Positions 1 through 64,000 of a DNA stretch of 64,000 nt are shown one piece after another; position 1 is the first letter of the stretch; every line of letters starts with the position of its first letter. The notes under the pieces were generated by a model. It did no database searches. It saw only the letters and a list, made by a program, of their open reading frames with translations, and was not told where the DNA came from. The stretch lies in sequence record MW384823.1. The stretch is one strand, 5' to 3'. Both the position numbers and the translations under genes were made by a program.

Positions 1-1338
1 ACAGAGCGTGTCTATGTTGAAGTGGATGAAGAACGTGATGAGATGGCCCGCATCAATCGGGGTGTCGGGCTCAACATTGAATTGCCGTTCTTCCACGATG
101 AAACCAACAACATCAAAGCGTGGCCGATTCGTACCAAATACAAAGTCACCATCACCTTCCGCCGTAATGCCCAGTCTGAGGACGAGTTGTTACGCTGGAC
201 AAACCGCCTGAACAGTTTACTGGACATGGGCCGCTATTCGTTAGTGACAGAGTCCGAAGCGTATTTCGTGATTCCTAAACCCCTGTTCAATCTGCTGAAC
301 GCGTGTTGGGTTGCATCTGAAACGCGTGTGCCTGTGTACCCCACGTTCAAAGAGTACCTGGCCGCGAACTTTGAAGATGCGGTGGGTGTCGTAGCCAACG
401 ACAGCGGGGGTCAGCAAACGCTGATGGTGCGTTATTCCCCAACCCGTGTGGAAATGGTTTACGACGTGAACCCGCCTGCATGGAATAAGGAAGAGAACCA
501 TTACGAAGCGACGATGACCGCCAACTTCGAATACGACCGCCCCGAGGAAGTCGGGTGTGTCTATCCGTACATCATCAACCAGACACCGTTGCCCGATGCG
601 TACTTCCCGCTGATTGACCCTCCGTGGATGGAAAACGAAGACGGGGTTGAGCGTAGCGAGGTACAGTCGTCGTTCGACGGGACGTGGTGGCAGAATGAGC
701 GTCGTCAGTTGATTCGCCTGCCGTACCTGCTGTGTCCCCCGGAGCAGCTCCACCGTATCCATTCCCCGCTTGAGGCAAAACTCCTGCGGATGTTTGGGAC
801 CGATGTGTGCTTCGGTGAGGAGAACATGTCAAATCCGGTGGTGATGTCAACGTCTGACTTGCCGTATGAGTGGAACCCGGTGCTGTTGCCGTACATCGAA
901 CACTGTCGCGCAATTGACCCGACGGGGATGACCGGGGTGTTCCGTACGGAACTGTTTGAGAACGGATTGCGTATTGAGCCGCGGTTGTACCACTGGCAGG
1001 ATGACGAGTTTTCCTTAACCCGTGAGATGGATGTGCACAAAGCTTACTTCCTGACCGAGTCGGTGATTTACGACTGGCGGGGGTTAGACCTGTGGCCGCT
1101 CCAGAAATACCCGAAAGCGGCAGAGCTGCTCATCAAGTGGTTGTTCCCAAATCTCGACTTCCCGGATTGGTGGTGGGAGTTACCGACACTCCCGCCGAGT
1201 GCGTGGGAGGAGATAGAAGACAAAACCACCCAAGACGAGACCGGTGCGGGTACCAACCGCAAGCATTTGCTGCTGACCGTCTTTAACACCACCATCATTG
1301 CAATACGAGGTACTTCGAATGCTGCAAGCGAAGGGTAA
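1..1338 (+). CDS. Virion structural protein (putative tail/baseplate), probably 5'-truncated by the window edge
   Basis: Frame is open from base 1 (ORF track starts at GTG 22; 438 aa). First gene of a coupled run upstream of helicase/capsid, where phiKZ-like phages place tail/baseplate genes. Confidence 0.55.
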   Translation, partial: TERVYVEVDEERDEMARINRGVGLNIELPFFHDETNNIKAWPIRTKYKVTITFRRNAQSEDELLRWTNRLNSLLDMGRYSLVTESEAYFVIPKPLFNLLNACWVASETRVPVYPTFKEYLAANFEDAVGVVANDSGGQQTLMVRYSPTRVEMVYDVNPPAWNKEENHYEATMTANFEYDRPEEVGCVYPYIINQTPLPDAYFPLIDPPWMENEDGVERSEVQSSFDGTWWQNERRQLIRLPYLLCPPEQLHRIHSPLEAKLLRMFGTDVCFGEENMSNPVVMSTSDLPYEWNPVLLPYIEHCRAIDPTGMTGVFRTELFENGLRIEPRLYHWQDDEFSLTREMDVHKAYFLTESVIYDWRGLDLWPLQKYPKAAELLIKWLFPNLDFPDWWWELPTLPPSAWEEIEDKTTQDETGAGTNRKHLLLTVFNTTIIAIRGTSNAASEG

Positions 1339-2650
1339 GGGTAAAACCACATTCGAGCCGGTTAAGACGGAACCCGAATACCTGAATCAGGCTCAAGACG
1401 GCGTCAAGGAAAAAACCAACATCGTCACAGAGCCTACCAGAACGACTGTAGTCGATTTAGAGCGTACGCCTGCCGTTAACTTGCTTCCGGTCGTTGAAGG
1501 CTCCTCATGGCCGTTGCTGGCGTATTATCGCCGGTTAATGGGCAAGAACGACCCGAAGATGTTGTTCGACCCGAAACAGGACTCACCGGTACAGCAATAC
1601 GACTGCATCCACTATCTGGAACTGCGGGTGAATAGCCCGCTGTCGCGCGACCAAGATGGGGGGAACAAAACCTTCACCATGTCGGGCAGCGCCACGATGG
1701 CTACGTCGGTTGTCCCGAACGAAAACGATATCTTCACGGCCTCCCTCGGGGATAACCGCATCGGTATCTTTAACGTTACCAGCACCACCCGTAATTCGAA
1801 CAATAAAATCGCCACCTATTCCATCGAGTACACGTTGCTCTTTGAAATGACACCTGCCCACAAAGCCATTCTGGACAAGTGCACGGCGCATGAGTTCTAT
1901 TACGTAAAGGAACGGGCCTACACGGGCGGAGACACGCTGCTCACCCCGAACGAGTACAATGCGTTCTTAGCACTCGGTGAGCACGTCAAAGGGATTGAGG
2001 AAACGTACCTGCGTCGCTTCTTTAATGAAGACGCGCAAACGATTCTCTTCCCGGATGACCGCTACGGGTATGCGTACGATGTGTTTCTGGCGCAGTTCGT
2101 GCGCGATATCGGTCTGCGGATGGTCGGGAAAGATGTGCGCATCTACCCACACCCCACCAAACCGATTCGGGACATCGAAACCCTGTTCACGGTGATTATC
2201 GCGCAGCAACCGTTATTCCTGCAAGATGTCAACCGCAAAAACAAAGGGTTGTCGGTGCGCTCATTCCGTACCATGCAGACCTACAACAACGTGGGCTGGT
2301 CGAAGATTGCGGTTACCCGCTATTTCTCCGACGATGCTCCGCTGCGTCAAATGCCTGCGGACTGGCCGAAGTTCGATGACTTTACCAGTGAAGATGTGCT
2401 GCTGGAAGGGTCGAATGAAACGGTGCCGGGATTCCTGCCACTGACATACACCCCGTACCTGCTGACTGACGTGTTCTACAACGGCGGTTACAGTTCCGGT
2501 CTGGAGTATGCATTGCAGCAATACCTGAACAAACAACCGCTTTCCACAAAGCTGGCGCTGGATTTGGCAAAGCAGGTTCACAAGCTGCCGAAGAACGCGC
2601 AACTCTATTACGTACCGCTGGTGTACGTATTGTTGAAATACGCGAGGTAA
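1298..2650 (+). CDS. Virion structural protein (phiKZ-like tail/baseplate family)
   Basis: 450 aa. Motif VEGSSWPLLAYY..LMG....DP...QQY..I..LELRV..PL recalled from phiKZ-like structural proteins. Overlaps the upstream gene by 41 nt. Confidence 0.6.
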   Translation: MQYEVLRMLQAKGKGKTTFEPVKTEPEYLNQAQDGVKEKTNIVTEPTRTTVVDLERTPAVNLLPVVEGSSWPLLAYYRRLMGKNDPKMLFDPKQDSPVQQYDCIHYLELRVNSPLSRDQDGGNKTFTMSGSATMATSVVPNENDIFTASLGDNRIGIFNVTSTTRNSNNKIATYSIEYTLLFEMTPAHKAILDKCTAHEFYYVKERAYTGGDTLLTPNEYNAFLALGEHVKGIEETYLRRFFNEDAQTILFPDDRYGYAYDVFLAQFVRDIGLRMVGKDVRIYPHPTKPIRDIETLFTVIIAQQPLFLQDVNRKNKGLSVRSFRTMQTYNNVGWSKIAVTRYFSDDAPLRQMPADWPKFDDFTSEDVLLEGSNETVPGFLPLTYTPYLLTDVFYNGGYSSGLEYALQQYLNKQPLSTKLALDLAKQVHKLPKNAQLYYVPLVYVLLKYAR

Positions 2651-2653
2651 GGC

Positions 2654-3196
2654 ATGAGCACGCAGAACAAGACTGCGGCATTCCACCTGTTCCATTCGTG
2701 GATCGGGTGGCGTATCCCGGAGTATTCTACCCTGACCGCGTATGCGACGCAGGAGTATGGTTTGTTTCTTCCCGAGGACAAACAGAAAGCCCGCGCTATC
2801 CTGTTGAACAAAAAGTTCGTGATGTACCGCCCCTTCGAGATTGCCCAGTATCTGGCAACCGGAGGTGCGCTGGATATCAACGATCCGCAAGACGGGATTA
2901 AAGTGTATGGCTGGATAATGGAGCACTTGGCGAACTGGATTAAACACATCGAGACGCCACAGCTGATTCCAAAACCTATCCCGATTGTGGGACTGCGTGA
3001 ATTCAACGTACTGGCCAACAAACTCTTCCCCGTGGCAAACCGTTATGGTTACTTCAAAAAGCCCGAAGCGACGATGGCGGATGCCGTGGCCTCGTTGTTC
3101 GGGGAAGTGAAGTTAACGCAGCAGCAACACCGGTTTAACGATACGCTGATTAAGCGCATCGAAGCCGGGTACCGTAAACGTGGAGGTAAACGGTAA
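2654..3196 (+). CDS. Conserved hypothetical protein
   Basis: 180 aa; SD aagg; coupled to neighbours (3 nt gap upstream, TAATG overlap downstream). Confidence 0.6.
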   Translation: MSTQNKTAAFHLFHSWIGWRIPEYSTLTAYATQEYGLFLPEDKQKARAILLNKKFVMYRPFEIAQYLATGGALDINDPQDGIKVYGWIMEHLANWIKHIETPQLIPKPIPIVGLREFNVLANKLFPVANRYGYFKKPEATMADAVASLFGEVKLTQQQHRFNDTLIKRIEAGYRKRGGKR

Positions 3197-4500
3197 TGGC
3201 CTATGGTCGCTTTCAACAGATTGTAAACTATCACATCGCGCAAGCGGCCGGATTGCCTCCCGTCGAGTACAACGCGGTGGTCACCGTGAAAGGGATTCCC
3301 CTGACGGTGATTCGTGTGCACTCCCTGATACACTCCGGGAACTTCTTCGAAGATATCACGACCCTCACTCACCTGACCTTGGTGGTGCCGTTCTCGCAGA
3401 TGCGTATTGCAACCGCGAATTCAGACGGGGACTTACGGGTACAGATTACTTTGCGTAGTGCCAACCGCTTGCTCGCCACGTATGCGTATCGCGGTATCGT
3501 GGTCAACAACCGTGACCCGGACATGGAAGCCCAAACCATGTTCTCCGGGCAGTCGGATGAAAAGGCGATTGCTTTCGTGACGTTTGAGCTGATGGACGAG
3601 TCTATCTGGTTTCTGCGTTTGCGCAACGTGAAAGTGCGTCACCAAGAAACGGATGCCCTAACGGTCGCCCGTGCCATCTTGGCAGACACGCTACCCGACT
3701 CGTCTAACGAGGGGGAGGTCTTATCACTCTCCTACGAGAAAGAAGAACAGCAGCTTTACCGTAACATCATTCTGCCGGATAGCACGACGTTTCTCGAAGT
3801 GTTTGACCAGCTGCAAGAACGCTACGGTATCTACAGCAAAGGGCTCGGTGTCTACCAGCATTTGCGCCGCTGGTATCTTTACCAGTTGTGGGATGAGGAG
3901 AAGTTCAACACGGCAACTGAGAAGGTGGTCATCTATAACTTGCCACGCGAGAAAGCCGCGCAGATAGACAAGACCATCCACATCACGCCGGGCGTCCTGT
4001 ACCTGATTACCGGTGGTGATACCACAACCATCGTGAAGACGGACGAGAATGCCCTGAACCAAGGGACAGGTTACCGTGTCGGTTCTATCCGCGCGCTGGA
4101 TAACCGTGCGTCATCGTTTACGCCGGGTGGTGTCAGTATGACCACGCCAGACAAATTCGTGTCGCAAGCCAACCCCGTGAATTACGCAGGGAAAGTGACG
4201 AACGCCCCGGTCGCCAAACAAGGCTTTACCGACAACGACAAACCGCTACGCGCAAAGCTTGCCCGTTCAACCGGCACCTTTACCAAAGTGACATGGAACC
4301 GCGCTGCTCATGGCCTCATTAAGCCGGGTATGGCGGTGAAATATGTTTATGCCAACGAATACGGCATTTACAGTCGCTACGGTACCATTGTTGGGGAAGT
4401 CTTCCAAGCCGGGCTGGACGGTGGCTCGATTGCGACCGCGAACCACAATACCCAATCGGAGCTTACCCTCTGGTTAGGGAAACAAAAAAATACAGCATAG
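3196..4500 (+). CDS. Virion structural protein, putative baseplate hub-like
   Basis: 434 aa beta-rich ORF with TAATG coupling. Size, position and motifs (LQERYGIYSKGLGVY; IKPGMAVKYVY) fit the phiKZ-like hub gene. Confidence 0.5.
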   Translation: MAYGRFQQIVNYHIAQAAGLPPVEYNAVVTVKGIPLTVIRVHSLIHSGNFFEDITTLTHLTLVVPFSQMRIATANSDGDLRVQITLRSANRLLATYAYRGIVVNNRDPDMEAQTMFSGQSDEKAIAFVTFELMDESIWFLRLRNVKVRHQETDALTVARAILADTLPDSSNEGEVLSLSYEKEEQQLYRNIILPDSTTFLEVFDQLQERYGIYSKGLGVYQHLRRWYLYQLWDEEKFNTATEKVVIYNLPREKAAQIDKTIHITPGVLYLITGGDTTTIVKTDENALNQGTGYRVGSIRALDNRASSFTPGGVSMTTPDKFVSQANPVNYAGKVTNAPVAKQGFTDNDKPLRAKLARSTGTFTKVTWNRAAHGLIKPGMAVKYVYANEYGIYSRYGTIVGEVFQAGLDGGSIATANHNTQSELTLWLGKQKNTA

Positions 4501-4537
4501 TGCCGTTCTATGCTAACGTAACCATAAGGACTTTGTA

Positions 4538-5335
4538 ATGAACTCAGTTTACGCCCTCCGCCTACCTGGTCAGCTTATCCAGGAGATTGAAGCCCACGAA
4601 CAGAAAAACTTTAGCCGCCCGTCGAACCTCTGGGATCGCATCGTTAAAGTTTTACCGCGTGACGGCGAAATCGCACTGTTGTACGTCATGGCGTCCAGCC
4701 TTGATGCCAACGTGGCTATCATTTATACCCAAAATGGTGTGGAGCAATGTCGTCAGCTGCCGATTAGTGAAAAGGGCTCACTGGGCCAACTGCTGTTCCT
4801 GCACTGCATGACCACCCTCCCGGTCTGGTCTGCGCTGCGGGGTCAGTACGATTTCGAATACATCTACTTCTACGGCCAGAAGCTGTCCAATGATATCATC
4901 GTTGGCGACCAGTCAACCTACCCGCGTTATGTTGAGCGTATCACCCCGCAGGACACCGTCGATGCCGGTGACTACGAATTCAACATGTTCCGCTTCCAGA
5001 TGGTTGGCGAATCCCGTGATCCGCAGAACACTGTAGCGATCCGCGCCGCGATCCGTTGTGTGGCCCGCTCAACTACCCGTGAGCTGTCAACCAACATCAA
5101 CGAAATCTTCCCGGTGCTGCAATACGGCCCACTGATCACGTTCAACTCGTATGTACCGTTCCCGTGCCAGATTCTGACGCCGTACGATAACGAGTGTACG
5201 CTCGGTGCGGCGAAAGAGTACGGCCTGCATGCGCAGGATGCGGTAATCGCCATCAGCGATGAGCGTATTGTCATCAACTCACTGCAAGGTGTGCAGGTCA
5301 TGGACGTGCCGCCGATGACCGTGATGGGGCAATAA
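4538..5335 (+). CDS. Hypothetical protein
   Basis: 265 aa; SD aagga; highly-expressed-type codon usage; followed by a terminator. Confidence 0.7.
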   Translation: MNSVYALRLPGQLIQEIEAHEQKNFSRPSNLWDRIVKVLPRDGEIALLYVMASSLDANVAIIYTQNGVEQCRQLPISEKGSLGQLLFLHCMTTLPVWSALRGQYDFEYIYFYGQKLSNDIIVGDQSTYPRYVERITPQDTVDAGDYEFNMFRFQMVGESRDPQNTVAIRAAIRCVARSTTRELSTNINEIFPVLQYGPLITFNSYVPFPCQILTPYDNECTLGAAKEYGLHAQDAVIAISDERIVINSLQGVQVMDVPPMTVMGQ

Positions 5336-5346
5336 AAGAAAAACCG

Positions 5347-5378
5347 TCCGACCTCGCAAGGGGTCGGATATTCTTATT
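5347..5378 (+). terminator. Intrinsic terminator
   Basis: tccgacctc-GCAA-ggggtcgga followed by tattcttatt. Confidence 0.65.
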
Positions 5379-5470
5379 AAAATGACCATGTAAGCGTTTG
5401 CTTATAAAGGCGGGTCATTTACTGTCTTTAGCGCGACAAGCGCTTAGAATGCTTCTGAGGGCGTTTAAAC

Positions 5471-5875
5471 GTGATAATTGAGATGAGTAAAAGAAAAGCG
5501 AAGAATAAAGTCCCAACAACTCACCGTTTTGACCCGTTTACCTTTATTCCCACTGCCGATTCGGATGCCATGATTGTTGAGGGGGTTGAAACCGAACCCA
5601 TGAAGATTCGGGAGTACATTCATCGCAAGCGGATGCAGATGATAATCCATTCGATCATCTATTACCGGATGGATGAGAATGTAATTTCAGACACGACATG
5701 GCAAGCGTGGGCAAACCAGTTAGCGGCGGTTCAGAACCGTTACCCGCAGTACACGGATATCGGTTTTCACGATGCGCTATTCAAAGGGTGGGATGGATCA
5801 ACTGGGATGCATTTAGATTTGCCGGAATATTACGGTGTTGCTCTTTCTGTCATCAGACTGGCCCAGTCGCACTAA
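5471..5875 (+). CDS. Stand-alone NAD-dependent DNA ligase subdomain Ia (Nlig-Ia)-like protein
   Basis: HSIIYYRMDENVISDTTWQAWANQLAAVQNRYP matches the LigA Ia pattern H..YY..D.P.ISD..YD.L...L...E..YP. No adenylation domain follows. Start may be ATG 5483. Confidence 0.6.
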   Translation: MIIEMSKRKAKNKVPTTHRFDPFTFIPTADSDAMIVEGVETEPMKIREYIHRKRMQMIIHSIIYYRMDENVISDTTWQAWANQLAAVQNRYPQYTDIGFHDALFKGWDGSTGMHLDLPEYYGVALSVIRLAQSH

Positions 5876-5883
5876 AAATAATC

Positions 5884-5912
5884 TCAGATATATATTACCT
5901 AGGTGAGAGTTG
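5884..5912 (+). promoter_or_regulatory. Early (virion RNAP) promoter motif, copy 1
   Basis: tcagatatatattacctaggtgagagttg contains the phiKZ early-promoter core TATATTAC. Identical over 29 bp to 52978-53006. Confidence 0.75.
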
Positions 5913-5951
5913 TACATTAATCCTTATCTTAATACATATCTGGAGATACCT

Positions 5952-6131
5952 ATGAATACTTTAGAACGTATGGCCGCCGCACGTAAAGCTCGCATCTCCG
6001 AAAACAACCCGCACGGTTATCAGTCAGAACAACTGCGTCGTTCAGATGCAGTCCTGACTCGCAGCATTAACGAAGGCAAGAAAGTTGACGATGCACTGGC
6101 CAGCGCCATGGACCGTCTGAACAAATTCTAA
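5952..6131 (+). CDS. Small early protein (59 aa)
   Basis: ATG 5952 after SD ggag; MNTLERMAAARKARIS...; first gene after early promoter. The ORF track's 5910 start lies in the promoter. Confidence 0.7.
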   Translation: MNTLERMAAARKARISENNPHGYQSEQLRRSDAVLTRSINEGKKVDDALASAMDRLNKF

Positions 6132-6167
6132 TTCTACCATTTCCAATCGACTATCGAGGACTACATC

Positions 6168-6305
6168 ATGTTCAAACATAAACGCGCTATCCTGACCATC
6201 GTTGCCATCGTGACTTTCGGTTCACTGTACTTATCAGTTTCTACTGACTACGACACCTGCCGCGCTAACGGAAATTCCGTAAGCCAATGCACCGGTCGTG
6301 GTTAA
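6168..6305 (+). CDS. Small membrane protein (45 aa), not in ORF track
   Basis: Hand-translated MFKHKRAILTIVAIVTFGSLYLSVSTDYDTCRANGNSVSQCTGRG*; SD gagga; stop is followed by a terminator. Confidence 0.7.
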   Translation: MFKHKRAILTIVAIVTFGSLYLSVSTDYDTCRANGNSVSQCTGRG

Positions 6306-6311
6306 ACCTAC

Positions 6312-6340
6312 AGGTAGCCTTCGGGCTACCTTAATTTTTT
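6312..6340 (+). terminator. Intrinsic terminator
   Basis: aggtagcc-TTCG-ggctacct plus T-tract. Confidence 0.8.
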
Positions 6341-6361
6341 GTTTACACAAGGACTATCAAG

Positions 6362-7078
6362 ATGACCCTGTTACTGAATCGTTTCGACCTGTCACCCCGT
6401 TACCCAACATTGCGCCATGACCCTAAACTGATTGCCGAGGTGGAAGATATCCGCTTGGCAGTTTCCGAAGACCCGAACGGTGATGACAAGATTTTCGTGG
6501 TCATTTATAAAGGTCAGGTTATTGCGGGCGTCTCGTTCAGTAAGCCCGGCTATCCGCGTGATGAAGATAACCACCGCGAGCAACGCAACGCCGCATACAC
6601 CGCATTGAGCTACGCTTCATCGTACCTGATGGCGGCCACCCCCATCTTCGCAGAACGCGCGGTACTGGTCGGGCACATGGTCGCGTTGTACACCTTGACC
6701 AACATGGACGATTTCTACAACGACGACCGCATCACCCAGCGGCTGCAAGAAGACCCGCGTAAGGCGCACAACGCCTCTGATTGCAAGCTGGACGCATTAG
6801 CGCTGCTGTCCGAGCTGTATCACGTCTGCCCGACTTTTGATAATAACGGCATCGTGGCCCAGTACGAAAACGTCAAACTGAACGTACTGACCTTGTGGGG
6901 TATTGAAAAGATTCGCTATAAGCTGACCGCCAAAGGGGGCACGTACGAACTGTCGGCTCATGTCGATGTCGGGTTCGAAGAAGACAGCCGTGACACGGTT
7001 GATAATTTTATGTCGCAGTTTGAGTTCCCGCTGCAATCCATCCCTGTTGACCAGAAAGAAGAAGGAGAAGACGAATAA
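6362..7078 (+). CDS. Hypothetical protein
   Basis: 238 aa; SD aagga. Confidence 0.7.
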   Translation: MTLLLNRFDLSPRYPTLRHDPKLIAEVEDIRLAVSEDPNGDDKIFVVIYKGQVIAGVSFSKPGYPRDEDNHREQRNAAYTALSYASSYLMAATPIFAERAVLVGHMVALYTLTNMDDFYNDDRITQRLQEDPRKAHNASDCKLDALALLSELYHVCPTFDNNGIVAQYENVKLNVLTLWGIEKIRYKLTAKGGTYELSAHVDVGFEEDSRDTVDNFMSQFEFPLQSIPVDQKEEGEDE

Positions 7079-7470
7079 TGCGAAAGAGTCGTCTGTTACT
7101 GGCGTTAACGTTTTTGTTTAAAGGTAACATTTTTAAGTGTCGTCACCGTATGGGCCGCGTGAAAGATTTCCTGTATGGCCCAAAGAAATACCACCTCACA
7201 GAGCCGCGTTGCCTGTGGGATGAGACACTCGACCACAAGTTCCGCGTGGTACGCTACCGCAGGGTATACTGCTGGTACGGAAGACTCTACTCCCCATTTC
7301 GTCGGACTCACCATAAAGGTCTGGAGCTGGAAAACGGGGTCATCGTCCCCCATGAAACCATCGGCGATTATCTGGCCGCACTGAAAAAGGCTGATGAGGT
7401 GTTTCCCCAATTAGTCGCGAACCTGAGAAAGGCGACCGACGACTTGTGCAATTCACGCATCGAAGCCTAG
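7078..7470 (+). CDS. Hypothetical basic protein
   Basis: 130 aa; TAATG coupling; followed by a terminator. Confidence 0.6.
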   Translation: MRKSRLLLALTFLFKGNIFKCRHRMGRVKDFLYGPKKYHLTEPRCLWDETLDHKFRVVRYRRVYCWYGRLYSPFRRTHHKGLELENGVIVPHETIGDYLAALKKADEVFPQLVANLRKATDDLCNSRIEA

Positions 7471-7476
7471 CTGTAC

Positions 7477-7514
7477 CCCCAACTTCTTCGGAGGTTGGGG
7501 TTCTTATTTATTTT
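7477..7514 (+). terminator. Intrinsic terminator
   Basis: ccccaacttc-TTCG-gaggttgggg plus ttcttatttatttt. Confidence 0.75.
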
Positions 7515-7584
7515 CGCAAAGAAAATAAAAGCCGGTTACTCCCCCGGCAAGGAGAGTAACCTTAATCACATTGGAGTAATCAAC

Positions 7585-7728
7585 ATGAACAACTTTCTTA
7601 ACCACCTCAAGGCGAAACAGAAAAGCGCCGAGCAATACAACCAACGCGTGGCCGAGATACAACGTGCTCCAGCGCCTCGCTCACGGCTTAAAGGCTTAGG
7701 GGGTGAAATAGTATTCACTAAACGATAG
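7585..7728 (+). CDS. Small basic protein (47 aa)
   Basis: ATG 7585 after SD ggag; MNNFLNHLKAKQK... Confidence 0.55.
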   Translation: MNNFLNHLKAKQKSAEQYNQRVAEIQRAPAPRSRLKGLGGEIVFTKR

Positions 7729-7864
7729 TTGATAAGATAATTAACCTAGCCGGTGCTGTAACACCGGCTAGTATTCTCACCATAGTAAGAAGCTTTATTT
7801 TTTTTGTCTCGGCGGGACACATAACTGCCCCCGCTGGAGACCGAAGTCTCCAGCTGAGTTAGGC

Positions 7865-9430
7865 TCAGAATAAATCGTCGCCCATGCCACCGGTAAAGTG
7901 GTTGATAGAGGATGCCGTCACGGTCATCTCTTTGTCGCAATCCCAAGGCAGGATGCCAACGTCTGCAAACGGTATAACAGTGTAATGATGTTTCTCATTG
8001 GTATCAATGATGGTACGGTGTTTACCACGTTGCACTTCTAAGAAGCTGTGACCGTTGACCACACGCTTGTTGAAGTACACCTCACCATCGGCTTCGTTAT
8101 CCAGACTTGTACAGTTGTCGTACAGGCCACGACCGGGCAGGTTCTTACAGAAGCCAACCGGGTCTACCGCTTTCAGACGTTTCCCTTCTGGAGAAATCTG
8201 ATGCGGCGCTAACAGGAAACCGTGGTTACGCACGACCTGAATGTTTCGGGCCATACGGTAAATCTCTTTGATGTCACTGCCTGCAATACCGTTACCGTGT
8301 CCTGCTTTGTTGATGGTGCCCAAGTAGTCAGCACGAATCCCAACAACGTGGAAACCGTCACGTTTGTAGTCAGTGATAAGGTCATTCAGGTAATGCACTT
8401 TGAAATCGGTGTTCGTGTGTTTCTCAAACGAGTATTCCCACCCGTTCGCACGAATCTTACCAATCAGGTAATCCGCCATTTGTTGAACATGTGCGGCACG
8501 TTCTTCATCGGTGGCTGTTTCAGGCAGAGTCATTACAGGCGCAACGCCTTCGAAGTGACCGTAGATAGCCTGATAAGCGTAAGCGATGTTCACGTCCAGT
8601 TCGTTCTCAAGGCTCAGGTCGAGAATCAGTGGAGCCAAGTTACCCTTCACGTTCGCCATCACTTTTTCCGGTGTGTTAAACAGCGGAACCGAGATAGCAG
8701 TCAAGAGACTAAAGAGAGACTTACAGTTAAATGGCAGCGCAGGCATGAGCCACAATTCTTCGGTAATCCCTTTGTTACACCCCATCATTTGATTGATGGC
8801 TTTCCAACCGGTCTTCAAACCGTTACCCGCAACCTTCCGGTTGATGTCGCTGAACGTCTTCACAAACGGTGCTCGGTCTGTGGTAATCAGCTTGTTCACC
8901 TGCGAAGGAATCTTATTATGAGAACGTTCACCGAACGTGGCCATAGATCCCGTCAGATCTTTCAGCGCAGTCTGAAGGTCAACGCGGGTTTCTGTGCCGT
9001 TCAACACGCCGAGCGTACGACCAAGGTATTGCTTTAACTGTACACCTTGGATTGCCTGACGTAATTGGAAATAATATTGGGAGAGGGTTTTGTTCAGATA
9101 GTCGATGCGTTCTTCCTCGACTTCCGGCAATTCCTCAGCATCCATGAATTTCACAATCACATCGTATAGAGGGCGTGTTTGCGTGGTTGCCAGTTTCAAG
9201 CGCTTCATGACATTGGTGTGGTTGTAATCCATACCACCGTCGATGACTGATGTTATAATGTCTTTGATTTCAGCTAATGCCGAGCGCTCGTCACCTTCTT
9301 CGACGTAATCGGGGAGCTTGACCTCGTGGAGCACTTTTCTTATGACGTCATGATCTTTATCGGGCTCAGACAGAAGGCTCTCTGCGTATAAGGCGGCTAA
9401 GGCTGTTATCAACATCATTTTACTATTCAT
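7865..9430 (-). CDS. DnaB-like replicative helicase (phiKZ-type)
   Basis: 521 aa. KTGWKAINQMMG, divergent Walker A PALPFNCKS, LSLEN, Walker B RADYL, APHQIS, EVQRGKHR. Lies divergent from the capsid operon, as in phiKZ-like phages. Confidence 0.85.
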   Translation of the reverse strand: MNSKMMLITALAALYAESLLSEPDKDHDVIRKVLHEVKLPDYVEEGDERSALAEIKDIITSVIDGGMDYNHTNVMKRLKLATTQTRPLYDVIVKFMDAEELPEVEEERIDYLNKTLSQYYFQLRQAIQGVQLKQYLGRTLGVLNGTETRVDLQTALKDLTGSMATFGERSHNKIPSQVNKLITTDRAPFVKTFSDINRKVAGNGLKTGWKAINQMMGCNKGITEELWLMPALPFNCKSLFSLLTAISVPLFNTPEKVMANVKGNLAPLILDLSLENELDVNIAYAYQAIYGHFEGVAPVMTLPETATDEERAAHVQQMADYLIGKIRANGWEYSFEKHTNTDFKVHYLNDLITDYKRDGFHVVGIRADYLGTINKAGHGNGIAGSDIKEIYRMARNIQVVRNHGFLLAPHQISPEGKRLKAVDPVGFCKNLPGRGLYDNCTSLDNEADGEVYFNKRVVNGHSFLEVQRGKHRTIIDTNEKHHYTVIPFADVGILPWDCDKEMTVTASSINHFTGGMGDDLF

Positions 9431-9443
9431 GGAGCATCCTTCA

Positions 9444-9983
9444 ATGCGAATTCGTTTTAGCCCTGCATGGGAAGTTCAACCTAACATAGATAAAGTAGCC
9501 AGCGTTAAAAAGTTGGAATTGCTCCAGCCGCTGTTCTTTAACTGGTTATATGACTGTGCTCCCGTTGCATTCAGTTCAAAGCTGTTGCCGGACTGCTCGC
9601 GTGAAACCATCTACAAATCGTTGATGGCACCTCCGCTGCTTCCTGTTAAATATTATGACCAAGTGTTTGACTTGGTTAGACAAGGTTCGAAAGAGTCCCT
9701 TTCCGATTTATATGGGGAACCTTTCACCGAACAGTTGCGCTGGGCTTTCGTCCAACGTAACGATGTTATAGTGGCGTCTCTAGTTGAAGCGAAGGCCGGA
9801 CATCCGGGTTTCACCCTCAACGACGAACGCGCCGCGAAAAAGACGTTCTGCGCAGAACTTTTTAAATATGTGCGTACCAAGACTCGCGTCGTGGATGATT
9901 CATTCAGCACGTCTACGCAGTTTGCTGCTCATGAAGTGCTGACGCAACTCTACGCATGTCATTTATCACACAAGGTAACTTGA
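9444..9983 (+). CDS. Conserved protein upstream of capsid (probable virion protein)
   Basis: ORF track start is 9429; ATG 9444 has SD GGAG at 9431-9434 and is preferred. Confidence 0.65.
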   Translation: MRIRFSPAWEVQPNIDKVASVKKLELLQPLFFNWLYDCAPVAFSSKLLPDCSRETIYKSLMAPPLLPVKYYDQVFDLVRQGSKESLSDLYGEPFTEQLRWAFVQRNDVIVASLVEAKAGHPGFTLNDERAAKKTFCAELFKYVRTKTRVVDDSFSTSTQFAAHEVLTQLYACHLSHKVT

Positions 9984-9984
9984 A

Positions 9985-12306
9985 ATGAAAGAAACTCGAA
10001 TCTCCAATCTGGAGCGACTGATTGAGCAAGGCAACACTCTGGTTGCTAACTCAGCGGTTGGCACCACCACTGCGGATCTGTGGAAAACTGTTGCAGTTGG
10101 CGAATCTGTTCGTAGTAACGCACATGCATTCTCTACCGCTGTAAACAACGCTGGTCAGGCATACGCTGCTGTGTACGGCGGTAAGCAGATGTCTCACGCG
10201 GCGCAGGTTGCGTCTGCCATGATTCTTTCTGCCATGGGCAACGAAGAAGAGTTCATGTCCAAGCCTGCTCGCGAATCTGCCGACAAGCGCTGGAACAACT
10301 ACATGGAAGTTGCCATCCCTGGCCAAGCTTCCCTGAACGCTGACTACGGCAAAACGCCGCTGGTTGCGACCGAATACTACACCAACAAAGATCTGGACAA
10401 AAACCTGGGTCTGACTTGGACTCTGAACGTCCGCGCGCTGGAAACCCAGTCTGCGTTCGCTGAGAAACTGTTCCCGACCATCACTGTTGACACCAACGAC
10501 GTTGGTATCACCGTGCGTACCAAAATCACCACCGTAACCCGTGGTATTCTGAACGCGCTGCTGGCGAAAGACAGCGTCATCGATGATCGTAAACCGCTGC
10601 ACAACGCACTGACCGACCACACCGTGCTGCAAGACGATGCTATCCGCATCGTGCCGTACGTGATGGAAGATGGCGACAACGCCGAATACTTCGTGAGCGA
10701 TGACATCATCGAAAACGAAACCGTGCGTCTGGGCCGCGTGCCTCCGTACCCGACTAACTATCTGGACATCAGCAAGCTGAAAGGCAACCTGTTCCGTCTG
10801 GCAGCGCATCCGGGTATCGTAGCTGAAGGCTACGACGAAACTGACGAAATCGCACCGGGTGCCGCACTGGGCTCGCTGCTGGTTTCTGTCCGTAAGCCGG
10901 GCGACGATGTGAAGGCTGGTAAGAAAATCATCCTGAACACTCGCGACATGCAGTTCGCAAGCTTCCAGCGTCCTCCTGAAGGTGACGGTCGTGAGCTGGT
11001 CCTCCAGTTCCGTCGTACTCAGTTCGCACTGAACGGCGACTCTCTGGATTATAAAGGCGATGACATCCCTGCGCTGTCTGCCCTGAAACAGAGCAAGTAC
11101 ACCCTGCGCTACGTGATCAACATCACCATGAGCCTGTTCACCAACGGTCAGCGCTCCGGCCAGTACGAAATCAGCGGTGCCAACCTGTCTATCGAAGATC
11201 TGGTTGATGCAACTGGTGCAGAAGTGTCGATGGATTCCGGTATCGGTAAAACCATCATGGACAACCTGAAAATCGAACTGCTGGGCTGGCGCTTCGACGG
11301 TACTCGTACCAACGAGAACCGGAGAACTCAGGGCCTGCTGCTGGACCCGGTCTGGGAACAAGAGAACTACAAGCTGCAATACGGTTCTCCGATCATGACC
11401 AAACAGCCGGTTGGCGTTGAGTACGATGACGCTGAGCGTCTGGATGACCTGGTTTCTGCGGTTAACATCCGTAACGAAATGCTGGCCATCACTCAGACCC
11501 TGTCTTACACCGATGCGGTTAAGCAGGCAAAAGCCACTATGGTTACGCAGTGGGATAAAACTGCTATCCGTGGTCTGGGTCGTCACTGGGTTGCGCCGTG
11601 GTTCGAAGAAGTCGACTTCAACGTTGACAAAATCGTCCAGTCTCTGGAAACCAAAGACGCGCTGATCAACGCCCGTCAGGCGCTGCTGCAACGTATCGCT
11701 GACCAGGTTACTCGTGCTATCCAGGATAGCCGTTACATGCCTGCTCTGCGTCTGTTGACTGCAAACCCGCAAGCTGTACCGAAAGTTGTGATTGCAACTG
11801 ACGAACCTACTGCTGCAATGCTGCTGCTGCAAGTTGGTGAAACTCGCCTGCTGGGCGACCGTTACGACTACGAAGTTGTGACCACCAACGATGACCGCTG
11901 GCGCATCAAGAACGAGGCTGACGGTTCTTGGACTCGTCGTCTGCAATGGGTTCTGAAAGTTGACGGTGTTGAAGACGGTTCTTACTGTGTTCTGAACTGG
12001 GGTAACCACTTCTGGTCTCCGATCATGGTAACCAACATCAACATCCAGCGTAACGGTTCTACCAGCAAAGAACTTGCTGTGCAGCCTCGTAACGCGCACA
12101 TCTGCCACTGCCCGATCACTGGTCTGATCTGGGTTAAAGGTATCACCAAACTGGTTGAGCAGAAACTGGCTTACAACGTTGTTACCACTGAAAGTGGCGA
12201 CGGCGCGACCGCAGGCGGCAACGCTGGCGCGGTAGCTGGTGACGCGAACACCTCTGGTACTACCACTCAGAGCGCTGGTACTTCTACCACTGCTCCGAAA
12301 AGCTAA
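9985..12306 (+). CDS. Major capsid protein (phiKZ/SPN3US-type precursor)
   Basis: 773 aa with the strongest codon bias in the window; sits beside the helicase. Candidate prohead-protease site ATE at residue 130; LFPTITV and LLGWRFDGTRTNENRRTQGLLLD motifs. Confidence 0.9.
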   Translation: MKETRISNLERLIEQGNTLVANSAVGTTTADLWKTVAVGESVRSNAHAFSTAVNNAGQAYAAVYGGKQMSHAAQVASAMILSAMGNEEEFMSKPARESADKRWNNYMEVAIPGQASLNADYGKTPLVATEYYTNKDLDKNLGLTWTLNVRALETQSAFAEKLFPTITVDTNDVGITVRTKITTVTRGILNALLAKDSVIDDRKPLHNALTDHTVLQDDAIRIVPYVMEDGDNAEYFVSDDIIENETVRLGRVPPYPTNYLDISKLKGNLFRLAAHPGIVAEGYDETDEIAPGAALGSLLVSVRKPGDDVKAGKKIILNTRDMQFASFQRPPEGDGRELVLQFRRTQFALNGDSLDYKGDDIPALSALKQSKYTLRYVINITMSLFTNGQRSGQYEISGANLSIEDLVDATGAEVSMDSGIGKTIMDNLKIELLGWRFDGTRTNENRRTQGLLLDPVWEQENYKLQYGSPIMTKQPVGVEYDDAERLDDLVSAVNIRNEMLAITQTLSYTDAVKQAKATMVTQWDKTAIRGLGRHWVAPWFEEVDFNVDKIVQSLETKDALINARQALLQRIADQVTRAIQDSRYMPALRLLTANPQAVPKVVIATDEPTAAMLLLQVGETRLLGDRYDYEVVTTNDDRWRIKNEADGSWTRRLQWVLKVDGVEDGSYCVLNWGNHFWSPIMVTNINIQRNGSTSKELAVQPRNAHICHCPITGLIWVKGITKLVEQKLAYNVVTTESGDGATAGGNAGAVAGDANTSGTTTQSAGTSTTAPKS

Positions 12307-12326
12307 GCCTTAGGCTGATGCGGAAT

Positions 12327-12362
12327 ACCCTACTCCTTCGGGAGTAGGGTTTTTCTTTTTTT
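12327..12362 (+). terminator. Intrinsic terminator of capsid operon
   Basis: accctactcc-TTCG-ggagtagggt plus long T-tract. Confidence 0.85.
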
Positions 12363-12376
12363 GTCTAAAATTTTTG

Positions 12377-12397
12377 AGATAGATATTATCTAGGGGA
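12377..12397 (+). promoter_or_regulatory. Early promoter motif, copy 2
   Basis: AGATAGATATTATCTAGGGGA. Confidence 0.7.
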
Positions 12398-12431
12398 AGC
12401 AACAACCTTTTCATTTATAAGGAGTATTATC

Positions 12432-13184
12432 GTGGATATCGATTCGTTACCGGTTGTAGAGTTTACTGGCGTAAGCAATGTCGTTCCCGTCTTTGACGGA
12501 TGCGGGTACCTTGTCACGTTTCGAAACGAGGCTAACCACCGAACGTGGTTGAATCTGGCAAACATTAAGAGACCCATCTACATGAGCTGTGATGCCCACG
12601 CAGCATTACTCGCTTACATCGCACAACAGAAGAAAAACGCAGAGAAAAATCTCGGCTGGGGTTTCAGTTCGGATTACTTAATTCTCGGCGACGTACGTTT
12701 CAGTTCGGAATATTTTAATCACGTTTACAACCGTGGCGAGGAGCGTGCTGAGTATCTTGCTAATCTGTACGTGGCGCTGGCGGCAGGATTGACCTTGAAT
12801 TCCCAGTACGATTGGCAACCGCTACCGTGGGATTACAACGGCGCTGTTATCTCGTCATCTTCGCGCCCAGACACATCCCTAATCGTTGCAGCCGATCAGG
12901 GGATGGTGACTTATCTGCGCAAAGAGTTCGTCGAATCACCACATGGACACCATCATTTACAGGGGTTGCTCAGAGAGCGCAACTACAAAGAGTTAGAGAG
13001 TCCAGTTGTTGAAACGGATACAACCTTTATCAAGATTGCCGATCGTCTCCACGGAATTGCCAGCACGGCAACATTCCCGGAGGATGGTTATCAGCTTTCT
13101 ATTGAGCTTGGTTTGGGTAAACTCGATCTCGAATATCTGAGCAAAAAACAGATAATGAAAATGGCGCATGCGCTGATGCCGTAA
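12432..13184 (+). CDS. Hypothetical early protein
   Basis: 250 aa; GTG start with SD aaggag; directly behind promoter motif. Confidence 0.7.
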   Translation: MDIDSLPVVEFTGVSNVVPVFDGCGYLVTFRNEANHRTWLNLANIKRPIYMSCDAHAALLAYIAQQKKNAEKNLGWGFSSDYLILGDVRFSSEYFNHVYNRGEERAEYLANLYVALAAGLTLNSQYDWQPLPWDYNGAVISSSSRPDTSLIVAADQGMVTYLRKEFVESPHGHHHLQGLLRERNYKELESPVVETDTTFIKIADRLHGIASTATFPEDGYQLSIELGLGKLDLEYLSKKQIMKMAHALMP

Positions 13185-13237
13185 CATTTTTACGCCAGAG
13201 GCATAGCCTATGTGCCTCTTTGAATCCAACCATTCTG

Positions 13238-13258
13238 AGATAGATATTATCACTGTGA
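13238..13258 (+). promoter_or_regulatory. Early promoter motif, copy 3 (variant)
   Basis: AGATAGATATTATCACTGTGA, upstream of the operon carrying the nvRNAP subunit. Confidence 0.6.
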
Positions 13259-13291
13259 ATTGACGATTGGTTTTGAAGCTGGAAGTAATTA

Positions 13292-14383
13292 ATGAAACGA
13301 CATAATCTGGATATCGCACCGGTCATCTCGAAGAAGCCTGTTCGGCATAACGCCCTCAGGAAAACCTTCACTTACGAGAACAACACCGGCACGCCAGTCT
13401 ACGTTACGGATTCAACAGGGTCGTACATTATCATTGAACCCAAGAGAAATGTTATCTCGCCAAATGCGATTGTGGTGTATGTCACATACAGCATCCCGGC
13501 GGGAATGGCAAATCTCATTGGCATCGCAGACACCCTACCTGCGGCTGTCTATCAGAATCTGTGTCGTGAACTGGATAGGTTTGGTGAATCCACGCTGATG
13601 TACATCGTGGAAGATCCCGTACCCATTTTACGTGGAGAAGCTATTGTATTGGAGAACCTGGGGTTATCCTTCTCGGTTCGTCCATTAGAACTGGATAAGA
13701 CACCTGTTCGTCGCAATGGCCAAGCGACAGAATTGACGTTAGGTATTGTTGTAGTGCAGAGCCACGAAGACACACGGGTAATAAAGTGGGTTCGGTATTA
13801 CAACACGATGGTTCAGGTGGTTCCAATCAAGGCGAAGTTTTACGAGCCGGGAATGTATCTGGTGATGATGAGTGGGGATATTGTAGAAGGAAGTCGGTTG
13901 CTGCATTTCGACTTCGATGACCCAATGTCACCGATGCGGGGATTTGAAACAGAAGAAGCGGCCCGTCGTTTCAGGTGGGTTACGGATGCTGTTCCTGCAT
14001 TATCTGATCTCAGAAACAAACTCGAAGCGCAAATCGCCGCCAACGACTTGTCTTACGCCCAGCACAAGCAACAGCTAGATGTTGAGCATAGGCGCAAGCT
14101 TAACGAAATGACAATCGAACGGGAGCAACAGGCCGCCCTCTTCAGGGAACTGGAGATGAAGGTTAAACAGCGAGCAGAAGAACGAAAAGACAGCTTTGAT
14201 GAACGGTCTACAATACGTAAAGACCATTACGACGAACGGTCGACCGTCAGGAAAGACCAATCGGATGAACGTAAGGAACATTACGAGAACCGTTCGCAGA
14301 CACGTAAAGACGCGTCTGAAACATTGAAAGCTATCCCAGCCATATTAGCAGCGGGGGTGGCTATCGTAGCGATGCTTATGTGA
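13292..14383 (+). CDS. Hypothetical protein with coiled coil, 11-aa repeats and C-terminal hydrophobic anchor
   Basis: 363 aa; RKDHYDERSTV-type repeats; ends AIPAILAAGVAIVAMLM. Confidence 0.7.
   Translation: MKRHNLDIAPVISKKPVRHNALRKTFTYENNTGTPVYVTDSTGSYIIIEPKRNVISPNAIVVYVTYSIPAGMANLIGIADTLPAAVYQNLCRELDRFGESTLMYIVEDPVPILRGEAIVLENLGLSFSVRPLELDKTPVRRNGQATELTLGIVVVQSHEDTRVIKWVRYYNTMVQVVPIKAKFYEPGMYLVMMSGDIVEGSRLLHFDFDDPMSPMRGFETEEAARRFRWVTDAVPALSDLRNKLEAQIAANDLSYAQHKQQLDVEHRRKLNEMTIEREQQAALFRELEMKVKQRAEERKDSFDERSTIRKDHYDERSTVRKDQSDERKEHYENRSQTRKDASETLKAIPAILAAGVAIVAMLM
14180..14320 (+). repeat. Degenerate 33-nt (11-aa) coding tandem repeat
   Basis: RKDSFDERSTI / RKDHYDERSTV / RKDQSDE(short) / RKEHYENRSQT / RKDASE. 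Confidence 0.75.
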
Positions 14384-14396
14384 GAGGAGAGAATGT

Positions 14397-16166
14397 GTGT
14401 TTGCAGATGCGATAAAACAGTTAAAGGAGTCCGGTAAGATAGTTCCCTTTAACCGCGCAGTGGCAGAAGGCGTCGGCTATGCACAAGCAAAAGATGGTAT
14501 CCATGAACGGGTGTACGGGATTCTGAAACGCGAACTCACGTACGATGCAGAAACCAACCCACGATTGCCCATCGGGTTAGCGGTGCAACAATATCGTTTC
14601 ATGTCACCATTCGAAGCCTTTATCTTTAAGGTGGCAAAGGCAGACAATCGTCAAGCACGGGGTCGTGCACCAGTCTCCATTGCCAGAACCGATCAGTATA
14701 TGATCATGGCCAACATCCGTATTCCGGGAGAGAACCGACTTACTGCACGTCCGATGTATCTGCCGTTTATACGTCGCGGTGGGCTGATGTATTCGTGGGG
14801 TACCTTGTACCACGTTGCACCAGTGATTCACCAACCGGGTATCTGTCGCGAGCACGGCGGTATCTTCATTAACTTCGACTTCACCCGTAAGGTCTCACTG
14901 AAATTCTGTAAGCACTCAGTGAAGATTCTGGTTAACGGGAAAAAGGAGGAAATCTTCCTGCCGGGTACATCGAACCTCTACGTCCCTAAAACGACGCAGG
15001 GGCAAGATTCCGATGAGAAGCCTCTGTTGTATTGGTTGTTCGGTAAGTACGGCTTCAAGCAGGCTGTAGAGCGTTATACGGGCGCACGCGTTGCCATCTG
15101 GCCGTCGTACAATCTCCGGTCTATTGATCTGGATAAATACGTGGTCGTGCAATCGGGTGAACCGCAGCTGGGTAAAAACATCCAGTATGCGATTGTTGTC
15201 CGTCGCGAAGATTTACCGAGCACCGAGAAGTCACGCTGGGATCAGAACGAGCACATGCTGTTGGCGATGTGTGCAGCTTTCTACAAAGCCGCGCATTTCT
15301 ACGCGGGTCGCCGCACTGGTCGGAGTCAGCAACGTAACGCACTGGCACCACTGTTCACCTCCATCAACGAATTCGATGTGGATGGTGACATTGCCAACCT
15401 GAACTCTAAGGATATCTGGAAGGAGATTCTGGGACGCAGTATTCAGGGTACGAAGCCTTCTGATGTGGATTTGCTGCGAAGCATGAACAGCCACTTCATG
15501 GAGTGTGAGCGTTATGTGAACAACACGTTCCGTGCCGAACTCATGGCGGTGGACCCGGACATTGATCCTGAGATGGACATGTTCGACTTCCTGTACTACA
15601 CCACCAAGATGATGGTTCGCACACGTTTGACCAAGCAGGATGACTACTCGTCCATGTATGGCAAGCGCTTAACCGTTACCGATTACCTGTTGCTGGCACC
15701 AAAAGGTTTCACCAGTACGATCTCCAACATCCGTTGGCGGTTGAGTCAGCTGGAGAACCGGACAGCCGAAAGTTGCCACGAAACCATTCGTGATGAATTG
15801 AATAAGAAGATTGTACCTAACCTTGTCTGTCGTGGCATCACGTCGAACGGGGGCATCAACTTCTTCAATGCGTCTACTGAATCGATGGTACTGGCGGTCT
15901 CAACGCACGCAATTGGCCAGACGGAAACAGACAGTAAACGCGGTAAGAAAGGTAAGACTGTTAACCTTAACGACCGTACCAAACACGCTTCGGCGTCGCA
16001 CCTTGAATGCGGTAACGTACACTTCATTCCGAAGTCCGCCCCGTTCAAGTCCAACATCCTCAATGCGTATATGGTGACCAGCCGCCAGCTTGTGATGATG
16101 CGTAACCCGAAACTGAAGAAAGAAATCGAAGCCGCCGAGATTGACATCGCGCAAATCGGCCGATAA
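14397..16166 (+). CDS. Non-virion RNA polymerase beta subunit, N-terminal fragment (phiKZ gp123-like)
   Basis: 589 aa. MYLPFIRRGGLMYSWGTLYHVAPV (beta region A/B-like), MYGKRL, HASASHLECGNVHFIPKSAP (region D-like). Position downstream of capsid and an early promoter. Confidence 0.8.
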   Translation: MFADAIKQLKESGKIVPFNRAVAEGVGYAQAKDGIHERVYGILKRELTYDAETNPRLPIGLAVQQYRFMSPFEAFIFKVAKADNRQARGRAPVSIARTDQYMIMANIRIPGENRLTARPMYLPFIRRGGLMYSWGTLYHVAPVIHQPGICREHGGIFINFDFTRKVSLKFCKHSVKILVNGKKEEIFLPGTSNLYVPKTTQGQDSDEKPLLYWLFGKYGFKQAVERYTGARVAIWPSYNLRSIDLDKYVVVQSGEPQLGKNIQYAIVVRREDLPSTEKSRWDQNEHMLLAMCAAFYKAAHFYAGRRTGRSQQRNALAPLFTSINEFDVDGDIANLNSKDIWKEILGRSIQGTKPSDVDLLRSMNSHFMECERYVNNTFRAELMAVDPDIDPEMDMFDFLYYTTKMMVRTRLTKQDDYSSMYGKRLTVTDYLLLAPKGFTSTISNIRWRLSQLENRTAESCHETIRDELNKKIVPNLVCRGITSNGGINFFNASTESMVLAVSTHAIGQTETDSKRGKKGKTVNLNDRTKHASASHLECGNVHFIPKSAPFKSNILNAYMVTSRQLVMMRNPKLKKEIEAAEIDIAQIGR

Positions 16167-16190
16167 GTATACTTTAAGGAGAATCATTTA

Positions 16191-17759
16191 ATGGCAATTT
16201 CATCCAGTGCAGTCGTGAAAATCATCGAAAGCCGTTTAGCGGCTGGTAATGACACGACGCTTACTGCCATCAATCAGGCCATCAGCGAACGTGGTATCAG
16301 TGCGCAGGATGCACTGGACATCGCTATCCAGATTGGTGACATACTCTTGGCCAAGGGCGTTGCTCAAGACAAGATTGTAGAGAACATTATTTCTGCGTAC
16401 AAAGCCGCTGCTTATCAGCTGTTGCAGAAAGCCGGTATCGCATTCCAAAGCGACCCTGGCCTACATGAACGTCTGAACAAGTTCTTCCAAGAGGTGCGGG
16501 CCATGATTAAGGCATCCGTTCAAACGTCCAGTGGTACATTGGGCGGATTGGTCGGTACCGCAATTCCGGGTGCAAGTTTGTCTGTTGCTCCAAGTGCGCC
16601 AGTGACGTCTTCCCCAATCGGTGATCTGGGCGGGATTCAAGTTGGCGATGGTATCCCCGTAACTCCGGCCGCTACCAGTCCGGGTCTCAGTGCAGTTAGT
16701 GCCGCGCCGCTTGAGGCGTTTGCAGAAACTCCCGCAGTCGCCAAAGCCGCTGCACCACAACAACCCGCGCCAAAGGTGAATCCCGTGTCAAACGCCCCAG
16801 TTAAACAGATTATCGAGGTAGAAGATTTGGAAACGTACGCAGAACATGAACTGTCAACGCCGCGTACTCGCGTGTCGATCAGTGCGAAAGATGCCAATGA
16901 GAAAGTCAACGAGTTCCTGACCACCGGTAACTGGGTTGAACCTCTGGCGGATTTGCTGGCTGGGAAAACCAATGCGGTGTATTACGCGGGCGCAGATATT
17001 CTGGTGCGTGCTAACCGTGTTACCCGTCGCTATCTGGTTAACCCAACGAAAGATGCCGAGTTCGAAACGCGTATTGCGGAGTTCACCTCGCAGCACGAAT
17101 CTCAGCTGGCGCGTCTGGATGATCTCTATGGGATGGATGACCCTGAGAAAATCATCAACGCGGTAACGTCGGTTGTGCAGAAGATGAAAGAGAACATCGT
17201 CTCCTTCTACACCGATATGCTGCGTGAAGGCGCGGCCTCTGAAATCGTGGCATCTGAAGTCGCCCGTTTCACCAACGTTGCACTGGGCACCATGTCCATT
17301 GCGGTACATAACGCGCTGAGCCTCGGTACTAACCGCTGCCAGAGCATTCCAACCAATCCGAAGATTGAGCTGGAACGCAACATGGATGACTTGGAGTTCT
17401 TCTCCGACATCCTGTACCAGAAAACCGTTGGCGATAACGGCTACACCACAGAGCCGGATTTCTTCCGTGAGCTGTTCATGATGGTGGCCTCTTCCCTGCG
17501 CAAAGTGAACGTACGCTACGGTTCTGGTGAGCTGATCGTGCGCCATGAAGTCGCAGAGATTGTGATTCCGGGTAACTACCCAACCCTGAAACGCAATAAC
17601 GTGGTGGGTAAACATTCTCTGGGTGCTACACACGACCCGGTGACCACCATCTTCGAAGAGTTCGTCCGTAACAAGCCAGAAGTGAACGTCATGCTGAAAG
17701 CCGATGAAACTTATCTGCTGCTGAGCACTGGCGAAAACACTGCGCCGATTTATTACTAA
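16191..17759 (+). CDS. Hypothetical two-domain protein with Ala/Pro/Ser linker
   Basis: 522 aa; SD aaggag; low-complexity linker at about aa 110-200. Confidence 0.75.
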   Translation: MAISSSAVVKIIESRLAAGNDTTLTAINQAISERGISAQDALDIAIQIGDILLAKGVAQDKIVENIISAYKAAAYQLLQKAGIAFQSDPGLHERLNKFFQEVRAMIKASVQTSSGTLGGLVGTAIPGASLSVAPSAPVTSSPIGDLGGIQVGDGIPVTPAATSPGLSAVSAAPLEAFAETPAVAKAAAPQQPAPKVNPVSNAPVKQIIEVEDLETYAEHELSTPRTRVSISAKDANEKVNEFLTTGNWVEPLADLLAGKTNAVYYAGADILVRANRVTRRYLVNPTKDAEFETRIAEFTSQHESQLARLDDLYGMDDPEKIINAVTSVVQKMKENIVSFYTDMLREGAASEIVASEVARFTNVALGTMSIAVHNALSLGTNRCQSIPTNPKIELERNMDDLEFFSDILYQKTVGDNGYTTEPDFFRELFMMVASSLRKVNVRYGSGELIVRHEVAEIVIPGNYPTLKRNNVVGKHSLGATHDPVTTIFEEFVRNKPEVNVMLKADETYLLLSTGENTAPIYY

Positions 17760-17770
17760 GTGAATCAAAC

Positions 17771-17804
17771 AGGTGACCTTCGGGTCACCTTGTTTTATTT
17801 TTTT
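17771..17804 (+). terminator. Intrinsic terminator
   Basis: aggtgacc-TTCG-ggtcacct plus T-tract. Confidence 0.8.
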
Positions 17805-17819
17805 AATCAGGAGAAAAAG

Positions 17820-18086
17820 ATGTTAACGGTTGACATTTTAGATTCTACCGGCAAGAAGTTGTTCGACTTCGATCTGTCGGTGACAGGTGGTAAGGTGTTG
17901 GAATTTGCCAAAGCCTGCGATCGCAACGAAACCATGGTCATCAAGAACAAACGCACCGTGCGTTATTCGATGGTGAAAAAAGAACTGGATGCGTGCTTAC
18001 GGGGAACATTAATTGCGCACCACTTAGCCCGGCTCAACTCTCTCGACCCCCACTTCACCTTCATTACTCACGATTATTATAGATAA
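17820..18086 (+). CDS. Hypothetical protein (88 aa)
   Basis: ATG 17820 after SD aggag; the track start overlaps the terminator. Confidence 0.6.
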   Translation: MLTVDILDSTGKKLFDFDLSVTGGKVLEFAKACDRNETMVIKNKRTVRYSMVKKELDACLRGTLIAHHLARLNSLDPHFTFITHDYYR

Positions 18087-18109
18087 CGTGATACACGCTG
18101 AGGTGTAAG

Positions 18110-18415
18110 ATGGTCAAGTTGCTTGTAATCGAGTTAAATCAGTACCGGGATGTGTTGCATCGGTTCGAGCTGCCTGACAATGTAGCGACTACCGCGTTTA
18201 TGGAACGCTTCCGGGGAACCAAGACAGCCATCTATGGTGGTCGTCGCTGGACAGTCTATTATAACGTGCGTGGGGCGCTCACAGACGCGTTAACCGCAGG
18301 AAAGGTAAAGGAGACCACCACATTCTTAAAAGCCTACGAGAAAGACCCGCTGGCGATTGGTATCATGCTGGCCGAGAAAGAACAGATCGGACGTCCTGCC
18401 CAACCGGACGAATAA
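18110..18415 (+). CDS. Hypothetical protein
   Basis: 101 aa; SD gaggt. Confidence 0.65.
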   Translation: MVKLLVIELNQYRDVLHRFELPDNVATTAFMERFRGTKTAIYGGRRWTVYYNVRGALTDALTAGKVKETTTFLKAYEKDPLAIGIMLAEKEQIGRPAQPDE

Positions 18416-18468
18416 AAAAAGAGCAAACTCCTACCCGAAGGTAGGAGTTGCGCTACTTATTTTTTTTT
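18415..18468. terminator. Bidirectional intrinsic terminator between convergent genes
   Basis: A-tract, aactcctacc-CGAA-ggtaggagtt, T-tract. The loop reads TTCG on the minus strand. Confidence 0.75.
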
Positions 18469-18473
18469 GCTAT

Positions 18474-21203
18474 TTAGGCAGTTTCGTCATCCGGATTAAC
18501 GTCCAGAGGATCGGTATTGTCGCCATTATCCCCAGGGTTGTCTCCACCATCAGGGTCATCAGGGTCAAGTGGATTATCATCTGGATTGTCATCAGGATTA
18601 TCGTCCGGGTTATCGAGAGAATTATCGTCCAGCGGATTGTCGTCTGGGTTATCATCTAAAGGATTGTCGTCCATTGGATTATCCCCACCGCCACCACCAA
18701 AGTTATCATCCCCACCGCCGTCGCCACCCATGTCGCGCTGCTTAGCCAACGTCTCAATCTTACCAGCCGTTGTTTTGCCAAGCTGCATGATGGTGTTTGA
18801 AGCTTCGCGAATTTCATCACTGATCATCTTCACGGTCTCAGCACGTTTCTCTTTATCGTAAATCAGGTCGAAGAATTCATTCTCGATACCCTGTTTACGC
18901 AGCCACGTACGGACGTAGAAGTTCTTCACCATGGTCTTAATGGTGTTGGCATCCAGCGAGATACCCGCATCCTGCAACATCGTGGTAATGTCATCGGTCA
19001 CCACCAAGTCAGCCAGCTTCTCAATGAACTCTGTACGTTTGTCGAACAGTTCCATTTGTGAAGAGGCCGCAGAGGTATCTGGCGGCGGCAGGGTGACTTT
19101 AATGCCGTTGATAAACTGACGCATGTACATGGACGCTTTTGCCACGTACTGATCCTCAGAGGTATCCGGCTCTTTGTCTTTGATGTACTCCACACAGGCT
19201 TTCAGCAGTTCGGCTTGCAGGCTTGGTGAAGACAGCGTAGACGTCACGACGTAGCGGGTCAACGGCTTTTGCAGAATCTCCTGCTTCTTCATGATCTTCT
19301 GGGTAACCAGCAGAGACTTGGAGAAGATTTGAGACGCAAACTCGATGTTGTCCGGCGTCAGTACCAAATCCGGGTCAACGTCCGCGATGTGGCAAGTACG
19401 ACGCAGTAACTGCTCGTCGAGTTCCTTATCGGGCGCTTTGTAGTCCGGCGTGGTGTCCGACACAGACACTTTGCTGCTCGGGTAGTAATCGTTCCCTTCA
19501 ACGTTGAACGCAATACCTGAGTTGGTCGCCATCGACCAGATGTCATCCATGTTCCCCCACATCGGCTGGCGTCGGTTGAAGGAGTTCAGGATATCGGACT
19601 TCATGCGGGCAACAGTTTCTTCCCCGTTCATGGCATCCGGTGACAACTGAATGTCGTACTGCATGTGGCGGGCAGAGTTCAGGATAGAAGTGTTCATCGT
19701 GGCGAACAACAGCGCCATACGCACAGACGAGATAATGAAGGAACGTTCAGTGATAGACACACCAAAGCCGTCTTCATCAAAATCGGTTGCGAAGTAGCAC
19801 AGGTTCTCAGCCGGGATGTACACCACCTGCGTGTGACGTTTGGCCAGATGGCGGGTCAGCATGATACGGCCGAAGGTTTCCGACACGCTCATGTCCAGCT
19901 CAGCGCCACCGAGTGCATCGCCCAGCGCAACTGCTAACTGGTTTTCAGCAATCTCACCGAAACGGCTAATCAGACGGTTAGCAATCTCAGGTGTGACTTT
20001 CGCGTTACCTTCACCCATCCCGATGGCTGAGCGGTTAATGATGGAGTCCACCATACCGTCATTATTCAGGTAGTTCATGAAGTTCGCATCGCCGTACAGG
20101 GACGAACGTGCGTTGATGAAGTTACCCATTTCATCGACAATCGCCAGATAGCCAATTGGGTTCATCACGTCATCACCTAACACCAGCGGCATGGTGGATT
20201 CGGCAGGCAGCACACGTTCGGTGTATTCGACGTGGTTGACGTCGTCCATCATCGGCTTCTGCATCTCGCCGTACATCATGGTCTGCGGCGTGGTGCGATA
20301 CGTTTCGTTCAGGTCGGCGATATTGATACCGTCGTACTTGCGGTCTTGGCTCTCTTTAAAGCTGTCCGCTTCGAAAGTACCTGCCCCAGTAGGTGTTTGA
20401 GGCTTTTCATATGCAGTCTGTTCCAACTGCCCGTAAAAGGACGCCGAGGCGTTCTCGCGAGCAACACGACGGACGGTTTCCGGCATCAAGAAAACGTTGG
20501 GGTTGTCGGTCAGCGTCAGTTTGATGGAAGCTAAGTCACCGACTTTCTTCGAATCGAACAGCGCATCCAGTTTGATCTCGATGGTCTGCGGACCGTCAGG
20601 ACGCGTACGCCCATTCAGTATGCTTTCAATCCCAACCTTACGCTCATCCGGCTTAGAGATTTTACCGAGGATACCGCGCTGCTGATTAAAGAAATCAATG
20701 CGTTGATTCTTGACAGATTCTTGTGCGACCTTTGTGTCCAACCCAAACAGTTTATCAAACCCTGAGTCGGAGAGCAGAAGTACCGGCGTTGCACCTTTGA
20801 ATTTAAGGGCATCGTAAATCCACTTGTACAGCTTAGTCGGCAGCTGACGTTTGTTGTCGTGGAACTCACGTTCGATGCGTACCATCTCCTGACGCAGGTC
20901 AAGAGGCATCTCGGCTACGCAATCGTAAATAAGACTGGTGTTCACCAAGTCTTTCGACGACAACAGAGAAGAGGTGGCGATAGTGACAATCGTTTCGAGT
21001 TCAGGCAATGCCTGATAGATACGCTGTGCGTTCTTCGCTGTACGAATACGCGAACTGGCGATACCTGTCAGTTCTGAGCGAGTTGGTGTGGTGCCTCCCT
21101 CCTCGCGCTTACCGCGCTCTTGCGAACCGCTTGGGCCGGTTGCCTTGCGCAGGATGGCGCTAACTGCTGGGTCGCGCGCCTGTAACTTACTAATATCGTC
21201 CAT
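18474..21203 (-). CDS. Portal protein (phiKZ gp129/SPN3US gp81-type)
   Basis: 909 aa minus-strand gene in the conserved phiKZ-like position. Motifs IYQALPELETIV, PAESTMP, FATDFDEDGFG; candidate AXE sites AQE162 and ARE250; acidic C-terminal tail. Confidence 0.8.
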   Translation of the reverse strand: MDDISKLQARDPAVSAILRKATGPSGSQERGKREEGGTTPTRSELTGIASSRIRTAKNAQRIYQALPELETIVTIATSSLLSSKDLVNTSLIYDCVAEMPLDLRQEMVRIEREFHDNKRQLPTKLYKWIYDALKFKGATPVLLLSDSGFDKLFGLDTKVAQESVKNQRIDFFNQQRGILGKISKPDERKVGIESILNGRTRPDGPQTIEIKLDALFDSKKVGDLASIKLTLTDNPNVFLMPETVRRVARENASASFYGQLEQTAYEKPQTPTGAGTFEADSFKESQDRKYDGINIADLNETYRTTPQTMMYGEMQKPMMDDVNHVEYTERVLPAESTMPLVLGDDVMNPIGYLAIVDEMGNFINARSSLYGDANFMNYLNNDGMVDSIINRSAIGMGEGNAKVTPEIANRLISRFGEIAENQLAVALGDALGGAELDMSVSETFGRIMLTRHLAKRHTQVVYIPAENLCYFATDFDEDGFGVSITERSFIISSVRMALLFATMNTSILNSARHMQYDIQLSPDAMNGEETVARMKSDILNSFNRRQPMWGNMDDIWSMATNSGIAFNVEGNDYYPSSKVSVSDTTPDYKAPDKELDEQLLRRTCHIADVDPDLVLTPDNIEFASQIFSKSLLVTQKIMKKQEILQKPLTRYVVTSTLSSPSLQAELLKACVEYIKDKEPDTSEDQYVAKASMYMRQFINGIKVTLPPPDTSAASSQMELFDKRTEFIEKLADLVVTDDITTMLQDAGISLDANTIKTMVKNFYVRTWLRKQGIENEFFDLIYDKEKRAETVKMISDEIREASNTIMQLGKTTAGKIETLAKQRDMGGDGGGDDNFGGGGGDNPMDDNPLDDNPDDNPLDDNSLDNPDDNPDDNPDDNPLDPDDPDGGDNPGDNGDNTDPLDVNPDDETA
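18490..18725 (-). repeat. Low-complexity coding repeat (DDNP/DNP) at portal C-terminus
   Basis: GGDDNFGGGGGDNPMDDNPLDDNPDDNPLDDNSLDNPDDNPDDNPDDNPLDPDDPDGGDNPGDNGDN. Confidence 0.8.
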
Positions 21204-21218
21204 TGGGGTCTCCGGAAA

Positions 21219-23402
21219 ATGCAGAGGTTCAATATCTTTAGAGACCAGTCCATCCAGTTGGCGATGTCTTTGATTTTTAAATCAGAAGCCATTGCTGAGC
21301 AGATGAATCTGGCTATAACCGAGAATGGCGGTTATGTGTCGAATGACCGCACAACGTGGCGGTACTACCTGCATCTAGCAGGTCGTCGACATGAAATCGA
21401 CAAACCGATTCTGTTTAAATCGGTCGAAAGCGGCGAGGAAATAGAGCTTACGGTGGCCAACTTGGCTATTCATAAGAAAACCTCGAACGTCTATCGTTCC
21501 AACACCGAGTATATCGAAAACCTCATCGAGGCGTATCCCGACTACGCGGTCTATATAAAAGGTGTCTTTTGGCCTGTGAGTTTGGAACGGGCCATCTCCC
21601 TAAATGATTGCAGTATCATGTACTACGACTCGAAGTATGTCGAAGCGCAAGAGCAATCATTGATTCACGATTTAGAAGCAAAGATTCGTGCCACACACGT
21701 CCGATATTTTGCCCAAGGATGGCGTGTACACAACGATGCGTTCGTGCTGGCGTTCTACGACATGCTCTACCCTATGTTGCCTGCCTTTATCATGCAGCTG
21801 CGACAGGAGAAGCAGTTCACCGTTGAAACGCACAGTTACTACGTCACCGAGTTCTTGGCCTCGCACCAAGAGCTGCACGAGTTTATTCCTTACCTAACTC
21901 AGAAGCAGATGTTCACGCTGTACCGTAACATCCGTTATTGGGAACGCAACTCCGGCAAGAAAGAAATCTTCGACTGGATGGTGGAAACCCTCCTGACCGG
22001 TTGGAGTATGCCTGCCGTGGCGTACAATGTTGGCCAGTTAATCCATGACCCCACTACCGGGTCGGATGAAGATTTAACGCCGAAGCCAACAGGGTACCAG
22101 CAAGCTCTGAACTATACAGAGCGTACGTCTGGCCGTGATTTGGATTTGGTTGCAACCGCTGACCTTATCCAGAAAGAGTTGTCGTTGGCCTCCGAAAATG
22201 GCCAGCACCAAGTTGAGTACCAGACGGACTTAGACACTCGACTAGGTCTGACGCAATATCCGAACCTGTCCACGAAGCTTGTCGAAGTGACCGCCATTGA
22301 CCCCGAAGCGATTGAGCGTTGGGAGTACATGCACGGCCTCTTTAATGAGTGGTTGCACTTAACGGCCAGTGGAAAGTATAACATTTATCACGACATCCTT
22401 AACCCAACGAACGGGGACACGCTGAAACTCTCGTCCAAAGAGTTGTTCGCGCTGTACCTGTATGCCGGGTTCAAAGGGTTCTCCAATATTGAGTTGACCA
22501 CCATCCCTGCGTTCCATGCGATGGGCGTCCAGATTAAACGCTGGATTACCCCGGAGGAAATGCACAACGCAATCTACCCAGAGAGCTGGGCTGGCCGTTA
22601 CGATGGCTTGGTTAACTATTTCGCTGACACACAGTACGAGGTCATTGGGACGCTGACCAGCAACGATGAGTTGTTCGATGCAGTCTCCACGATGTTAGAT
22701 AATAAACGTAAGCGCTACAGTTATGTTTATAACCGTCGTAAGATTCCCGACCGTGCAGCGGGCCTGCAATTGTTTGCCTACATGTATCGCAGCTACCGCT
22801 GTGATTTAGATCTGCCGTATACGGACTATGAAGAGTTCTTCAGAACGTACGGAATCGACCACACATTGATTTCGAACGAGACGTGGCAGGACATTGCAAC
22901 CGATGCGTTCAATATTGCAACTAACATGGAGAACCGGGCGGTTCTGTCTCAGGGTGAGATACAACGTGCAATGGTGAGACTGATGAGTAAACTCTCGTCG
23001 TACACCATCCACTTCGCTGCACGTATGGCCTCTGACTCCTACGACATTACCGATCCTATCACACCGATTCTTGGGGATATACCGGCATCTGCACACGCGT
23101 CGATGTCGGTTGACCATCCCCATACCGGGGTGCAGGATGTGGCTGTGAAGTCGAAGATGTCCACCTCAACACCGCTCGCGGTGATGCCCGATATCGTCGC
23201 CTTAAAAGCACCCCGTCGTTTGCGATACCAGATGGACATCGCGATGGGTATTCAGGTAACGATGCATCAGCATCAGGTGGTTAACATTTCTGAGCCGTTA
23301 GTGGGCGTGGACGTTACTGTAAATGTAAAAGACAAAGCCTACTTGAGCGATAAGATTGGGAAGCGTGCCCTCGATGGCTTTATTAAGGGCGAGTATTTCT
23401 AA
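21219..23402 (+). CDS. Large virion structural protein (phiKZ gp128-like)
   Basis: 727 aa; WRYYLHLAG and LYRNIRYWERNSGK motifs; divergent from portal as in phiKZ-like phages. Confidence 0.65.
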   Translation: MQRFNIFRDQSIQLAMSLIFKSEAIAEQMNLAITENGGYVSNDRTTWRYYLHLAGRRHEIDKPILFKSVESGEEIELTVANLAIHKKTSNVYRSNTEYIENLIEAYPDYAVYIKGVFWPVSLERAISLNDCSIMYYDSKYVEAQEQSLIHDLEAKIRATHVRYFAQGWRVHNDAFVLAFYDMLYPMLPAFIMQLRQEKQFTVETHSYYVTEFLASHQELHEFIPYLTQKQMFTLYRNIRYWERNSGKKEIFDWMVETLLTGWSMPAVAYNVGQLIHDPTTGSDEDLTPKPTGYQQALNYTERTSGRDLDLVATADLIQKELSLASENGQHQVEYQTDLDTRLGLTQYPNLSTKLVEVTAIDPEAIERWEYMHGLFNEWLHLTASGKYNIYHDILNPTNGDTLKLSSKELFALYLYAGFKGFSNIELTTIPAFHAMGVQIKRWITPEEMHNAIYPESWAGRYDGLVNYFADTQYEVIGTLTSNDELFDAVSTMLDNKRKRYSYVYNRRKIPDRAAGLQLFAYMYRSYRCDLDLPYTDYEEFFRTYGIDHTLISNETWQDIATDAFNIATNMENRAVLSQGEIQRAMVRLMSKLSSYTIHFAARMASDSYDITDPITPILGDIPASAHASMSVDHPHTGVQDVAVKSKMSTSTPLAVMPDIVALKAPRRLRYQMDIAMGIQVTMHQHQVVNISEPLVGVDVTVNVKDKAYLSDKIGKRALDGFIKGEYF

Positions 23403-23427
23403 TCTATTGACATAAGCGAGAAATTGT

Positions 23428-23952
23428 ATGCCGTATCGTATCGACCTATCGAAACCACCCCACGAAATACTGGTGAATCGCATCAACTACGTCTGGGGTA
23501 CATCTTATAGACCAGACCAAATTGAATTCAACAGTCGTGGTGCATGGCCGCTGACGAAAGAAGAACGACGCGCGCGTGGCGTCGAATCTAAAATCGCGGC
23601 CCGATTCAAAAACGGGGTAATGGGCTTTCAGGAGTTCCACCTTACCCGTGCCGACCTGACCGAATTGCTGGAAGGGGTTGTGGTAGAAGTTCCGATGGGT
23701 ATTACGTGGAGCCACTACCTCGTTCCTTACATCATTGATGAGTTAGGTCTACAGCTGGGGCCGTACGATCTGGTGATTGAACCGTTAGCGGAGAATTTTA
23801 CCACGTATGTTGCACGCATCGAACCCCATCACCCTGCCTTCAAAGGGACGATTGATATCAAGTTCGTTGACCCGACCCCACGTAAGTTAACCGACCTCGT
23901 CACGAAATACAAACTTGACGGATTCCGCGTAGGAGAATTTTTCGATGGCTAA
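23428..23952 (+). CDS. Virion protein consisting of a single copy of the tail-paralog N-terminal module
   Basis: 174 aa; R.DL.ELL / LVPYI..ELGLQL..YDL / HPAFKG / LTDLVT..KLDGF match the N-terminal module of the 55.9-63.5 kb array. Confidence 0.55.
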   Translation: MPYRIDLSKPPHEILVNRINYVWGTSYRPDQIEFNSRGAWPLTKEERRARGVESKIAARFKNGVMGFQEFHLTRADLTELLEGVVVEVPMGITWSHYLVPYIIDELGLQLGPYDLVIEPLAENFTTYVARIEPHHPAFKGTIDIKFVDPTPRKLTDLVTKYKLDGFRVGEFFDG

Positions 23953-24829
23953 TACCAAGGTGTATGACGGTAAGTTGTCTACAGCGACACTTAGCGCCAT
24001 GCGTTTAGCAAGTGCGTTGATTTGTGGTGCGGATGTAAAGTACCCACAGAACTCGACGCTCAATGAGTTTTTCAAACTGATGACCGGTAAGCTGCCCGAT
24101 CCCACGGTTCGCCCCAGTCTGAAGTACATGTCCATCGGCTTCGCAGGTCACAAATCCATCAAGGTGAAAAACATTGACAGTTTTGTGCCGATTGCGAAAA
24201 GTCCTACTGCCTCGGGGATGTTCAGTCACGTCCCGTTTGTGCTGCGCACCCTTGATAATGACCTGAGTGATGAGCAGCGTAAAGATTACGCGTTCCGTAC
24301 CCAAGTCAACGTCGAAGGCCGCAACTACTGGGCGTATTACCTGAAACGTCTGGATATGCGTTCGGTGCAGACAACCGACCTCGAAACCATCCGTGAAAAC
24401 GGCGTGGCGAAGACGGAAGACTTTGTCTACAAAGACAGCGACCTGAACCCGATTCCAAAAGACCTGCCGGACTACGACTACGATGACGACAGCACGGTTC
24501 AGATCCCGGACGGTCGTTACGTTCAGTCGGGCTGCGATATCGTTATCAACTGGACAGAGTTCGACATTCAGGAATACCTGAACGTGGCTGCTATCATGTT
24601 GGGCGATGCCGGTTCCGCTATCGTGTCTGAAATCGCGCTGTGTTCTGGCGTGGACTTCACCACGGGTGGCCAGTCTGCAACCGGTTCACCGTTCTCGTAC
24701 GAAGAAGCAATTGGGGTACAGGTACTGTACCACATCAGCCTCTTTACTAACCTTGCACAAACCAACGACCAGCTGGGTCTGACGATTCGTGTGGGTCAGC
24801 CTGCGCCGTTCTATCTGGGACAAGCGTAA
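23945..24829 (+). CDS. Virion structural protein
   Basis: 294 aa; GMFSHVPFVLRTLDNDL and YWAYYLKRL motifs recalled from phiKZ-like virion proteins. Confidence 0.6.
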   Translation: MANTKVYDGKLSTATLSAMRLASALICGADVKYPQNSTLNEFFKLMTGKLPDPTVRPSLKYMSIGFAGHKSIKVKNIDSFVPIAKSPTASGMFSHVPFVLRTLDNDLSDEQRKDYAFRTQVNVEGRNYWAYYLKRLDMRSVQTTDLETIRENGVAKTEDFVYKDSDLNPIPKDLPDYDYDDDSTVQIPDGRYVQSGCDIVINWTEFDIQEYLNVAAIMLGDAGSAIVSEIALCSGVDFTTGGQSATGSPFSYEEAIGVQVLYHISLFTNLAQTNDQLGLTIRVGQPAPFYLGQA

Positions 24830-25479
24830 TGTTGATACCTGAACCGCGTCTCCCGGACAACATGGTGCGGATTGTGGGTGTCGACCCCGGCACCTCACAT
24901 CTCGGGTTAGCGGTTCTGGATTGGGAATACGGCACGGAGCAAGCCGAAGTGGTGTGGGCAGAAACCCTGCACGTCAAAGACCCGACACACGACTCCAGCT
25001 TTGGAGAAACAGTGGGGCGACGTGATGCCCGCATGATACAACTCGAAGCGTTATTCGAGGAGTTCCTTCGGTTAGCCCGACCGACGTTCCTTGCAACAGA
25101 AACCCCGTTCATGAAGCGGGGTAAGCTATCCGCGTATGAGTCTGGTGTTGAATTGCAATTGATGTTGCGCCGTTCCTTGTGGCGCGTCTTTCCGACGAAA
25201 GTCATTCACGGTTATCACCCCATTATTGTGAAATCTTATGTTGGTGTTGATGCGAGAGGCACTGATAAGGAAGACATGAAACGGGCAGTCCAAAAACTGT
25301 ACGCGAATCACACCCATGTCGACCTCAGTACCTTGGACGAGCACAGCAACGATGCCGTTGCGGTGTGTAACATCTTCGTGAGGCTTTCACTGCTCAATTT
25401 AAACAGTCTCCTGCCGCCCAAAGAGAAGAAACCGAAAGGCTCCTTTTCCAAACGACGGCGTAAACGGAAAAGGGGTTAA
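24829..25479 (+). CDS. ruvC: RuvC-like Holliday junction resolvase
   Basis: IVGVDPGTSHLG, LATETPF, K..VG..G.DKEDM...V, DEHSNDAVAV. Confidence 0.9.
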   Translation: MLIPEPRLPDNMVRIVGVDPGTSHLGLAVLDWEYGTEQAEVVWAETLHVKDPTHDSSFGETVGRRDARMIQLEALFEEFLRLARPTFLATETPFMKRGKLSAYESGVELQLMLRRSLWRVFPTKVIHGYHPIIVKSYVGVDARGTDKEDMKRAVQKLYANHTHVDLSTLDEHSNDAVAVCNIFVRLSLLNLNSLLPPKEKKPKGSFSKRRRKRKRG

Positions 25480-25481
25480 CC

Positions 25482-26036
25482 ATGTCACTGTCTCAACAGG
25501 ATGCTACCGCACAAGCGTTAGATGTCCTTATTCAAGCGGGCACCAACAAGCTCAGCCTTGAAGAGGCCAGTAAAGTGAAAGACGCAGCAGCTGCACTCGG
25601 TCACGCGGATATCATCGACGTCACCAAGCCAGCCAGCGTCATTCTGTCTGCTCTGCGCCCGATGTTAATCGCGCAGATTGGTCAGTTGGCGGACAACCTC
25701 GAACAGCGCGCAGTCGGTGCTGTAGAGGGGCTGGATGCGAAGTACGGTAAAGAAACCATGATGACGCTCTGGCCGAACTTTGGCCGTGGGGTGAAATTCA
25801 TCGTGATTCTGTTAGCGTTGGCCACCGTTGCCATTGCGGGGTACCTTGCGTACTACACCATGCACACGCCAGAAATGGACTCGCTGGATGTGGCTATCGT
25901 GGGTCTCACCCCGTTGTTTGGACTGGCGGTGTTCTGCACTTGGCCAATTAAAACGCTGGCGTACAGTTCGATGACGATTGCAGCCAAAGTCGTTGAGGCG
26001 AAACTCCAGAAAAGAGCGACTGATACCAAGTCGTAA
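25482..26036 (+). CDS. Membrane protein with two predicted TM helices
   Basis: 184 aa; FIVILLALATVAIAGYLAYY and VAIVGLTPLFGLAVFCTWPI. Confidence 0.7.
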   Translation: MSLSQQDATAQALDVLIQAGTNKLSLEEASKVKDAAAALGHADIIDVTKPASVILSALRPMLIAQIGQLADNLEQRAVGAVEGLDAKYGKETMMTLWPNFGRGVKFIVILLALATVAIAGYLAYYTMHTPEMDSLDVAIVGLTPLFGLAVFCTWPIKTLAYSSMTIAAKVVEAKLQKRATDTKS

Positions 26037-26040
26037 GTCT

Positions 26041-26073
26041 CTCGCCCTTCGGGGCGAGGTCTTTTTCTTTTTT
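26041..26073 (+). terminator. Intrinsic terminator
   Basis: ctcgccc-TTCG-gggcgag plus T-tract. Confidence 0.8.
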
Positions 26074-26123
26074 GTCTTAATACGCGAGTTGTAATTTATG
26101 TGAAAACCATTAAGGGGACTATC

Positions 26124-26747
26124 ATGAAACTTTTACAAGTGCGCGACCGCACTGTGTTACTCCCAGCCGTTGGCTTGTTAAACACAATACCCAAGCTGCC
26201 GAACATGGTGCTGAATGAAGAGAACCGCAAACTGATCATCGTCAGCATGCTTGAAGAACGGACATGGATAAACTATCGGACCCTGCCAAGCGGGTATTCG
26301 CTGCGTCAGCCACCGTATGCGGGTCAAACCATGTATTTGCTTACATCGCTGTACCCCCATGTGAAGAAAGACGATGCCCAGTATGCCAACTCGCTGCTGT
26401 CTACTGCGGTCGGTAAGCTATTGGGTGCGTCGTACGGCCGAGCACCCGAAGATTACCCTGAGACGGGTGCAGACGCCGGTTTCCCGAGTGGTGCGCAAAT
26501 CTTTGACCACGGTGTCTCATTTCACTGGTACAAAGGTTTCCTGCATGTGAAATGGCTCCGACCCGTGCTTAACATGCAAGAGATGTCAGTGGCCTCTTAC
26601 TTTGATTTCGTCCGCAATGCGGTCGGTGACAGAGAAGTGGCCGGACGCACAATCAAACAACTGATGGAGACCATCCAAGTGGGGGATTTCCTCAGTGATG
26701 TCAATCAAGATTTTCTGGAGAAGTGCCTATGCTCTACATCGAAGTGA
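26124..26747 (+). CDS. Hypothetical protein
   Basis: ATG 26124 after SD aagggg (track start 26100). Confidence 0.65.
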   Translation: MKLLQVRDRTVLLPAVGLLNTIPKLPNMVLNEENRKLIIVSMLEERTWINYRTLPSGYSLRQPPYAGQTMYLLTSLYPHVKKDDAQYANSLLSTAVGKLLGASYGRAPEDYPETGADAGFPSGAQIFDHGVSFHWYKGFLHVKWLRPVLNMQEMSVASYFDFVRNAVGDREVAGRTIKQLMETIQVGDFLSDVNQDFLEKCLCSTSK

Positions 26748-27205
26748 GTCCCGATAAGGTCTCCGGCGACCTGTTCCCCGGATTACGTAAATGGATTGAT
26801 GACCAGAACGAACACCGGGGACAATCCATCCGCGTGGTGATGGCGGTGGAAGACGATATCCCGATGGGTGTTATGGCGTATGCCGACGGTCAGGTACTCT
26901 ACATCTACGTGCCGAAAGAATCGCGCCGGGGTGGTGTGGGTACTGCTTTACTGAAACGTGCCGTGCTGGAAAGTAAAAGCTCGGTAGTCAGTGCCAAAGT
27001 CCATCCATCGAACGTTGACGGAATATGTTTCATGCTCAAGTGCGGCTTCGCTATTGATGGTGTCGTCATTGGTTTGGATAATGTACGCTATCATCGTATG
27101 ACGAATAACATCGTCGTTGTACATACGCCGCCGGAGGAGAAGCACTTAGAAACGTTTGTGACGAATGTGCCGATATTTTTATCGATGGCGGAAGGTAATT
27201 TCTAG
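26729..27205 (+). CDS. GNAT-family acetyltransferase
   Basis: YIYVPKESRRGGVGTALL (motif A), V...N..GICFMLKCGF (motif B); ATG 26729 with SD ggag. Confidence 0.85.
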   Translation: MLYIEVSPDKVSGDLFPGLRKWIDDQNEHRGQSIRVVMAVEDDIPMGVMAYADGQVLYIYVPKESRRGGVGTALLKRAVLESKSSVVSAKVHPSNVDGICFMLKCGFAIDGVVIGLDNVRYHRMTNNIVVVHTPPEEKHLETFVTNVPIFLSMAEGNF

Positions 27206-27221
27206 CCGCGAGATTATAACA

Positions 27222-27707
27222 ATGTTACGTGTTGTGTACGAGACACGACGCTTGGACGATGTCCAATCGAAGCCTGTTAGTCGTGCTGAAATCGTGCCCG
27301 CCTCGGCGGTGGACAGAGTAGCGTCCACACTTCGGGGTGTGCCGGTGAAGTTTACGCAGTGCGACGAACATCGCGAGAACAAACCTTATAAGACTATACC
27401 GGCAATGCGGCCCAGTAAGCGTAAAAGTTATGCCGACTTAAAGCAAAGACTTTATCGGCATTACCGTCGAAGTGCTTGGAAACAGTTAGTGATGTTAGTC
27501 ATTGACGATTTCATCAAGAACCTCGAGTGGGAGGAAGTGCTTAAAGAGGCGGGATTCCGTACTCATTCTTTCACGTACCACTGGCATCAATTCAAAAAAC
27601 AGTACGACCACGAACTTCGTTGGTCACCTGCAACCCAAAAGATGTTTGCGCGTCTTGAGGGGCAGGACTGGCTCCTACCGTATATGGAAGAGGACAAAAA
27701 AATATGA
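27222..27707 (+). CDS. Hypothetical protein
   Basis: ATG 27222 just after the upstream stop; 161 aa. Confidence 0.6.
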   Translation: MLRVVYETRRLDDVQSKPVSRAEIVPASAVDRVASTLRGVPVKFTQCDEHRENKPYKTIPAMRPSKRKSYADLKQRLYRHYRRSAWKQLVMLVIDDFIKNLEWEEVLKEAGFRTHSFTYHWHQFKKQYDHELRWSPATQKMFARLEGQDWLLPYMEEDKKI

Positions 27708-28096
27708 TGCGCATTGTAGCAGCTTTTATTTTAACGGTTATTTCGTTTACAGTTTCTGCAAACTTTAATCCCTACGTAATGGAAGGGTTCAAACCTTCCA
27801 ATCCGGGGGATGTCCGTGTGAAGTTTACCGAGTTGGATAACCCCACCACGGTAGCGGAGCATGGCGGGTTTGCTGTCGTGAATACAGGACGGTCAGAGAA
27901 ATGCCCCGCAGGGGGTTTCTATCTGGTCAACCTGACCCGCAAGACGTATCAGTTTGTCGATGCGGGTTCCTGTCAAAAGGATATTCGTGTGTCCCTGTCT
28001 GGGCCATACCCAGACAAACTCTCGGTCGTGACGGAGATTTTGACATTTACTTACAAAGACATTATCACCGCGCGATACCCACTCTACAGTTACTGA
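27704..28096 (+). CDS. Secreted/periplasmic protein with Sec signal peptide
   Basis: MMRIVAAFILTVISFTVSA|NF signal; two Cys (EKCP, GSCQ). Confidence 0.7.
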   Translation: MMRIVAAFILTVISFTVSANFNPYVMEGFKPSNPGDVRVKFTELDNPTTVAEHGGFAVVNTGRSEKCPAGGFYLVNLTRKTYQFVDAGSCQKDIRVSLSGPYPDKLSVVTEILTFTYKDIITARYPLYSY

Positions 28097-28104
28097 GTGG
28101 TTTT

Positions 28105-28138
28105 TCTCTCCCTTCGGGGAGAGATCATTTTATTTTTT
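28105..28138 (+). terminator. Intrinsic terminator
   Basis: tctctccc-TTCG-gggagaga plus T-tract. Confidence 0.8.
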
Positions 28139-28172
28139 AAGTCACCGGTGAATGCTATAGGAGGTGTCAATC

Positions 28173-28775
28173 ATGACCAAAATCTATCGCATTGCTGTTA
28201 TCGGTTCGCGGGAAACGGAAGAGGCTACCATGGCCGAGATGTACATGGCGCTGCTTCGTGGATTCAACATGCTCCACCACAAAGGCTACAAGATTCTCTA
28301 CAGCAGCGGCGGATGCTGGAAAGGGCCCGACCAATTACAATTCCGGTTTGCTCAACAGTGGGCGAACACTATCGACCAAGACACCGGCAAGAAGGTCGTG
28401 TGGGATGATGAATTCATCTGTTATCTGGCCGACGATAAAAAGATGGGATGGTTGCCGGGACTGCACCGTAACGTCGACTTCCGTGTAATCGCACAGGACG
28501 AACGCTATCGCGATATCGTGCGAAAGCTACACCCTTACCCTGATAAGCTAAAAGAATTCGCCTGGGGGCTTCACGGGCGCAATTTGAACATCATTATGGG
28601 GGATAATCTGGATACGCCGGTCGATGCTGTCTATTATTCGGCTCCGCTGGATAAACACGGCAACCCGACAGGTGGTACCGCCATGGGTGTGAAGTATGCC
28701 AAGGAGTGCGGCATCCCTTGTTATAACCACGGCTACGACGCCCGTAACTGGCTGGAGACCGTGCGTTTATTATGA
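28173..28775 (+). CDS. SLOG-superfamily protein (DprA/Smf-like phage clade)
   Basis: IAVIGSR, SGGCWKGPD, HP......LHGRN, GGTAMGVKYAKECGIPCYN; ATG 28173 with SD ggagg. Confidence 0.75.
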   Translation: MTKIYRIAVIGSRETEEATMAEMYMALLRGFNMLHHKGYKILYSSGGCWKGPDQLQFRFAQQWANTIDQDTGKKVVWDDEFICYLADDKKMGWLPGLHRNVDFRVIAQDERYRDIVRKLHPYPDKLKEFAWGLHGRNLNIIMGDNLDTPVDAVYYSAPLDKHGNPTGGTAMGVKYAKECGIPCYNHGYDARNWLETVRLL

Positions 28776-28802
28776 CCCGGCCGCATACCTGAGGAAGCCA
28801 CT

Positions 28803-29075
28803 ATGAAACCCTATCCGCTCTGGAAACGTTTGTTCTACGCTTTCTTCCCTGAGAAGGAACCGCAACCGAAGAAAATCATCTTCACGTATGATCGCACAGA
28901 GGAAGAATTCTGGACGATGCTGAATAACGATTATCCGGGGTGGACTGCTATCTTTCCGTTCATGGAACGTAACGAGCCGCGCGTGATTCACTATCATGCG
29001 GCGGATGGGGATCTTGTGGCTATCTGTGTACGCTGGCCAAACCGTAACTATTACTACACCGTGCAGGTGTCTTAA
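28803..29075 (+). CDS. Hypothetical protein
   Basis: 90 aa; SD gagga. Confidence 0.6.
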   Translation: MKPYPLWKRLFYAFFPEKEPQPKKIIFTYDRTEEEFWTMLNNDYPGWTAIFPFMERNEPRVIHYHAADGDLVAICVRWPNRNYYYTVQVS

Positions 29076-29090
29076 CGAAGGGGTGTGGCC

Positions 29091-30257
29091 ATGTCGTCAC
29101 CAGATTTAGATTTTATCACGCTGTGTGAGGACTTCGACACAGTGGTGGCACTGGAGTCCATTGGGGTAGGAATGAACAACCCAATGATGCGCTCGATTGC
29201 CATGCGTTGGCAAGTGTTAGATGAGGCCGAAGCCGAATGGGAAGAAGCCGTGGCCCGTGAGTCTAATGCGATGATGGAACGGGCACAGGTTGTCGCTGAC
29301 GGTGCTGCACAAGGCAGTATCGCGAAGAAGGTCGCCATGGACGCCGGGAAAGCAGCAGTAGGTGTTGGGATGGGTGCGGCACGTCTCGCCGGTAAAGGCG
29401 CTGCCAAGGGCGCGAAAGCGGCTGGTAAAGGTGCTGCTCATCTCTCCACCAAACTGCTGGATAAGTTCAAAGAGTGGGCAGAGCATTACGGGCCTATCTT
29501 TAAAGAGAAGCTGGAAGACATGACGTCGAAATCCACCATGATGGAAAAACGTCGTCAAAAGCTGGAATCCAAACTGCACGCAGCGGAAATTCACCCGCAG
29601 GATGTCCGTGTCCTGACATGGGCAAGTTGTGTCTGCTACGAAGACAAGCCTGACCTCGCTAAGTGTATCGAACTGTCGAACCATAGTGAGGCTATGGCCG
29701 CCGCGGTGAAAGAGTACACCGTGAAAGTTGACCAGACCAAACTGATCGTTGACCGCCGTAAGAAGAACGACGATGGTACACTCGATAAAATCGGTTATCC
29801 GTCGAACGCAGCGATTCACCGCGCATCAGGTCTACTCGGCCGCTTTACCGAGAACGATGTTAAAGCCCGTCCGTTGGCTGGTAACGTTATCCTCGTTACC
29901 CGTGGCTTCGGTGCAAAAGAGAAGGTCGAGTTTGCGGTTGCCCGCGAAGCGCAAATCGGTGGTAAGTTCGAAACGCTGTCGAAGGCGGATTGCGAAAAGG
30001 CATTAGAAGCCGTTAAGCGCATTGCTCAAGCGCTTGAAGACCGCAGCGCCAAACGTGGTGTGTTCAGCTACACCGGCATCTATGAAAACATGGAAAAGCT
30101 GCGTGAGCACATGAAGGACTTAGATGGGAAAGAGTTGCGTATCGTTACTCTCCAGTTCAAGAATGCCATGGCCGTCGAAGATGCGTTTACAACAGCACTC
30201 GTTCGTGTGGGTGATGGTCTGCTCAATTGGGTGCAGGCGTCCATTAAGGCGGGTTAA
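29091..30257 (+). CDS. Putative inner-head (ejection-type) protein precursor
   Basis: Acidic N-terminal segment with VALE|S and VARE|S prohead-protease-type sites, followed by an Ala/Gly/Lys-rich segment. Confidence 0.5.
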   Translation: MSSPDLDFITLCEDFDTVVALESIGVGMNNPMMRSIAMRWQVLDEAEAEWEEAVARESNAMMERAQVVADGAAQGSIAKKVAMDAGKAAVGVGMGAARLAGKGAAKGAKAAGKGAAHLSTKLLDKFKEWAEHYGPIFKEKLEDMTSKSTMMEKRRQKLESKLHAAEIHPQDVRVLTWASCVCYEDKPDLAKCIELSNHSEAMAAAVKEYTVKVDQTKLIVDRRKKNDDGTLDKIGYPSNAAIHRASGLLGRFTENDVKARPLAGNVILVTRGFGAKEKVEFAVAREAQIGGKFETLSKADCEKALEAVKRIAQALEDRSAKRGVFSYTGIYENMEKLREHMKDLDGKELRIVTLQFKNAMAVEDAFTTALVRVGDGLLNWVQASIKAG

Positions 30258-30259
30258 GC

Positions 30260-30736
30260 ATGAAAGTCGTTTTAGTTTCTAAGTTAACGTCCCGGTTGGG
30301 TCAGAAGTTCCACGCCGAGTTAACCGATTTGCACAACAGTCTCTATAACGACCAACAGGCCCGTCTTAAAGACCTGAATGGTCGTAACGGCTTTAATGAA
30401 ATCGATGATGTCTCCGAGGTCTGGAGTGAAGGCCAGCAGGCTGCCGTGGCTGTCGACGATGAAGGTCGCGCGGTGGGGTTCCTGTCCTTCTCTATCCAGA
30501 CCGGTCGGTCGAATATGGGCAGTAAGTGGTTGTGGATTTACAACTTCTACGTCAATAACGACCAGCGGGGTAAAGGCGTCGGGCTCCTGCTGATGAACGC
30601 GGTGCGTGACCATGGGAAAGCCAAAGGCTGTGGTTTCATGCAGCTCTACGTGCTGGACAACAATCAGCAAGCGATTGCGATGTACCAGAAGTTTGGTTTT
30701 CGCACCGAGTATCGGGATATGGTGAAGGAGATTTAA
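30260..30736 (+). CDS. GNAT-family acetyltransferase
   Basis: FYVNNDQRGKGVGLLLM, LYVLDNNQQAIAMYQKFGF. Confidence 0.9.
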   Translation: MKVVLVSKLTSRLGQKFHAELTDLHNSLYNDQQARLKDLNGRNGFNEIDDVSEVWSEGQQAAVAVDDEGRAVGFLSFSIQTGRSNMGSKWLWIYNFYVNNDQRGKGVGLLLMNAVRDHGKAKGCGFMQLYVLDNNQQAIAMYQKFGFRTEYRDMVKEI

Positions 30737-31342
30737 ATGGCAACTGTTCGCAATGTGCCCCATCAGGAGGGCCGTCATTATACGTTTGGTGTGAAGCGGC
30801 ACTTCTTGGGTTTCCGTCCGGGATGGAAAGTCGTTCGCGTTGCGGGCAGTTTCTGGCAACTCCCACCGAATGTGTTGAAGCATTACTCGGCAGAGCAGAT
30901 ACAACATTTCCTCACGCTGGCGGACTGGAGACAGAAAGAGTCCTTTAACCGCATCAAGTGTAACGAAATTGGTAAGTCTCGGAATGCCACCGAGCGGGGT
31001 GTTTACTGGACGGGACAGAACGCGTTTCAGACGGGTGGGTTTGTTGGCCCAACGGAAGTGCGTGAAATTGAAGGGCAACTGGATGGCAGAAAGCTTATCG
31101 GCCTGCACATCCACTGTCCTGATTCCCCTCAGTATGACTACCTGCTCGTTACCGATAAAGATGTGACCTTCTCGACGTTCTACAAGTACCTCTTGTTTTA
31201 CAGCGATAAGATCTACTTCTACGCGTTCAATCGTGATACGCCGTGGGATATCGGTTTTCCTTACTTACGCCTACGGAGTAAAGAGGCATGTTCTATCGAG
31301 AACTTCAACAGTATACCGACGCTTTGCAAAGAAGCGAGCTAA
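30737..31342 (+). CDS. Hypothetical protein
   Basis: 201 aa; abuts the GNAT stop; SD aaggag. Confidence 0.65.
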   Translation: MATVRNVPHQEGRHYTFGVKRHFLGFRPGWKVVRVAGSFWQLPPNVLKHYSAEQIQHFLTLADWRQKESFNRIKCNEIGKSRNATERGVYWTGQNAFQTGGFVGPTEVREIEGQLDGRKLIGLHIHCPDSPQYDYLLVTDKDVTFSTFYKYLLFYSDKIYFYAFNRDTPWDIGFPYLRLRSKEACSIENFNSIPTLCKEAS

Positions 31343-31656
31343 AGCACGACAGTAACTTTGATGATGTCACGGATGTCCTTTCTCAATTTGAAGACCTCGT
31401 TGTTGTTGTCAAAACTGACCCAATCGGGGACCAGTCGCGCAGCTTAGAGTTGATTCTGCGTAACCCCCATGGGCGGTTCCATTTACGTTTCCGATACAGT
31501 AAGGATTTTTTGCTCACCTTATTGTGTCACGTTGAAACGAATGGCCAGCGCCACAAAGTGCGTTGGTGGGACGATTATTCTAAGTTCGAGTACGCAGAAG
31601 CAGAACACCGCCAAACCGTATACGACTTTATGCGAGCCGTAATTAACGGATTTTGA
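31288..31656 (+). CDS. Hypothetical protein
   Basis: 122 aa; SD agagg; overlaps the upstream ORF by 55 nt. Confidence 0.6.
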   Translation: MFYRELQQYTDALQRSELKHDSNFDDVTDVLSQFEDLVVVVKTDPIGDQSRSLELILRNPHGRFHLRFRYSKDFLLTLLCHVETNGQRHKVRWWDDYSKFEYAEAEHRQTVYDFMRAVINGF

Positions 31657-31666
31657 GAGAGCGAAA

Positions 31667-32266
31667 ATGCCTGAGATGATCTTAGACTCGCTTTTCCTGA
31701 TTACCAATGCGTACATTGATAAGAATGGTAAACTGCCGGTGCGTATCTGCGTCCGGCGCAGTGGCGTGAGCCGCCTGTATCACATTACCAAAGTCTTAGA
31801 CATTGCGTGTAAAGTAACCGGGATGAAGCGACCGAAAACCCTGAACAACTTTAAACACATTCAGGGTATTTTACACAAAGCCATGTGTGACATGCACCGT
31901 AAGCGTCGTCACTCGCCGTACCATCCATTAACACGGGCATCAGGAGGTAACGTGGAGTATCGTGAGAACATCGTTAACCTGCGTCCGGGTTTCTGTAACG
32001 TCAATGGGCTGGGTGCACAACGTCTGCGGAACATTATCCAAGGTAAGAACGTTGAACCGACGCCGCAGGAAGCGGAACACGCGATGTCGTTGTTGCGTGC
32101 TGCTGAACTGGTTGTGGTGGAGTCTGAGGCGGAAGCCTACCGGATGCAGTTCTTCTTGACTGAACGCGGACTGACGGCCTTGGTGGTCTACGGTGAAACG
32201 GCAGACAAGCTGAACCTGCCGAGCACAGATGGTGTCTGGTCGAAACCGACGGTTGAACACCAGTAA
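31667..32266 (+). CDS. Hypothetical basic protein
   Basis: 199 aa; followed by a terminator. Confidence 0.65.
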   Translation: MPEMILDSLFLITNAYIDKNGKLPVRICVRRSGVSRLYHITKVLDIACKVTGMKRPKTLNNFKHIQGILHKAMCDMHRKRRHSPYHPLTRASGGNVEYRENIVNLRPGFCNVNGLGAQRLRNIIQGKNVEPTPQEAEHAMSLLRAAELVVVESEAEAYRMQFFLTERGLTALVVYGETADKLNLPSTDGVWSKPTVEHQ

Positions 32267-32271
32267 GGTTT

Positions 32272-32308
32272 ACCCACCCTTCGGGGTGGGTTTACTCTAT
32301 CTTTTTTT
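32272..32308 (+). terminator. Intrinsic terminator
   Basis: acccaccc-TTCG-gggtgggt plus T-rich tail. Confidence 0.75.
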
Positions 32309-32329
32309 GAATAGATATTATTTAGGTGA
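32309..32329 (+). promoter_or_regulatory. Early promoter motif, copy 4
   Basis: GAATAGATATTATTTAGGTGA. Confidence 0.65.
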
Positions 32330-32420
32330 GATAGCAATAGTTATCTTTTTACAAGAGATACTCTAAGTATGCCGTAGTGCGTCGGTTAAAACGCATCAAC
32401 TAACCTAAGAGAGAAATACC

Positions 32421-33170
32421 ATGACTGTTAAAGCTGAGAAAAAAGAGTTCCTGTCCGTGTCTACCCCAGATGGTCAATACCGCTATGTATTTTTATACAA
32501 TGCGGATTCTGTCGGTAATCATGGACTTCCCCGTTCACTCGAGCATAAACTCATCGGCACCAAAACTGGCGGTACGGTCGTTCCCGGCGGTTTCGAAGTG
32601 TTTGCACCGAACGCAACACGCGAGGATATTATTCGCGAAATGCTTGCGGCAATGCGTAACGTTTCGGCCAAGATGTTCTTTAAGCAGGTTGCACGGAAAC
32701 CGCATCTTATCGATGCGTGGAAAGAATTCGATTTAGAGGCGCTGCGTGAAGAAGCCTCGCGGTATGTGTCCATTGAGGAGTGCATCAACGCATTTTTCAG
32801 TGAAGTGATGCAAACCGAGCGGTTGATTAGAAGGCCGTCGGAAGTAGAGCAGTTCTATCGTAAGGTCAGTAGCACTGAAAACCTTCGGGCTAACTTCAAT
32901 GATATTGAGTTGCGTGTGACGCGTCGTATGTCTCTGCTTTTCACTGATAAGGATGCGATGCGAATTATGCTGTCGTATTCTCTGACACCGCCAGCAGGTC
33001 TTCCGAGGAAAGACGATTTTGACGTACGTGGTCTTGGCTTCACTAACAACTATTCGTTAGAGAACTGGCCGTCGCTGAATCGCTTTTTCGATGACCCTGC
33101 AATCAAGCCAGTCATCGAAGCATGGATTGAACATACTTGGAATCCCGAAATGAAGGAAACCAAGAAATAA
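32421..33170 (+). CDS. Hypothetical early protein (monocistronic)
   Basis: 249 aa, between a promoter motif and a terminator. Confidence 0.7.
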   Translation: MTVKAEKKEFLSVSTPDGQYRYVFLYNADSVGNHGLPRSLEHKLIGTKTGGTVVPGGFEVFAPNATREDIIREMLAAMRNVSAKMFFKQVARKPHLIDAWKEFDLEALREEASRYVSIEECINAFFSEVMQTERLIRRPSEVEQFYRKVSSTENLRANFNDIELRVTRRMSLLFTDKDAMRIMLSYSLTPPAGLPRKDDFDVRGLGFTNNYSLENWPSLNRFFDDPAIKPVIEAWIEHTWNPEMKETKK

Positions 33171-33183
33171 GAATCTGTTAACT

Positions 33184-33221
33184 CAGGCATCCTTCGGGGT
33201 GCCTGCTTTATATTTTTTTTT
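33184..33221 (+). terminator. Intrinsic terminator
   Basis: caggcatcc-TTCG-gggtgcctg plus T-tract. Confidence 0.8.
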
Positions 33222-33285
33222 GTTCGATTACAGCAAGTGTACATTATGTGTACAGAACACTTAAAGATTTAATGGGGAAAACGTA

Positions 33286-33927
33286 ATGACAGCCATTACC
33301 GCGGCCTTCGATGGTCACGATTATGCTGGGAAGTCTACGATGGTGCAGAAGGTTCGTGCCGTCCTAGAAGGTCTGGGTCTGCGAGTGAAGGTGGTTAACC
33401 ACCCGTGTGCGGATACCGAGACAGGGCAGTTTGCTCGCCGTCAGTTAGTGACAGGCGTGGCAGATGCGCAGGTGGCACGGGCAATGTGTCAGGATTTTGA
33501 ATACACACTGCAATACGTCGTACCCCAATACGACGTGGTCTTGCTTGACCGTTGGGCACCCGTGACCATCGCAAACCAAGGTGATGAAGGCCGTCAGGAA
33601 GTCTTCCGCTCTGGTGTATGTAACCAGCCGGGTTCTCCCCAGATTTATGTTTCGATGGAAGTCGGTTTTGAAACCGCTAAACTCCGTCGTAGCAAACGTC
33701 TGGCTGAGAAAGGGTTGGACTGGGATGATGCGGTCAGTGGTAAGATGTTCGAGTCGGAAGAAGCGTGGGATGCGTATCGCGATCGTTATCGTTATGCATT
33801 CCAGATTCTGACCGAGGGCGGGGATAAGTTTCAGTGGCTGAAGTTTGACGAACAGTCTGACCAAGTCACTGCTCCGCTGACTATCGCGACCGCAATCGCA
33901 GTGGCGTACGTGAACAAACTAAAATAA
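33286..33927 (+). CDS. tmk: Thymidylate (dNMP) kinase
   Basis: P-loop AFDGHDYAGKST, VVLLDRW, P..YVSMEV...TAK.R. Confidence 0.8.
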   Translation: MTAITAAFDGHDYAGKSTMVQKVRAVLEGLGLRVKVVNHPCADTETGQFARRQLVTGVADAQVARAMCQDFEYTLQYVVPQYDVVLLDRWAPVTIANQGDEGRQEVFRSGVCNQPGSPQIYVSMEVGFETAKLRRSKRLAEKGLDWDDAVSGKMFESEEAWDAYRDRYRYAFQILTEGGDKFQWLKFDEQSDQVTAPLTIATAIAVAYVNKLK

Positions 33928-33934
33928 GAAATAC

Positions 33935-33969
33935 CCCTCTTACCTTCGGGTAAGAGGGTTTTATTTTTT
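33935..33969 (+). terminator. Intrinsic terminator
   Basis: ccctcttacc-TTCG-ggtaagaggg plus T-tract. Confidence 0.8.
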
Positions 33970-34009
33970 ACACCACCGGATAGTCCTATGCTTTATTCCA
34001 CAAAATCTC

Positions 34010-34031
34010 AGATAGATATCATCTAGGTGGA
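34010..34031 (+). promoter_or_regulatory. Early promoter motif, copy 5
   Basis: AGATAGATATCATCTAGGTGGA, directly upstream of the XRE HTH gene. Confidence 0.65.
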
Positions 34032-34075
34032 CATTGAAATCAATGTCTTATTGTACCCACAAGGAGAATCAAATA

Positions 34076-34426
34076 ATGCGTTATATCCACGATGCTACCC
34101 GCAGTGCTAAAAACAAGTTCGTCAACCAGATGAGCTTCATCATTGAAAAGATTGTTGAAGACGGTGTGACTCAGCGTGAACTTGCTGATGTCGCTAAAGT
34201 CTCACCGGGCGTCATTAGCAACATCAAATTCGGTCGTGTTGACCGTGTTTCATTCGACGTCGTTAAGCGTGTCGCCGATGCCCTGCGTCTGGAATATACT
34301 ATCACCGTAACGTCCCGCTTTGGTAAGGCTACCGAAGTCGTGACCGTACAAACCGGTTATGAATATATGAGACTCAATGCCGCATGGCAGGGTCATCAGG
34401 CTAAGTCCGTCCGTATCGCACATTAA
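34076..34426 (+). CDS. XRE-family helix-turn-helix protein
   Basis: GVTQRELADVAKVSPGVISNIKFGRVDRVSFDVVKRVADAL; ATG 34076 with SD aaggag. Confidence 0.85.
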   Translation: MRYIHDATRSAKNKFVNQMSFIIEKIVEDGVTQRELADVAKVSPGVISNIKFGRVDRVSFDVVKRVADALRLEYTITVTSRFGKATEVVTVQTGYEYMRLNAAWQGHQAKSVRIAH

Positions 34427-34437
34427 TCGAGGTTACC

Positions 34438-34902
34438 ATGAAAGCAATTTATGCCGCTGGTAAGACCCAGCACATCATCTCCCCACACGACGAATGCTGC
34501 CCACACCTCCATCAGTGGCAAATCGCGCCGTACTACACCGCGCAAATCGTTGGCCCTATCCGTACGGTGTTCTATACCTGTAAGTCGTGCCACGAAGCGT
34601 TACAGAACGAAATCGCGCAGAACTTTATCCTCTGCAACGATTGCCGTAAACCGATGGCCCCGGAAGAAGTCATTTGCTGGTCACCGTATGACACAAATCC
34701 GGCAGAACCGACCATCTATCTGTGCAAAGACTGTGAGTGTGGTACGAAGCACTTTGACCGTGTCGAATACGACCGTGCGAACTTCGTGCAAAGCTATCCG
34801 GCCAAGCAACGCAACCTCCGCCTGCTCGCAACAAGTGAAGTTGGCATGAACATGCGTTATATCCCGGAGCCGATTCGTCGCCCGTATGACACACACATCT
34901 AA
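34438..34902 (+). CDS. Cys-rich zinc-finger protein
   Basis: ECCPH, CKSCH, CNDC, CKDCEC. Confidence 0.7.
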   Translation: MKAIYAAGKTQHIISPHDECCPHLHQWQIAPYYTAQIVGPIRTVFYTCKSCHEALQNEIAQNFILCNDCRKPMAPEEVICWSPYDTNPAEPTIYLCKDCECGTKHFDRVEYDRANFVQSYPAKQRNLRLLATSEVGMNMRYIPEPIRRPYDTHI

Positions 34903-34912
34903 AAGTAAAGTA

Positions 34913-34941
34913 AAGGGGGTCTTTCCCCCTTCTTATTTTTT
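34913..34941 (+). terminator. Intrinsic terminator
   Basis: aaggggg-tcttt-ccccctt plus T-tract. Confidence 0.6.
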
Positions 34942-35000
34942 GCCTTTTTACGCAACTTCCCTTTCCTGTGAATAACAAGAATTTGTTGCGGGGGAAATCG

Positions 35001-36008
35001 ATGCAATCGATAGCGCAATCAACCATCATTAAACCGTCGGTCGAACCGACAGAACAGCAAATCAATATCACCATCGAGCGGCTTACTTGGGGTAGCGAAA
35101 AAGCGCGCGAGTATTACCATGCCTTTGGGTCACGTACCATTCCGATTAAGCGCCTGAACGTCATTCTCAAAAATGCACAGTATCAAGTCTTTGGTCTGCG
35201 TAACGACAGGCACACCCCGCTCGGGTATGTCTCGGTCATTACCACCATGGGGGATGAAACGCTTATCATCCACCATGCGGAGGAGATTATCTCTAAGTCT
35301 CTTAACAAAGTGGCGATGATGATGTTGTTGGATCACGTCGGGTGCCGCTATGCGATGGCAGTTGACGGAACATCTGATAACTTCGACTTCCGCGAACGCA
35401 TGGGTTTTAAGCTGATCGAAAACAACTGGATGGTGAACTGTAAGCCGTACGAGAAACTCCCTATCGATAAACGGATTGTGGATGTCTCTGGCTTAGAGTC
35501 CCTCAGCGAACATCAGCTTGAACAACTTACTGATTTAGTCCGCCACACCATCTGGCGCGAAGGACAGACCGACCCCTTCGGTCGGGAAATCTTCCGTGAG
35601 GTGTTGCCGGAGTCGGTGATTGAACGTGGGCGCACCAGTCAGTATAAAACGCTGATTTGGATAGACGCGGGAGATATCCTCGGTGTCGCACAACTTCAAT
35701 ACGCCCAATGGGGCGAGGTTATCCTCAGTGGTGTTGGGGTTGATGGCTCACACACCGGCAAACGCATCGGGCGTAATCTGGTTGCTGCTGCAACCCAGAA
35801 AGCGGGTATGTCCCATGAACACCTGATGGCAACCACCTTTGCAGACAACGGGCCAATGAACCACCTATTTGGCAATCTGTTAGGTTGGGAAGTGTTGCCG
35901 GGGTCAATCGGCGTCGAGCTGGTTGAGAATGCGGTAAGCTGGAAGAAGTCGAAGAAGTATCTGGGCGCGACAGCCGGTCACGGCGCTCCAGTGTACAAAG
36001 GGGATTAA
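35001..36008 (+). CDS. Tandem (two-domain) GNAT acetyltransferase
   Basis: C-terminal domain has GVGVDGSHTGKRIGRNLV (motif A) and N.PMNHLF..LLGW; N-terminal domain ends NFDFRERMGF. Confidence 0.7.
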   Translation: MQSIAQSTIIKPSVEPTEQQINITIERLTWGSEKAREYYHAFGSRTIPIKRLNVILKNAQYQVFGLRNDRHTPLGYVSVITTMGDETLIIHHAEEIISKSLNKVAMMMLLDHVGCRYAMAVDGTSDNFDFRERMGFKLIENNWMVNCKPYEKLPIDKRIVDVSGLESLSEHQLEQLTDLVRHTIWREGQTDPFGREIFREVLPESVIERGRTSQYKTLIWIDAGDILGVAQLQYAQWGEVILSGVGVDGSHTGKRIGRNLVAAATQKAGMSHEHLMATTFADNGPMNHLFGNLLGWEVLPGSIGVELVENAVSWKKSKKYLGATAGHGAPVYKGD

Positions 36009-36009
36009 G

Positions 36010-36831
36010 ATGCGTTCTATTTTAAAATGGGTTGGTGGAAAGAAGCGAATCATCCAACCCTTGCGTAAGGTGTTCGGTGATGTCGAATGTTTCGTCGAGC
36101 CGTTCGTGGGCGCAGGGTCGGTGTTCCTCAACACCAACTTCCCGAAGTACATTCTGTCTGACTACAATCCCGACTTGGTTGCCGTGCTCCGTTCTGCGAT
36201 GGAAGCCCCGGATGATTTGGTCGAGGCTTGTGAGCAGCTGTGGGTAAACGGCTGTGACCCTGAGGTCTACGATGCACGTCGTGCGATACTTAACGACCGT
36301 GAGAAGGTGACTGTCGAGGATACCATTGACCGTGCGGCTATCTTTATTTACCTGAACCGCCATGGGTACAACGGATTGTGCCGCTACAACAAGTCCGGTG
36401 GCTATAATGTCCCGTACGGTGACCATCCAACCAAACCGTATCTACCCAAAGAAGAGATTCATGCTTTCTGGAAACGCTGCACCGAATCCGAAGTAGAATT
36501 GCGCTGCTGTGGTTTCGAGGAGACGATTATCAATGCACCGAAAGGTTCACTGATATACGCTGATCCTCCGTACATACCCAGCTCGAAAACTTCTTCGTTC
36601 GCGCAGTACCATAAATCCTCCTTTAACCAACAACATCAACGCCAATTGGCCAAGCTCCTGAAAGAAGCGCACCTCCGTGGTTGTCGTGTAGTCTTGTCGA
36701 ACTCTGATACGCTGCTCACCAAAGACATCTACTATGGCTTCCAATGGCAGACTGTAGAGGTGGGGCGGTATTTGGGATCGAAGGCTGAAACCCGTGGACG
36801 TGTAAACGAGCTGATTGGTGTTCTGGAGTAA
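36010..36831 (+). CDS. dam: DNA adenine methyltransferase (Dam family)
   Basis: LKWVGGK, EPFVGAGSV, YLNRHGYNGLCRYN..GGYNVPYG, YADPPY. Confidence 0.95.
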   Translation: MRSILKWVGGKKRIIQPLRKVFGDVECFVEPFVGAGSVFLNTNFPKYILSDYNPDLVAVLRSAMEAPDDLVEACEQLWVNGCDPEVYDARRAILNDREKVTVEDTIDRAAIFIYLNRHGYNGLCRYNKSGGYNVPYGDHPTKPYLPKEEIHAFWKRCTESEVELRCCGFEETIINAPKGSLIYADPPYIPSSKTSSFAQYHKSSFNQQHQRQLAKLLKEAHLRGCRVVLSNSDTLLTKDIYYGFQWQTVEVGRYLGSKAETRGRVNELIGVLE

Positions 36832-36833
36832 CC

Positions 36834-37628
36834 ATGCACCTGTTATCGTATCCACCCGTGTACGAGCGTCCTGTCATCCTCAATGGTCGTGAGGTTGCAG
36901 TTGAGCGTATTTGGCAAGGCATTAAACAAACCCATCCATTAGCGATGGACGAGGAGCATTATCTGGTGGTGTCTAACACTCGCCAGACACTCCTTGTATT
37001 AAGCGGTGAACGTCACGGCGATGTGTTCCATATTCTCAATTTGGTGCCGATGACGAATAAGCCTTTTTACCAGTGGAAAAACCTCATGCGTCAACTCGAA
37101 GTGGTTCACTTCGATGTGGTATTAGACCCAAGCGCGCACGTCGAGCATGGGATATGCCGGGCCATGGGGCTTGAGTTCGTGACAAAACGTGTGAAGTTTA
37201 TCCCGTTTGACGTCTCGCGTTTCAACACGCGCGCACCCATGATACATCGTCAGGAGAACTGTTCTCTGGATGACATGGAGCGTGTTTGTGAGATAACGAA
37301 GAAGTCTCTACCGGGCTACAAGCACGTCTTAAAGGAAGTGGCGTTCGGCTTTATGGAAGTGCTGGTACGCAAACAGAACGACAAGATAACGTCGGTGCTG
37401 TTTGTTAGTCAGACACCCACTGCTGTGACCGTCTCTAACTATGTTTCTGTGTTCCATCCGCAGGACAGGCAGTATGCGCAGGACTTCTCGGAGTTCTTCC
37501 GCTACATGCTGAAACTGTGCGGGACAGAGAAGAAGTCGTTGTATATCTCGCTGGACGCTAAGGCGGAGATACCGACTTACGATGGCATCACCCATGAGGT
37601 GGTGACTCATCACTACACGATTGCTTAG
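36834..37628 (+). CDS. Hypothetical protein, possible degenerate tandem GNAT fold
   Basis: 264 aa; GICRAMGLEF resembles GNAT motif B; beta-hairpin patterns in both halves; no R/QxxGxG. Confidence 0.45.
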   Translation: MHLLSYPPVYERPVILNGREVAVERIWQGIKQTHPLAMDEEHYLVVSNTRQTLLVLSGERHGDVFHILNLVPMTNKPFYQWKNLMRQLEVVHFDVVLDPSAHVEHGICRAMGLEFVTKRVKFIPFDVSRFNTRAPMIHRQENCSLDDMERVCEITKKSLPGYKHVLKEVAFGFMEVLVRKQNDKITSVLFVSQTPTAVTVSNYVSVFHPQDRQYAQDFSEFFRYMLKLCGTEKKSLYISLDAKAEIPTYDGITHEVVTHHYTIA

Positions 37629-37635
37629 GAGGGTT

Positions 37636-38397
37636 ATGAGAGAGATAACGAAAGAGGTGCTGGACGGCACGTATGACCAACCACTCGGTCGTGGCGTATT
37701 AGACTGGCGTATCTTAGAGCTGGCCCCCATGGAAACAAAACACATTGTGGAAGTGGGACGGTGGCGGGTGTACCTAAAACGTCATCGTATCGAGGAAGCC
37801 GCATTGCTGATCTCTATTGACCGCTTTGGGGATGTGGATGAACCGCTGAATCTGCTCCCTGATGTGTTGGATGTCAGGGCGGTCTTTGCCTATTCGGCGA
37901 CGACGGCGGATGAGGCCCTTAAAAAGATAGGGTTCGACCTGCATGCAGTGAAGTATATCATCCCCGCGCGTGAAGGCATCAGGCCACCGCCGAAGTTGAT
38001 TGAAAACTGCCTGTTGACGGACGAGGAAGCCGCGTCCTTTAAACTGGCCGCCATTGAAGAAGAAAGCATCCGTAAAGCGGCGGAAGCGTACGGTATGGGC
38101 ACGGCTGCGTTTCACCGTGTCGATTTTGGGGACGGTCGTACCGCAGTCGCCCTTGTCAATATCGTCGATGAACATGCCACATTGCTAACGCATTGGGCAA
38201 GTGACTTCCAATCGCAAATGACGGTTGCTGACATCTTTAACTACGTCGCTTCCAACCAGAAGAACGGTGGGGAGTATGTGGTTAACCGCCAAACGTTCGA
38301 TAACCCAACCCCTCTGGTGGAAACACTGGAAACCCTCAACACCGAGACACGCGGTGTTTATATTATCCTAAAAGGAGTATCTACCCATGCAAACTAG
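37636..38397 (+). CDS. Hypothetical protein, possible degenerate tandem GNAT fold
   Basis: ATG 37636 with SD aggaggg; EALKKIGF resembles motif B; no motif A. Confidence 0.45.
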   Translation: MREITKEVLDGTYDQPLGRGVLDWRILELAPMETKHIVEVGRWRVYLKRHRIEEAALLISIDRFGDVDEPLNLLPDVLDVRAVFAYSATTADEALKKIGFDLHAVKYIIPAREGIRPPPKLIENCLLTDEEAASFKLAAIEEESIRKAAEAYGMGTAAFHRVDFGDGRTAVALVNIVDEHATLLTHWASDFQSQMTVADIFNYVASNQKNGGEYVVNRQTFDNPTPLVETLETLNTETRGVYIILKGVSTHAN

Positions 38398-38683
38398 CAT
38401 CAATCGTTCTGTCGCGCGTTCTAAAGAAGTGGTTTACGATGTGGCCGCCGGTGAGAAGACCCTGTTCCGTGCGGTGATTGTTGAGAATAACGAACTGCTC
38501 GTGGTCTATCCGGGTACCGAGTTTTCCAAAGCAGAGAAGGCGGCGCTGGACAAACTCATCACCAAAGCGAAACATCGTGACGGTATCTCTATTCACCGTG
38601 TGGTCTACGAACGTGTTCTGGTGGAAAACGGTAAAGACTTAGAAGTCCGCCCATCCACACCAGAAATCGATGCCTTTGTATGA
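38387..38683 (+). CDS. Hypothetical protein
   Basis: 98 aa; SD aaggag. Confidence 0.65.
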   Translation: MQTSINRSVARSKEVVYDVAAGEKTLFRAVIVENNELLVVYPGTEFSKAEKAALDKLITKAKHRDGISIHRVVYERVLVENGKDLEVRPSTPEIDAFV

Positions 38684-38710
38684 CACCACTAACGTTATAG
38701 AGGAATCGCA

Positions 38711-39211
38711 ATGGATGTTATCGATTTCGAACAGCTTCCACAGCACGACTTCGACCTCGGCGTCCGTGACATGGATTGCGGCTTCGAAGAAAAAGCGCGT
38801 GCGCTGTTCCAGAAATACGGCGAACTGATTATGGGTACCGACCATCCAGACATCACACTGGATGAGTTCGAGAAACTGATTGTCGGTCTTATCACGTCTC
38901 GTGCGCAGGACAGAGCGTTGCTGAACGAGTTGAACTTTACCACTGTGTCCCCCGCGGATGCTGCCGGTATTCTGTCGCAGTCTATCGTCCCAAGCGAAGA
39001 GATTCTCGACAAGCTGGCTGAGATGCGTGGACCGTTCGACACGGCGGTAGAAGACTATGCACAACAGTTAGCAGAATCGGAATACGCAATGGTCGCCCCA
39101 GAGGGTGAACAACTGCCATCCGATGAGCAAACTGAAACTGCACGTCTGCGTCTTGCGCGATACGTCATTACCAGCGTGCTGGTTGATGACCGTGAAGATT
39201 GTCAGCTCTAA
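38711..39211 (+). CDS. Acidic hypothetical protein
   Basis: 166 aa; SD gagga; followed by a terminator. Confidence 0.7.
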   Translation: MDVIDFEQLPQHDFDLGVRDMDCGFEEKARALFQKYGELIMGTDHPDITLDEFEKLIVGLITSRAQDRALLNELNFTTVSPADAAGILSQSIVPSEEILDKLAEMRGPFDTAVEDYAQQLAESEYAMVAPEGEQLPSDEQTETARLRLARYVITSVLVDDREDCQL

Positions 39212-39219
39212 TGAAATGG

Positions 39220-39250
39220 CCTCACCTTCGGGTGAGGTTTATTTTTTTTT
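39220..39250 (+). terminator. Intrinsic terminator
   Basis: cctcacc-TTCG-ggtgagg plus T-tract. Confidence 0.8.
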
Positions 39251-39311
39251 TGCCTTTTTACAGAATAGCACCTATCTATGTCAAACCAAATAACCCTGAG
39301 GATTAAAAGCA

Positions 39312-39647
39312 ATGTGGCTTAGCGCAATTCACCGTGATTTACCAAAAATCGTTGACTTCGGTACCAGTGTGACTGGCGACCCGAATGTCGAACCGGTACA
39401 AATCGATGTGGGTCTGGCGAAGTTCGACCGCATGGAAGAAGGACAGTTCGTGGTTCTCGATGCCGAAGAGAACGAATACATGCTGTTCCACCCGGAAGTG
39501 GATGCCTCAGGCATCGTTGACGGTGTGTGGTTAGCATCGTGGCACGATAAGTCCACAGACAAGTGGATGTGGGCGCTGGCGAAACAGGTCGGCGAGAATT
39601 CCTTCGTACTGGATACCAATCACCATGTCGAACCCATTCCACACTGA
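39312..39647 (+). CDS. Hypothetical protein
   Basis: 111 aa; SD gagga. Confidence 0.65.
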   Translation: MWLSAIHRDLPKIVDFGTSVTGDPNVEPVQIDVGLAKFDRMEEGQFVVLDAEENEYMLFHPEVDASGIVDGVWLASWHDKSTDKWMWALAKQVGENSFVLDTNHHVEPIPH

Positions 39648-39954
39648 TATCCGTGATGAGCTGTCGACAAACGACTACCTCATCCGAATGCAGTCTGCGT
39701 TCCAGCGCCCGTTAGGCGGGCCAATGGAAGCCCGACAAACACTGGCACAAGTCATCGGTGTCGATGACACAGCCGTGCACTTTACGAACATTGAAACGAA
39801 AGTCGATTTCACGATGCCGTTGAACGTGTTCTTACTGGTGCCCGCCGTCGGGATGTTTGTAGAGATTAACCGGGTACATCACCGTATCTTCTGTTGGCCT
39901 GATGCGCGCGACGGGAGAAAGGGTGACGCCGTGCAGTTGCAAATCCGCCTGTAA
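39625..39954 (+). CDS. Hypothetical protein
   Basis: 109 aa; 23-nt overlap with the upstream gene. Confidence 0.55.
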   Translation: MSNPFHTDIRDELSTNDYLIRMQSAFQRPLGGPMEARQTLAQVIGVDDTAVHFTNIETKVDFTMPLNVFLLVPAVGMFVEINRVHHRIFCWPDARDGRKGDAVQLQIRL

Positions 39955-39967
39955 CGTATTACTTTTC

Positions 39968-39988
39968 AGATAGATATTATCTAGGGGA
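39968..39988 (+). promoter_or_regulatory. Early promoter motif, copy 6
   Basis: AGATAGATATTATCTAGGGGA, identical to copy 2. Confidence 0.7.
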
Positions 39989-40033
39989 GAAGATTGTTTT
40001 CTCCCTCACATTTTAATCTATAAGGAGTATCTC

Positions 40034-40618
40034 ATGTACAATTACGTTGTGTTGGGCCGCAAAGGTAGCATCGTCAGATTCGTCTTTAAATCTGACCCAC
40101 CTGCCAAGCCGCGGGCGTTGGATTTAGCGGGCTTCGATTATAAAGGCATCCGCAAAGGCGTACAGCTGGACTTCGTCGGTGATGTGAAACCGGAGAACCT
40201 TTTGTATTCTGGCGATGTGAAACCGAGAAAGCTTGTGGCCATCGGTAAGAAGAAACCCGCGATGACTGCAAAAGAAAGCAAAAAGGCATCGAAAGCTAAC
40301 CCGATTTTCGTCGTTGTTAAACGCGTGAAACAGGTCATCGAATATAAGATCTGCGGGGACGAGTCTGCGGAACTGTTAAACGAGACTCTGAAGATTAGCC
40401 TCGCCGGTTACGACTACAGAAAGCTGCGTAAGGACATGACCTTCCAGTTTGAAGGCGGTAAGATTGCTGCGGAGAATATTCGCTACTGGCCGTTCCGCGG
40501 TACTTCAAATAAGCTGCCGCTGCCAAAGCTTGAAGAAGTTGCACCTAAAGCGAAATCCGCTGCGGTGTCCAAGCGTGGTGCCACACCAAACGTGTCTATC
40601 CTGCGTAAGCACTTCTAA
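40034..40618 (+). CDS. Basic early protein with internal tandem duplication
   Basis: LAGFDYKGIRKGVQLDFVG...ENLLY versus LAGYDYRKLRKDMTFQFEG...ENIRY. Confidence 0.7.
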   Translation: MYNYVVLGRKGSIVRFVFKSDPPAKPRALDLAGFDYKGIRKGVQLDFVGDVKPENLLYSGDVKPRKLVAIGKKKPAMTAKESKKASKANPIFVVVKRVKQVIEYKICGDESAELLNETLKISLAGYDYRKLRKDMTFQFEGGKIAAENIRYWPFRGTSNKLPLPKLEEVAPKAKSAAVSKRGATPNVSILRKHF

Positions 40619-40625
40619 TCAGTAC

Positions 40626-40662
40626 GTCCTACTCCTTCGGGAGTAGGACTGTTTTATTTTTT
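40626..40662 (+). terminator. Intrinsic terminator
   Basis: gtcctactcc-TTCG-ggagtaggac plus T-tract; 20-bp core identical to 12329-12348. Confidence 0.8.
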
Positions 40663-40673
40663 AAGGACTGTCG

Positions 40674-41201
40674 ATGACTACTTTTATTGCGGGCAAGAAC
40701 TACCTCGCCGCAGACCGTGCGGTAATGAAAAACCGAATGGTATTTGAAGATGCGAAGATTCGCACTATCAAAGGACGCATCGCGTACTTCTTTGGTTCAG
40801 AGCATCCCACGCCAGACGAACGCAAGTTGCTGGAAAAGAATATCTACGATTACATCTTCGGTAAGCAGAAAGCCCAAGAGGCAGCAGAGCTGTGGTTGCT
40901 GCACTTCATGGAAAGCAATACGCTGGTTGTGATGACCCGCAAGAAGACGCTGACCTTCAGTGCTATCTCACGGCTTGCTGCGTGGTCCCCGGAGCTGGGT
41001 GCTCCAACCCGCCATACAGGACTTACCGTAACCGAAGACCTGCTTGAAACACCTGTCGTTTATGGTTCGGGTGCAGAGTTGGCACGGGCAGGATGGGCAT
41101 GCGGATTACCGCCTGAGAACATCATTCTCATGGTACAGAAAATAGACCCGATGTCAGGGCATGGCTGCGATGTGGTTTACAGAGAGGACTTGCGAAAATG
41201 A
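40674..41201 (+). CDS. HslV/proteasome beta-subunit-like Ntn (Thr) peptidase
   Basis: Starts M-T-T with SD aagga 6 nt upstream; LAAD, DAKI, YGSGAELARA and IDPMSG reproduce the T1/D17/K33/GSG/D..SG pattern of HslV and proteasome beta subunits. Confidence 0.7.
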   Translation: MTTFIAGKNYLAADRAVMKNRMVFEDAKIRTIKGRIAYFFGSEHPTPDERKLLEKNIYDYIFGKQKAQEAAELWLLHFMESNTLVVMTRKKTLTFSAISRLAAWSPELGAPTRHTGLTVTEDLLETPVVYGSGAELARAGWACGLPPENIILMVQKIDPMSGHGCDVVYREDLRK

Positions 41202-41746
41202 GTACCGTTTCTATTGCTGGTTTCGTTGTGAATGGTGTGGTCTACGTAAACACCGCTGTTCAATCCATGCACCTGATAGCACCGTACAACCCTGAGGCGG
41301 GATTCGATAAACTCGGATGGTGGTTCCCGAACGATGGGCAGGATAAAATTAGTGACATCTTGGTTAATGGGGACGATTGCGAACGCCATGAGGACATTAC
41401 CTACTCCGGTAGTGTGCTGCGTCATGATGGGCGATTCTACGATGTTAAATTAGCTGGACCAAACTATCGATTAGTTTTCTCCCATCAACCAGCCCCCGTG
41501 ATGGTCTTTCCAGCCGACACGGAATCGTCGTTTGTGGCGACCTTTATCGAGCACCTGTCCATGCACCCCGATTTGGACACCGAAGGGCCTGAGTGGAGCG
41601 CAGAGCGTATCACGAAAATATTGTCGTGCTTCGGAGGCTGCCACAACTTCAAACCATTCATGACTCTGGATGAACTCAAAACCAAAGTCCAAGCGATGCC
41701 AGAGTGTAAATTAGCGCCTTTCCCCCGTCAAAGAAAGCCGGAATAA
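41198..41746 (+). CDS. Hypothetical protein
   Basis: 182 aa; ATGA coupling to the HslV-like gene. Confidence 0.65.
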   Translation: MSTVSIAGFVVNGVVYVNTAVQSMHLIAPYNPEAGFDKLGWWFPNDGQDKISDILVNGDDCERHEDITYSGSVLRHDGRFYDVKLAGPNYRLVFSHQPAPVMVFPADTESSFVATFIEHLSMHPDLDTEGPEWSAERITKILSCFGGCHNFKPFMTLDELKTKVQAMPECKLAPFPRQRKPE

Positions 41747-41807
41747 GAACGCGCGGATTTATAACAGCATCACCCCTTTTAATGACAAACACAAGAGGAT
41801 TATCAAC

Positions 41808-42419
41808 ATGCAATCATTAGCTCGTGCGTTATCCCCGGTTTCGTTTCCGAAGTTCACTGGCCTTCAGGTTTACATGCTGCAAGCCACCGCGGGAACACTC
41901 GCGGCTGTTGCTCCTGAGGGTTACCGCGACATCGTCAGCGATATGTTGAGAAGTGGCAACATTCCTGCGGAAACTCAAGTCTGGTTGACGGTTGATGAGT
42001 CGAACGTCAAGGCCGGTAAGAAACAACGTCGCGGCGGTGCACACATCGACGGTAACTTCGATCTCTTTGCAAGCGACTGGTGTACCGGAACTAGCGGTTG
42101 GTTGAATGGCGGTCCGGGTCGTGAGCTGACACTTGAAGAACACCGTCGGAGTTATCAAGAGTTCGGTGGCGGGATGCTGATTGCGTCTAACCACGCTGCA
42201 TGTCAAGTGTGGGAAGGGGAAGTTGATGGTATTCCGGGTCAAGGTGGTGATTGTGAACATCTGCGTGACCAACTGGAAACGCTACCGACCTACTTGATGG
42301 AAAGTAACCGCGCATACCTGACGAATTCGCAGTGTGTGCACGAGTCGTTACCGTTGAAGGTTGACTTCCCGCGGCAGCTTGTACGTATTACATTATCCGA
42401 GCAATACAAATTTAACTAA
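41808..42419 (+). CDS. 2-oxoglutarate/Fe(II)-dependent dioxygenase-like protein
   Basis: GAHIDG (HxD), CVHES (distal H), RQLVRIT (2OG-binding R). Confidence 0.7.
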   Translation: MQSLARALSPVSFPKFTGLQVYMLQATAGTLAAVAPEGYRDIVSDMLRSGNIPAETQVWLTVDESNVKAGKKQRRGGAHIDGNFDLFASDWCTGTSGWLNGGPGRELTLEEHRRSYQEFGGGMLIASNHAACQVWEGEVDGIPGQGGDCEHLRDQLETLPTYLMESNRAYLTNSQCVHESLPLKVDFPRQLVRITLSEQYKFN

Positions 42420-42445
42420 TCTAAATCCACAAAGAGAATCAGAAC

Positions 42446-43108
42446 ATGGCGAAGCAAAAGAAAGCACGGAACAAAAAATATAACCCGCAGCAAGCCCATG
42501 CAGAAACAGCCCGCATGGTGGTACAAAATGCCTTAGCCCGCATTTCCTTTATTGGTGCGTCTAACCGACGCATCCAACCGTACGGCGGTCGTGGATTCCA
42601 GTATACCGTCAGTCGTCCTGTGCGCGTGACAGTCTCCGCCGCCTTGGCAGAAACATTGTTTGAAGACCCGCGTACGTGGACGGTATGGATGGCGCATTAT
42701 GCCGTGAATCCTGAGGGCAACCTTGAAGTGGAATCCGGTGTGTTGTCGCTTGACGAGTACACGCTGACGGACTTCACGGAAAACGTGGATAAGTTAGTCG
42801 AGCACATGAAGCCGGAGTCAATGGTTGGCAACCCGGACTACGTAGGCTACGCGTTCTTTGCTTCGCCAAATGAGCGTTACGATTTTACGCACGACACCAC
42901 TGATGAACGTTTGATTGAAAATTTCATCGCATCCGGCGTTCTGGAAAAGGAAAACCATCTCCCGCAGCATGTCCTGAATGTCACCAAAGAAGAACTTATC
43001 ATCATGCTCATGGCAGACCATGTTAAGTTCGACACTAATATCAGTTATCACCAGCGCGGCGAAGGTGATGATTATCGCGTCGCTGACAAGCAAGTTATCG
43101 GAGAGTAA
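42446..43108 (+). CDS. Hypothetical protein with basic N-terminus
   Basis: 220 aa; MAKQKKARNKKYNP. Confidence 0.65.
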   Translation: MAKQKKARNKKYNPQQAHAETARMVVQNALARISFIGASNRRIQPYGGRGFQYTVSRPVRVTVSAALAETLFEDPRTWTVWMAHYAVNPEGNLEVESGVLSLDEYTLTDFTENVDKLVEHMKPESMVGNPDYVGYAFFASPNERYDFTHDTTDERLIENFIASGVLEKENHLPQHVLNVTKEELIIMLMADHVKFDTNISYHQRGEGDDYRVADKQVIGE

Positions 43109-43111
43109 GAA

Positions 43112-43678
43112 ATGAAGTTCTGGGAGCGTTTTTGTCGCTTGTTTAAACATGTCCCTGAGGTGCAGACCGACGGTGACCGTTATACCCAAATCGTGCGTGA
43201 CTACTTCAATGCAGGTAATCACAACGTCGTGGAACTCTGTGATGCAATTGGCATGACACCACGCTCATTGTACTTTGCGGTTAACGACGACAACGTGCGT
43301 GCAAACATCCTGCCCCGCCTCCCTGAAAAGATGCGGATGGAATTGCGTGATGAACTGACCGCGCGAGCGTTCAGCCGTCAAGCTGTCTCGTTAATCCGTC
43401 CGAGCACCGCGAAGTACGATTTCGATAACCTCAATGAGCTGATGGCGCACGTACACGAATTGTTCGAAACGTACCGTCTCGAGCGTGGCGAGAAAGTGGA
43501 CCCCTCTATCAAGGCGTACATCCACTCCCTTACTCCGCGTACGGTACGTATCGCTTTCGTGGGTAGCGGTCACGAATTCAACGTCGGTATCATTGAAGGC
43601 ATCAACGTCGTTCAGCAAAACCTGCTTATGGTGAATTATGGAAAACTTAACGCCCGTGGAAATCGTCAATGTTTTTAA
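43112..43678 (+). CDS. Hypothetical protein with possible HTH
   Basis: VVELCDAIGMTPRSLYFAV resembles an HTH recognition helix; overlaps the HslU-like gene by 41 nt. Confidence 0.5.
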   Translation: MKFWERFCRLFKHVPEVQTDGDRYTQIVRDYFNAGNHNVVELCDAIGMTPRSLYFAVNDDNVRANILPRLPEKMRMELRDELTARAFSRQAVSLIRPSTAKYDFDNLNELMAHVHELFETYRLERGEKVDPSIKAYIHSLTPRTVRIAFVGSGHEFNVGIIEGINVVQQNLLMVNYGKLNARGNRQCF

Positions 43679-45374
43679 CCGTTATGTCCACGGTCAAGAA
43701 CTGGCGAAAAAGATGTTGGCGATTGCTCTGCGTAACCGCGTACGGGTAGCGTTGCTGCCCCTCGGTGAACGTAATAGCGTTCGCAAACAGAATCTGTTGT
43801 TACTGGGGCCAACTGGCTGCGGTAAAACGGCGCTGATGCGCGTACTGAAAACGCAATTTGGGTTACCTGTCTTAGAGCAGGACATGACCGGCTTTTCCGA
43901 GACGGGCTATGTAGGCCGTAATCTCATCACGTTGGGTTCGGACTTGCAAACTCTCACGCGCACGATCGCTTTGCCGGATTGGTACGTTGAGATGCGTACC
44001 GGTATGCAGCTTGAAAAAGACGAGCAGCGTTATACCCGTGAAGAACTCAAGCAGATCGAAGCAAGAGAGTACGAAGCGGAAAGCGCTGCGCGGCAAGCCG
44101 AATGGCAAGCTAAGCGCGATGCTAAAAAGCAACACGAGCAAACCCTGAAAGATTTAGGCGTGTTCCCGGATGACGATACCTACAATCACTATCGCATGGT
44201 CTACTACATGCGTGCGTTTTTGGTCGGCTATCACGCCATGAAGAACCTGCCCTACGATGTCATTGATTTCGCTGACATTGAAATGATTCAGGGGCAAAAA
44301 CTCATTGATGTCGCGAACAAAGTTGTTGGGCTTATCGAGAAGGTGGCGGGTAAACCCATCAACAGTATTGATGACCTCAATGAAGATTTGAGCGAGAACA
44401 CCGAAGAGATGATGGAGAACAATCCCGCGCTGATGGGTGAGTTCATGGGTCTGGTAGGCTACAACGAAGTGTTGGAAGTTATCATGACTCTCGGTGTTCA
44501 AATGCTCAACAGCAATCCGGTGGCAGCCTGCGTCTCATCGGCTGATTGGTACGACGTTGCCCATTCCTTCGAGCAAACCGAATCAGAAGACCTGCCGCCG
44601 GGTATTGCTTGGCGTCCGATGGAAGCGACGGAGTTTGCGCTCTACATCTGTGTGATGTTGGCGCGTGACCCGGAAGGTCTGGAAGAAGTCTTTGAAGATT
44701 GCGATGACTTCACCCGCTTTGCGGACGAGAAGTTGTGGAGTTATAAAGTGCCCGAGCCCGAAGTTGTGCAACCCAAAGGGAAGCGCAATGTGTTGTCGAA
44801 GAAAGATCTCGATAAGGTAGCGAACTGTAATGGGCGCGACTTCGTTGAGAACTTCGGGGTGGTGTTCTTAGATGAGTTTGACAAGCTCATTGAAACGGAT
44901 ACCACGGGTCGGACACACGTCTCCCGCAGCGGTGTGCAGCGCAGTCTGCTCAAGATGGTAGAAGGTGGTCTCTACGCTGGGATTGACACCACGAACATTC
45001 TGTTTGTGGCGGCCGGTTCTTTCGCAGAAGCCCCTGTGACCAAACTGATGCCGGAACTGCAAGGTCGTTTTACACTGCGTGCGGAACTGGAGCCACTTGA
45101 CAAAGAAGCGATGATTGCGATTTGTCGAATGGACAGCAGCGAGTTCCATGCGATGGTTCGTCTCCTGCGAATCGAAGGGGTGGTGGTCAATTACGACCTT
45201 GACACCTTTGAGTACATTGCAGAGAAGACCGTTGAAGCGAACTCGGTCGATGACCTCGGTGCACGTCGTTTAGCTGCGATCGTGGAAGCGTTATTCCAAG
45301 ACGCCTTGTACGAACCTAACAAGTATATCGAGAAAGGTTACGATCTGACCGGTAAAACCTTGAGGAAGAACTGA
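43638..45374 (+). CDS. hslU: HslU-like AAA+ ATPase (unfoldase)
   Basis: LTPVEIV, GQELAKKMLAIALRNR, GPTGCGKT, ETGYVG, VFLDEFDK, GVQRSLLKMVEG, TTNILFVAAGSF, PELQGRF, GARRL. Confidence 0.9.
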   Translation: MENLTPVEIVNVFNRYVHGQELAKKMLAIALRNRVRVALLPLGERNSVRKQNLLLLGPTGCGKTALMRVLKTQFGLPVLEQDMTGFSETGYVGRNLITLGSDLQTLTRTIALPDWYVEMRTGMQLEKDEQRYTREELKQIEAREYEAESAARQAEWQAKRDAKKQHEQTLKDLGVFPDDDTYNHYRMVYYMRAFLVGYHAMKNLPYDVIDFADIEMIQGQKLIDVANKVVGLIEKVAGKPINSIDDLNEDLSENTEEMMENNPALMGEFMGLVGYNEVLEVIMTLGVQMLNSNPVAACVSSADWYDVAHSFEQTESEDLPPGIAWRPMEATEFALYICVMLARDPEGLEEVFEDCDDFTRFADEKLWSYKVPEPEVVQPKGKRNVLSKKDLDKVANCNGRDFVENFGVVFLDEFDKLIETDTTGRTHVSRSGVQRSLLKMVEGGLYAGIDTTNILFVAAGSFAEAPVTKLMPELQGRFTLRAELEPLDKEAMIAICRMDSSEFHAMVRLLRIEGVVVNYDLDTFEYIAEKTVEANSVDDLGARRLAAIVEALFQDALYEPNKYIEKGYDLTGKTLRKN

Positions 45375-45571
45375 TGCACATGCTCATCGTGTCAATCGTG
45401 GCCATCTTTTTAATTCTCAACTTACTGGGCGTCGGTATCGGTAAATTGTCAGTCCGTTATAATTGGTCTTTCTGGGCGATGCTGACGGTAGCGTTGTTCT
45501 TCGGCGGTCTCATCGGGAACGTCTACTTCAGCTACATCATCCGACCCCTTTACCAGAATCTCGGGAGTTAA
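45374..45571 (+). CDS. Small two-TM membrane protein
   Basis: 65 aa; two hydrophobic runs; TGATG coupling to hslU. Confidence 0.7.
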   Translation: MHMLIVSIVAIFLILNLLGVGIGKLSVRYNWSFWAMLTVALFFGGLIGNVYFSYIIRPLYQNLGS

Positions 45572-45574
45572 CTC

Positions 45575-46303
45575 GTGGACGATATTCAGTACCCCATGCG
45601 GGTAGAGCGTGTACAGAAATCCTACTCACAAGCCGGTAAGACGGTAAGTGAAGGAAGTATACATGCGTCAGGTCAGGTGTTGTGTCTGCCGAAGTCTGCA
45701 TTTGTAGAGGGTGCGGACTGGCAGCAGATTTTCCGTCGTTGGCTCAACTGTTCTGCCCGCTGTGAAACCGCGCCGGTTCGCCACGCAAATCATCAGTACC
45801 CTGAGTCGCTTTTCCGAACCTCGAAGATTCATGAGGAGAACGTGTGCGCGACTCTATTGGGTGGCAGTATGGATGTGAACGGTGAGTACGTCACGCTTAC
45901 CACCAACGTGGTGCCATACGGCCCTTATGGGGATAAGTTGGCGACGTACATGCGTGAGCAGAAAGAGTTGATTATCGTTCCGCGTTTTATCAAAGACAAG
46001 GACGATAAAATCACCGGTGTGCCCGCATGGGATTTGTTGTTACCATCGGGTTGGGATGTCGTTCCGTACGTGTACAATGACGTACAGGACGAAGTCTTTG
46101 TCGGTGAGCTGGCGTACTTCAAAGAGAAATGCAAAGCCAACGGTGTCAGTTGGTCAATGCACTATTCTGACTCGGACGACCTCTGGCATTTCGTGCTAGA
46201 GTCATACCACTCCATCGTCTGCTTTGAAGGCGAGAAGAAAAAGTTATGCGATGCGTTGGAAGACGCGACGGCGTATGTTGACAGTTTAGATAACAATGGA
46301 TAA
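45575..46303 (+). CDS. Prohead-protease (T4 gp21/phiKZ gp175)-fold protein lacking catalytic His/Ser, with C-terminal extension
   Basis: RCETAP, KIHEENVCATL, VPYGPYGDKLATYM, IVPRF, AWDLL align with gp21 GELNHP, GPGDKLAANI, GVSSRG, VDAV. Confidence 0.6.
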   Translation: MDDIQYPMRVERVQKSYSQAGKTVSEGSIHASGQVLCLPKSAFVEGADWQQIFRRWLNCSARCETAPVRHANHQYPESLFRTSKIHEENVCATLLGGSMDVNGEYVTLTTNVVPYGPYGDKLATYMREQKELIIVPRFIKDKDDKITGVPAWDLLLPSGWDVVPYVYNDVQDEVFVGELAYFKEKCKANGVSWSMHYSDSDDLWHFVLESYHSIVCFEGEKKKLCDALEDATAYVDSLDNNG

Positions 46304-46781
46304 GAACATGGATAAGAAGACTGAACGTAATCTGCTTGAAATCACGGGCAAGGGCGAAGACAACAACGGCAAGTTTTATTCCGTCGTGTTGTTAGACCAG
46401 TCCAAGATTAACGCTAATGGTCGCCAGTATAACGGTGACCTTGCGCATCTGGTGCGTGGTATCAAGCGTATGCCGCGGTTGTTCTGTGAAGTTGACCCGT
46501 ATCACGATTACCGCTTCCAGTTCCCGGTAACCGATGATCGTTCTGTTTCTGGGCCGTGTACGGTCGACATGAAAAACGTCTGTGCCTCTATCGAGAATAT
46601 CCGTCACGATAAGATGAACCAGCGTGTATCGGCTGAGCTGCGTCCGTGGGGCCCGCAGGCTTCGATGGTGCGTGATCTGTTGGACGGGGTCAACCAGAAC
46701 GTGACCTTCGGGATGCGGGCGTTGGCAACCCCTGACGGAAAGATTGACAAAGTCATCACATGGGACTTATTACCAGAATGA
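46296..46781 (+). CDS. Prohead-protease (T4 gp21/phiKZ gp175)-fold protein lacking catalytic His/Ser
   Basis: INANGRQY, FCEVDP, TVDMKNVCASI, RPWGPQ..MVRDLL, NVTFGMRA, ITWDLLPE. Confidence 0.65.
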   Translation: MDKNMDKKTERNLLEITGKGEDNNGKFYSVVLLDQSKINANGRQYNGDLAHLVRGIKRMPRLFCEVDPYHDYRFQFPVTDDRSVSGPCTVDMKNVCASIENIRHDKMNQRVSAELRPWGPQASMVRDLLDGVNQNVTFGMRALATPDGKIDKVITWDLLPE

Positions 46782-46978
46782 ATATCGTCGAATTGTTCTA
46801 TTGGTTTGTCATGGTGTTAAGCGGGTATTTCCTTATCGTGTTTGCAATTGACATGGTTAAGGATTTACTCAAGGGCGACCTGATGGGTGTGCTCGTTTTG
46901 ATCGTGTTTGCTATCATCGTCTGGAATGTCCACCGTTGGGCATTCGTAAGACTGGTGCCGATGCAGACACTGTTCTAA
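46778..46978 (+). CDS. Small two-TM membrane protein
   Basis: 66 aa from ATG 46778 (ATGA coupling); two hydrophobic runs. Confidence 0.65.
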   Translation: MNIVELFYWFVMVLSGYFLIVFAIDMVKDLLKGDLMGVLVLIVFAIIVWNVHRWAFVRLVPMQTLF

Positions 46979-46991
46979 TGAAAAAAAGCTC

Positions 46992-47012
46992 AGATAGATA
47001 TTATCTTGATGA
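46992..47012 (+). promoter_or_regulatory. Early promoter motif, copy 7 (variant)
   Basis: AGATAGATATTATCTTGATGA. Confidence 0.6.
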
Positions 47013-47084
47013 GCTTTCCATTATTAGTTCCAAGGAAGGTGTGTTTTACAATTACAATAAATTAAAATAAATAAGGAGTCCATC

Positions 47085-47261
47085 ATGGATAAAATTTATA
47101 TCGTTACAGCAATCCTCTTCACAATCGCTTGCTTACTGAGCTGGCGTGTCGCATCAAACCAAAAGCGTCGTAAGTGCCCACCGGGTGCTATCGCGTTTGG
47201 TGTTCAAGCCTGTGTCTATGGTTTTGTGGCCATCTACACCGGTGCGAAGTATTTCTTCTAG
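47085..47261 (+). CDS. Small two-TM early membrane protein (58 aa), not in ORF track
   Basis: Hand-translated MDKIYIVTAILFTIACLLSWRVASNQKRRKCPPGAIAFGVQACVYGFVAIYTGAKYFF*; SD aaggag; flanked by promoter motif and terminator. Confidence 0.75.
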   Translation: MDKIYIVTAILFTIACLLSWRVASNQKRRKCPPGAIAFGVQACVYGFVAIYTGAKYFF

Positions 47262-47270
47262 CAGTAAAAA

Positions 47271-47300
47271 AGGGGCACGGAAGTGTCCTTTTTCTTTTTT
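47271..47300 (+). terminator. Intrinsic terminator
   Basis: aggggcac-GGAA-gtgtcctt plus T-tract. Confidence 0.7.
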
Positions 47301-47320
47301 CGTAAAATAAGGAGTATCAA

Positions 47321-48385
47321 ATGCCACGTCTCTTAGCGTTCACCGGTGGAATCGATTCTACATGGGTGTTGCAGAAATTAATTCAACAACCGTCTGCTGA
47401 TGGCGGTGAAGTGATTCATCCGGTTTACATGGATTTCTATCAAGGTTCTCCGGCGGCCATTGTCGAGTTCCTACTCGGGAGTGAAATCGCGCTGCGGCTG
47501 TTAAAGCGCAACAAAGACAATTATAAAGAGCCGCTGGAATGGCGCTCACCCCCACTTCAAATCTTCACCAGCTGTATTATCGGCCGTTCAAGCGGAAATG
47601 AAAGTCGCCTGATTCAACAGGGTAACACCGTGCTGGGTTTGGCACACCTGATGAATGCGGTGCAAGCTCGACATCCGGGGTCTACCGCATTAACCGGTTG
47701 GAACAAAGCCGACTTCATTGAAAACAGTGCGCTGCAAGGCGAGTGGTCGGAAGAAGACTACCTGCGTCTGAAGAAACTCTACAGTGAAATGATGTTCTTC
47801 CAAGACCATCACTACCGCTGCTCTCCATTGCTCACCCCGGCGTGGGATATGGAGAAGAAAGACATGTGGGATGCGCTCCCGGCTGATGTGCAAGAACTGA
47901 TCACTGTGTGTTCAACCTACATGTTTAAGATTTACCATGTTAAGTCCGAGAACGCGCTGTACATCTCCTGTAACCCACAACACTTCGGTAAGTCTGTGCG
48001 GTATCTGGCCCGTGGGATTAACCTCACAGCAGCATGGCGTATCGCGATTGACGACGAGTTCCATCGCCGACTCAATTCGGACAATGTCCCGAGTAACCAC
48101 TTTGCTGGAAGCTTCCCAAGTGAGCTGCTGGCGTCATCTGAAACGAAGCACCGCCCGACGCTGCGTATGCGTTCCGATGACCGTAACCTGCAAATCGAAG
48201 CCTACAGCATCGATGAGTGGAAAACGAAGTTTGACCATGTAGAAGAGATGTTAAGGGTGGAACGTGAACGAGAACAAGCCGAGTACCACGCCCAGCGAGA
48301 AAAAGAGAAAGCTGAAAATCCGGACGGTGCAAATCGCGAAGTGGCGAAAGGCGAAGTCGCTGCATCCAGCGATACCGTTGATTGA
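47321..48385 (+). CDS. QueC-like PP-loop ATP pyrophosphatase (diverged)
   Basis: N-terminal LLAFTGGIDST PP-loop, VIHPVYMDFYQ, LLTPAWDMEKKDMW..LP...ITVCS. The canonical QueC Cys cluster is incomplete. Confidence 0.6.
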   Translation: MPRLLAFTGGIDSTWVLQKLIQQPSADGGEVIHPVYMDFYQGSPAAIVEFLLGSEIALRLLKRNKDNYKEPLEWRSPPLQIFTSCIIGRSSGNESRLIQQGNTVLGLAHLMNAVQARHPGSTALTGWNKADFIENSALQGEWSEEDYLRLKKLYSEMMFFQDHHYRCSPLLTPAWDMEKKDMWDALPADVQELITVCSTYMFKIYHVKSENALYISCNPQHFGKSVRYLARGINLTAAWRIAIDDEFHRRLNSDNVPSNHFAGSFPSELLASSETKHRPTLRMRSDDRNLQIEAYSIDEWKTKFDHVEEMLRVEREREQAEYHAQREKEKAENPDGANREVAKGEVAASSDTVD

Positions 48386-48689
48386 TGTCACTGTTAAATC
48401 GGGCATCAAAGCCTTAGCCCCAACGTGGGACTTTCTGATGGAGTACAAGAACTCTGATAAAGGTCCCGAGGCGGAAGACGCCTACACGAAAAAATATAAA
48501 AGCAGAATCCAACAGCTCAATCAGGAAAACCCCGATGTGATGTTGGAACTGCTGTATCAGGACGAAATCATCCTGATGTGTTATTGCCCAGCCGGAAAGT
48601 TCTGTCACCGGCTTTTATTAGTTGATGAGTTCAAAGCCTTAGGCGATGAACATAATGTCGAAGTAATCTACGAAGGAGAAATAGAATGA
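48264..48689 (+). CDS. DUF488/YeaO-like protein
   Basis: DVTVKSG..ALAPTW, AYTKKY, ILMCYCPAGKFCHRLLL; start uncertain (GTG 48264). Confidence 0.55.
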   Translation: MNENKPSTTPSEKKRKLKIRTVQIAKWRKAKSLHPAIPLIDVTVKSGIKALAPTWDFLMEYKNSDKGPEAEDAYTKKYKSRIQQLNQENPDVMLELLYQDEIILMCYCPAGKFCHRLLLVDEFKALGDEHNVEVIYEGEIE

Positions 48690-49081
48690 GTTTTGATATC
48701 AAGAATGACACCCTGCGCATCATTGTTCCCGTTGGTACCATCCATGGTGCTGATGTTCCGCTGTTTGATAATGCGACGGCGTTAGCCAAAGAAGCCTTTG
48801 AAGCGGCAGGCTTTGAGAAGGTGGAGTTGGTCGAGAAACCTGCCGTGTTCTTCATGCGTGCATACAGTGATGTCGTGCAGCGCCAGTCAGCAATGTATAA
48901 CTACGGTCTGGTGTTGCGTTCGTCGTTCACGCCGTATGTCACCAATGAAGAACTGCAAAAGCATGCAGCCATCATCAACGTCTGGCATGACATCTTCAGC
49001 CACAAAATCCCAACGGATACACTGATTAAGTTCGCCCCGACCTTAACCATGGTTGCCGTTAACAAATTAGCGAATAAATAA
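48686..49081 (+). CDS. Hypothetical protein
   Basis: 131 aa; SD aaggag; ATGA coupling. Confidence 0.65.
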   Translation: MSFDIKNDTLRIIVPVGTIHGADVPLFDNATALAKEAFEAAGFEKVELVEKPAVFFMRAYSDVVQRQSAMYNYGLVLRSSFTPYVTNEELQKHAAIINVWHDIFSHKIPTDTLIKFAPTLTMVAVNKLANK

Positions 49082-49106
49082 ACTACCACCCACAAGGAGT
49101 ATAAAA

Positions 49107-49625
49107 ATGGAAATGAACTTTTACACCAAGCGCGAGTTAACGCACCTCGCGATGTTAAAACAACCGGGTATGGCGATTGACCCGGAAATCAAGATTGACC
49201 CGCTCAAAGAAGAAATCGCAATGAGCTACCCGGCTGCCGAGTGGAACGATTGGTATTGCAAGGTGAAGATGGTGTCTTACGCGCTGCTGGAGCTGGCCCG
49301 CTACAACACCTGCAAGCGTCTGCAAGGTTGGGTCTGGTATGTGCCTCGCACGCCGTCCCAATTAGCCTTTGAGTCGAATCCCGAAGAAAAGGTAGCCATC
49401 CGCCCCGTTATTCACCCTGAGCGCTTAGACGTCCATCTGGAAGCGATTTGGAACCGCCCACGTACTGAACTGGCAGAAATCATTCGTATCATCCAACGGG
49501 TTGAGATGCCGGGGCTGACGTGGGTAACGTGGGACTCGGTTGATGTCAACAAAAACTTCTGGGTATTAAGCTGGGTCGGTGGTCCGTTCCATAACCACAA
49601 CCACATCTACCTGAACCGGAGATAG
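49107..49625 (+). CDS. Hypothetical protein
   Basis: 172 aa; SD aaggag. Confidence 0.7.
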   Translation: MEMNFYTKRELTHLAMLKQPGMAIDPEIKIDPLKEEIAMSYPAAEWNDWYCKVKMVSYALLELARYNTCKRLQGWVWYVPRTPSQLAFESNPEEKVAIRPVIHPERLDVHLEAIWNRPRTELAEIIRIIQRVEMPGLTWVTWDSVDVNKNFWVLSWVGGPFHNHNHIYLNRR

Positions 49626-49629
49626 TCCA

Positions 49630-49905
49630 ATGCTTGACCGTCTGCTCTCCTTGATTAACAAACGCCAGCGTGATCTCTTTCAACGCAATCTACGGTTGGA
49701 AGAACAAAAGCTGGAAGCGGAACAGCGTGTCCGTACGCTGGAAAAGATGGTGTTGGAAATGTCCGACGTCGCTACTTCACATTGCGTGGTAATAAAAGCC
49801 GGTGTTGAACGTAGCGATGGTCCGTCCATTCGCCTGTCAACAGACACGCTCCATCAGCGCATGGTGGGCTACCGTACCAAAGTTAAAGAACTGGATTATT
49901 TCTGA
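49630..49905 (+). CDS. Small coiled-coil protein
   Basis: 91 aa; heptad-rich N-terminal half. Confidence 0.6.
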   Translation: MLDRLLSLINKRQRDLFQRNLRLEEQKLEAEQRVRTLEKMVLEMSDVATSHCVVIKAGVERSDGPSIRLSTDTLHQRMVGYRTKVKELDYF

Positions 49906-50231
49906 TGAAAGATGTAACGCCTTTTGACGCCAAGTCACTCGGTGGGATGTCGCCAGAACAATCGCTTTCCTACCTCGCAAGGGGTGGGAAGATTCTGGAT
50001 GACACTGACACGGCTGACCGGTTGTTAACCATGATGGTGCCCCTGCGTGATAACTACTACGAGATTGTGCCGCTCGCAACCGAGTATGTGGTACGCACGC
50101 CGGGGCGTGAATATGAAGCATTGAGAGCGCCCCGCACTGTAGGTGGGGTGATTCTACTGATGCGTAACTTTAATGACGCTGTAGAGCGCTGTGGGCTGTA
50201 TATCGCCACAGGTGGAGCAGGACATTACTAA
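49905..50231 (+). CDS. Hypothetical protein
   Basis: 108 aa; TGATG coupling. Confidence 0.6.
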   Translation: MKDVTPFDAKSLGGMSPEQSLSYLARGGKILDDTDTADRLLTMMVPLRDNYYEIVPLATEYVVRTPGREYEALRAPRTVGGVILLMRNFNDAVERCGLYIATGGAGHY

Positions 50232-50650
50232 TGTTTGGATGGCTGGTACGTTTATCGAAGTTGAAGCGTGAGAACGCGGAATTGAAGGAGTTGGTGGCGA
50301 CGTTACAACGGCTCAACGAAACCGATGAGCGGATGGTTGCCTCGACGTTGGCATCGTTAAACGACGACATGATGCGTGGGAAGGCATGGTGCGAATCTTA
50401 CGCTTGGCACGTTAGCAAACTGAATGAAAAGACGCGGGGCTACATCAAAGAGTATGCGGAAACGTACCAAGGTATTGCTAAGGAGCGCGGCATCCACATC
50501 AACCACGACCCGATACCGACGTTTGATTTCCCCACCCCACCACCGGGTGAAATTGTGGTGCGTCCCCGTGATAAATTCCGCACACCCATCGCTGGGAAAA
50601 TCATGATTAAGGATCTCAGCACCTATATCCAACCAAAAAAGGAAGAGTAA
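50231..50650 (+). CDS. Hypothetical protein with N-terminal coiled coil
   Basis: 139 aa; TAATG coupling. Confidence 0.6.
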   Translation: MFGWLVRLSKLKRENAELKELVATLQRLNETDERMVASTLASLNDDMMRGKAWCESYAWHVSKLNEKTRGYIKEYAETYQGIAKERGIHINHDPIPTFDFPTPPPGEIVVRPRDKFRTPIAGKIMIKDLSTYIQPKKEE

Positions 50651-51069
50651 TGTATCAACTGACTTTGTCAAACGGGTTAACGGTGAGCTTAGTGCAACCG
50701 ACCGTCGAAGATGTGCGTAAGTTCACTCAGAACCACCGTGATGCCCGCACCTCACAATCCATGTGGGTTCTCAGTGAGAACGGTGAGTTCATTCTGCCGA
50801 AGTTCGTGAAGTCGGCCCACGGCGAACACATTGCCATTAACCGCTTCCTCGACAAGATGCAAAAAGTCGGTACGGAATACGGTCTGGCGGTGTGTACTGC
50901 GGAACTGCCAGACGACCTCGTGCTGATGTCAGATGAGCTGATGCACCTGTCCGTTGAGTATTTGGCGCTCATCGATACCTATTGCAAAAATCCGAATGCT
51001 CGTACGTTCATCATGATGTCGAACATGGCGTCACATCTCTGGAACGTACACCACAGCAAGAAACACTAA
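50650..51069 (+). CDS. Hypothetical protein
   Basis: 139 aa; TAATG coupling. Confidence 0.6.
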   Translation: MYQLTLSNGLTVSLVQPTVEDVRKFTQNHRDARTSQSMWVLSENGEFILPKFVKSAHGEHIAINRFLDKMQKVGTEYGLAVCTAELPDDLVLMSDELMHLSVEYLALIDTYCKNPNARTFIMMSNMASHLWNVHHSKKH

Positions 51070-51093
51070 GAGTAACTTAAAAGGAGTATTAAA

Positions 51094-52458
51094 ATGTTGA
51101 AACCACGTAAAGCAAAAACCGGTCTGGCAATCACTACCCGCTCTGTCTACAAAGGGTGTGGTGTCTTGGGATTCCCAGAAGGGTTTGCGGTGTATCGCGG
51201 CAAGAAGCTTGTCCGTTACATCGATGGTGTAGAAGTCGGTCAGATTGTAGGGCCATTGGGTGGGCCTTCCTTACCGGTCTTTAACCTGCCGAAAACCACC
51301 CGTGTGATGTATCGCCTGCTACAGAATATGTTTTGTCGCGCGACCATCGGCATGGGTACCAAATACTACGGCCTGCGTAAGCTAAAGCCGGTCGCTAAAA
51401 AGAAAGCCACCTACATGGAAGAGTTGCAGGAGTCACTGTTCGGGAAACCGGACTACAGCCACATCGGTATTAATGCCAACCGTGACGCAGGTATGCAAAC
51501 GTCGATGGACACGCTGTTTAAAGGTGGGATTCGCAACGGGAATGACAAACTGGCGCGTAAGATTGCGAACAACCCCGGCGTTTCAGGCGCGTTTGATAAC
51601 CGCTTAGCAGGGCTGCGTCAGCAGTCTTTGGAACAGCTGGGTGTGAGTGGTTCTTTACTGACTAGTGACGTCAGCCTGCGCTCTATTGCGTTGGATATGG
51701 TGCAGTACAACGTAAAGGTGGCGCTAAATAAACTCAACTTTTCTAACATCAAGGTGTTGTATACCAGCGACGTGTTGAATGATGTTGAGAACGAACTTCG
51801 TACGTGTATGGATGATCGTAAACACATCAACCGCATGATGGAACTTCGTGAAACGTTGCCACTGGCAGGTACTTACACCTTGGTCGATGATTTGATTAAG
51901 TTACCAATAATGTCTCAGTTGACTGACGCTATCTGTGCAGCAGGCAAGCGGGCGATGGCGGACGTTCCGGAGGAACACCTCAGCGAGTTAGACGACCCGA
52001 CACCTGAGACGTTGGTTGACTGGTTGAATCTTTTTGGCTCCATCAACCGCCCGCCTCAGGCTCTGGACTATCTCCCAATGTTAAACTTGGGTGAGGCTCA
52101 GTTCCCCCGAGATGAAACCCAATCGTTATACTACCGCATCCGCAGCATCGCGGGAATTAACGAAGGCGATGAAGCCGTAGCGAGAACAGTTGCTTTGGCT
52201 CGCACGATCACCCCACAACTCCATGACCCGTTCTCGTTTGCGCGTGCTTTACGCAATGGCGAACCGGTGATGTACATGGATCTCGAAATGCCAATGGATT
52301 TGTCCAAACTCGACGAGCTGATGATCAAGAAGGACGATCTGGCGGGTATGACCGCCAACTACATCAAACCACGTCAAGTAGGTAAAGGTAAACACTTTAT
52401 CATTGATTCGCTGCCACACGAAAACAGCTTACTGAAGGACGAAGACGACAATGCTTAA
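51094..52458 (+). CDS. Hypothetical protein with RecA/DnaB-like motif remnants
   Basis: 454 aa; MDTLFKGGIRNG, VMYMDLEMP, FIIDSL; no Walker A seen. Confidence 0.55.
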   Translation: MLKPRKAKTGLAITTRSVYKGCGVLGFPEGFAVYRGKKLVRYIDGVEVGQIVGPLGGPSLPVFNLPKTTRVMYRLLQNMFCRATIGMGTKYYGLRKLKPVAKKKATYMEELQESLFGKPDYSHIGINANRDAGMQTSMDTLFKGGIRNGNDKLARKIANNPGVSGAFDNRLAGLRQQSLEQLGVSGSLLTSDVSLRSIALDMVQYNVKVALNKLNFSNIKVLYTSDVLNDVENELRTCMDDRKHINRMMELRETLPLAGTYTLVDDLIKLPIMSQLTDAICAAGKRAMADVPEEHLSELDDPTPETLVDWLNLFGSINRPPQALDYLPMLNLGEAQFPRDETQSLYYRIRSIAGINEGDEAVARTVALARTITPQLHDPFSFARALRNGEPVMYMDLEMPMDLSKLDELMIKKDDLAGMTANYIKPRQVGKGKHFIIDSLPHENSLLKDEDDNA

Positions 52459-52909
52459 ACCGAAGAAACGCAAGGAACGTGTATACTTGATGCGGGCAAC
52501 GAACGGCGGTTATGTGGTGCGAAGCGAAACAAAACGTCGCGTACTCACTCAAGACGCCATCGATGGCATCCTGCTGGTTTATGACCCGGAGTACAATTAT
52601 CCGTGCGCAAACCGTGTAGTGCGCTTAGTTCTCGATATGGTTTATCGGAACAATCGTAAGAAGCCGGTTATCTCTGAGAGCGCGAAAGCAGCGATTGGGG
52701 ATTTGGAAATCAAAGGTGTACAGTTAAAGCAGTCCAAGCTTAAAACTGACGACATCCAAGAACTGGTGAAAGAGTTCGGGGTTGTCGCGGAACAGCAAAT
52801 GATCGACCGTTTCGTTCGGAACGAACAACCTACCCAAGAAGAGTATGAACAGGCGCAGGCAATCGGCCGTTTGATGCTCCACCGTTGGTTAGAAAAGAAG
52901 AACTGTTAA
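52451..52909 (+). CDS. Hypothetical basic protein
   Basis: 152 aa; 8-nt overlap; followed by a terminator. Confidence 0.65.
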   Translation: MLKPKKRKERVYLMRATNGGYVVRSETKRRVLTQDAIDGILLVYDPEYNYPCANRVVRLVLDMVYRNNRKKPVISESAKAAIGDLEIKGVQLKQSKLKTDDIQELVKEFGVVAEQQMIDRFVRNEQPTQEEYEQAQAIGRLMLHRWLEKKNC

Positions 52910-52917
52910 AACGCAGT

Positions 52918-52954
52918 ACCCTACACCTTCGGGTGTAGGGTTTCTTCTTTTTTT
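52918..52954 (+). terminator. Intrinsic terminator
   Basis: accctacacc-TTCG-ggtgtagggt plus T-tract. Confidence 0.8.
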
Positions 52955-52977
52955 GTTTACTCGTACTAAAAAAGATT

Positions 52978-53006
52978 TCAGATATATATTACCTAGGTGA
53001 GAGTTG
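52978..53006 (+). promoter_or_regulatory. Early promoter motif, copy 8
   Basis: 29-bp identity to 5884-5912; contains TATATTAC. Confidence 0.75.
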
Positions 53007-53058
53007 AGTAATAATCTTCTCTTAACCATCCTATTAATAGACTATCGAGGAATACACC

Positions 53059-53484
53059 ATGACTACAGTTATCACTCTGAACGACACCATCCGTGAAGCC
53101 GCTCGCCGTAACCCAGCTTCCTTGTTAACCGTTATCGGCATGTACGCTTCAACCGGCCGCGTCAACGATATCTCGATTGAGCAGTTGGACGAAGCAGTTA
53201 ACCATGCACTTGACGGCGGTCGTAACAAACCTATGCCTGTTCGCGAACAATTCGAAAACGACCAGTCGTTCAACGACCAGCACAATCAACAAACCATCAT
53301 TCGTGCATTATCAACCAATCTCTGCTACGGCTTCACTGCGGATAACATCCCGGCCATGATTGATGAAATGTACGAGCGTATGGAAAGCCATGAAGAAGTA
53401 TGGGGTGCCTACACCGCCATCAGCGAATCCACCCGTCGGATGGAAGAAGCTTTCATGGACAAAGCGAAAACCGAACTGTTCTAA
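53059..53484 (+). CDS. Early hypothetical protein
   Basis: 141 aa; SD gagga; first gene after promoter. Confidence 0.75.
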   Translation: MTTVITLNDTIREAARRNPASLLTVIGMYASTGRVNDISIEQLDEAVNHALDGGRNKPMPVREQFENDQSFNDQHNQQTIIRALSTNLCYGFTADNIPAMIDEMYERMESHEEVWGAYTAISESTRRMEEAFMDKAKTELF

Positions 53485-53554
53485 CCACTACCCACCCCTG
53501 CCCATAACGGGTAGGGGTTAACTTATCTTAAAATATAAATACTGGAGAATCACC

Positions 53555-53776
53555 ATGCGCAACTTATTCACTACTAACAAAGCTATCGTTGAAACTGCTA
53601 AACCTGCTGGCAAGAAAGAAGACATGCTGGACCTGCTGCTGAAACTGAACAGCGATGAGCTGACTGCGGTTATGGCTGAGATGAAAAAGGGTGACCCTAT
53701 GGTCAACAAAATCGACGCTGTCTACGACCGCAAGTCTGATGGCAAAATGAAAAGCACCATGCTGTTCATGTGCTAA
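53555..53776 (+). CDS. Small early protein
   Basis: 73 aa; SD ggag; highly-expressed-type codons. Confidence 0.7.
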   Translation: MRNLFTTNKAIVETAKPAGKKEDMLDLLLKLNSDELTAVMAEMKKGDPMVNKIDAVYDRKSDGKMKSTMLFMC

Positions 53777-53957
53777 GGGTAAATGATGCGACAACCAATA
53801 TGCTGACTCTCGGGTAACCGGGGGTCGGCTGAGGCGCGCGTGTCATTTATTTTTTTTTGATTTTTTCCCGTGGTTGACACACTCTTCTTTTTTCTTGTTG
53901 GGTAAGCGGCAAAATGCTATGGACGTCACCCCTTCACTTACATGAGGAACATGCACC

Positions 53958-55763
53958 ATGGTTATCACCGCTACTGCATCTGACCGTTGTGCATCAATTG
54001 GCGCATTGCGCGCGAGCGAGCCGGTATTTCCCGGACAACGTATCGATTTGAAAGAATACCGTCAAGGCTCTGGCTTTGGTGGTGGTTTCTTTGTTCACGA
54101 CGACACCGACACGTCTACACCTGACGATGGCGGATATTGTGTTGTCACCCCCAAAGGTGCCCGCTGGAAACGTGCACTGAACTCCCTGCATGAGCTGAAC
54201 ATTTGTCACTTCGGCGCAGAAGGGAAAGGAGTCGATACCGCAGACGCGTTCGCGCGAATGATGGCCTTCTCCCAAAAGAACCTTCCGGGTATGGGCGTGC
54301 AGTATCCTACCGGTACCTTTAAACTGTCGAGCTTTGTTAACACAAAAGAACTGGGCCGTTTCCGCGTTGCCGGTGCACCGATTGATGCCGACTTCGGTTA
54401 CTTCACGGGCACCACGCTCTACGGGAACAACGACCAAGAAGGCTATATCTTCGATATCGTTGCACGCCGTACTGCCATTTCGAATATCAACTTCGAAGGT
54501 GCAGTAGACATCAATGCGGCGAGTAACAAGAAGGTCGCTGGTAAAATGGGCTTCCTGCGCAACACCTGTCCGGGCGGTCAGTATTTCCGCGTGACTAACT
54601 GGACCAGCTCGTACGTGGGCGGTATCACCTTTAACATCCTCGATGCGCTGGACACCAAGTTCGACCAGTTCTACGTGTCTAAACACACCAACAGCTTCAT
54701 CTACGGTCGTTGGTCTGGCCAGACGTGGGGCGTGTGGGATCATGAAACCGCCATTGAGCTGAGCAACTTCAACATTCAAAGTTGCACCGGCCCACATGCA
54801 CTTGACCTGCCGCGTGCGACCCAGTCGCAAATTACCAACGGTTGGATTGAGCACACCGAGAACCCAGGCGACCTGTCTGACGGCCACTGGCTGATTGACA
54901 ACTTCTCGATTGAAGACTCGGGCAAAATGCTGATTCAAAACGCTCGCCTGACACGTCACCACATTAACCTGCAAGGGTCAAGTGGTTTCGATAAGGGCAC
55001 GGGCGCATCGAATTGGCCGGGTCTGTCCGGTTACGAGAAAGGTGACCTGCAACTCGAGTACCACGGTATTGAAGTGGCGGGTTCTATCGCCGCGAAATAC
55101 TTCTCACCAATCGGCCGCATGGACAACAACAAAGGTTCCTCACAGTGGTTCTATCTGGGCAGCGTCCGCACTACCGGTGTGGGTGAGAACGTCAAGATTA
55201 CCCTGCAAGGCACCCGCGGTTATAACGGTGTGAACGCCAGCGAAACCCGTCTGGGTGGCGGTGGTAGTGCGCATGGTGCGGGTATCATCAGCATCAAAAC
55301 CGTATCGTCTAACTACGCCGATGTGCAGTGGGATGGTGAAGGTTCTTGTCCGGTGAAGAACGTGAAGTTCACGAAACCGTTCAAAAACACCTGTCATGTC
55401 TTCGTTGAGCTGTTTGACTGGACGCGTTATGTCTCGCCGAAAGTTGAGGTGACTTCGAAGTCCCGCTTTGAAGCCGGTGTTCCATTCGACTTCACCTTCG
55501 TGGGTACAACAATCACGCTTGAAGAAATGCAAGCGATGGCGGATGCGCAGACTGTGGCAGCGGGTAACACCGTGACACTGAACGACGCGGTTACGGGGAT
55601 GTATCTGGGTGCCAAAAACGGTATCGGTTGGAACGGCAATGGCGAACTGCTGTTACGTTTCGCCCTGACCAATGGCTACCTGCCGGTGAAGATTACTGAC
55701 CCGGTCACTGAGCGTGTAACCCAAGGTTACATCAAGGTGGAAAGCAGCATTCCGAGTAATTGA
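53958..55763 (+). CDS. AmsF/WceF-like tailspike-fold protein (putative EPS depolymerase)
   Basis: 601 aa. N-terminal GGGFFVHD...DDGGYCVVTPKGARWKR tailspike domain, FGAEG..VD, then beta-helix-type repeats. No signal peptide. Lies directly before the virion paralog array. Confidence 0.65.
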   Translation: MVITATASDRCASIGALRASEPVFPGQRIDLKEYRQGSGFGGGFFVHDDTDTSTPDDGGYCVVTPKGARWKRALNSLHELNICHFGAEGKGVDTADAFARMMAFSQKNLPGMGVQYPTGTFKLSSFVNTKELGRFRVAGAPIDADFGYFTGTTLYGNNDQEGYIFDIVARRTAISNINFEGAVDINAASNKKVAGKMGFLRNTCPGGQYFRVTNWTSSYVGGITFNILDALDTKFDQFYVSKHTNSFIYGRWSGQTWGVWDHETAIELSNFNIQSCTGPHALDLPRATQSQITNGWIEHTENPGDLSDGHWLIDNFSIEDSGKMLIQNARLTRHHINLQGSSGFDKGTGASNWPGLSGYEKGDLQLEYHGIEVAGSIAAKYFSPIGRMDNNKGSSQWFYLGSVRTTGVGENVKITLQGTRGYNGVNASETRLGGGGSAHGAGIISIKTVSSNYADVQWDGEGSCPVKNVKFTKPFKNTCHVFVELFDWTRYVSPKVEVTSKSRFEAGVPFDFTFVGTTITLEEMQAMADAQTVAAGNTVTLNDAVTGMYLGAKNGIGWNGNGELLLRFALTNGYLPVKITDPVTERVTQGYIKVESSIPSN

Positions 55764-55768
55764 TTTGT

Positions 55769-55807
55769 GTAGGGCACTTCGGTGCCCTACCTATCTTTCT
55801 TTTTTTG
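55769..55807 (+). terminator. Intrinsic terminator
   Basis: gtagggcac-TTCG-gtgccctac plus T-rich tail. Confidence 0.75.
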
Positions 55808-55899
55808 TCATGACAAACGGCACCTTTATTATGCTGGCAGGGGGTCTACGTTATTGCGGTAACGCGGGCCTTTGTAAACCTTACAACCGAGTTAACGCG

Positions 55900-56694
55900 A
55901 TGTCTTTTAAATCCAAACAGAATCTGCTAAAACTCATCAACAAAGAGAACAAAATCTCCCCGGAGCTGACGTTCGATGATGTTGATATCTCTCTGCCGGA
56001 GGTGGTTTCAGTCGACGGTCGTGACTCGAGGGTAATTCTGACCTCAAAGTTATCGGGCGACGCGGGTGAGCAAATGGAGGTGTTTTATCACCGCCGTGAC
56101 TTACCCGACTATATACTGGGCGATGTGACGTTCGATAGAGAAGATGTGTTTACGACACACGACTTTATTCCTGCGCTTAATCAACGCTACGGCTTGAATC
56201 TGCTTCCGGACGACTTGGAAGACTTGCCCGTCTCAGGGAATGCGCACACTGTCATTGCAGAAGCGCTCTCCCATGAATGGCGTGGGCAGGTTACCCTTAA
56301 TATCGTCGTTGGGGTGCCGTTAGCCGATGTGATACCAAATACGCAGTTGGATGGTTTGCTTTACCCTGACCACCAAGACGTGAGTGTGGGTCAAGCCTCA
56401 CTCTACTCGTATGACGTTGATGCATCCTCGCTTAAATCGTGGATTCCATCACTGCAAGCCGGTAATGCCGACATGGCCGCTTTTGCGAAAGCGTTCTCAA
56501 CGGTGGTGCCGGAATTGTGGGTCGGAACAAACGATAAGGTACCTTACAACCTTCAACAGGCGGGTTACTTGTATTACAAAGAAACCGCCAAAGTGGTCGG
56601 TGCTAACCCGGCGTTTGATTACGTCTTAGGGTTAGAGCTAAGCCCACTCTGTACAAACTTCCAGGGTACGCTGAACCTGTACTTTAACAACTAG
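55900..56694 (+). CDS. Virion (tail/baseplate) paralog 1
   Basis: ATG 55900 (track start is inside the terminator); N-terminal module, LDGLLYP, YSYDVD, ends GTLNLYFNN. Confidence 0.75.
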   Translation: MSFKSKQNLLKLINKENKISPELTFDDVDISLPEVVSVDGRDSRVILTSKLSGDAGEQMEVFYHRRDLPDYILGDVTFDREDVFTTHDFIPALNQRYGLNLLPDDLEDLPVSGNAHTVIAEALSHEWRGQVTLNIVVGVPLADVIPNTQLDGLLYPDHQDVSVGQASLYSYDVDASSLKSWIPSLQAGNADMAAFAKAFSTVVPELWVGTNDKVPYNLQQAGYLYYKETAKVVGANPAFDYVLGLELSPLCTNFQGTLNLYFNN

Positions 56695-56703
56695 GGGGTA
56701 TAA

Positions 56704-57549
56704 GTGTCTATCTACGATAAGCCCTCACGGGAAATGTTGTTAGAGGCGATTAACCGGGATAATGGTCTGTCGGGGAGCAAAGCCCTGACATGGAACCAAA
56801 TTGCGTCCGGTTTTCCCGAAGTCGTCCAGTCTGAAGGCGCGCAACGGAACACGCGTGTTTTACTGTACGGCTTAAACGGACAGGGATATAAAGGCAACGT
56901 CACGATTGAATACGACCGTATCGATATGCCGACGTTGTTCCGCGGTGTGGTGCCGGTGGTGATTACTGACCCTGTTGGTAAGCTCTCCGAACTGTTGCCG
57001 TTTCTGAATGAGAAGTATGGCCTTTCGTTGATTCCTGACGACATCGTCGACCAGTCTGTGAAAGACTTGGGCGAAAGTTGGGTGCTCGACGTGGCAGTCA
57101 AAACTGGCTGTTTGGCTTGGCAGGGCGGGTTCACACTCCGGTTTGCGAAGTTCGTTCCTAACCTGCGTGACGTGGTGACGGACGTTGACCTTAGTGTCAT
57201 CATTGCACCGTTCACCCTTGGCCCTAAGCCTCAGGCAGAGTACGTGACCTACGGTTACGACTGGACAGAAATCAAAGACACCTTGACGAAAGACTGGGCG
57301 TACAATCGAGCGTTAACTGCTGCGGATGTCGACCTGTTAAACGAAGTAGTGCCGCTGAATTTTGTCTATGCGCCGAGTGCCAGTGTGAAGCCGGGTCAAA
57401 TCGGGCTGTTTGGTGCCGTGTATAAAGGGCTGGTTACACCGACCGGGAAAGACATGTACGACAACGCGTATGCGCGCGTCGGCATTATCCAGTTGGATAC
57501 AGACAGCAACTATACGGGCAACCTCATCCTTCACTTCCAACCAGTATAA
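56704..57549 (+). CDS. Virion (tail/baseplate) paralog 2
   Basis: GTG start; NTRVLLYG..GQGYKGNVTIEYDR; ends GNLILHFQPV. Confidence 0.75.
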   Translation: MSIYDKPSREMLLEAINRDNGLSGSKALTWNQIASGFPEVVQSEGAQRNTRVLLYGLNGQGYKGNVTIEYDRIDMPTLFRGVVPVVITDPVGKLSELLPFLNEKYGLSLIPDDIVDQSVKDLGESWVLDVAVKTGCLAWQGGFTLRFAKFVPNLRDVVTDVDLSVIIAPFTLGPKPQAEYVTYGYDWTEIKDTLTKDWAYNRALTAADVDLLNEVVPLNFVYAPSASVKPGQIGLFGAVYKGLVTPTGKDMYDNAYARVGIIQLDTDSNYTGNLILHFQPV

Positions 57550-57558
57550 GGGTGCCGC

Positions 57559-58413
57559 ATGCCTATCTTAGCCACCGCGGAGCAGCTCATTCTGGCGGAG
57601 CTGAATGTCGAGAACAAACTCGACCTGAAAGAAGCTGACGTTGTCTTTGGGGTACCCCAGATACCGACAGAGCCGGAAGATGTTACCCTCGCCAACGGAC
57701 ACAACGCAATGGTGCGGGTCACTGCGACAGCGCTTGCCAATGCAGTGGGTCACACCGTGGTGTTTTACGACCGCCTTGCCTTCGATGACATGTTCACCGG
57801 ATTAGATGGCGTACAGCCCCTCGTTGTTCCTGCCCGTTTGGATGCGGTGTTTACATCCCACGACATCGTGCCACTCATTAACCAGTATTACGGTTTGAAG
57901 CTGCGCACGTCTGATGTCGCCCGTACCGATATCGACCGGAGTGCATGGGTCGTTAAGCTGGTAGCTAATCCTGATTCTTTAGGGTGGATTGGTGAGTTGG
58001 ATGTGAAGCTTACCCCCGGCGATGCTTTAATCCCGAGTAACTTTGACGCCGACACATTGAAGCCGTACTCCTATCCGTATTTCAACACCAAGGTCGGACA
58101 AGGGGCGGTGTACAGCTACCCGTGGCGATTTGACGATTACGCGGAAGAGTTGCGCAAATTTGGCATCAATGCCACTGACGCGTTTCGTACCCGTATGGCG
58201 CAAATCCTGAAAACGGTGACCGGTGACGGCTGGATTGTCTACCGTAACCCGATTGAGTATAACCTGAAGGAAGCGACCATTGCCTACAACGGCAGAAACA
58301 GTGCCGCTTACCCAACGAACCCGTCGTACGACAACGTGCTGGTTATCGAACTCTCGTTGTATTGCATCAATCTCGGTGGGCGTATGTACATCCACTACAA
58401 CGACCCTGAATAA
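57559..58413 (+). CDS. Virion (tail/baseplate) paralog 3
   Basis: Shared modules; ends GRMYIHYNDPE. Confidence 0.75.
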   Translation: MPILATAEQLILAELNVENKLDLKEADVVFGVPQIPTEPEDVTLANGHNAMVRVTATALANAVGHTVVFYDRLAFDDMFTGLDGVQPLVVPARLDAVFTSHDIVPLINQYYGLKLRTSDVARTDIDRSAWVVKLVANPDSLGWIGELDVKLTPGDALIPSNFDADTLKPYSYPYFNTKVGQGAVYSYPWRFDDYAEELRKFGINATDAFRTRMAQILKTVTGDGWIVYRNPIEYNLKEATIAYNGRNSAAYPTNPSYDNVLVIELSLYCINLGGRMYIHYNDPE

Positions 58414-58433
58414 GCCTCCTAAAGGACGTTAGA

Positions 58434-59348
58434 ATGAAACCTTTAAACAAAACCTCCGACCTTCTGGTTCTGGATCTCATCAACGAGAAAAACCCGCAGG
58501 CGAACCTGCCTCTGACTAAAGTCGTTCTGAACGTTCCTGCTGTGAACGAAGGTGACGACAAAGCAGACCGCAACACCCGTATGACCGTGAAGGCGCGTAA
58601 GAACTCGGGTTATATCGGTACGCAGGATGTCACCTATGACCGTCTGGTCGGTGAAAACCTGTTCCTGAACGTGACCGCGTATCTGGACGTCAAAGAGCCG
58701 AAAACCACCGTTGATCTGCTGAGCAAACTGAACGAGCAGTACGGCCTGAAAATCACCGAAGATGACATCATCCCGGCGAGCATTCCAGACGGTACCAACC
58801 CCGCGCTGACTGATCCGGATGATCCAGACCCAATCCCGGTTGACCACGTCGTGCAGTTCAAAGACGACTGCTACGCTTACCTCGGTAACATCCCGGTAAA
58901 AATCGGTGCGAAGCCACAGGTCGGTGAACGTCTGAGCCTCGTCATCACGCAGACGCAGCTGGATGGTCTGAAGTACCCAGACGAGCCGAAAGACGGCAAA
59001 GGTCAGGCGTACATCTACTCCTACGGCGTAGACTGTTCCCCAATTGCCAAGTTCCTGAACGCGCAAGCGCCGGGTGTACTGGCGAACGATACCGCGTTTG
59101 CGGTTGAGCTGAACAAAGTCGTGCCAGAGCTGTGGATTTCAGAAGACGCCCTGAAAGACTACAACCTGAAAGGGGCGGACGTGAAATACGTTGGTCTGAC
59201 CGACGACGACGGCACCGCTACCGGTACCGATCCGAAAGTGCCAGTCGAAGGTGCGAACCAGAGCTACAGCCACGTTATGCTGCTGGAGCTGGACGACACC
59301 AAATGCTCTAACTTCACCGGTACCATGTTCTTGCACTTCAACGCTTAA
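58434..59348 (+). CDS. Virion (tail/baseplate) paralog 4
   Basis: Shared modules; LDGLKYP; ends GTMFLHFNA; strong codon bias. Confidence 0.75.
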   Translation: MKPLNKTSDLLVLDLINEKNPQANLPLTKVVLNVPAVNEGDDKADRNTRMTVKARKNSGYIGTQDVTYDRLVGENLFLNVTAYLDVKEPKTTVDLLSKLNEQYGLKITEDDIIPASIPDGTNPALTDPDDPDPIPVDHVVQFKDDCYAYLGNIPVKIGAKPQVGERLSLVITQTQLDGLKYPDEPKDGKGQAYIYSYGVDCSPIAKFLNAQAPGVLANDTAFAVELNKVVPELWISEDALKDYNLKGADVKYVGLTDDDGTATGTDPKVPVEGANQSYSHVMLLELDDTKCSNFTGTMFLHFNA

Positions 59349-59354
59349 CGGCGT

Positions 59355-59398
59355 GCTGGGAGGAGGCCAATCCTCCTCCCAGCTCCGTTTTCTTTTTT
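59355..59398 (+). terminator. Intrinsic terminator
   Basis: gctgggaggagg-ccaat-cctcctcccagc plus T-tract. Confidence 0.75.
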
Positions 59399-59417
59399 AT
59401 CTGCCGAGGAGTCTGCT

Positions 59418-60257
59418 ATGGCGATTTATAGTCAGTCTCAGCGACAATATCTGTACGATGCGATTAACGCGGAGAACCCTGGGGCCATTACGCCTGCCGG
59501 GTTTGCTAACGCCCTGATTGGGGAACCGCGGGCGATTACACCGACAGTGAATGGTGGTGCCAATACCGAGATTACCCTGCGGGGACGTCAAGGTCGTGGT
59601 TACGTTGGCGGTCAAACTTACCGCTACACTCGCCTGTCGTTGAATGACTTGTTCAAGAACATCGTACCACAGGTTACATCCCCTAACGCTTATGGCTACT
59701 TGACCACGGAAGCGAAGAAGTTAGCGTTTGTCCAAAACGTGAACGCGCGCTACGGGTTAAATCTTGAGTCGGGTGATATTCCTGATGTGTACGTGTACCT
59801 GAACCAAAAGAACACCGTGAATGTGTTGAAGACCTGTGTGCAGTACACCGGAGGGTTCTCCTTCGAATCGGTACGCGGCAAGAACAGTCTGGAAGAAGCC
59901 ATTCTGGATGACATCCTAAATGAGATGAACCATCCGATTCCGGCGAAAGACGGCAAGCTATGTGCAACGTTGCTTTCGTACGGCTTTGACTTCACCGAAG
60001 AACCGCAGGTTATGCAGGCGTTTGTTAACGGGCGTATGGATATTGGGGCAAACTTCACCAGTGGTGCCTCCGACAACCTGATTACGTTGTTAACCAGTCG
60101 GGGTCTTCCGGCGTTCGACTACACGAAAGCCACGATTACACGTCTAAAAACAACGGCCGAAAGCCGTGCGAATACTGCCTTCGATAATGTGCTCGTTATC
60201 ACAGGGTATACCGACGGTTCTGTGGGTGGCGATTGGCTGCTGCACTACAACAACTAG
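59418..60257 (+). CDS. Virion (tail/baseplate) paralog 5
   Basis: LNEMNHP; ends GDWLLHYNN. Confidence 0.75.
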   Translation: MAIYSQSQRQYLYDAINAENPGAITPAGFANALIGEPRAITPTVNGGANTEITLRGRQGRGYVGGQTYRYTRLSLNDLFKNIVPQVTSPNAYGYLTTEAKKLAFVQNVNARYGLNLESGDIPDVYVYLNQKNTVNVLKTCVQYTGGFSFESVRGKNSLEEAILDDILNEMNHPIPAKDGKLCATLLSYGFDFTEEPQVMQAFVNGRMDIGANFTSGASDNLITLLTSRGLPAFDYTKATITRLKTTAESRANTAFDNVLVITGYTDGSVGGDWLLHYNN

Positions 60258-60266
60258 GAATAAATC

Positions 60267-61154
60267 ATGGCAATTTATCAACCCTCTAAGGACGTTCTGT
60301 TGGCGGCTATCAACGGCCAGAACTCCATTAAGGTGAAAGCCACTGACATTGTGTACAGTGCGCCCAAAGACATCAGTGGGACCGACAAAGGCATGACCAC
60401 CAACCGTAACACCCAAATCAAGGTGACAGCAGACGGTGTGGTAGGCTCAACGTGGTCGGGTAAGAAAAACGTGTACTACAACCGCCGTAATCTGGCCGAC
60501 TTGTTGGTTCTGCTGGGTGACAGCATCTACATCGGCCCGTCGAACAAATCCCTGTTCGTGGCGATTCCGGCACTTAACCTGCGCTATGGGTTTGTGTTTG
60601 AAGAAGCAGACTTTATCGATGTACCTATCGAATGGAACGACGATGTAACTGAGGGTACTGTCCGTCTGCGTGCGAATCCGACTTCCCTCGGATGGTACGG
60701 TCAGGCTGACTTCAAAGTCCTGAAAGGTGATGAATCCCTGCCGTCGAAAGTGACTACGAACGTCCTGTCCGGTCTGAAGTACCCGAACGGTCAGATGGGT
60801 TCCGAGGCCGTGAATGCTACCATGGCAGAAGTGTACTCGTATCCGTTCGACTTCACACAGTCACACGACGCGCTGATTGCACTGTCGGTGGGTGTTGCAA
60901 CGGGCGATACGTTGTCGACCCTCGTGAATATCCTGAACGGTGTCACGAAAGGAACGTGGGATACCACCAACGGTGCAACGTGGGGACTGTCTGGTGCCGA
61001 GATTCTGTCCATCGGTGCAAACGACGCAACCACAATGCCGACCAACAGCAAGTACCAGAAAGTGTTGAAGCTGAAAGTTCCGGCTACCAATACCGCGGTC
61101 GTGGGTACCATGTATCTGCAATTCAATAAACCTGATGACCCGAATGAGGTGTAA
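60267..61154 (+). CDS. Virion (tail/baseplate) paralog 6
   Basis: LSGLKYP; YSYPFD; ends GTMYLQFNKPDDPNEV. Confidence 0.75.
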   Translation: MAIYQPSKDVLLAAINGQNSIKVKATDIVYSAPKDISGTDKGMTTNRNTQIKVTADGVVGSTWSGKKNVYYNRRNLADLLVLLGDSIYIGPSNKSLFVAIPALNLRYGFVFEEADFIDVPIEWNDDVTEGTVRLRANPTSLGWYGQADFKVLKGDESLPSKVTTNVLSGLKYPNGQMGSEAVNATMAEVYSYPFDFTQSHDALIALSVGVATGDTLSTLVNILNGVTKGTWDTTNGATWGLSGAEILSIGANDATTMPTNSKYQKVLKLKVPATNTAVVGTMYLQFNKPDDPNEV

Positions 61155-61157
61155 TCC

Positions 61158-62000
61158 ATGTCTTTGAACTATGGTAAAGTCTCTGACCTTCTGGTTTTTG
61201 ATTTGATTAACCGCGACAACCCTGACCTGCCGTACCCAATCAATGCGAACAACGTTATCATTGAGAAGATTACGCAGGTCACACCGAACGCGGCAAACAA
61301 CAACCGTAACACGTCGGCCCGGCTGCGTGGTCAGCAAACCGCAGGCTTCCGTGATACCATCACACTGTATTACGATCGTATCAACATCGATCGTATTCTG
61401 CCGTGGTGGAAACTCGGCAGCACCACCCGTGTTGCGTGCGGTATCACGAACTTCACCGCATCAACCATCCACGAGTTGCTGCCGTCGTTTCTCGACAAGT
61501 ACGGGATTAACCTCCAGCCGAAAGACATCAACAACGGTTCCCTGCCGTATGTGAGTCAGCCGAATCAGGCGTACAACTACAACATCAGTATCCTCCCCAC
61601 GTCACCGGCTTATGTCGGGTCGTCTACGGGCTGGTTAATGCGTGGCTTGCCGGTATTGGATACTTCAATTACGGTGGACGCGCTCAATGAGTTAAACCAC
61701 CCGATTCCGTTGACCGATAAGAAGTGTGTGGACTTACACACCTTTGGCATCGACTTCACGGCGTACAAAAACCTGTTAAATGTTACCTCGGCAGGGTTGC
61801 CGAACTGGGGTGGTTTACGTGCGGTATTGGATTCGTTAGGTGTTCCGGCGTATTCTGCGCCGCTGAACAGTAACTACGTGTCCGATGTCCCAACCACGTC
61901 TGCACAGTACGCCAATAAGGACTATGACCGCGTGGTGATTCAGACCGGTATCGACGAAACCGGGGCAAAAGGTGTCGCGTACTACCACTACAACAACTAA
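61158..62000 (+). CDS. Virion (tail/baseplate) paralog 7
   Basis: LNELNHP; ends GVAYYHYNN. Confidence 0.75.
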   Translation: MSLNYGKVSDLLVFDLINRDNPDLPYPINANNVIIEKITQVTPNAANNNRNTSARLRGQQTAGFRDTITLYYDRINIDRILPWWKLGSTTRVACGITNFTASTIHELLPSFLDKYGINLQPKDINNGSLPYVSQPNQAYNYNISILPTSPAYVGSSTGWLMRGLPVLDTSITVDALNELNHPIPLTDKKCVDLHTFGIDFTAYKNLLNVTSAGLPNWGGLRAVLDSLGVPAYSAPLNSNYVSDVPTTSAQYANKDYDRVVIQTGIDETGAKGVAYYHYNN

Positions 62001-62004
62001 AACG

Positions 62005-62031
62005 GAAGGGCCTGATGGCCCTTCTTTTTTT
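62005..62031 (+). terminator. Intrinsic terminator
   Basis: gaagggcc-tgat-ggcccttc plus T-tract. Confidence 0.75.
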
Positions 62032-62057
62032 GTTCGCGGTGGTTCTTAGGAGTCATT

Positions 62058-63485
62058 ATGCAATTCTATTCCGAAGCGGCGTTGCAGCTTATTTACCGCC
62101 AGGTGAACCGCGATAACCCAAACCTCCCTGCACCCATCAGTGACGACACCGTGGCCGTGAGCGGCAGTGTAAAGGCGGCAAGTACCGGTGCCGTTCGCAA
62201 CAGCACCATTGTCGTCGTAGGAAAGCCGGGCCGGGGCTATTACGGTAAGACCACGTTGCGCTTTGACCGTGTTCTGTTACCGAACCTGTTCTTCCCTACG
62301 CTGCGCCCAACGATTTACCTGCCCAAAACGATCACCACGTTGCAAGCGGCGTTGCCTTACATCAATGAGGCACTGGGGATCAGTTTGACGGTGGACGATC
62401 TTGCTACCCCGACAACGGTTATCAGTCCAACAGCAAACAAGACCGATGTTTCCGTGGGTATTTCTTCCACCTCCCCGGCGTTTATTGGCCCGTTGCATTT
62501 TAGCTATCAGTTGGAGCGTGGGGCGTATTACGACTGGTCTGGCCCAGGCCCGAAATACCTACTCTTAGGTGATGAGAACTTTGGTTATTTCGGTAAAGTC
62601 GACACCACGGAGATGTTTACTAACCTTGAGTTCTGGAATGCGACATTTGCAGGGAAAGGCACCGCAGCGTCACGACAAGTTTTTGTAGAGGGATGGTTTA
62701 AGTTCTTCTACAAAGGCAACGTGATTTTCATGCCGCAAGGGCCGGTTGCCAATAACGTCGGTTGGGATATGCTCTACAACCTCGGGTACATCTATGGGAT
62801 TGACGGTGTTGGTAAATACCCAACCTCAACACCGGTGAACCAATCGAAGCAACTGACGTTGAAGAAAGCAGGCGTGACATCATACTTCAAAGTCCGCACA
62901 CCGCGCGCTTCTCTTAACGATCCCGACGCGTACTTCAACGGACGGCCGGGTACAGGCAACTATGTGGGGACTGAGCTGGAGTTGATGTCTCGGATGTGGT
63001 CCGGTGGTGCGTGGGGTAACGAATCTGGTTCGCAGTGGGGCCAGTGGTGCATCATGCTGGACTCTATCAGTAGTGGCCCAACGACCGCCTTCCGTGTTTC
63101 GACCATGAATGCCGCGAACTGGACAGTGGGTACCAAGAGTGGTTCTGGGACGGGGTGGTATTGGTGGCCAGTCTTGGAATTGGTTGACCTCAACAACACC
63201 GTGGTGCCGCTCGAAACGGTAACAGGACGGCTTGAGAACAGCCTTATCACTTTACCTGCGATTGCTTCCGTTACAGAGACACTGTCACCTGTAGTGTTGG
63301 GCGTACCAAAGACCATCGAGTATGCACCGGTTGTGGCCAAAGCCACCGAACAATTCGAGCTGCATCCAATGGTGATGGGTACACCAAAAACCACCGACTT
63401 CAAACCGATTGCTGCCACCGCTGTTAATCGCGACATCCAGAAAACTGACCTCTCCAGCACCGACGGTGAACTGGGCGGGTTTTAA
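62058..63485 (+). CDS. Virion protein: paralog N-terminal module fused to a different C-terminal domain
   Basis: 475 aa. N-terminus shared with paralogs 1-7. C-terminal part (FGYFGKV, WFKFFYKG, WDMLYNLGYIYG) shared with the next gene. Confidence 0.7.
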   Translation: MQFYSEAALQLIYRQVNRDNPNLPAPISDDTVAVSGSVKAASTGAVRNSTIVVVGKPGRGYYGKTTLRFDRVLLPNLFFPTLRPTIYLPKTITTLQAALPYINEALGISLTVDDLATPTTVISPTANKTDVSVGISSTSPAFIGPLHFSYQLERGAYYDWSGPGPKYLLLGDENFGYFGKVDTTEMFTNLEFWNATFAGKGTAASRQVFVEGWFKFFYKGNVIFMPQGPVANNVGWDMLYNLGYIYGIDGVGKYPTSTPVNQSKQLTLKKAGVTSYFKVRTPRASLNDPDAYFNGRPGTGNYVGTELELMSRMWSGGAWGNESGSQWGQWCIMLDSISSGPTTAFRVSTMNAANWTVGTKSGSGTGWYWWPVLELVDLNNTVVPLETVTGRLENSLITLPAIASVTETLSPVVLGVPKTIEYAPVVAKATEQFELHPMVMGTPKTTDFKPIAATAVNRDIQKTDLSSTDGELGGF

Positions 63486-63497
63486 GAGGTACTACAC

Positions 63498-64000
63498 ATG
63501 GCCTTTATCTTACGTTGGACGAACCCTAACAAGCTCGCAACCACCGTGAACATCTACCGCGATACAAAAGCGTTGGTGTCGGGTGCGCTGCCCGCACCGA
63601 TTGCGACGCTCACGGGCGGAGAAACCCAGTGGCGGGATACCACGGCATTGAAGGGTGGAACTTACTATTACCTGCTGGCGGTCACCGCAAACGGAAAAAC
63701 CGTTTATGGTGCTCAGCAAAGTTACACCATTGAAGTGAAACGCGGGATTGGTCCGAACACCCTGCTTTGGGGAACGGATGAATACGGTTACTACGGACTG
63801 GTGCCGTACGCAGAACAGATGGATCAGTCGCAGTTCCCTGCTGCGTTCAATGCCATTAACACGACCGCGTTTACCGACCGTATTCCGATGATGAAGTATG
63901 CTTACCGCGGTAAGATTCTTTATCTCATCGACCGCACTCCACTTTATCCTGCGGACGTACCGTGGAATACGCTGTACACTGGCGGCCTAATCTATGGCGT
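63498..64000 (+). CDS. Virion protein with FN3/Ig-like N-terminus (3'-truncated), not in ORF track
   Basis: ATG 63498 with SD gaggt; MAFILRWTNPN...VNIYRD...WRDTTA..GGTYYYLLAV...YGYYGLV...WNTLYTGGLIYG; open to the window end. Confidence 0.75.
   Translation, partial: MAFILRWTNPNKLATTVNIYRDTKALVSGALPAPIATLTGGETQWRDTTALKGGTYYYLLAVTANGKTVYGAQQSYTIEVKRGIGPNTLLWGTDEYGYYGLVPYAEQMDQSQFPAAFNAINTTAFTDRIPMMKYAYRGKILYLIDRTPLYPADVPWNTLYTGGLIYG

Follow-up and report, generated by a model that had tools for sequence, protein, structure and literature searches.

Erwinia phage pEa_SNUABM_43, a jumbo phage of Machinavirus and a member of the chimallin-encoding group, encodes real phage variants of both HslUV components. 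In the window (the whole stretch of 64,000 nucleotides of sequence record MW384823.1 that was analysed), the product of 40674-41201 belongs to the HslV/proteasome-beta Ntn superfamily but has diverged strongly, and that of 43638-45374 is an HslU-family AAA+ ATPase that, judged by its motifs, has an intact motor and pore loop. The two family assignments are made with high confidence; a partnership of the peptidase with the ATPase is plausible but unproven. Recognition of the pair is not new, since the depositors annotated both genes: GenBank labels 40674-41201 (QQO90609) 'putative HslV-like ATP-dependent protease' and 43638-45374 (QQO90614) 'putative HslU-like' protease. In close relatives the ATPase is annotated as 'DnaA' or 'heat shock protein' and the peptidase as 'hypothetical'. 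The literature searched holds no characterised phage-encoded HslUV-type protease.

The gene run

Both genes lie in one co-oriented, terminator-bounded run of eleven open reading frames, with these features:

40626-40649, + strand: terminator-like hairpin with a 10-bp stem and a TTCG loop, then a T-run; upstream edge of the run
40663-40667, + strand: AAGGA, resembling a Shine-Dalgarno site, 6 nt ahead of the peptidase ATG
40674-41201, + strand: predicted B-type HslV-like Thr1 Ntn peptidase, 175 aa, QQO90609
41198-41746, + strand: partner gene, 182 aa, without recognised fold; its start codon and the stop codon of the peptidase overlap in ATGA
41808-42419, + strand: hypothetical protein, 203 aa, phrog_8970; retained in phage Caitlin, which is without the peptidase
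42446-43108, + strand: hypothetical protein, 220 aa, phrog_6965; in Caitlin and EarlPhillipIV a homologue precedes the HslU-like gene
43112-43678, + strand: hypothetical protein, 188 aa, phrog_11712; 41-nt overlap with the ATPase start
43638-45374, + strand: HslU-family AAA+ ATPase, 578 aa, QQO90614
45575-46303 and 46296-46781, + strand: two tandem Peptidase_S80-like (phiKZ-type prohead protease) paralogues in the same run
47268-47293, + strand: next strong terminator-like hairpin with T-run; probably where the run ends downstream

Between the peptidase and ATPase genes lie 2,436 nt with four open reading frames in the same orientation. No terminator-like site was found between the two genes, and the strong hairpin-plus-T-run sites bracket the run, in agreement with the preliminary description, which had placed the genes about 2.4 kb apart in one co-oriented stretch; they are thus predicted to form one transcription unit. 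The arrangement differs from that of Salmonella, where hslV directly abuts hslU with a gap of 9 nt. Phage Parshik is without a counterpart of the first Peptidase_S80-like paralogue (45575-46303).

Peptidase and ATPase as diverged HslV and HslU

The peptidase gene opens with ATG-ACT-ACT (M-T-T), the first start codon possible in frame, and there is no propeptide. Removal of an initiator Met before Thr follows the known specificity of methionine aminopeptidase, and such removal would expose Thr1. In mature numbering the residue set consists of T1, D13 (in LAAD), K27, G130-S131-G132 and D157-x-x-S160-G. Among 25 aligned family members (at least 10 lineages, 22-98% identity), T2, T3, D14, G131, G133, D158 and D166 are invariant in Met-inclusive numbering, and the Lys column is kept in most members. 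In a profile alignment to Trypanosoma brucei HslV, D14 pairs with the GD motif, K28 with CK-LRR and GSG with GSGG. The start and the catalytic signature that had been read from this gene are both borne out by these comparisons.

How far does the resemblance to HslV extend? Against PHROGs, the peptidase matches phrog_1040, 'peptidase HslV family' (E=5.6e-10), and it belongs to a small subfamily of its own, phrog_23394. Searched exhaustively, 1.84 billion representatives yielded 23 matches at E<=0.001, mostly short proteins starting M-T-T, and a 23-sequence profile found HslV 4hnz in the PDB at E=1.2e-6, with HslV or 20S beta chains making up 14 of the 15 best matches. Narrower searches gave little. 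Single-sequence searches of PDB and Pfam returned nothing relevant, and a 7-sequence profile was no improvement; tblastn of one family member (P0017) against the phage collection found nothing; IMG/VR, searched with a narrow alignment, returned only phage Huxley; and hhalign of the family against the single Salmonella HslV extended no further than the N-terminal 46 columns (probability 85%). The curated HslV/Proteasome thresholds (PF00227, TIGR03692) are not reached, there is no Pfam or NCBIfam match, and PF00227 is touched by only two of the 23 family members.

The alignment of 23-25 sequences from the exhaustive search solved the problem of an earlier, poor AlphaFold2 model built from 7 sequences (pLDDT 60); the new model has a pLDDT of 89.5 and a pTM of 0.82. 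Its top 50 Foldseek matches in the PDB are all HslV or 20S beta (probability 1.00, TM 0.5-0.6; best match E=5e-7, TM 0.59). The model confidently predicts a proteasome-type alpha-beta-beta-alpha Ntn fold, the fold that the preliminary description had expected, and HslV is the best match by sequence as well as by structure. Confidence is lower in a long insertion at residues 96-120.

The phage peptidase thus resembles bacterial HslV (ClpQ) in its length of about 175 aa, in Met followed by Thr-Thr without propeptide, in its Ntn fold and in its equivalents of Asp17, Lys33 and Ser124/129-Gly. It differs in sequence (about 13-20% identity, with the curated models unmatched), in the 96-120 insertion, in a family-specific C-terminal D-x-x-Y-R-x-x-L motif, and in a gene that is always followed by an overlapping gene of about 180 aa. 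Other phage proteins of PHROG 1040, such as the SPN3US-type gp001 and EarlPhillipIV gp123, belong to the same superfamily. The latter is a syntenic B-type orthologue of the 40674 peptidase; gp001 represents a separate and more canonical branch. The Ntn fold is common to many phage proteins.

The relationship of the ATPase to HslU is closer. Walker A GPTGCGKT (57-64), the GYVG pore loop (90-93), Walker B DE (412-413), the Arg finger R477 and GARRL of sensor 2 (541-545) are all present, as the preliminary description had noted for most of them, and the motor motifs are all invariant in a comparison with Salmonella HslU and three other phage lineages. PDB HslU 6kww is matched at E=3e-46 in two pieces, residues 1-106 and 393-562, and HslU scores far above ClpX; the score against TIGR00390 is 194.4 bits, under the equivalog cut-off of 362.45. 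The layout is an AAA+ N-part (1-106), an I-domain (about 107-392; nt 43956-44813) and an AAA+ C-part (393-578). The I-domain is inserted at the same position as in bacterial HslU (ClpY), but with about 286 aa it is about twice the size of that of Salmonella or E. coli HslU (about 130 aa), and searched alone against PDB and Pfam it has no homologue. A second difference lies at the C terminus: the phage protein ends in ...TGKTLRKN, which aligns about 15-24 residues short of the HslU tail ...EDLSRFIL, and the same tail is missing from the Caitlin and EarlPhillipIV ATPases. In HslUV this tail inserts between HslV subunits and brings about docking and activation.

Partners of the peptidase across phages

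Does the peptidase work with the ATPase, or with another protein? The order peptidase, partner gene, ATPase, with a spacing of 2.1-2.4 kb, recurs in four of the nine assessable B-type lineages (Machinavirus core, Derbicus/CR5/Phobos, L093 and L100), whose peptidases are only 22-36% identical to that of pEa_SNUABM_43. Among 37 phage records carrying this ATPase family, 31 have at least one HslV-like gene: B-type in 19 and only gp001-type in 12, with none detected in the other 6. ATPase and B-family genes also occur together in Agricanvirus, 36 kb apart. Linkage alone is weak evidence, because these phages keep much the same gene order in any case. The neighbour that is always there is another one. 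A homologue of the partner gene 41198-41746, of about 180 aa, lies directly downstream of the B-type peptidase in every locus (10 of 10 closer lineages), and it is the peptidase's only invariant neighbour. Homology and fold searches with the partner protein found no homology; a degenerate proteasome-fold subunit was rejected when hhalign gave no signal, and weak RAD23 ubiquitin-like matches (E=0.1) vanished with a 10-sequence profile and are put down to chance.

The proposal favoured here begins with an active, self-compartmentalising Thr1 peptidase that would work together with the 41198-41746 product; the latter, translationally coupled to the peptidase, might act as assembly factor, gate or adaptor. 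In the lineages with the ATPase 2.1-2.4 kb downstream, the ATPase would unfold substrates and feed them into the peptidase; its docking would need a mechanism other than that of the canonical HslU tail. This whole chain, from active peptidase through coupled partner to non-canonical docking, is offered tentatively, as somewhat short of probable. A bolder form of it is decidedly doubtful, namely that nucleus-forming jumbo phages possess an undescribed proteasome-like module of two proteins, the B-type peptidase and its partner, engaged by the tail-less, large-I-domain ATPase through a docking mode unlike that of bacterial HslUV to give a regulated degradation machine of the phage's own. If it is true, nucleus-forming phages would have a proteasome-like enzyme of their own with which to control protein turnover, docked in a manner unlike the bacterial one.

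The preliminary description had gone further and taken the two genes for both halves of one protease. The targets that it suggested, such as host defence proteins or the nucleus shell, are speculative. The family assignments, the shared run and the recurring order stand; against a single protease are the absent tail, the four intervening genes, the occurrence of each gene alone, a second HslV-like gene, and the identity of the invariant neighbour.

Anbu and BPH are stand-alone proteasome homologues, and the peptidase and its 182-aa partner might likewise be an ATPase-independent module, with the HslU-like protein a separate unfoldase or chaperone, possibly in the phage nucleus, and proximity a matter of conserved gene order only. 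This is possible, if somewhat doubtful. The invariant partner and the missing HslV-activating tail fit such a module, as do three lineages (L010, L095/96 and L101) that have peptidase and partner without an HslU-like gene within 10 kb, although a gene missing from those 10 kb may still lie elsewhere in the genome and tblastn misses divergent copies (the B-family copy of Erwinia phage RAY was found only through an intermediate query). Conversely, the ATPase occurs without a B-type peptidase in Caitlin/ChrisDB, in four Salmonella jumbo phages including Seoulvirus MET_P1_082_240, and in Wellingtonvirus, where no HslV-like gene of any kind was detected. At the syntenic site in Caitlin, gp123 was considered as a peptidase and belongs to a different family, phrog_7413. 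The recurrence of spacing and order in four deeply diverged lineages argues the other way.

Phage RAY offers a further pointer to an ATPase-independent module. Its gp116, a distant HslU-family ATPase of a chimallin-encoding, nucleus-forming Erwinia phage, co-localises as a GFP fusion with phage DNA in the nucleus (PMC10299810). It is the only relative for which there are any experimental data. It differs from the pEa_SNUABM_43 protein, however, with about 32% identity over about half its length, another I-domain and a long C-terminal extension. RAY's B-family gene lies 36 kb from the HslU-like gene and does not keep Thr1; this loss, too, fits an ATPase-independent module. RAY gp117 and gp118, directly downstream of the HslU-like gene, were tested as HslV-like proteins and are not. 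Should peptidase, partner and ATPase form no degradation machine, what the phage has is an Ntn peptidase module that works by itself and an unfoldase apart from it, a result still useful for annotating these genomes.

Might the ATPase instead serve the second HslV-like gene of pEa_SNUABM_43, gp001 (record 1-486, outside the window), or a host HslV, leaving the B-type peptidase with a different role? The gp001 protein is the more canonical of the two, keeping MTT, D, K and GSGG and scoring far better against the HslV-type profile; pairwise similarity to the B-type extends only across the GSG region. Genes of the gp001-type are present in 22 of the 37 ATPase-bearing records, including the 12 without B-type. 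Many phages that lack this ATPase also carry them, among them SPN3US, the SPFM series, Erskinevirus and Klebsiella phages of 40-50 kb, whereas the Derbicus group has ATPase and B-type with no detected gp001-type, and the missing tail argues equally against canonical docking with either gp001 or host HslV. Such a pairing is unlikely.

It is very improbable that 40674-41201 encodes an Ntn-fold protein that is catalytically inactive or does not act as a protease, a remnant with a structural or regulatory role: the protein reaches no curated family threshold, has the long insertion of lower model confidence and has a RAY relative that lost Thr1, but T2, T3, D14, G-S/T-G and D158 are strictly conserved over 25 sequences down to 22% identity, the pattern that selection on an active site produces.

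The peptidase and its family

Bases 40000-46000 match Erwinia phage pEa_SNUABM_43 (genus Machinavirus) with 100% identity. Window positions are those of its 241,904-bp record MW384823.1 minus 62,000. The genes considered are:

40674-41201 (+), HslV-like peptidase (B-type), 175 aa
41198-41746 (+), partner gene of the peptidase, 182 aa
43638-45374 (+), HslU-like ATPase, 578 aa
record positions 1-486 (locus L007 1-486), outside the window, gp001, a second HslV-like gene, 161 aa, adjoining a tRNA cluster

The earliest possible start in the peptidase frame is ATG-ACT-ACT at 40674, with AAGGA 6 nt 5' of the ATG, and the product carries T1, D13, K27, GSG and D-x-x-S-G (mature numbering); the M-T-T start, SD spacing and motifs of the preliminary description are all there. 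Searched as a single sequence, it has no match in Pfam, NCBIfam or PDB, and its only matches are two PHROG families: phrog_23394, to which it belongs, and phrog_1040 ('peptidase HslV family', E=5.6e-10). When 1.84 billion representatives are searched exhaustively with a profile, just 23 proteins come up at E<=0.001, mostly short and with an M-T-T start, although one begins M-K-L-T-T. T2, T3, D14, G131, G133, D158 and D166 (numbered with Met) are invariant in a 25-sequence alignment, and the Lys column is conserved in most members. Over 142 columns the 23-sequence profile matches HslV of T. brucei (4hnz; E=1.2e-6), with Asp, Lys and GSG(G) falling on their HslV counterparts, and 14 of its 15 best matches are HslV or 20S beta chains. 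With an AlphaFold model built from the 23-25-sequence alignment (pLDDT 89.5), every one of the best 50 Foldseek matches in PDB is an HslV or a 20S beta subunit; many phage proteins in BFVD have this fold. The HslV/proteasome beta fold proposed earlier is thus at the top both by profile and by structure. On these comparisons the product is a diverged Thr1 Ntn protein of the HslV superfamily, and it presumably has peptidase activity.

The ATPase and its missing tail

Walker A and B, the GYVG pore loop and the GARRL sensor, all noticed earlier, are present in the ATPase together with an Arg finger. Its best PDB match is HslU (E=3e-46), in two pieces (residues 1-106 and 393-562); ClpX is a much weaker match. 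Against TIGR00390 it reaches 194 bits, short of the equivalog cut-off of 362 bits. There is little doubt that the two family assignments, HslV-like peptidase and HslU-like ATPase, are secure.

In contrast to HslU, the phage ATPase has at the I-domain position an insert of ~286 residues, twice the length in HslU, for which no homologue is detectable. It also stops at ...TGKTLRKN, ~15-24 residues short of the HslU C-terminus, ...EDLSRFIL. Biochemistry and structures have established that this C-terminal segment of HslU inserts between HslV subunits and activates HslV. The ATPases of phages Caitlin and EarlPhillipIV likewise lack the tail, and the HslU-like protein of phage RAY has an unrelated extension at that end. 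Judged from the sequence, the missing tail is the most important departure from HslU.

Linkage, the partner gene and the question of one machine

Do the peptidase and ATPase belong together? In favour, the order peptidase, partner, a few genes, ATPase, with a spacing of 2.1-2.4 kb, recurs in four lineages (Machinavirus core, Derbicus/CR5/Phobos, and metagenomic L093/94 and L100), whose peptidases have only 22-36% identity to the 40674 product. Among 37 phage records with the ATPase family (E<1e-40), 10 have both HslV-like types, 9 the B-type only, 12 the gp001-type only and 6 none detected, where absence by tblastn is not proof of absence; an intermediate query also brings up a B-family relative in Agricanvirus (the RAY group), 36 kb from the HslU-like gene. 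Against coupling, lineages L010, L095/96 and L101 have the peptidase module and no HslU-like gene within 10 kb. A different gene holds the peptidase site in Caitlin, with ATPase and flanks retained, and the surroundings of the ATPase in Kwan and Salmonella phage MET_P1_082_240 gave no HslV-like gene. The co-occurrence check suggested earlier therefore gives a recurrent order, but each gene is also seen without the other nearby, and linkage alone proves little because these phages as a rule conserve their gene order. The phage collection includes bacterial Salmonella contigs with the host hslVU operon (AGRM01000004.1 and AFYI01000005.1), so counts of 'phage' HslU matches are inflated.

The constant companion of the peptidase is the partner gene, not the ATPase. 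Behind the B-type gene there is always one of ~170-185 aa whose start overlaps the B-type stop (ATGA in this phage); across 10 lineages the partner profile finds a homologue immediately 3' of the B-type gene at each locus. Profile searches with the partner gave no homology to anything, the peptidase family included. The match is weak in RAY, in the second of two overlapping genes:

L097 3983-4531, gp56, B-family relative
L097 4528-5040, gp57, overlapping and downstream

The aligned N-terminus of gp56, 6 codons inside its annotated start, reads M-S-L, not M-T-T, and CSGNG replaces GSG; Thr1 is therefore not kept, which counts against coupling.

Of the idea that the phage carries both halves of one protease, both family identities stand, but coupling in a single machine is contested by the separate occurrence and the missing tail. 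One HslUV-like machine is plausible, at somewhat less than an even chance, and would need docking of a non-canonical kind. The main rival, a stand-alone peptidase-partner module beside an independent unfoldase, is rather unlikely, though it gains from the localisation of gp116, the RAY HslU-like protein, to the phage nucleus (PMC10299810). Pairing of the ATPase with gp001 or host HslV is less likely again: gp001 (MTTIAYDG...D...K...AVGSGG) is more canonically HslV-like than the 40674 product, but its type occurs in 72 phage records, many without any HslU-like gene, including SPN3US-type, Erskinevirus and small Klebsiella phages without the ATPase. A catalytically dead peptidase is improbable; the alignment indicates that the active-site residues are under selection. 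Peptidase, ATPase and partner constitute an uncharacterised system that differs from HslUV in its missing tail, doubled I-domain, obligate partner gene, four-gene spacer and two peptidase paralogues.

Annotation and the gene run

Recognition of the pair is not new, since GenBank already names the genes 'putative HslV-like ATP-dependent protease' and 'putative HslU-like ATP-dependent protease'. Labels in close relatives are 'hypothetical', 'putative heat shock protein' and even 'putative DnaA protein'. For the sister phage pSal-SNUABM-04, two loci with HslV genes and 'no HslU' have been published (PMC7823757); its genome has a 91%-identical HslU-like gene (MT710307.1 106144-107874) under the 'DnaA' label, and this misannotation concealed the pair. 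The nucleus-forming setting assumed earlier is right, as Prichard et al. (2023) list congener Huxley among phages that encode chimallin, and pEa_SNUABM_43 has several split RNA-polymerase genes.

The peptidase and ATPase genes share a strand and are separated by 2,436 nt, which hold four ORFs. Features of the run are:

40626-40649, terminator-like hairpin (10 bp, TTCG loop) and T-run, just 5' of the peptidase gene
45374-45571, 46760-46978 and 47085-47261, short hydrophobic ORFs of 65, 72 and 58 aa, scattered within the run
45575-46303 and 46296-46781, predicted tandem Peptidase_S80-like paralogues (phiKZ-type prohead protease), directly 3' of the ATPase gene
47268-47293, next comparable hairpin and T-run

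No comparable hairpin and T-run was found between the two genes, in agreement with the co-oriented, terminator-free run first described. As such sites bracket the run, 40674-47261, with eleven ORFs, is likely a transcription unit. Hairpins 39218-39239 and 40626-40649 share a GC-rich stem, TTCG loop and long T-run; this is probably the usual terminator design of the phage.

The 194-aa ORF at 40034-40618 matches the 104-position phrog_12339 profile twice, which indicates internal tandem duplication; Caitlin lacks a homologue, as it lacks the peptidase and partner genes. Caitlin and EarlPhillipIV both retain a homologue of the 220-aa ORF at 42446-43108 upstream of their HslU-like gene, so this ORF is a steadier companion of the ATPase than the peptidase is. 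In Caitlin and Kwan, too, small S80-like genes occur close to the HslU-like gene, and Parshik is without the first paralogue. The three hydrophobic ORFs look, from their sequences, like single- or double-pass membrane proteins.

Follow-up and report, generated by a model that had tools for sequence, protein, structure and literature searches.

Genome setting and gene layout

The analysed window, a stretch of 64,000 nucleotides, belongs to the genome of Erwinia phage pEa_SNUABM_43 (MW384823.1, genus Machinavirus, 241,904 bp), and its coordinates equal the record coordinates minus 62,000. The segment 43600–47400 (3.8 kb), which spans both genes considered here, is 100% identical to MW384823.1. 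Two adjacent genes, hereafter ORF1 and ORF2, were found at positions 45575–46303 and 46296/46308–46781, in agreement with the initial annotation. In GenBank both already carry the label 'putative prohead core protein protease', and the gene upstream of them is labelled 'putative HslU-like ATP-dependent protease'. The locus is represented by the following features:

40626–40649, + strand: hairpin resembling a terminator (10-bp stem, then a T run), located in the intergenic gap ahead of the HslV-like gene; may mark the upstream end of a transcription block
43638–45374, + strand: HslU-like AAA+ ATPase, 578 aa; context gene, upstream of the membrane ORF at 45374
45374–45571, + strand: small membrane protein of 65 aa with two helices; start codon overlapping the stop codon of the HslU-like gene (ATGA); part of the variable island
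45575–46303, + strand: ORF1 (QQO90616), 242 aa, putative pseudo-protease of the S80/gp21 fold, gp117 lineage; assigned by PHROG, hhalign, structural model, tree and dN/dS
46308–46781, + strand: ORF2 (QQO90617), 157 aa, putative truncated S80 pseudo-protease; assigned by Pfam, PHROG, hhalign, structural model and dN/dS
46778–46978, + strand: small membrane protein of 66 aa with two helices; its ORF overlaps the last nucleotides of ORF2
47268–47293, + strand: hairpin resembling a terminator (11-bp stem, then a T run), past the final small membrane ORF; may mark the downstream end of the block

ORF1 starts with GTG, and the sequence GGGAG is located 7 nt upstream of it. An earlier in-frame ATG is available to ORF2 at position 46296, a start that its homologs do not use. 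The membrane ORF at 45374 and ORF1 are separated by 3 nt, and ORF1 and ORF2 by 4 nt.

The surrounding block is composed of accessory genes and genes of nucleotide metabolism, so that the pair does lie among accessory genes and not among head genes, as had been proposed. The real protease of the phage is encoded at 221.6 kb of the record, outside the window and ~113 kb from the pair. This protein of 268 aa matches PF20034 with E 4e-86 and contains the motifs GEEDHP, FSLRA and FDWV, with the triad H/S/D.

Homology and predicted fold

The products of ORF1 and ORF2 are 25% identical over 102 aa (BLASTP, E 8e-5), a likeness that is weak yet above chance, and each of them also matches the PHROG of the other; the resemblance between the two neighbours, first noticed from the sequence alone, is therefore real. 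ORF2 matches the Pfam family Peptidase_S80 (PF20034) with 30.2 bits at a cut-off of 23.4, over profile positions 88–175 of 229 only, and the family phrog_7478, 'head maturation protease', with 4.5e-55. The best family for ORF1 is phrog_24315 (2.8e-64), with a weaker match to phrog_7478 (5.4e-16); no Pfam match was found for ORF1, and its link to S80 comes solely through PHROG and hhalign. In hhalign comparisons with the true S80 proteases (n = 15), the ORF2 family was recovered with a probability of 99.3 (E 1e-20) and the ORF1 family with a probability of 91.7 (E 8e-7).

The ORF2 model, built with AlphaFold2 on 75 relatives, has a pLDDT of 88. Its sole clear Foldseek match is T4 gp21 (PDB 5JBL), with a probability of 1.0, and in the VIA comparison with 5JBL a Z of 12.4 was obtained at an rmsd of 2.8 A over 132 of the 157 residues. 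The next structural match, the VZV protease, has a Z of 5.8, and herpesvirus proteases give Z values of 4–6. The ORF1 model is weaker (pLDDT 71), with the same core topology predicted at residues 9–155 and 5JBL as the top match (probability 0.99, TM 0.43 by target). In this model, residues ~173–240 of ORF1 form an extra C-terminal domain of predicted alpha-beta3-alpha topology. The Atlas search with this domain returned only unnamed viral clusters. The domain bears no clear likeness to the protease tail, nor does it resemble the 112-aa product of the gene upstream of the PCH45 paralog.

Accordingly, the scaffold of T4 gp21 and phiKZ gp175, which the initial annotation had proposed for both ORFs from their motifs, is recovered by the Pfam, PHROG and hhalign matches and by models topped by 5JBL. 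A gp21-type fold is predicted for both proteins by profile and structure comparison alike, and the notion that neither possesses such a fold finds no support.

The search of PDB sequences with the profile of the S80 paralogs gave nothing significant. Its best match, at a non-significant E of 0.47, was gp48, the tail-tube junction protein of the T4 baseplate, in an alignment covering PxGP ... R ... TWDL. The match brings to mind the common origin of procapsid proteases and tail-tube proteins reportedly proposed by Fokine and Rossmann in 2016.

Active-site residues

Active sites were compared in MAFFT alignments of 15 true proteases and ~50 short relatives, from which the true protease of pEa_SNUABM_43 itself was left out. 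The triad positions are occupied in ORF2 by P64 (46497–46499), G135 (46710–46712) and D153 (46764–46766), and in ORF1 by a gap or Ala, V135 (45977–45979) and D153 (46031–46033); R137 is kept in both. The Ser position of ORF1 is occupied by Val-Pro. Two residues past the canonical His position, within the lineage-specific insert DPYHDYRF, the close ORF2 family has an invariant His66. Unlike MAFFT (P64; gap or Ala), hhalign sets the catalytic His opposite His66 in ORF2 and His70 in ORF1. Whether His counts as lost therefore depends on the alignment; the loss of the Ser nucleophile in both ORFs, which is independent of the alignment, is surer. Of the earlier claim that His and Ser are replaced and Asp is kept in both proteins, the parts concerning Ser (G135, V135) and Asp (D153) stand, while the part concerning His stands with MAFFT only, hhalign pairing His66 and His70 with the catalytic residue.

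Both ORFs also lack the second His (NVCAH), which is near-invariant in the true proteases. Both have kept the residues that frame the active-site cleft: the Glu, the PxGP loop, the SxR Arg and the Asp. ORF2 stops 4 residues past the Asp motif and consequently has no protease C-terminal tail; this tail is also missing from ORF1, where an unrelated folded domain is found instead. The C-terminal region of SPN3US gp245 is removed by self-cleavage and is inferred to direct the enzyme into the prohead (PMC5694885; PMC7411985). The small ORF downstream, at 46778, was considered as the lost protease tail and was ruled out, its product being a two-helix membrane protein.

With phiKZ gp175 and SPN3US gp245 (MEROPS S80, PF20034), ORF1 and ORF2 have in common the fold and the motifs E-x-G-x-P, NVC, PxGP, F-x-x-R and W/F-D, but differ from them in lacking the His, the Ser, the second His and the self-cleaved tail and in lying outside the head module. 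T4 gp21 (MEROPS S77, 5JBL) and the herpesvirus assemblin are the best structural matches, at a sequence identity of 14–16%, but their catalytic Ser and His are missing in the ORFs.

Distribution of the short paralogs

An exhaustive profile search yielded 65 cluster representatives, and 66 sequences were included in the comparison of residue columns. His, Ser and Asp are present in all proteins of S80 architecture with lengths of 200–272 aa (15 of 15 long proteases). Among the short paralogs (126–173 aa, ~50 clusters) none was found to have both His and Ser, and the Ser position in these ~50 clusters is occupied by Gly in 63%, by Ala in 20% and by Ser in 14%. Arg137 and Asp153 are 100% conserved, D153 being invariant in all 66 sequences compared. 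Four residues, namely, H64, H94 (NVCAH), S135 and N131, located 4 residues before the Ser, are invariant or near-invariant in the true proteases and unconstrained in the paralogs; columns E61, P65, R82, C92, P113, G115, P116, F134, R137 and D153 are still conserved in the paralogs. As read from the aligned columns, this contrast is the signature of a pseudoenzyme that has kept its cleft.

The same alignments bear on the possibility that the paralogs are active peptidases with non-canonical residues, for example, His66 of ORF2 together with the Cys before the conserved Glu. Nearly all members of the close ORF2 family have this Cys, which is also common among the other short paralogs; the invariant His66 is placed opposite the catalytic His by hhalign, and an ORF1-like protein of Salmonella phage SPAsTU retains the canonical H/S/D. 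However, no alternative nucleophile is conserved family-wide, the Ser position being mostly Gly or Ala; the second near-invariant His (NVCAH) is lost in all paralogs, and Val-Pro stands at the Ser position of ORF1. Peptidase activity of this kind is considered very improbable.

The SPAsTU protein in question (MH221129.1, L008:4953–5438; 161 aa), a paralog of the ORF1 lineage, contains full H56/S124/D142 in the motifs CEYGHP, LSARK and TWDLV and lacks the second conserved His; judging by these motifs, it may be a still-active member of the family or a snapshot of loss in progress.

An unrelated metagenomic jumbo-phage contig (L016), one of five distant contexts considered below, also carries tandem short S80 paralogs, encoded at 3607–3990 and 4001–4387 (127 and 128 aa, 27% identical), with M/A/D and C/S/D at the triad positions and with a dCTP deaminase gene and a DHHA1-like gene as flanks. 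The 257-aa metagenomic protein P0037 is a fusion, the first 99 residues of which are 34% identical (E 1e-18) to a 112-aa protein of the Serratia phage PCH45, and the C-terminal half of which is an S80 paralog. In PCH45 the gene for the 112-aa protein (L006:4657–4995) is located directly upstream of the gene for the paralog. This fusion hints at a partner protein for the paralog in that lineage.

Relation to SPN3US gp117 and naming of the paralogs

Ali et al. 2017 (Front Microbiol, PMC5694885) described gp117 of SPN3US as a 'cryptic protease', a truncated paralog of the prohead protease; two copies were reported in Machina, Caitlin and ChrisDB, S126 and D144 of gp117 were aligned with the catalytic Ser and Asp, with no aligned His, and prohead-protease paralogs were called unprecedented. 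S126 and D144 were confirmed in the SPN3US sequence. Gp117 goes unmentioned in later papers on SPN3US and has no row in the mass-spectrometry supplement on the SPN3US virion, and the paralogs reported in 2017 are not known to have been followed up since. As the gp117 family was published in 2017, this kind of gene is already known. The present analysis adds the absence of Ser from both Machinavirus copies, the division into two lineages, the family census, the selection estimates and the variability of the cassette.

Similar to ORF1 and ORF2, gp117 is a diverged truncated S80 paralog located away from head genes, with the Asp kept and the His not aligned; its family occurs in SPN3US and in Erwinia jumbo phages. 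Gp117 keeps Ser (S126) at the nucleophile position, whereas Val is found there in ORF1 and Gly in ORF2. Gp117 and ORF1 belong to one clade (support 99), but ORF1 has an extra C-terminal domain of 85 aa; ORF2 belongs to a second, far more widespread lineage, which is lacking in SPN3US.

In RefSeq (NC_042056, NC_031127, NC_031126, NC_031120 and others) the dead paralogs are labelled 'head maturation protease'. This label and the label 'virion structural protein', given to the paralogs in some GenBank records, are probably wrong. The latter was considered as a sign of location in the capsid and was rejected, since it derives from a Pfam match and not from mass spectrometry. The name 'head maturation protease' is misleading and can mask the real protease in automated annotation.

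Phylogeny, selection and the variable island

In the tree, the true proteases form one clade with an SH-aLRT support of 92. ORF1 is grouped with SPN3US gp117, Stratton gp135 and SPAsTU ORF 41 (SH-aLRT 99), and ORF2 with Stratton gp136 and SPAsTU ORF 38 (SH-aLRT 83). Since the clades are separate, ORF1 and ORF2 represent two lineages that are both old, and the tandem did not arise by recent duplication. Conservation of the ORF2 lineage is very wide across jumbo phages of different hosts.

Nei–Gojobori dN/dS values among Machinavirus genomes are 0.03–0.08 for ORF1, 0.03–0.06 for ORF2 and 0.05–0.11 for the HslU-like gene, comparisons to Machina being saturated. Strong purifying selection indicates that ORF1 and ORF2 are functional genes and work as non-enzymes rather than decay. 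The term pseudo-proteases, applied to the two proteins from the outset, is thus upheld by the predicted gp21/S80 fold, the loss of the Ser nucleophile in both and the dN/dS values of 0.03–0.08, and the identity of ORF1 and ORF2 as S80-derived pseudo-proteases is highly probable. The prohead-protease paralogs constitute a large, old and selected family, from which the catalytic residues have been systematically lost.

The segment 45374–46978, comprising a membrane ORF, ORF1, ORF2 and a second membrane ORF, is an island of divergence. In comparison with Machina, ORF1 is 45% and ORF2 54% identical, while the flanking genes are 90–97% identical. ORF1 is missing in Huxley, Parshik and pSal-SNUABM-04, the ORF2 of which is 90–98% identical. 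The membrane ORF at 45374 is absent from Machina and is 31% identical in Huxley; the membrane ORF at 46778 is 64–71% identical in relatives and absent from Huxley. Such a distribution of identities suggests exchange of a cassette by recombination, and it fits a host-interaction role or a dispensable accessory role better than a tight tie to the conserved protease. No such paralog was found in phiKZ, so the paralog is not needed for head maturation of the S80 type in general.

The island is also a ground for regarding the two proteins as host-interaction or counter-defence proteins, acting as a decoy for a protease-sensing bacterial system or as a blocker of a host protease. Divergence within a block of 90–97% conservation and the presence or absence of ORF1 within one genus, with purifying selection on each allele nonetheless, are the usual mark of genes of phage–host conflict. 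On the other hand, neither protein has homology to any known anti-defence protein, we know of no defence system that senses S80 proteases, and the wide occurrence of the ORF2 lineage across hosts suggests a role internal to the phage. As an account of the pair as a whole, counter-defence is unlikely.

The HslU-like neighbour and the putative transcription block

Within 40–49 kb of the window, the only terminator-like hairpins with long stems are those at 40626–40649 and 47268–47293, both intergenic, the total number of hairpins in this region being not above that in shuffled sequences. Between the two hairpins lie the HslV-like and HslU-like genes, ORF1, ORF2 and three small membrane ORFs. Tight packing of the genes together with the bracketing hairpins makes co-transcription of ORF1 and ORF2 with the HslU-like gene, supposed in the initial annotation, plausible.

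For the annotated HslV-like gene (40674–41201), no support was obtained from Pfam or PDB sequence searches; its product starts with MTTF, so it is possibly an N-terminal Thr hydrolase.

The HslU-like gene adjoins the paralogs in Machinavirus (pEa_SNUABM_43 and Machina) and in SPAsTU, where the ATPase gene is located between the two paralogs. It is absent from Stratton (Erskinevirus), which keeps both paralogs, and from PCH45, which has one; SPN3US keeps gp117 alone, with no HslU-like gene at this locus. In five distant jumbo-phage contexts, the paralog is found among genes for ribonucleotide reductase, dCTP deaminase, RecJ/DHH, QueC-like and DUF488 proteins and never among head genes, and it has no AAA+ neighbour there. 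Since the paralogs are kept without the HslU-like gene, they are not dependent on the ATPase, and a functional link between the ORF1/ORF2 pair and the HslU-like ATPase appears weak. Prediction of the complex of the HslU-like protein with ORF1 and ORF2 gave a score of 0.00, which, obtained without controls, counts neither for nor against binding.

These data were weighed with respect to a role of ORF1 and ORF2 as adaptors or regulators of the HslU-like unfoldase, the idea put first in the initial annotation, in which the dead protease would capture a target and pass it on to the ATPase encoded just upstream. The tight packing on one strand, with an ATGA overlap followed by gaps of 3–4 nt, the enclosure of the entire block between two strong terminator-like hairpins, and the proximity of the HslU-like gene and the paralogs in two genera with differing gene orders (Machinavirus and SPAsTU) are in line with it. 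The two paralogs of Stratton and the single ones of PCH45 and, as regards its locus, SPN3US occur without an HslU-like gene, however, and no AAA+ neighbour accompanies the paralog in the five distant contexts, so that the adaptor role is judged distinctly unlikely.

The neighbours in distant jumbo phages (ribonucleotide reductase, dCTP deaminase, RecJ/DHH, QueC-like and DUF488 proteins) are in line with a neofunctionalised scaffold, in which the fold alone would be reused for a task other than proteolysis, such as one in the metabolism of nucleotides or DNA. QueC-like and DUF488 genes adjoin the pair here too, and extra domains have been gained by ORF1, P0037 and a further family member, P0064. 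Yet the conserved residues (E61, R137, D153 and PxGP) line the former active site and do not form a new surface, and synteny among related jumbo phages is possibly inherited and not functional. Neofunctionalisation of this type is regarded as unlikely.

Proposed function

The preferred reading is that ORF1 and ORF2 encode dead S80 prohead-protease paralogs of the gp117 type, kept by selection, which act outside the capsid as non-cutting binders (probability about 0.55). The mechanism of a binding regulator is considerably less certain than the identity of the proteins. S80 proteases cleave on the C-terminal side of the Glu in A-X-E or S/A/G-X-E (PMC5694885). The Arg, Asp and Glu that ORF1 and ORF2 have kept would still form a cleft able to bind a segment with a Glu, for example, that of the A-X-E maturation sites; alternatively, the proteins would pair with the protease zymogen. 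In the cytoplasm, they would shield the substrates or the zymogen, or would delay cleavage until assembly of the prohead, and this role would be independent of the adjacent HslU-like ATPase. Binding of AXE sites or of the protease without cutting, one of the roles put forward in the initial annotation, would agree with the fact that the dead active site is still surrounded by its Glu, Arg and Asp; the variability of the cassette pulls in the opposite direction, towards interaction with the host.

A dead paralog encoded beside the active enzyme is represented by cFLIP and caspase-8. The fold of cFLIP is unrelated to that of ORF1 and ORF2, and pairing of the ORFs with the active protease would be an analogy to this case.

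A more general proposal extends the preferred reading to the short S80 pseudo-proteases as a whole, which would be widespread regulators of jumbo phages, the dead cleft holding Glu sites or the zymogen and timing maturation; the rapidly exchanged ORF1/ORF2 cassette of the Machina type would also act as a decoy for host systems by which the protease is detected. In this combined form the proposal has a low probability. The role of the paralogs, if found, would represent a new layer of control in the assembly of giant-phage capsids or in phage–host conflict.

Neighbouring genes

Three hydrophobic proteins of 58–66 aa, apparently with two membrane helices each, are encoded at 45374–45571, 46778–46978 and 47085–47261, interleaved with the HslU-like and pseudo-protease genes; the ORF at 45374–45571 is translationally coupled to the HslU-like gene through the ATGA overlap. 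In SPN3US, gp117 is flanked by the membrane-anchored gp116 and by gp118, which has a signal peptide.

Downstream of the pseudo-protease genes, the region 47321–48385 encodes a 354-aa protein with an ExsB/QueC domain according to the annotation of pSal-SNUABM-04, no Pfam match being found for it here, and the region 48438–48689 encodes a DUF488-N3a protein. The trio of a faint QueC-like protein, an S80 paralog and a DUF488-N3a protein is also present in SPN3US (gp117–gp120) and in a metagenomic contig of 243 kb from a distant jumbo phage (L019), and could represent a module of DNA or nucleotide modification.
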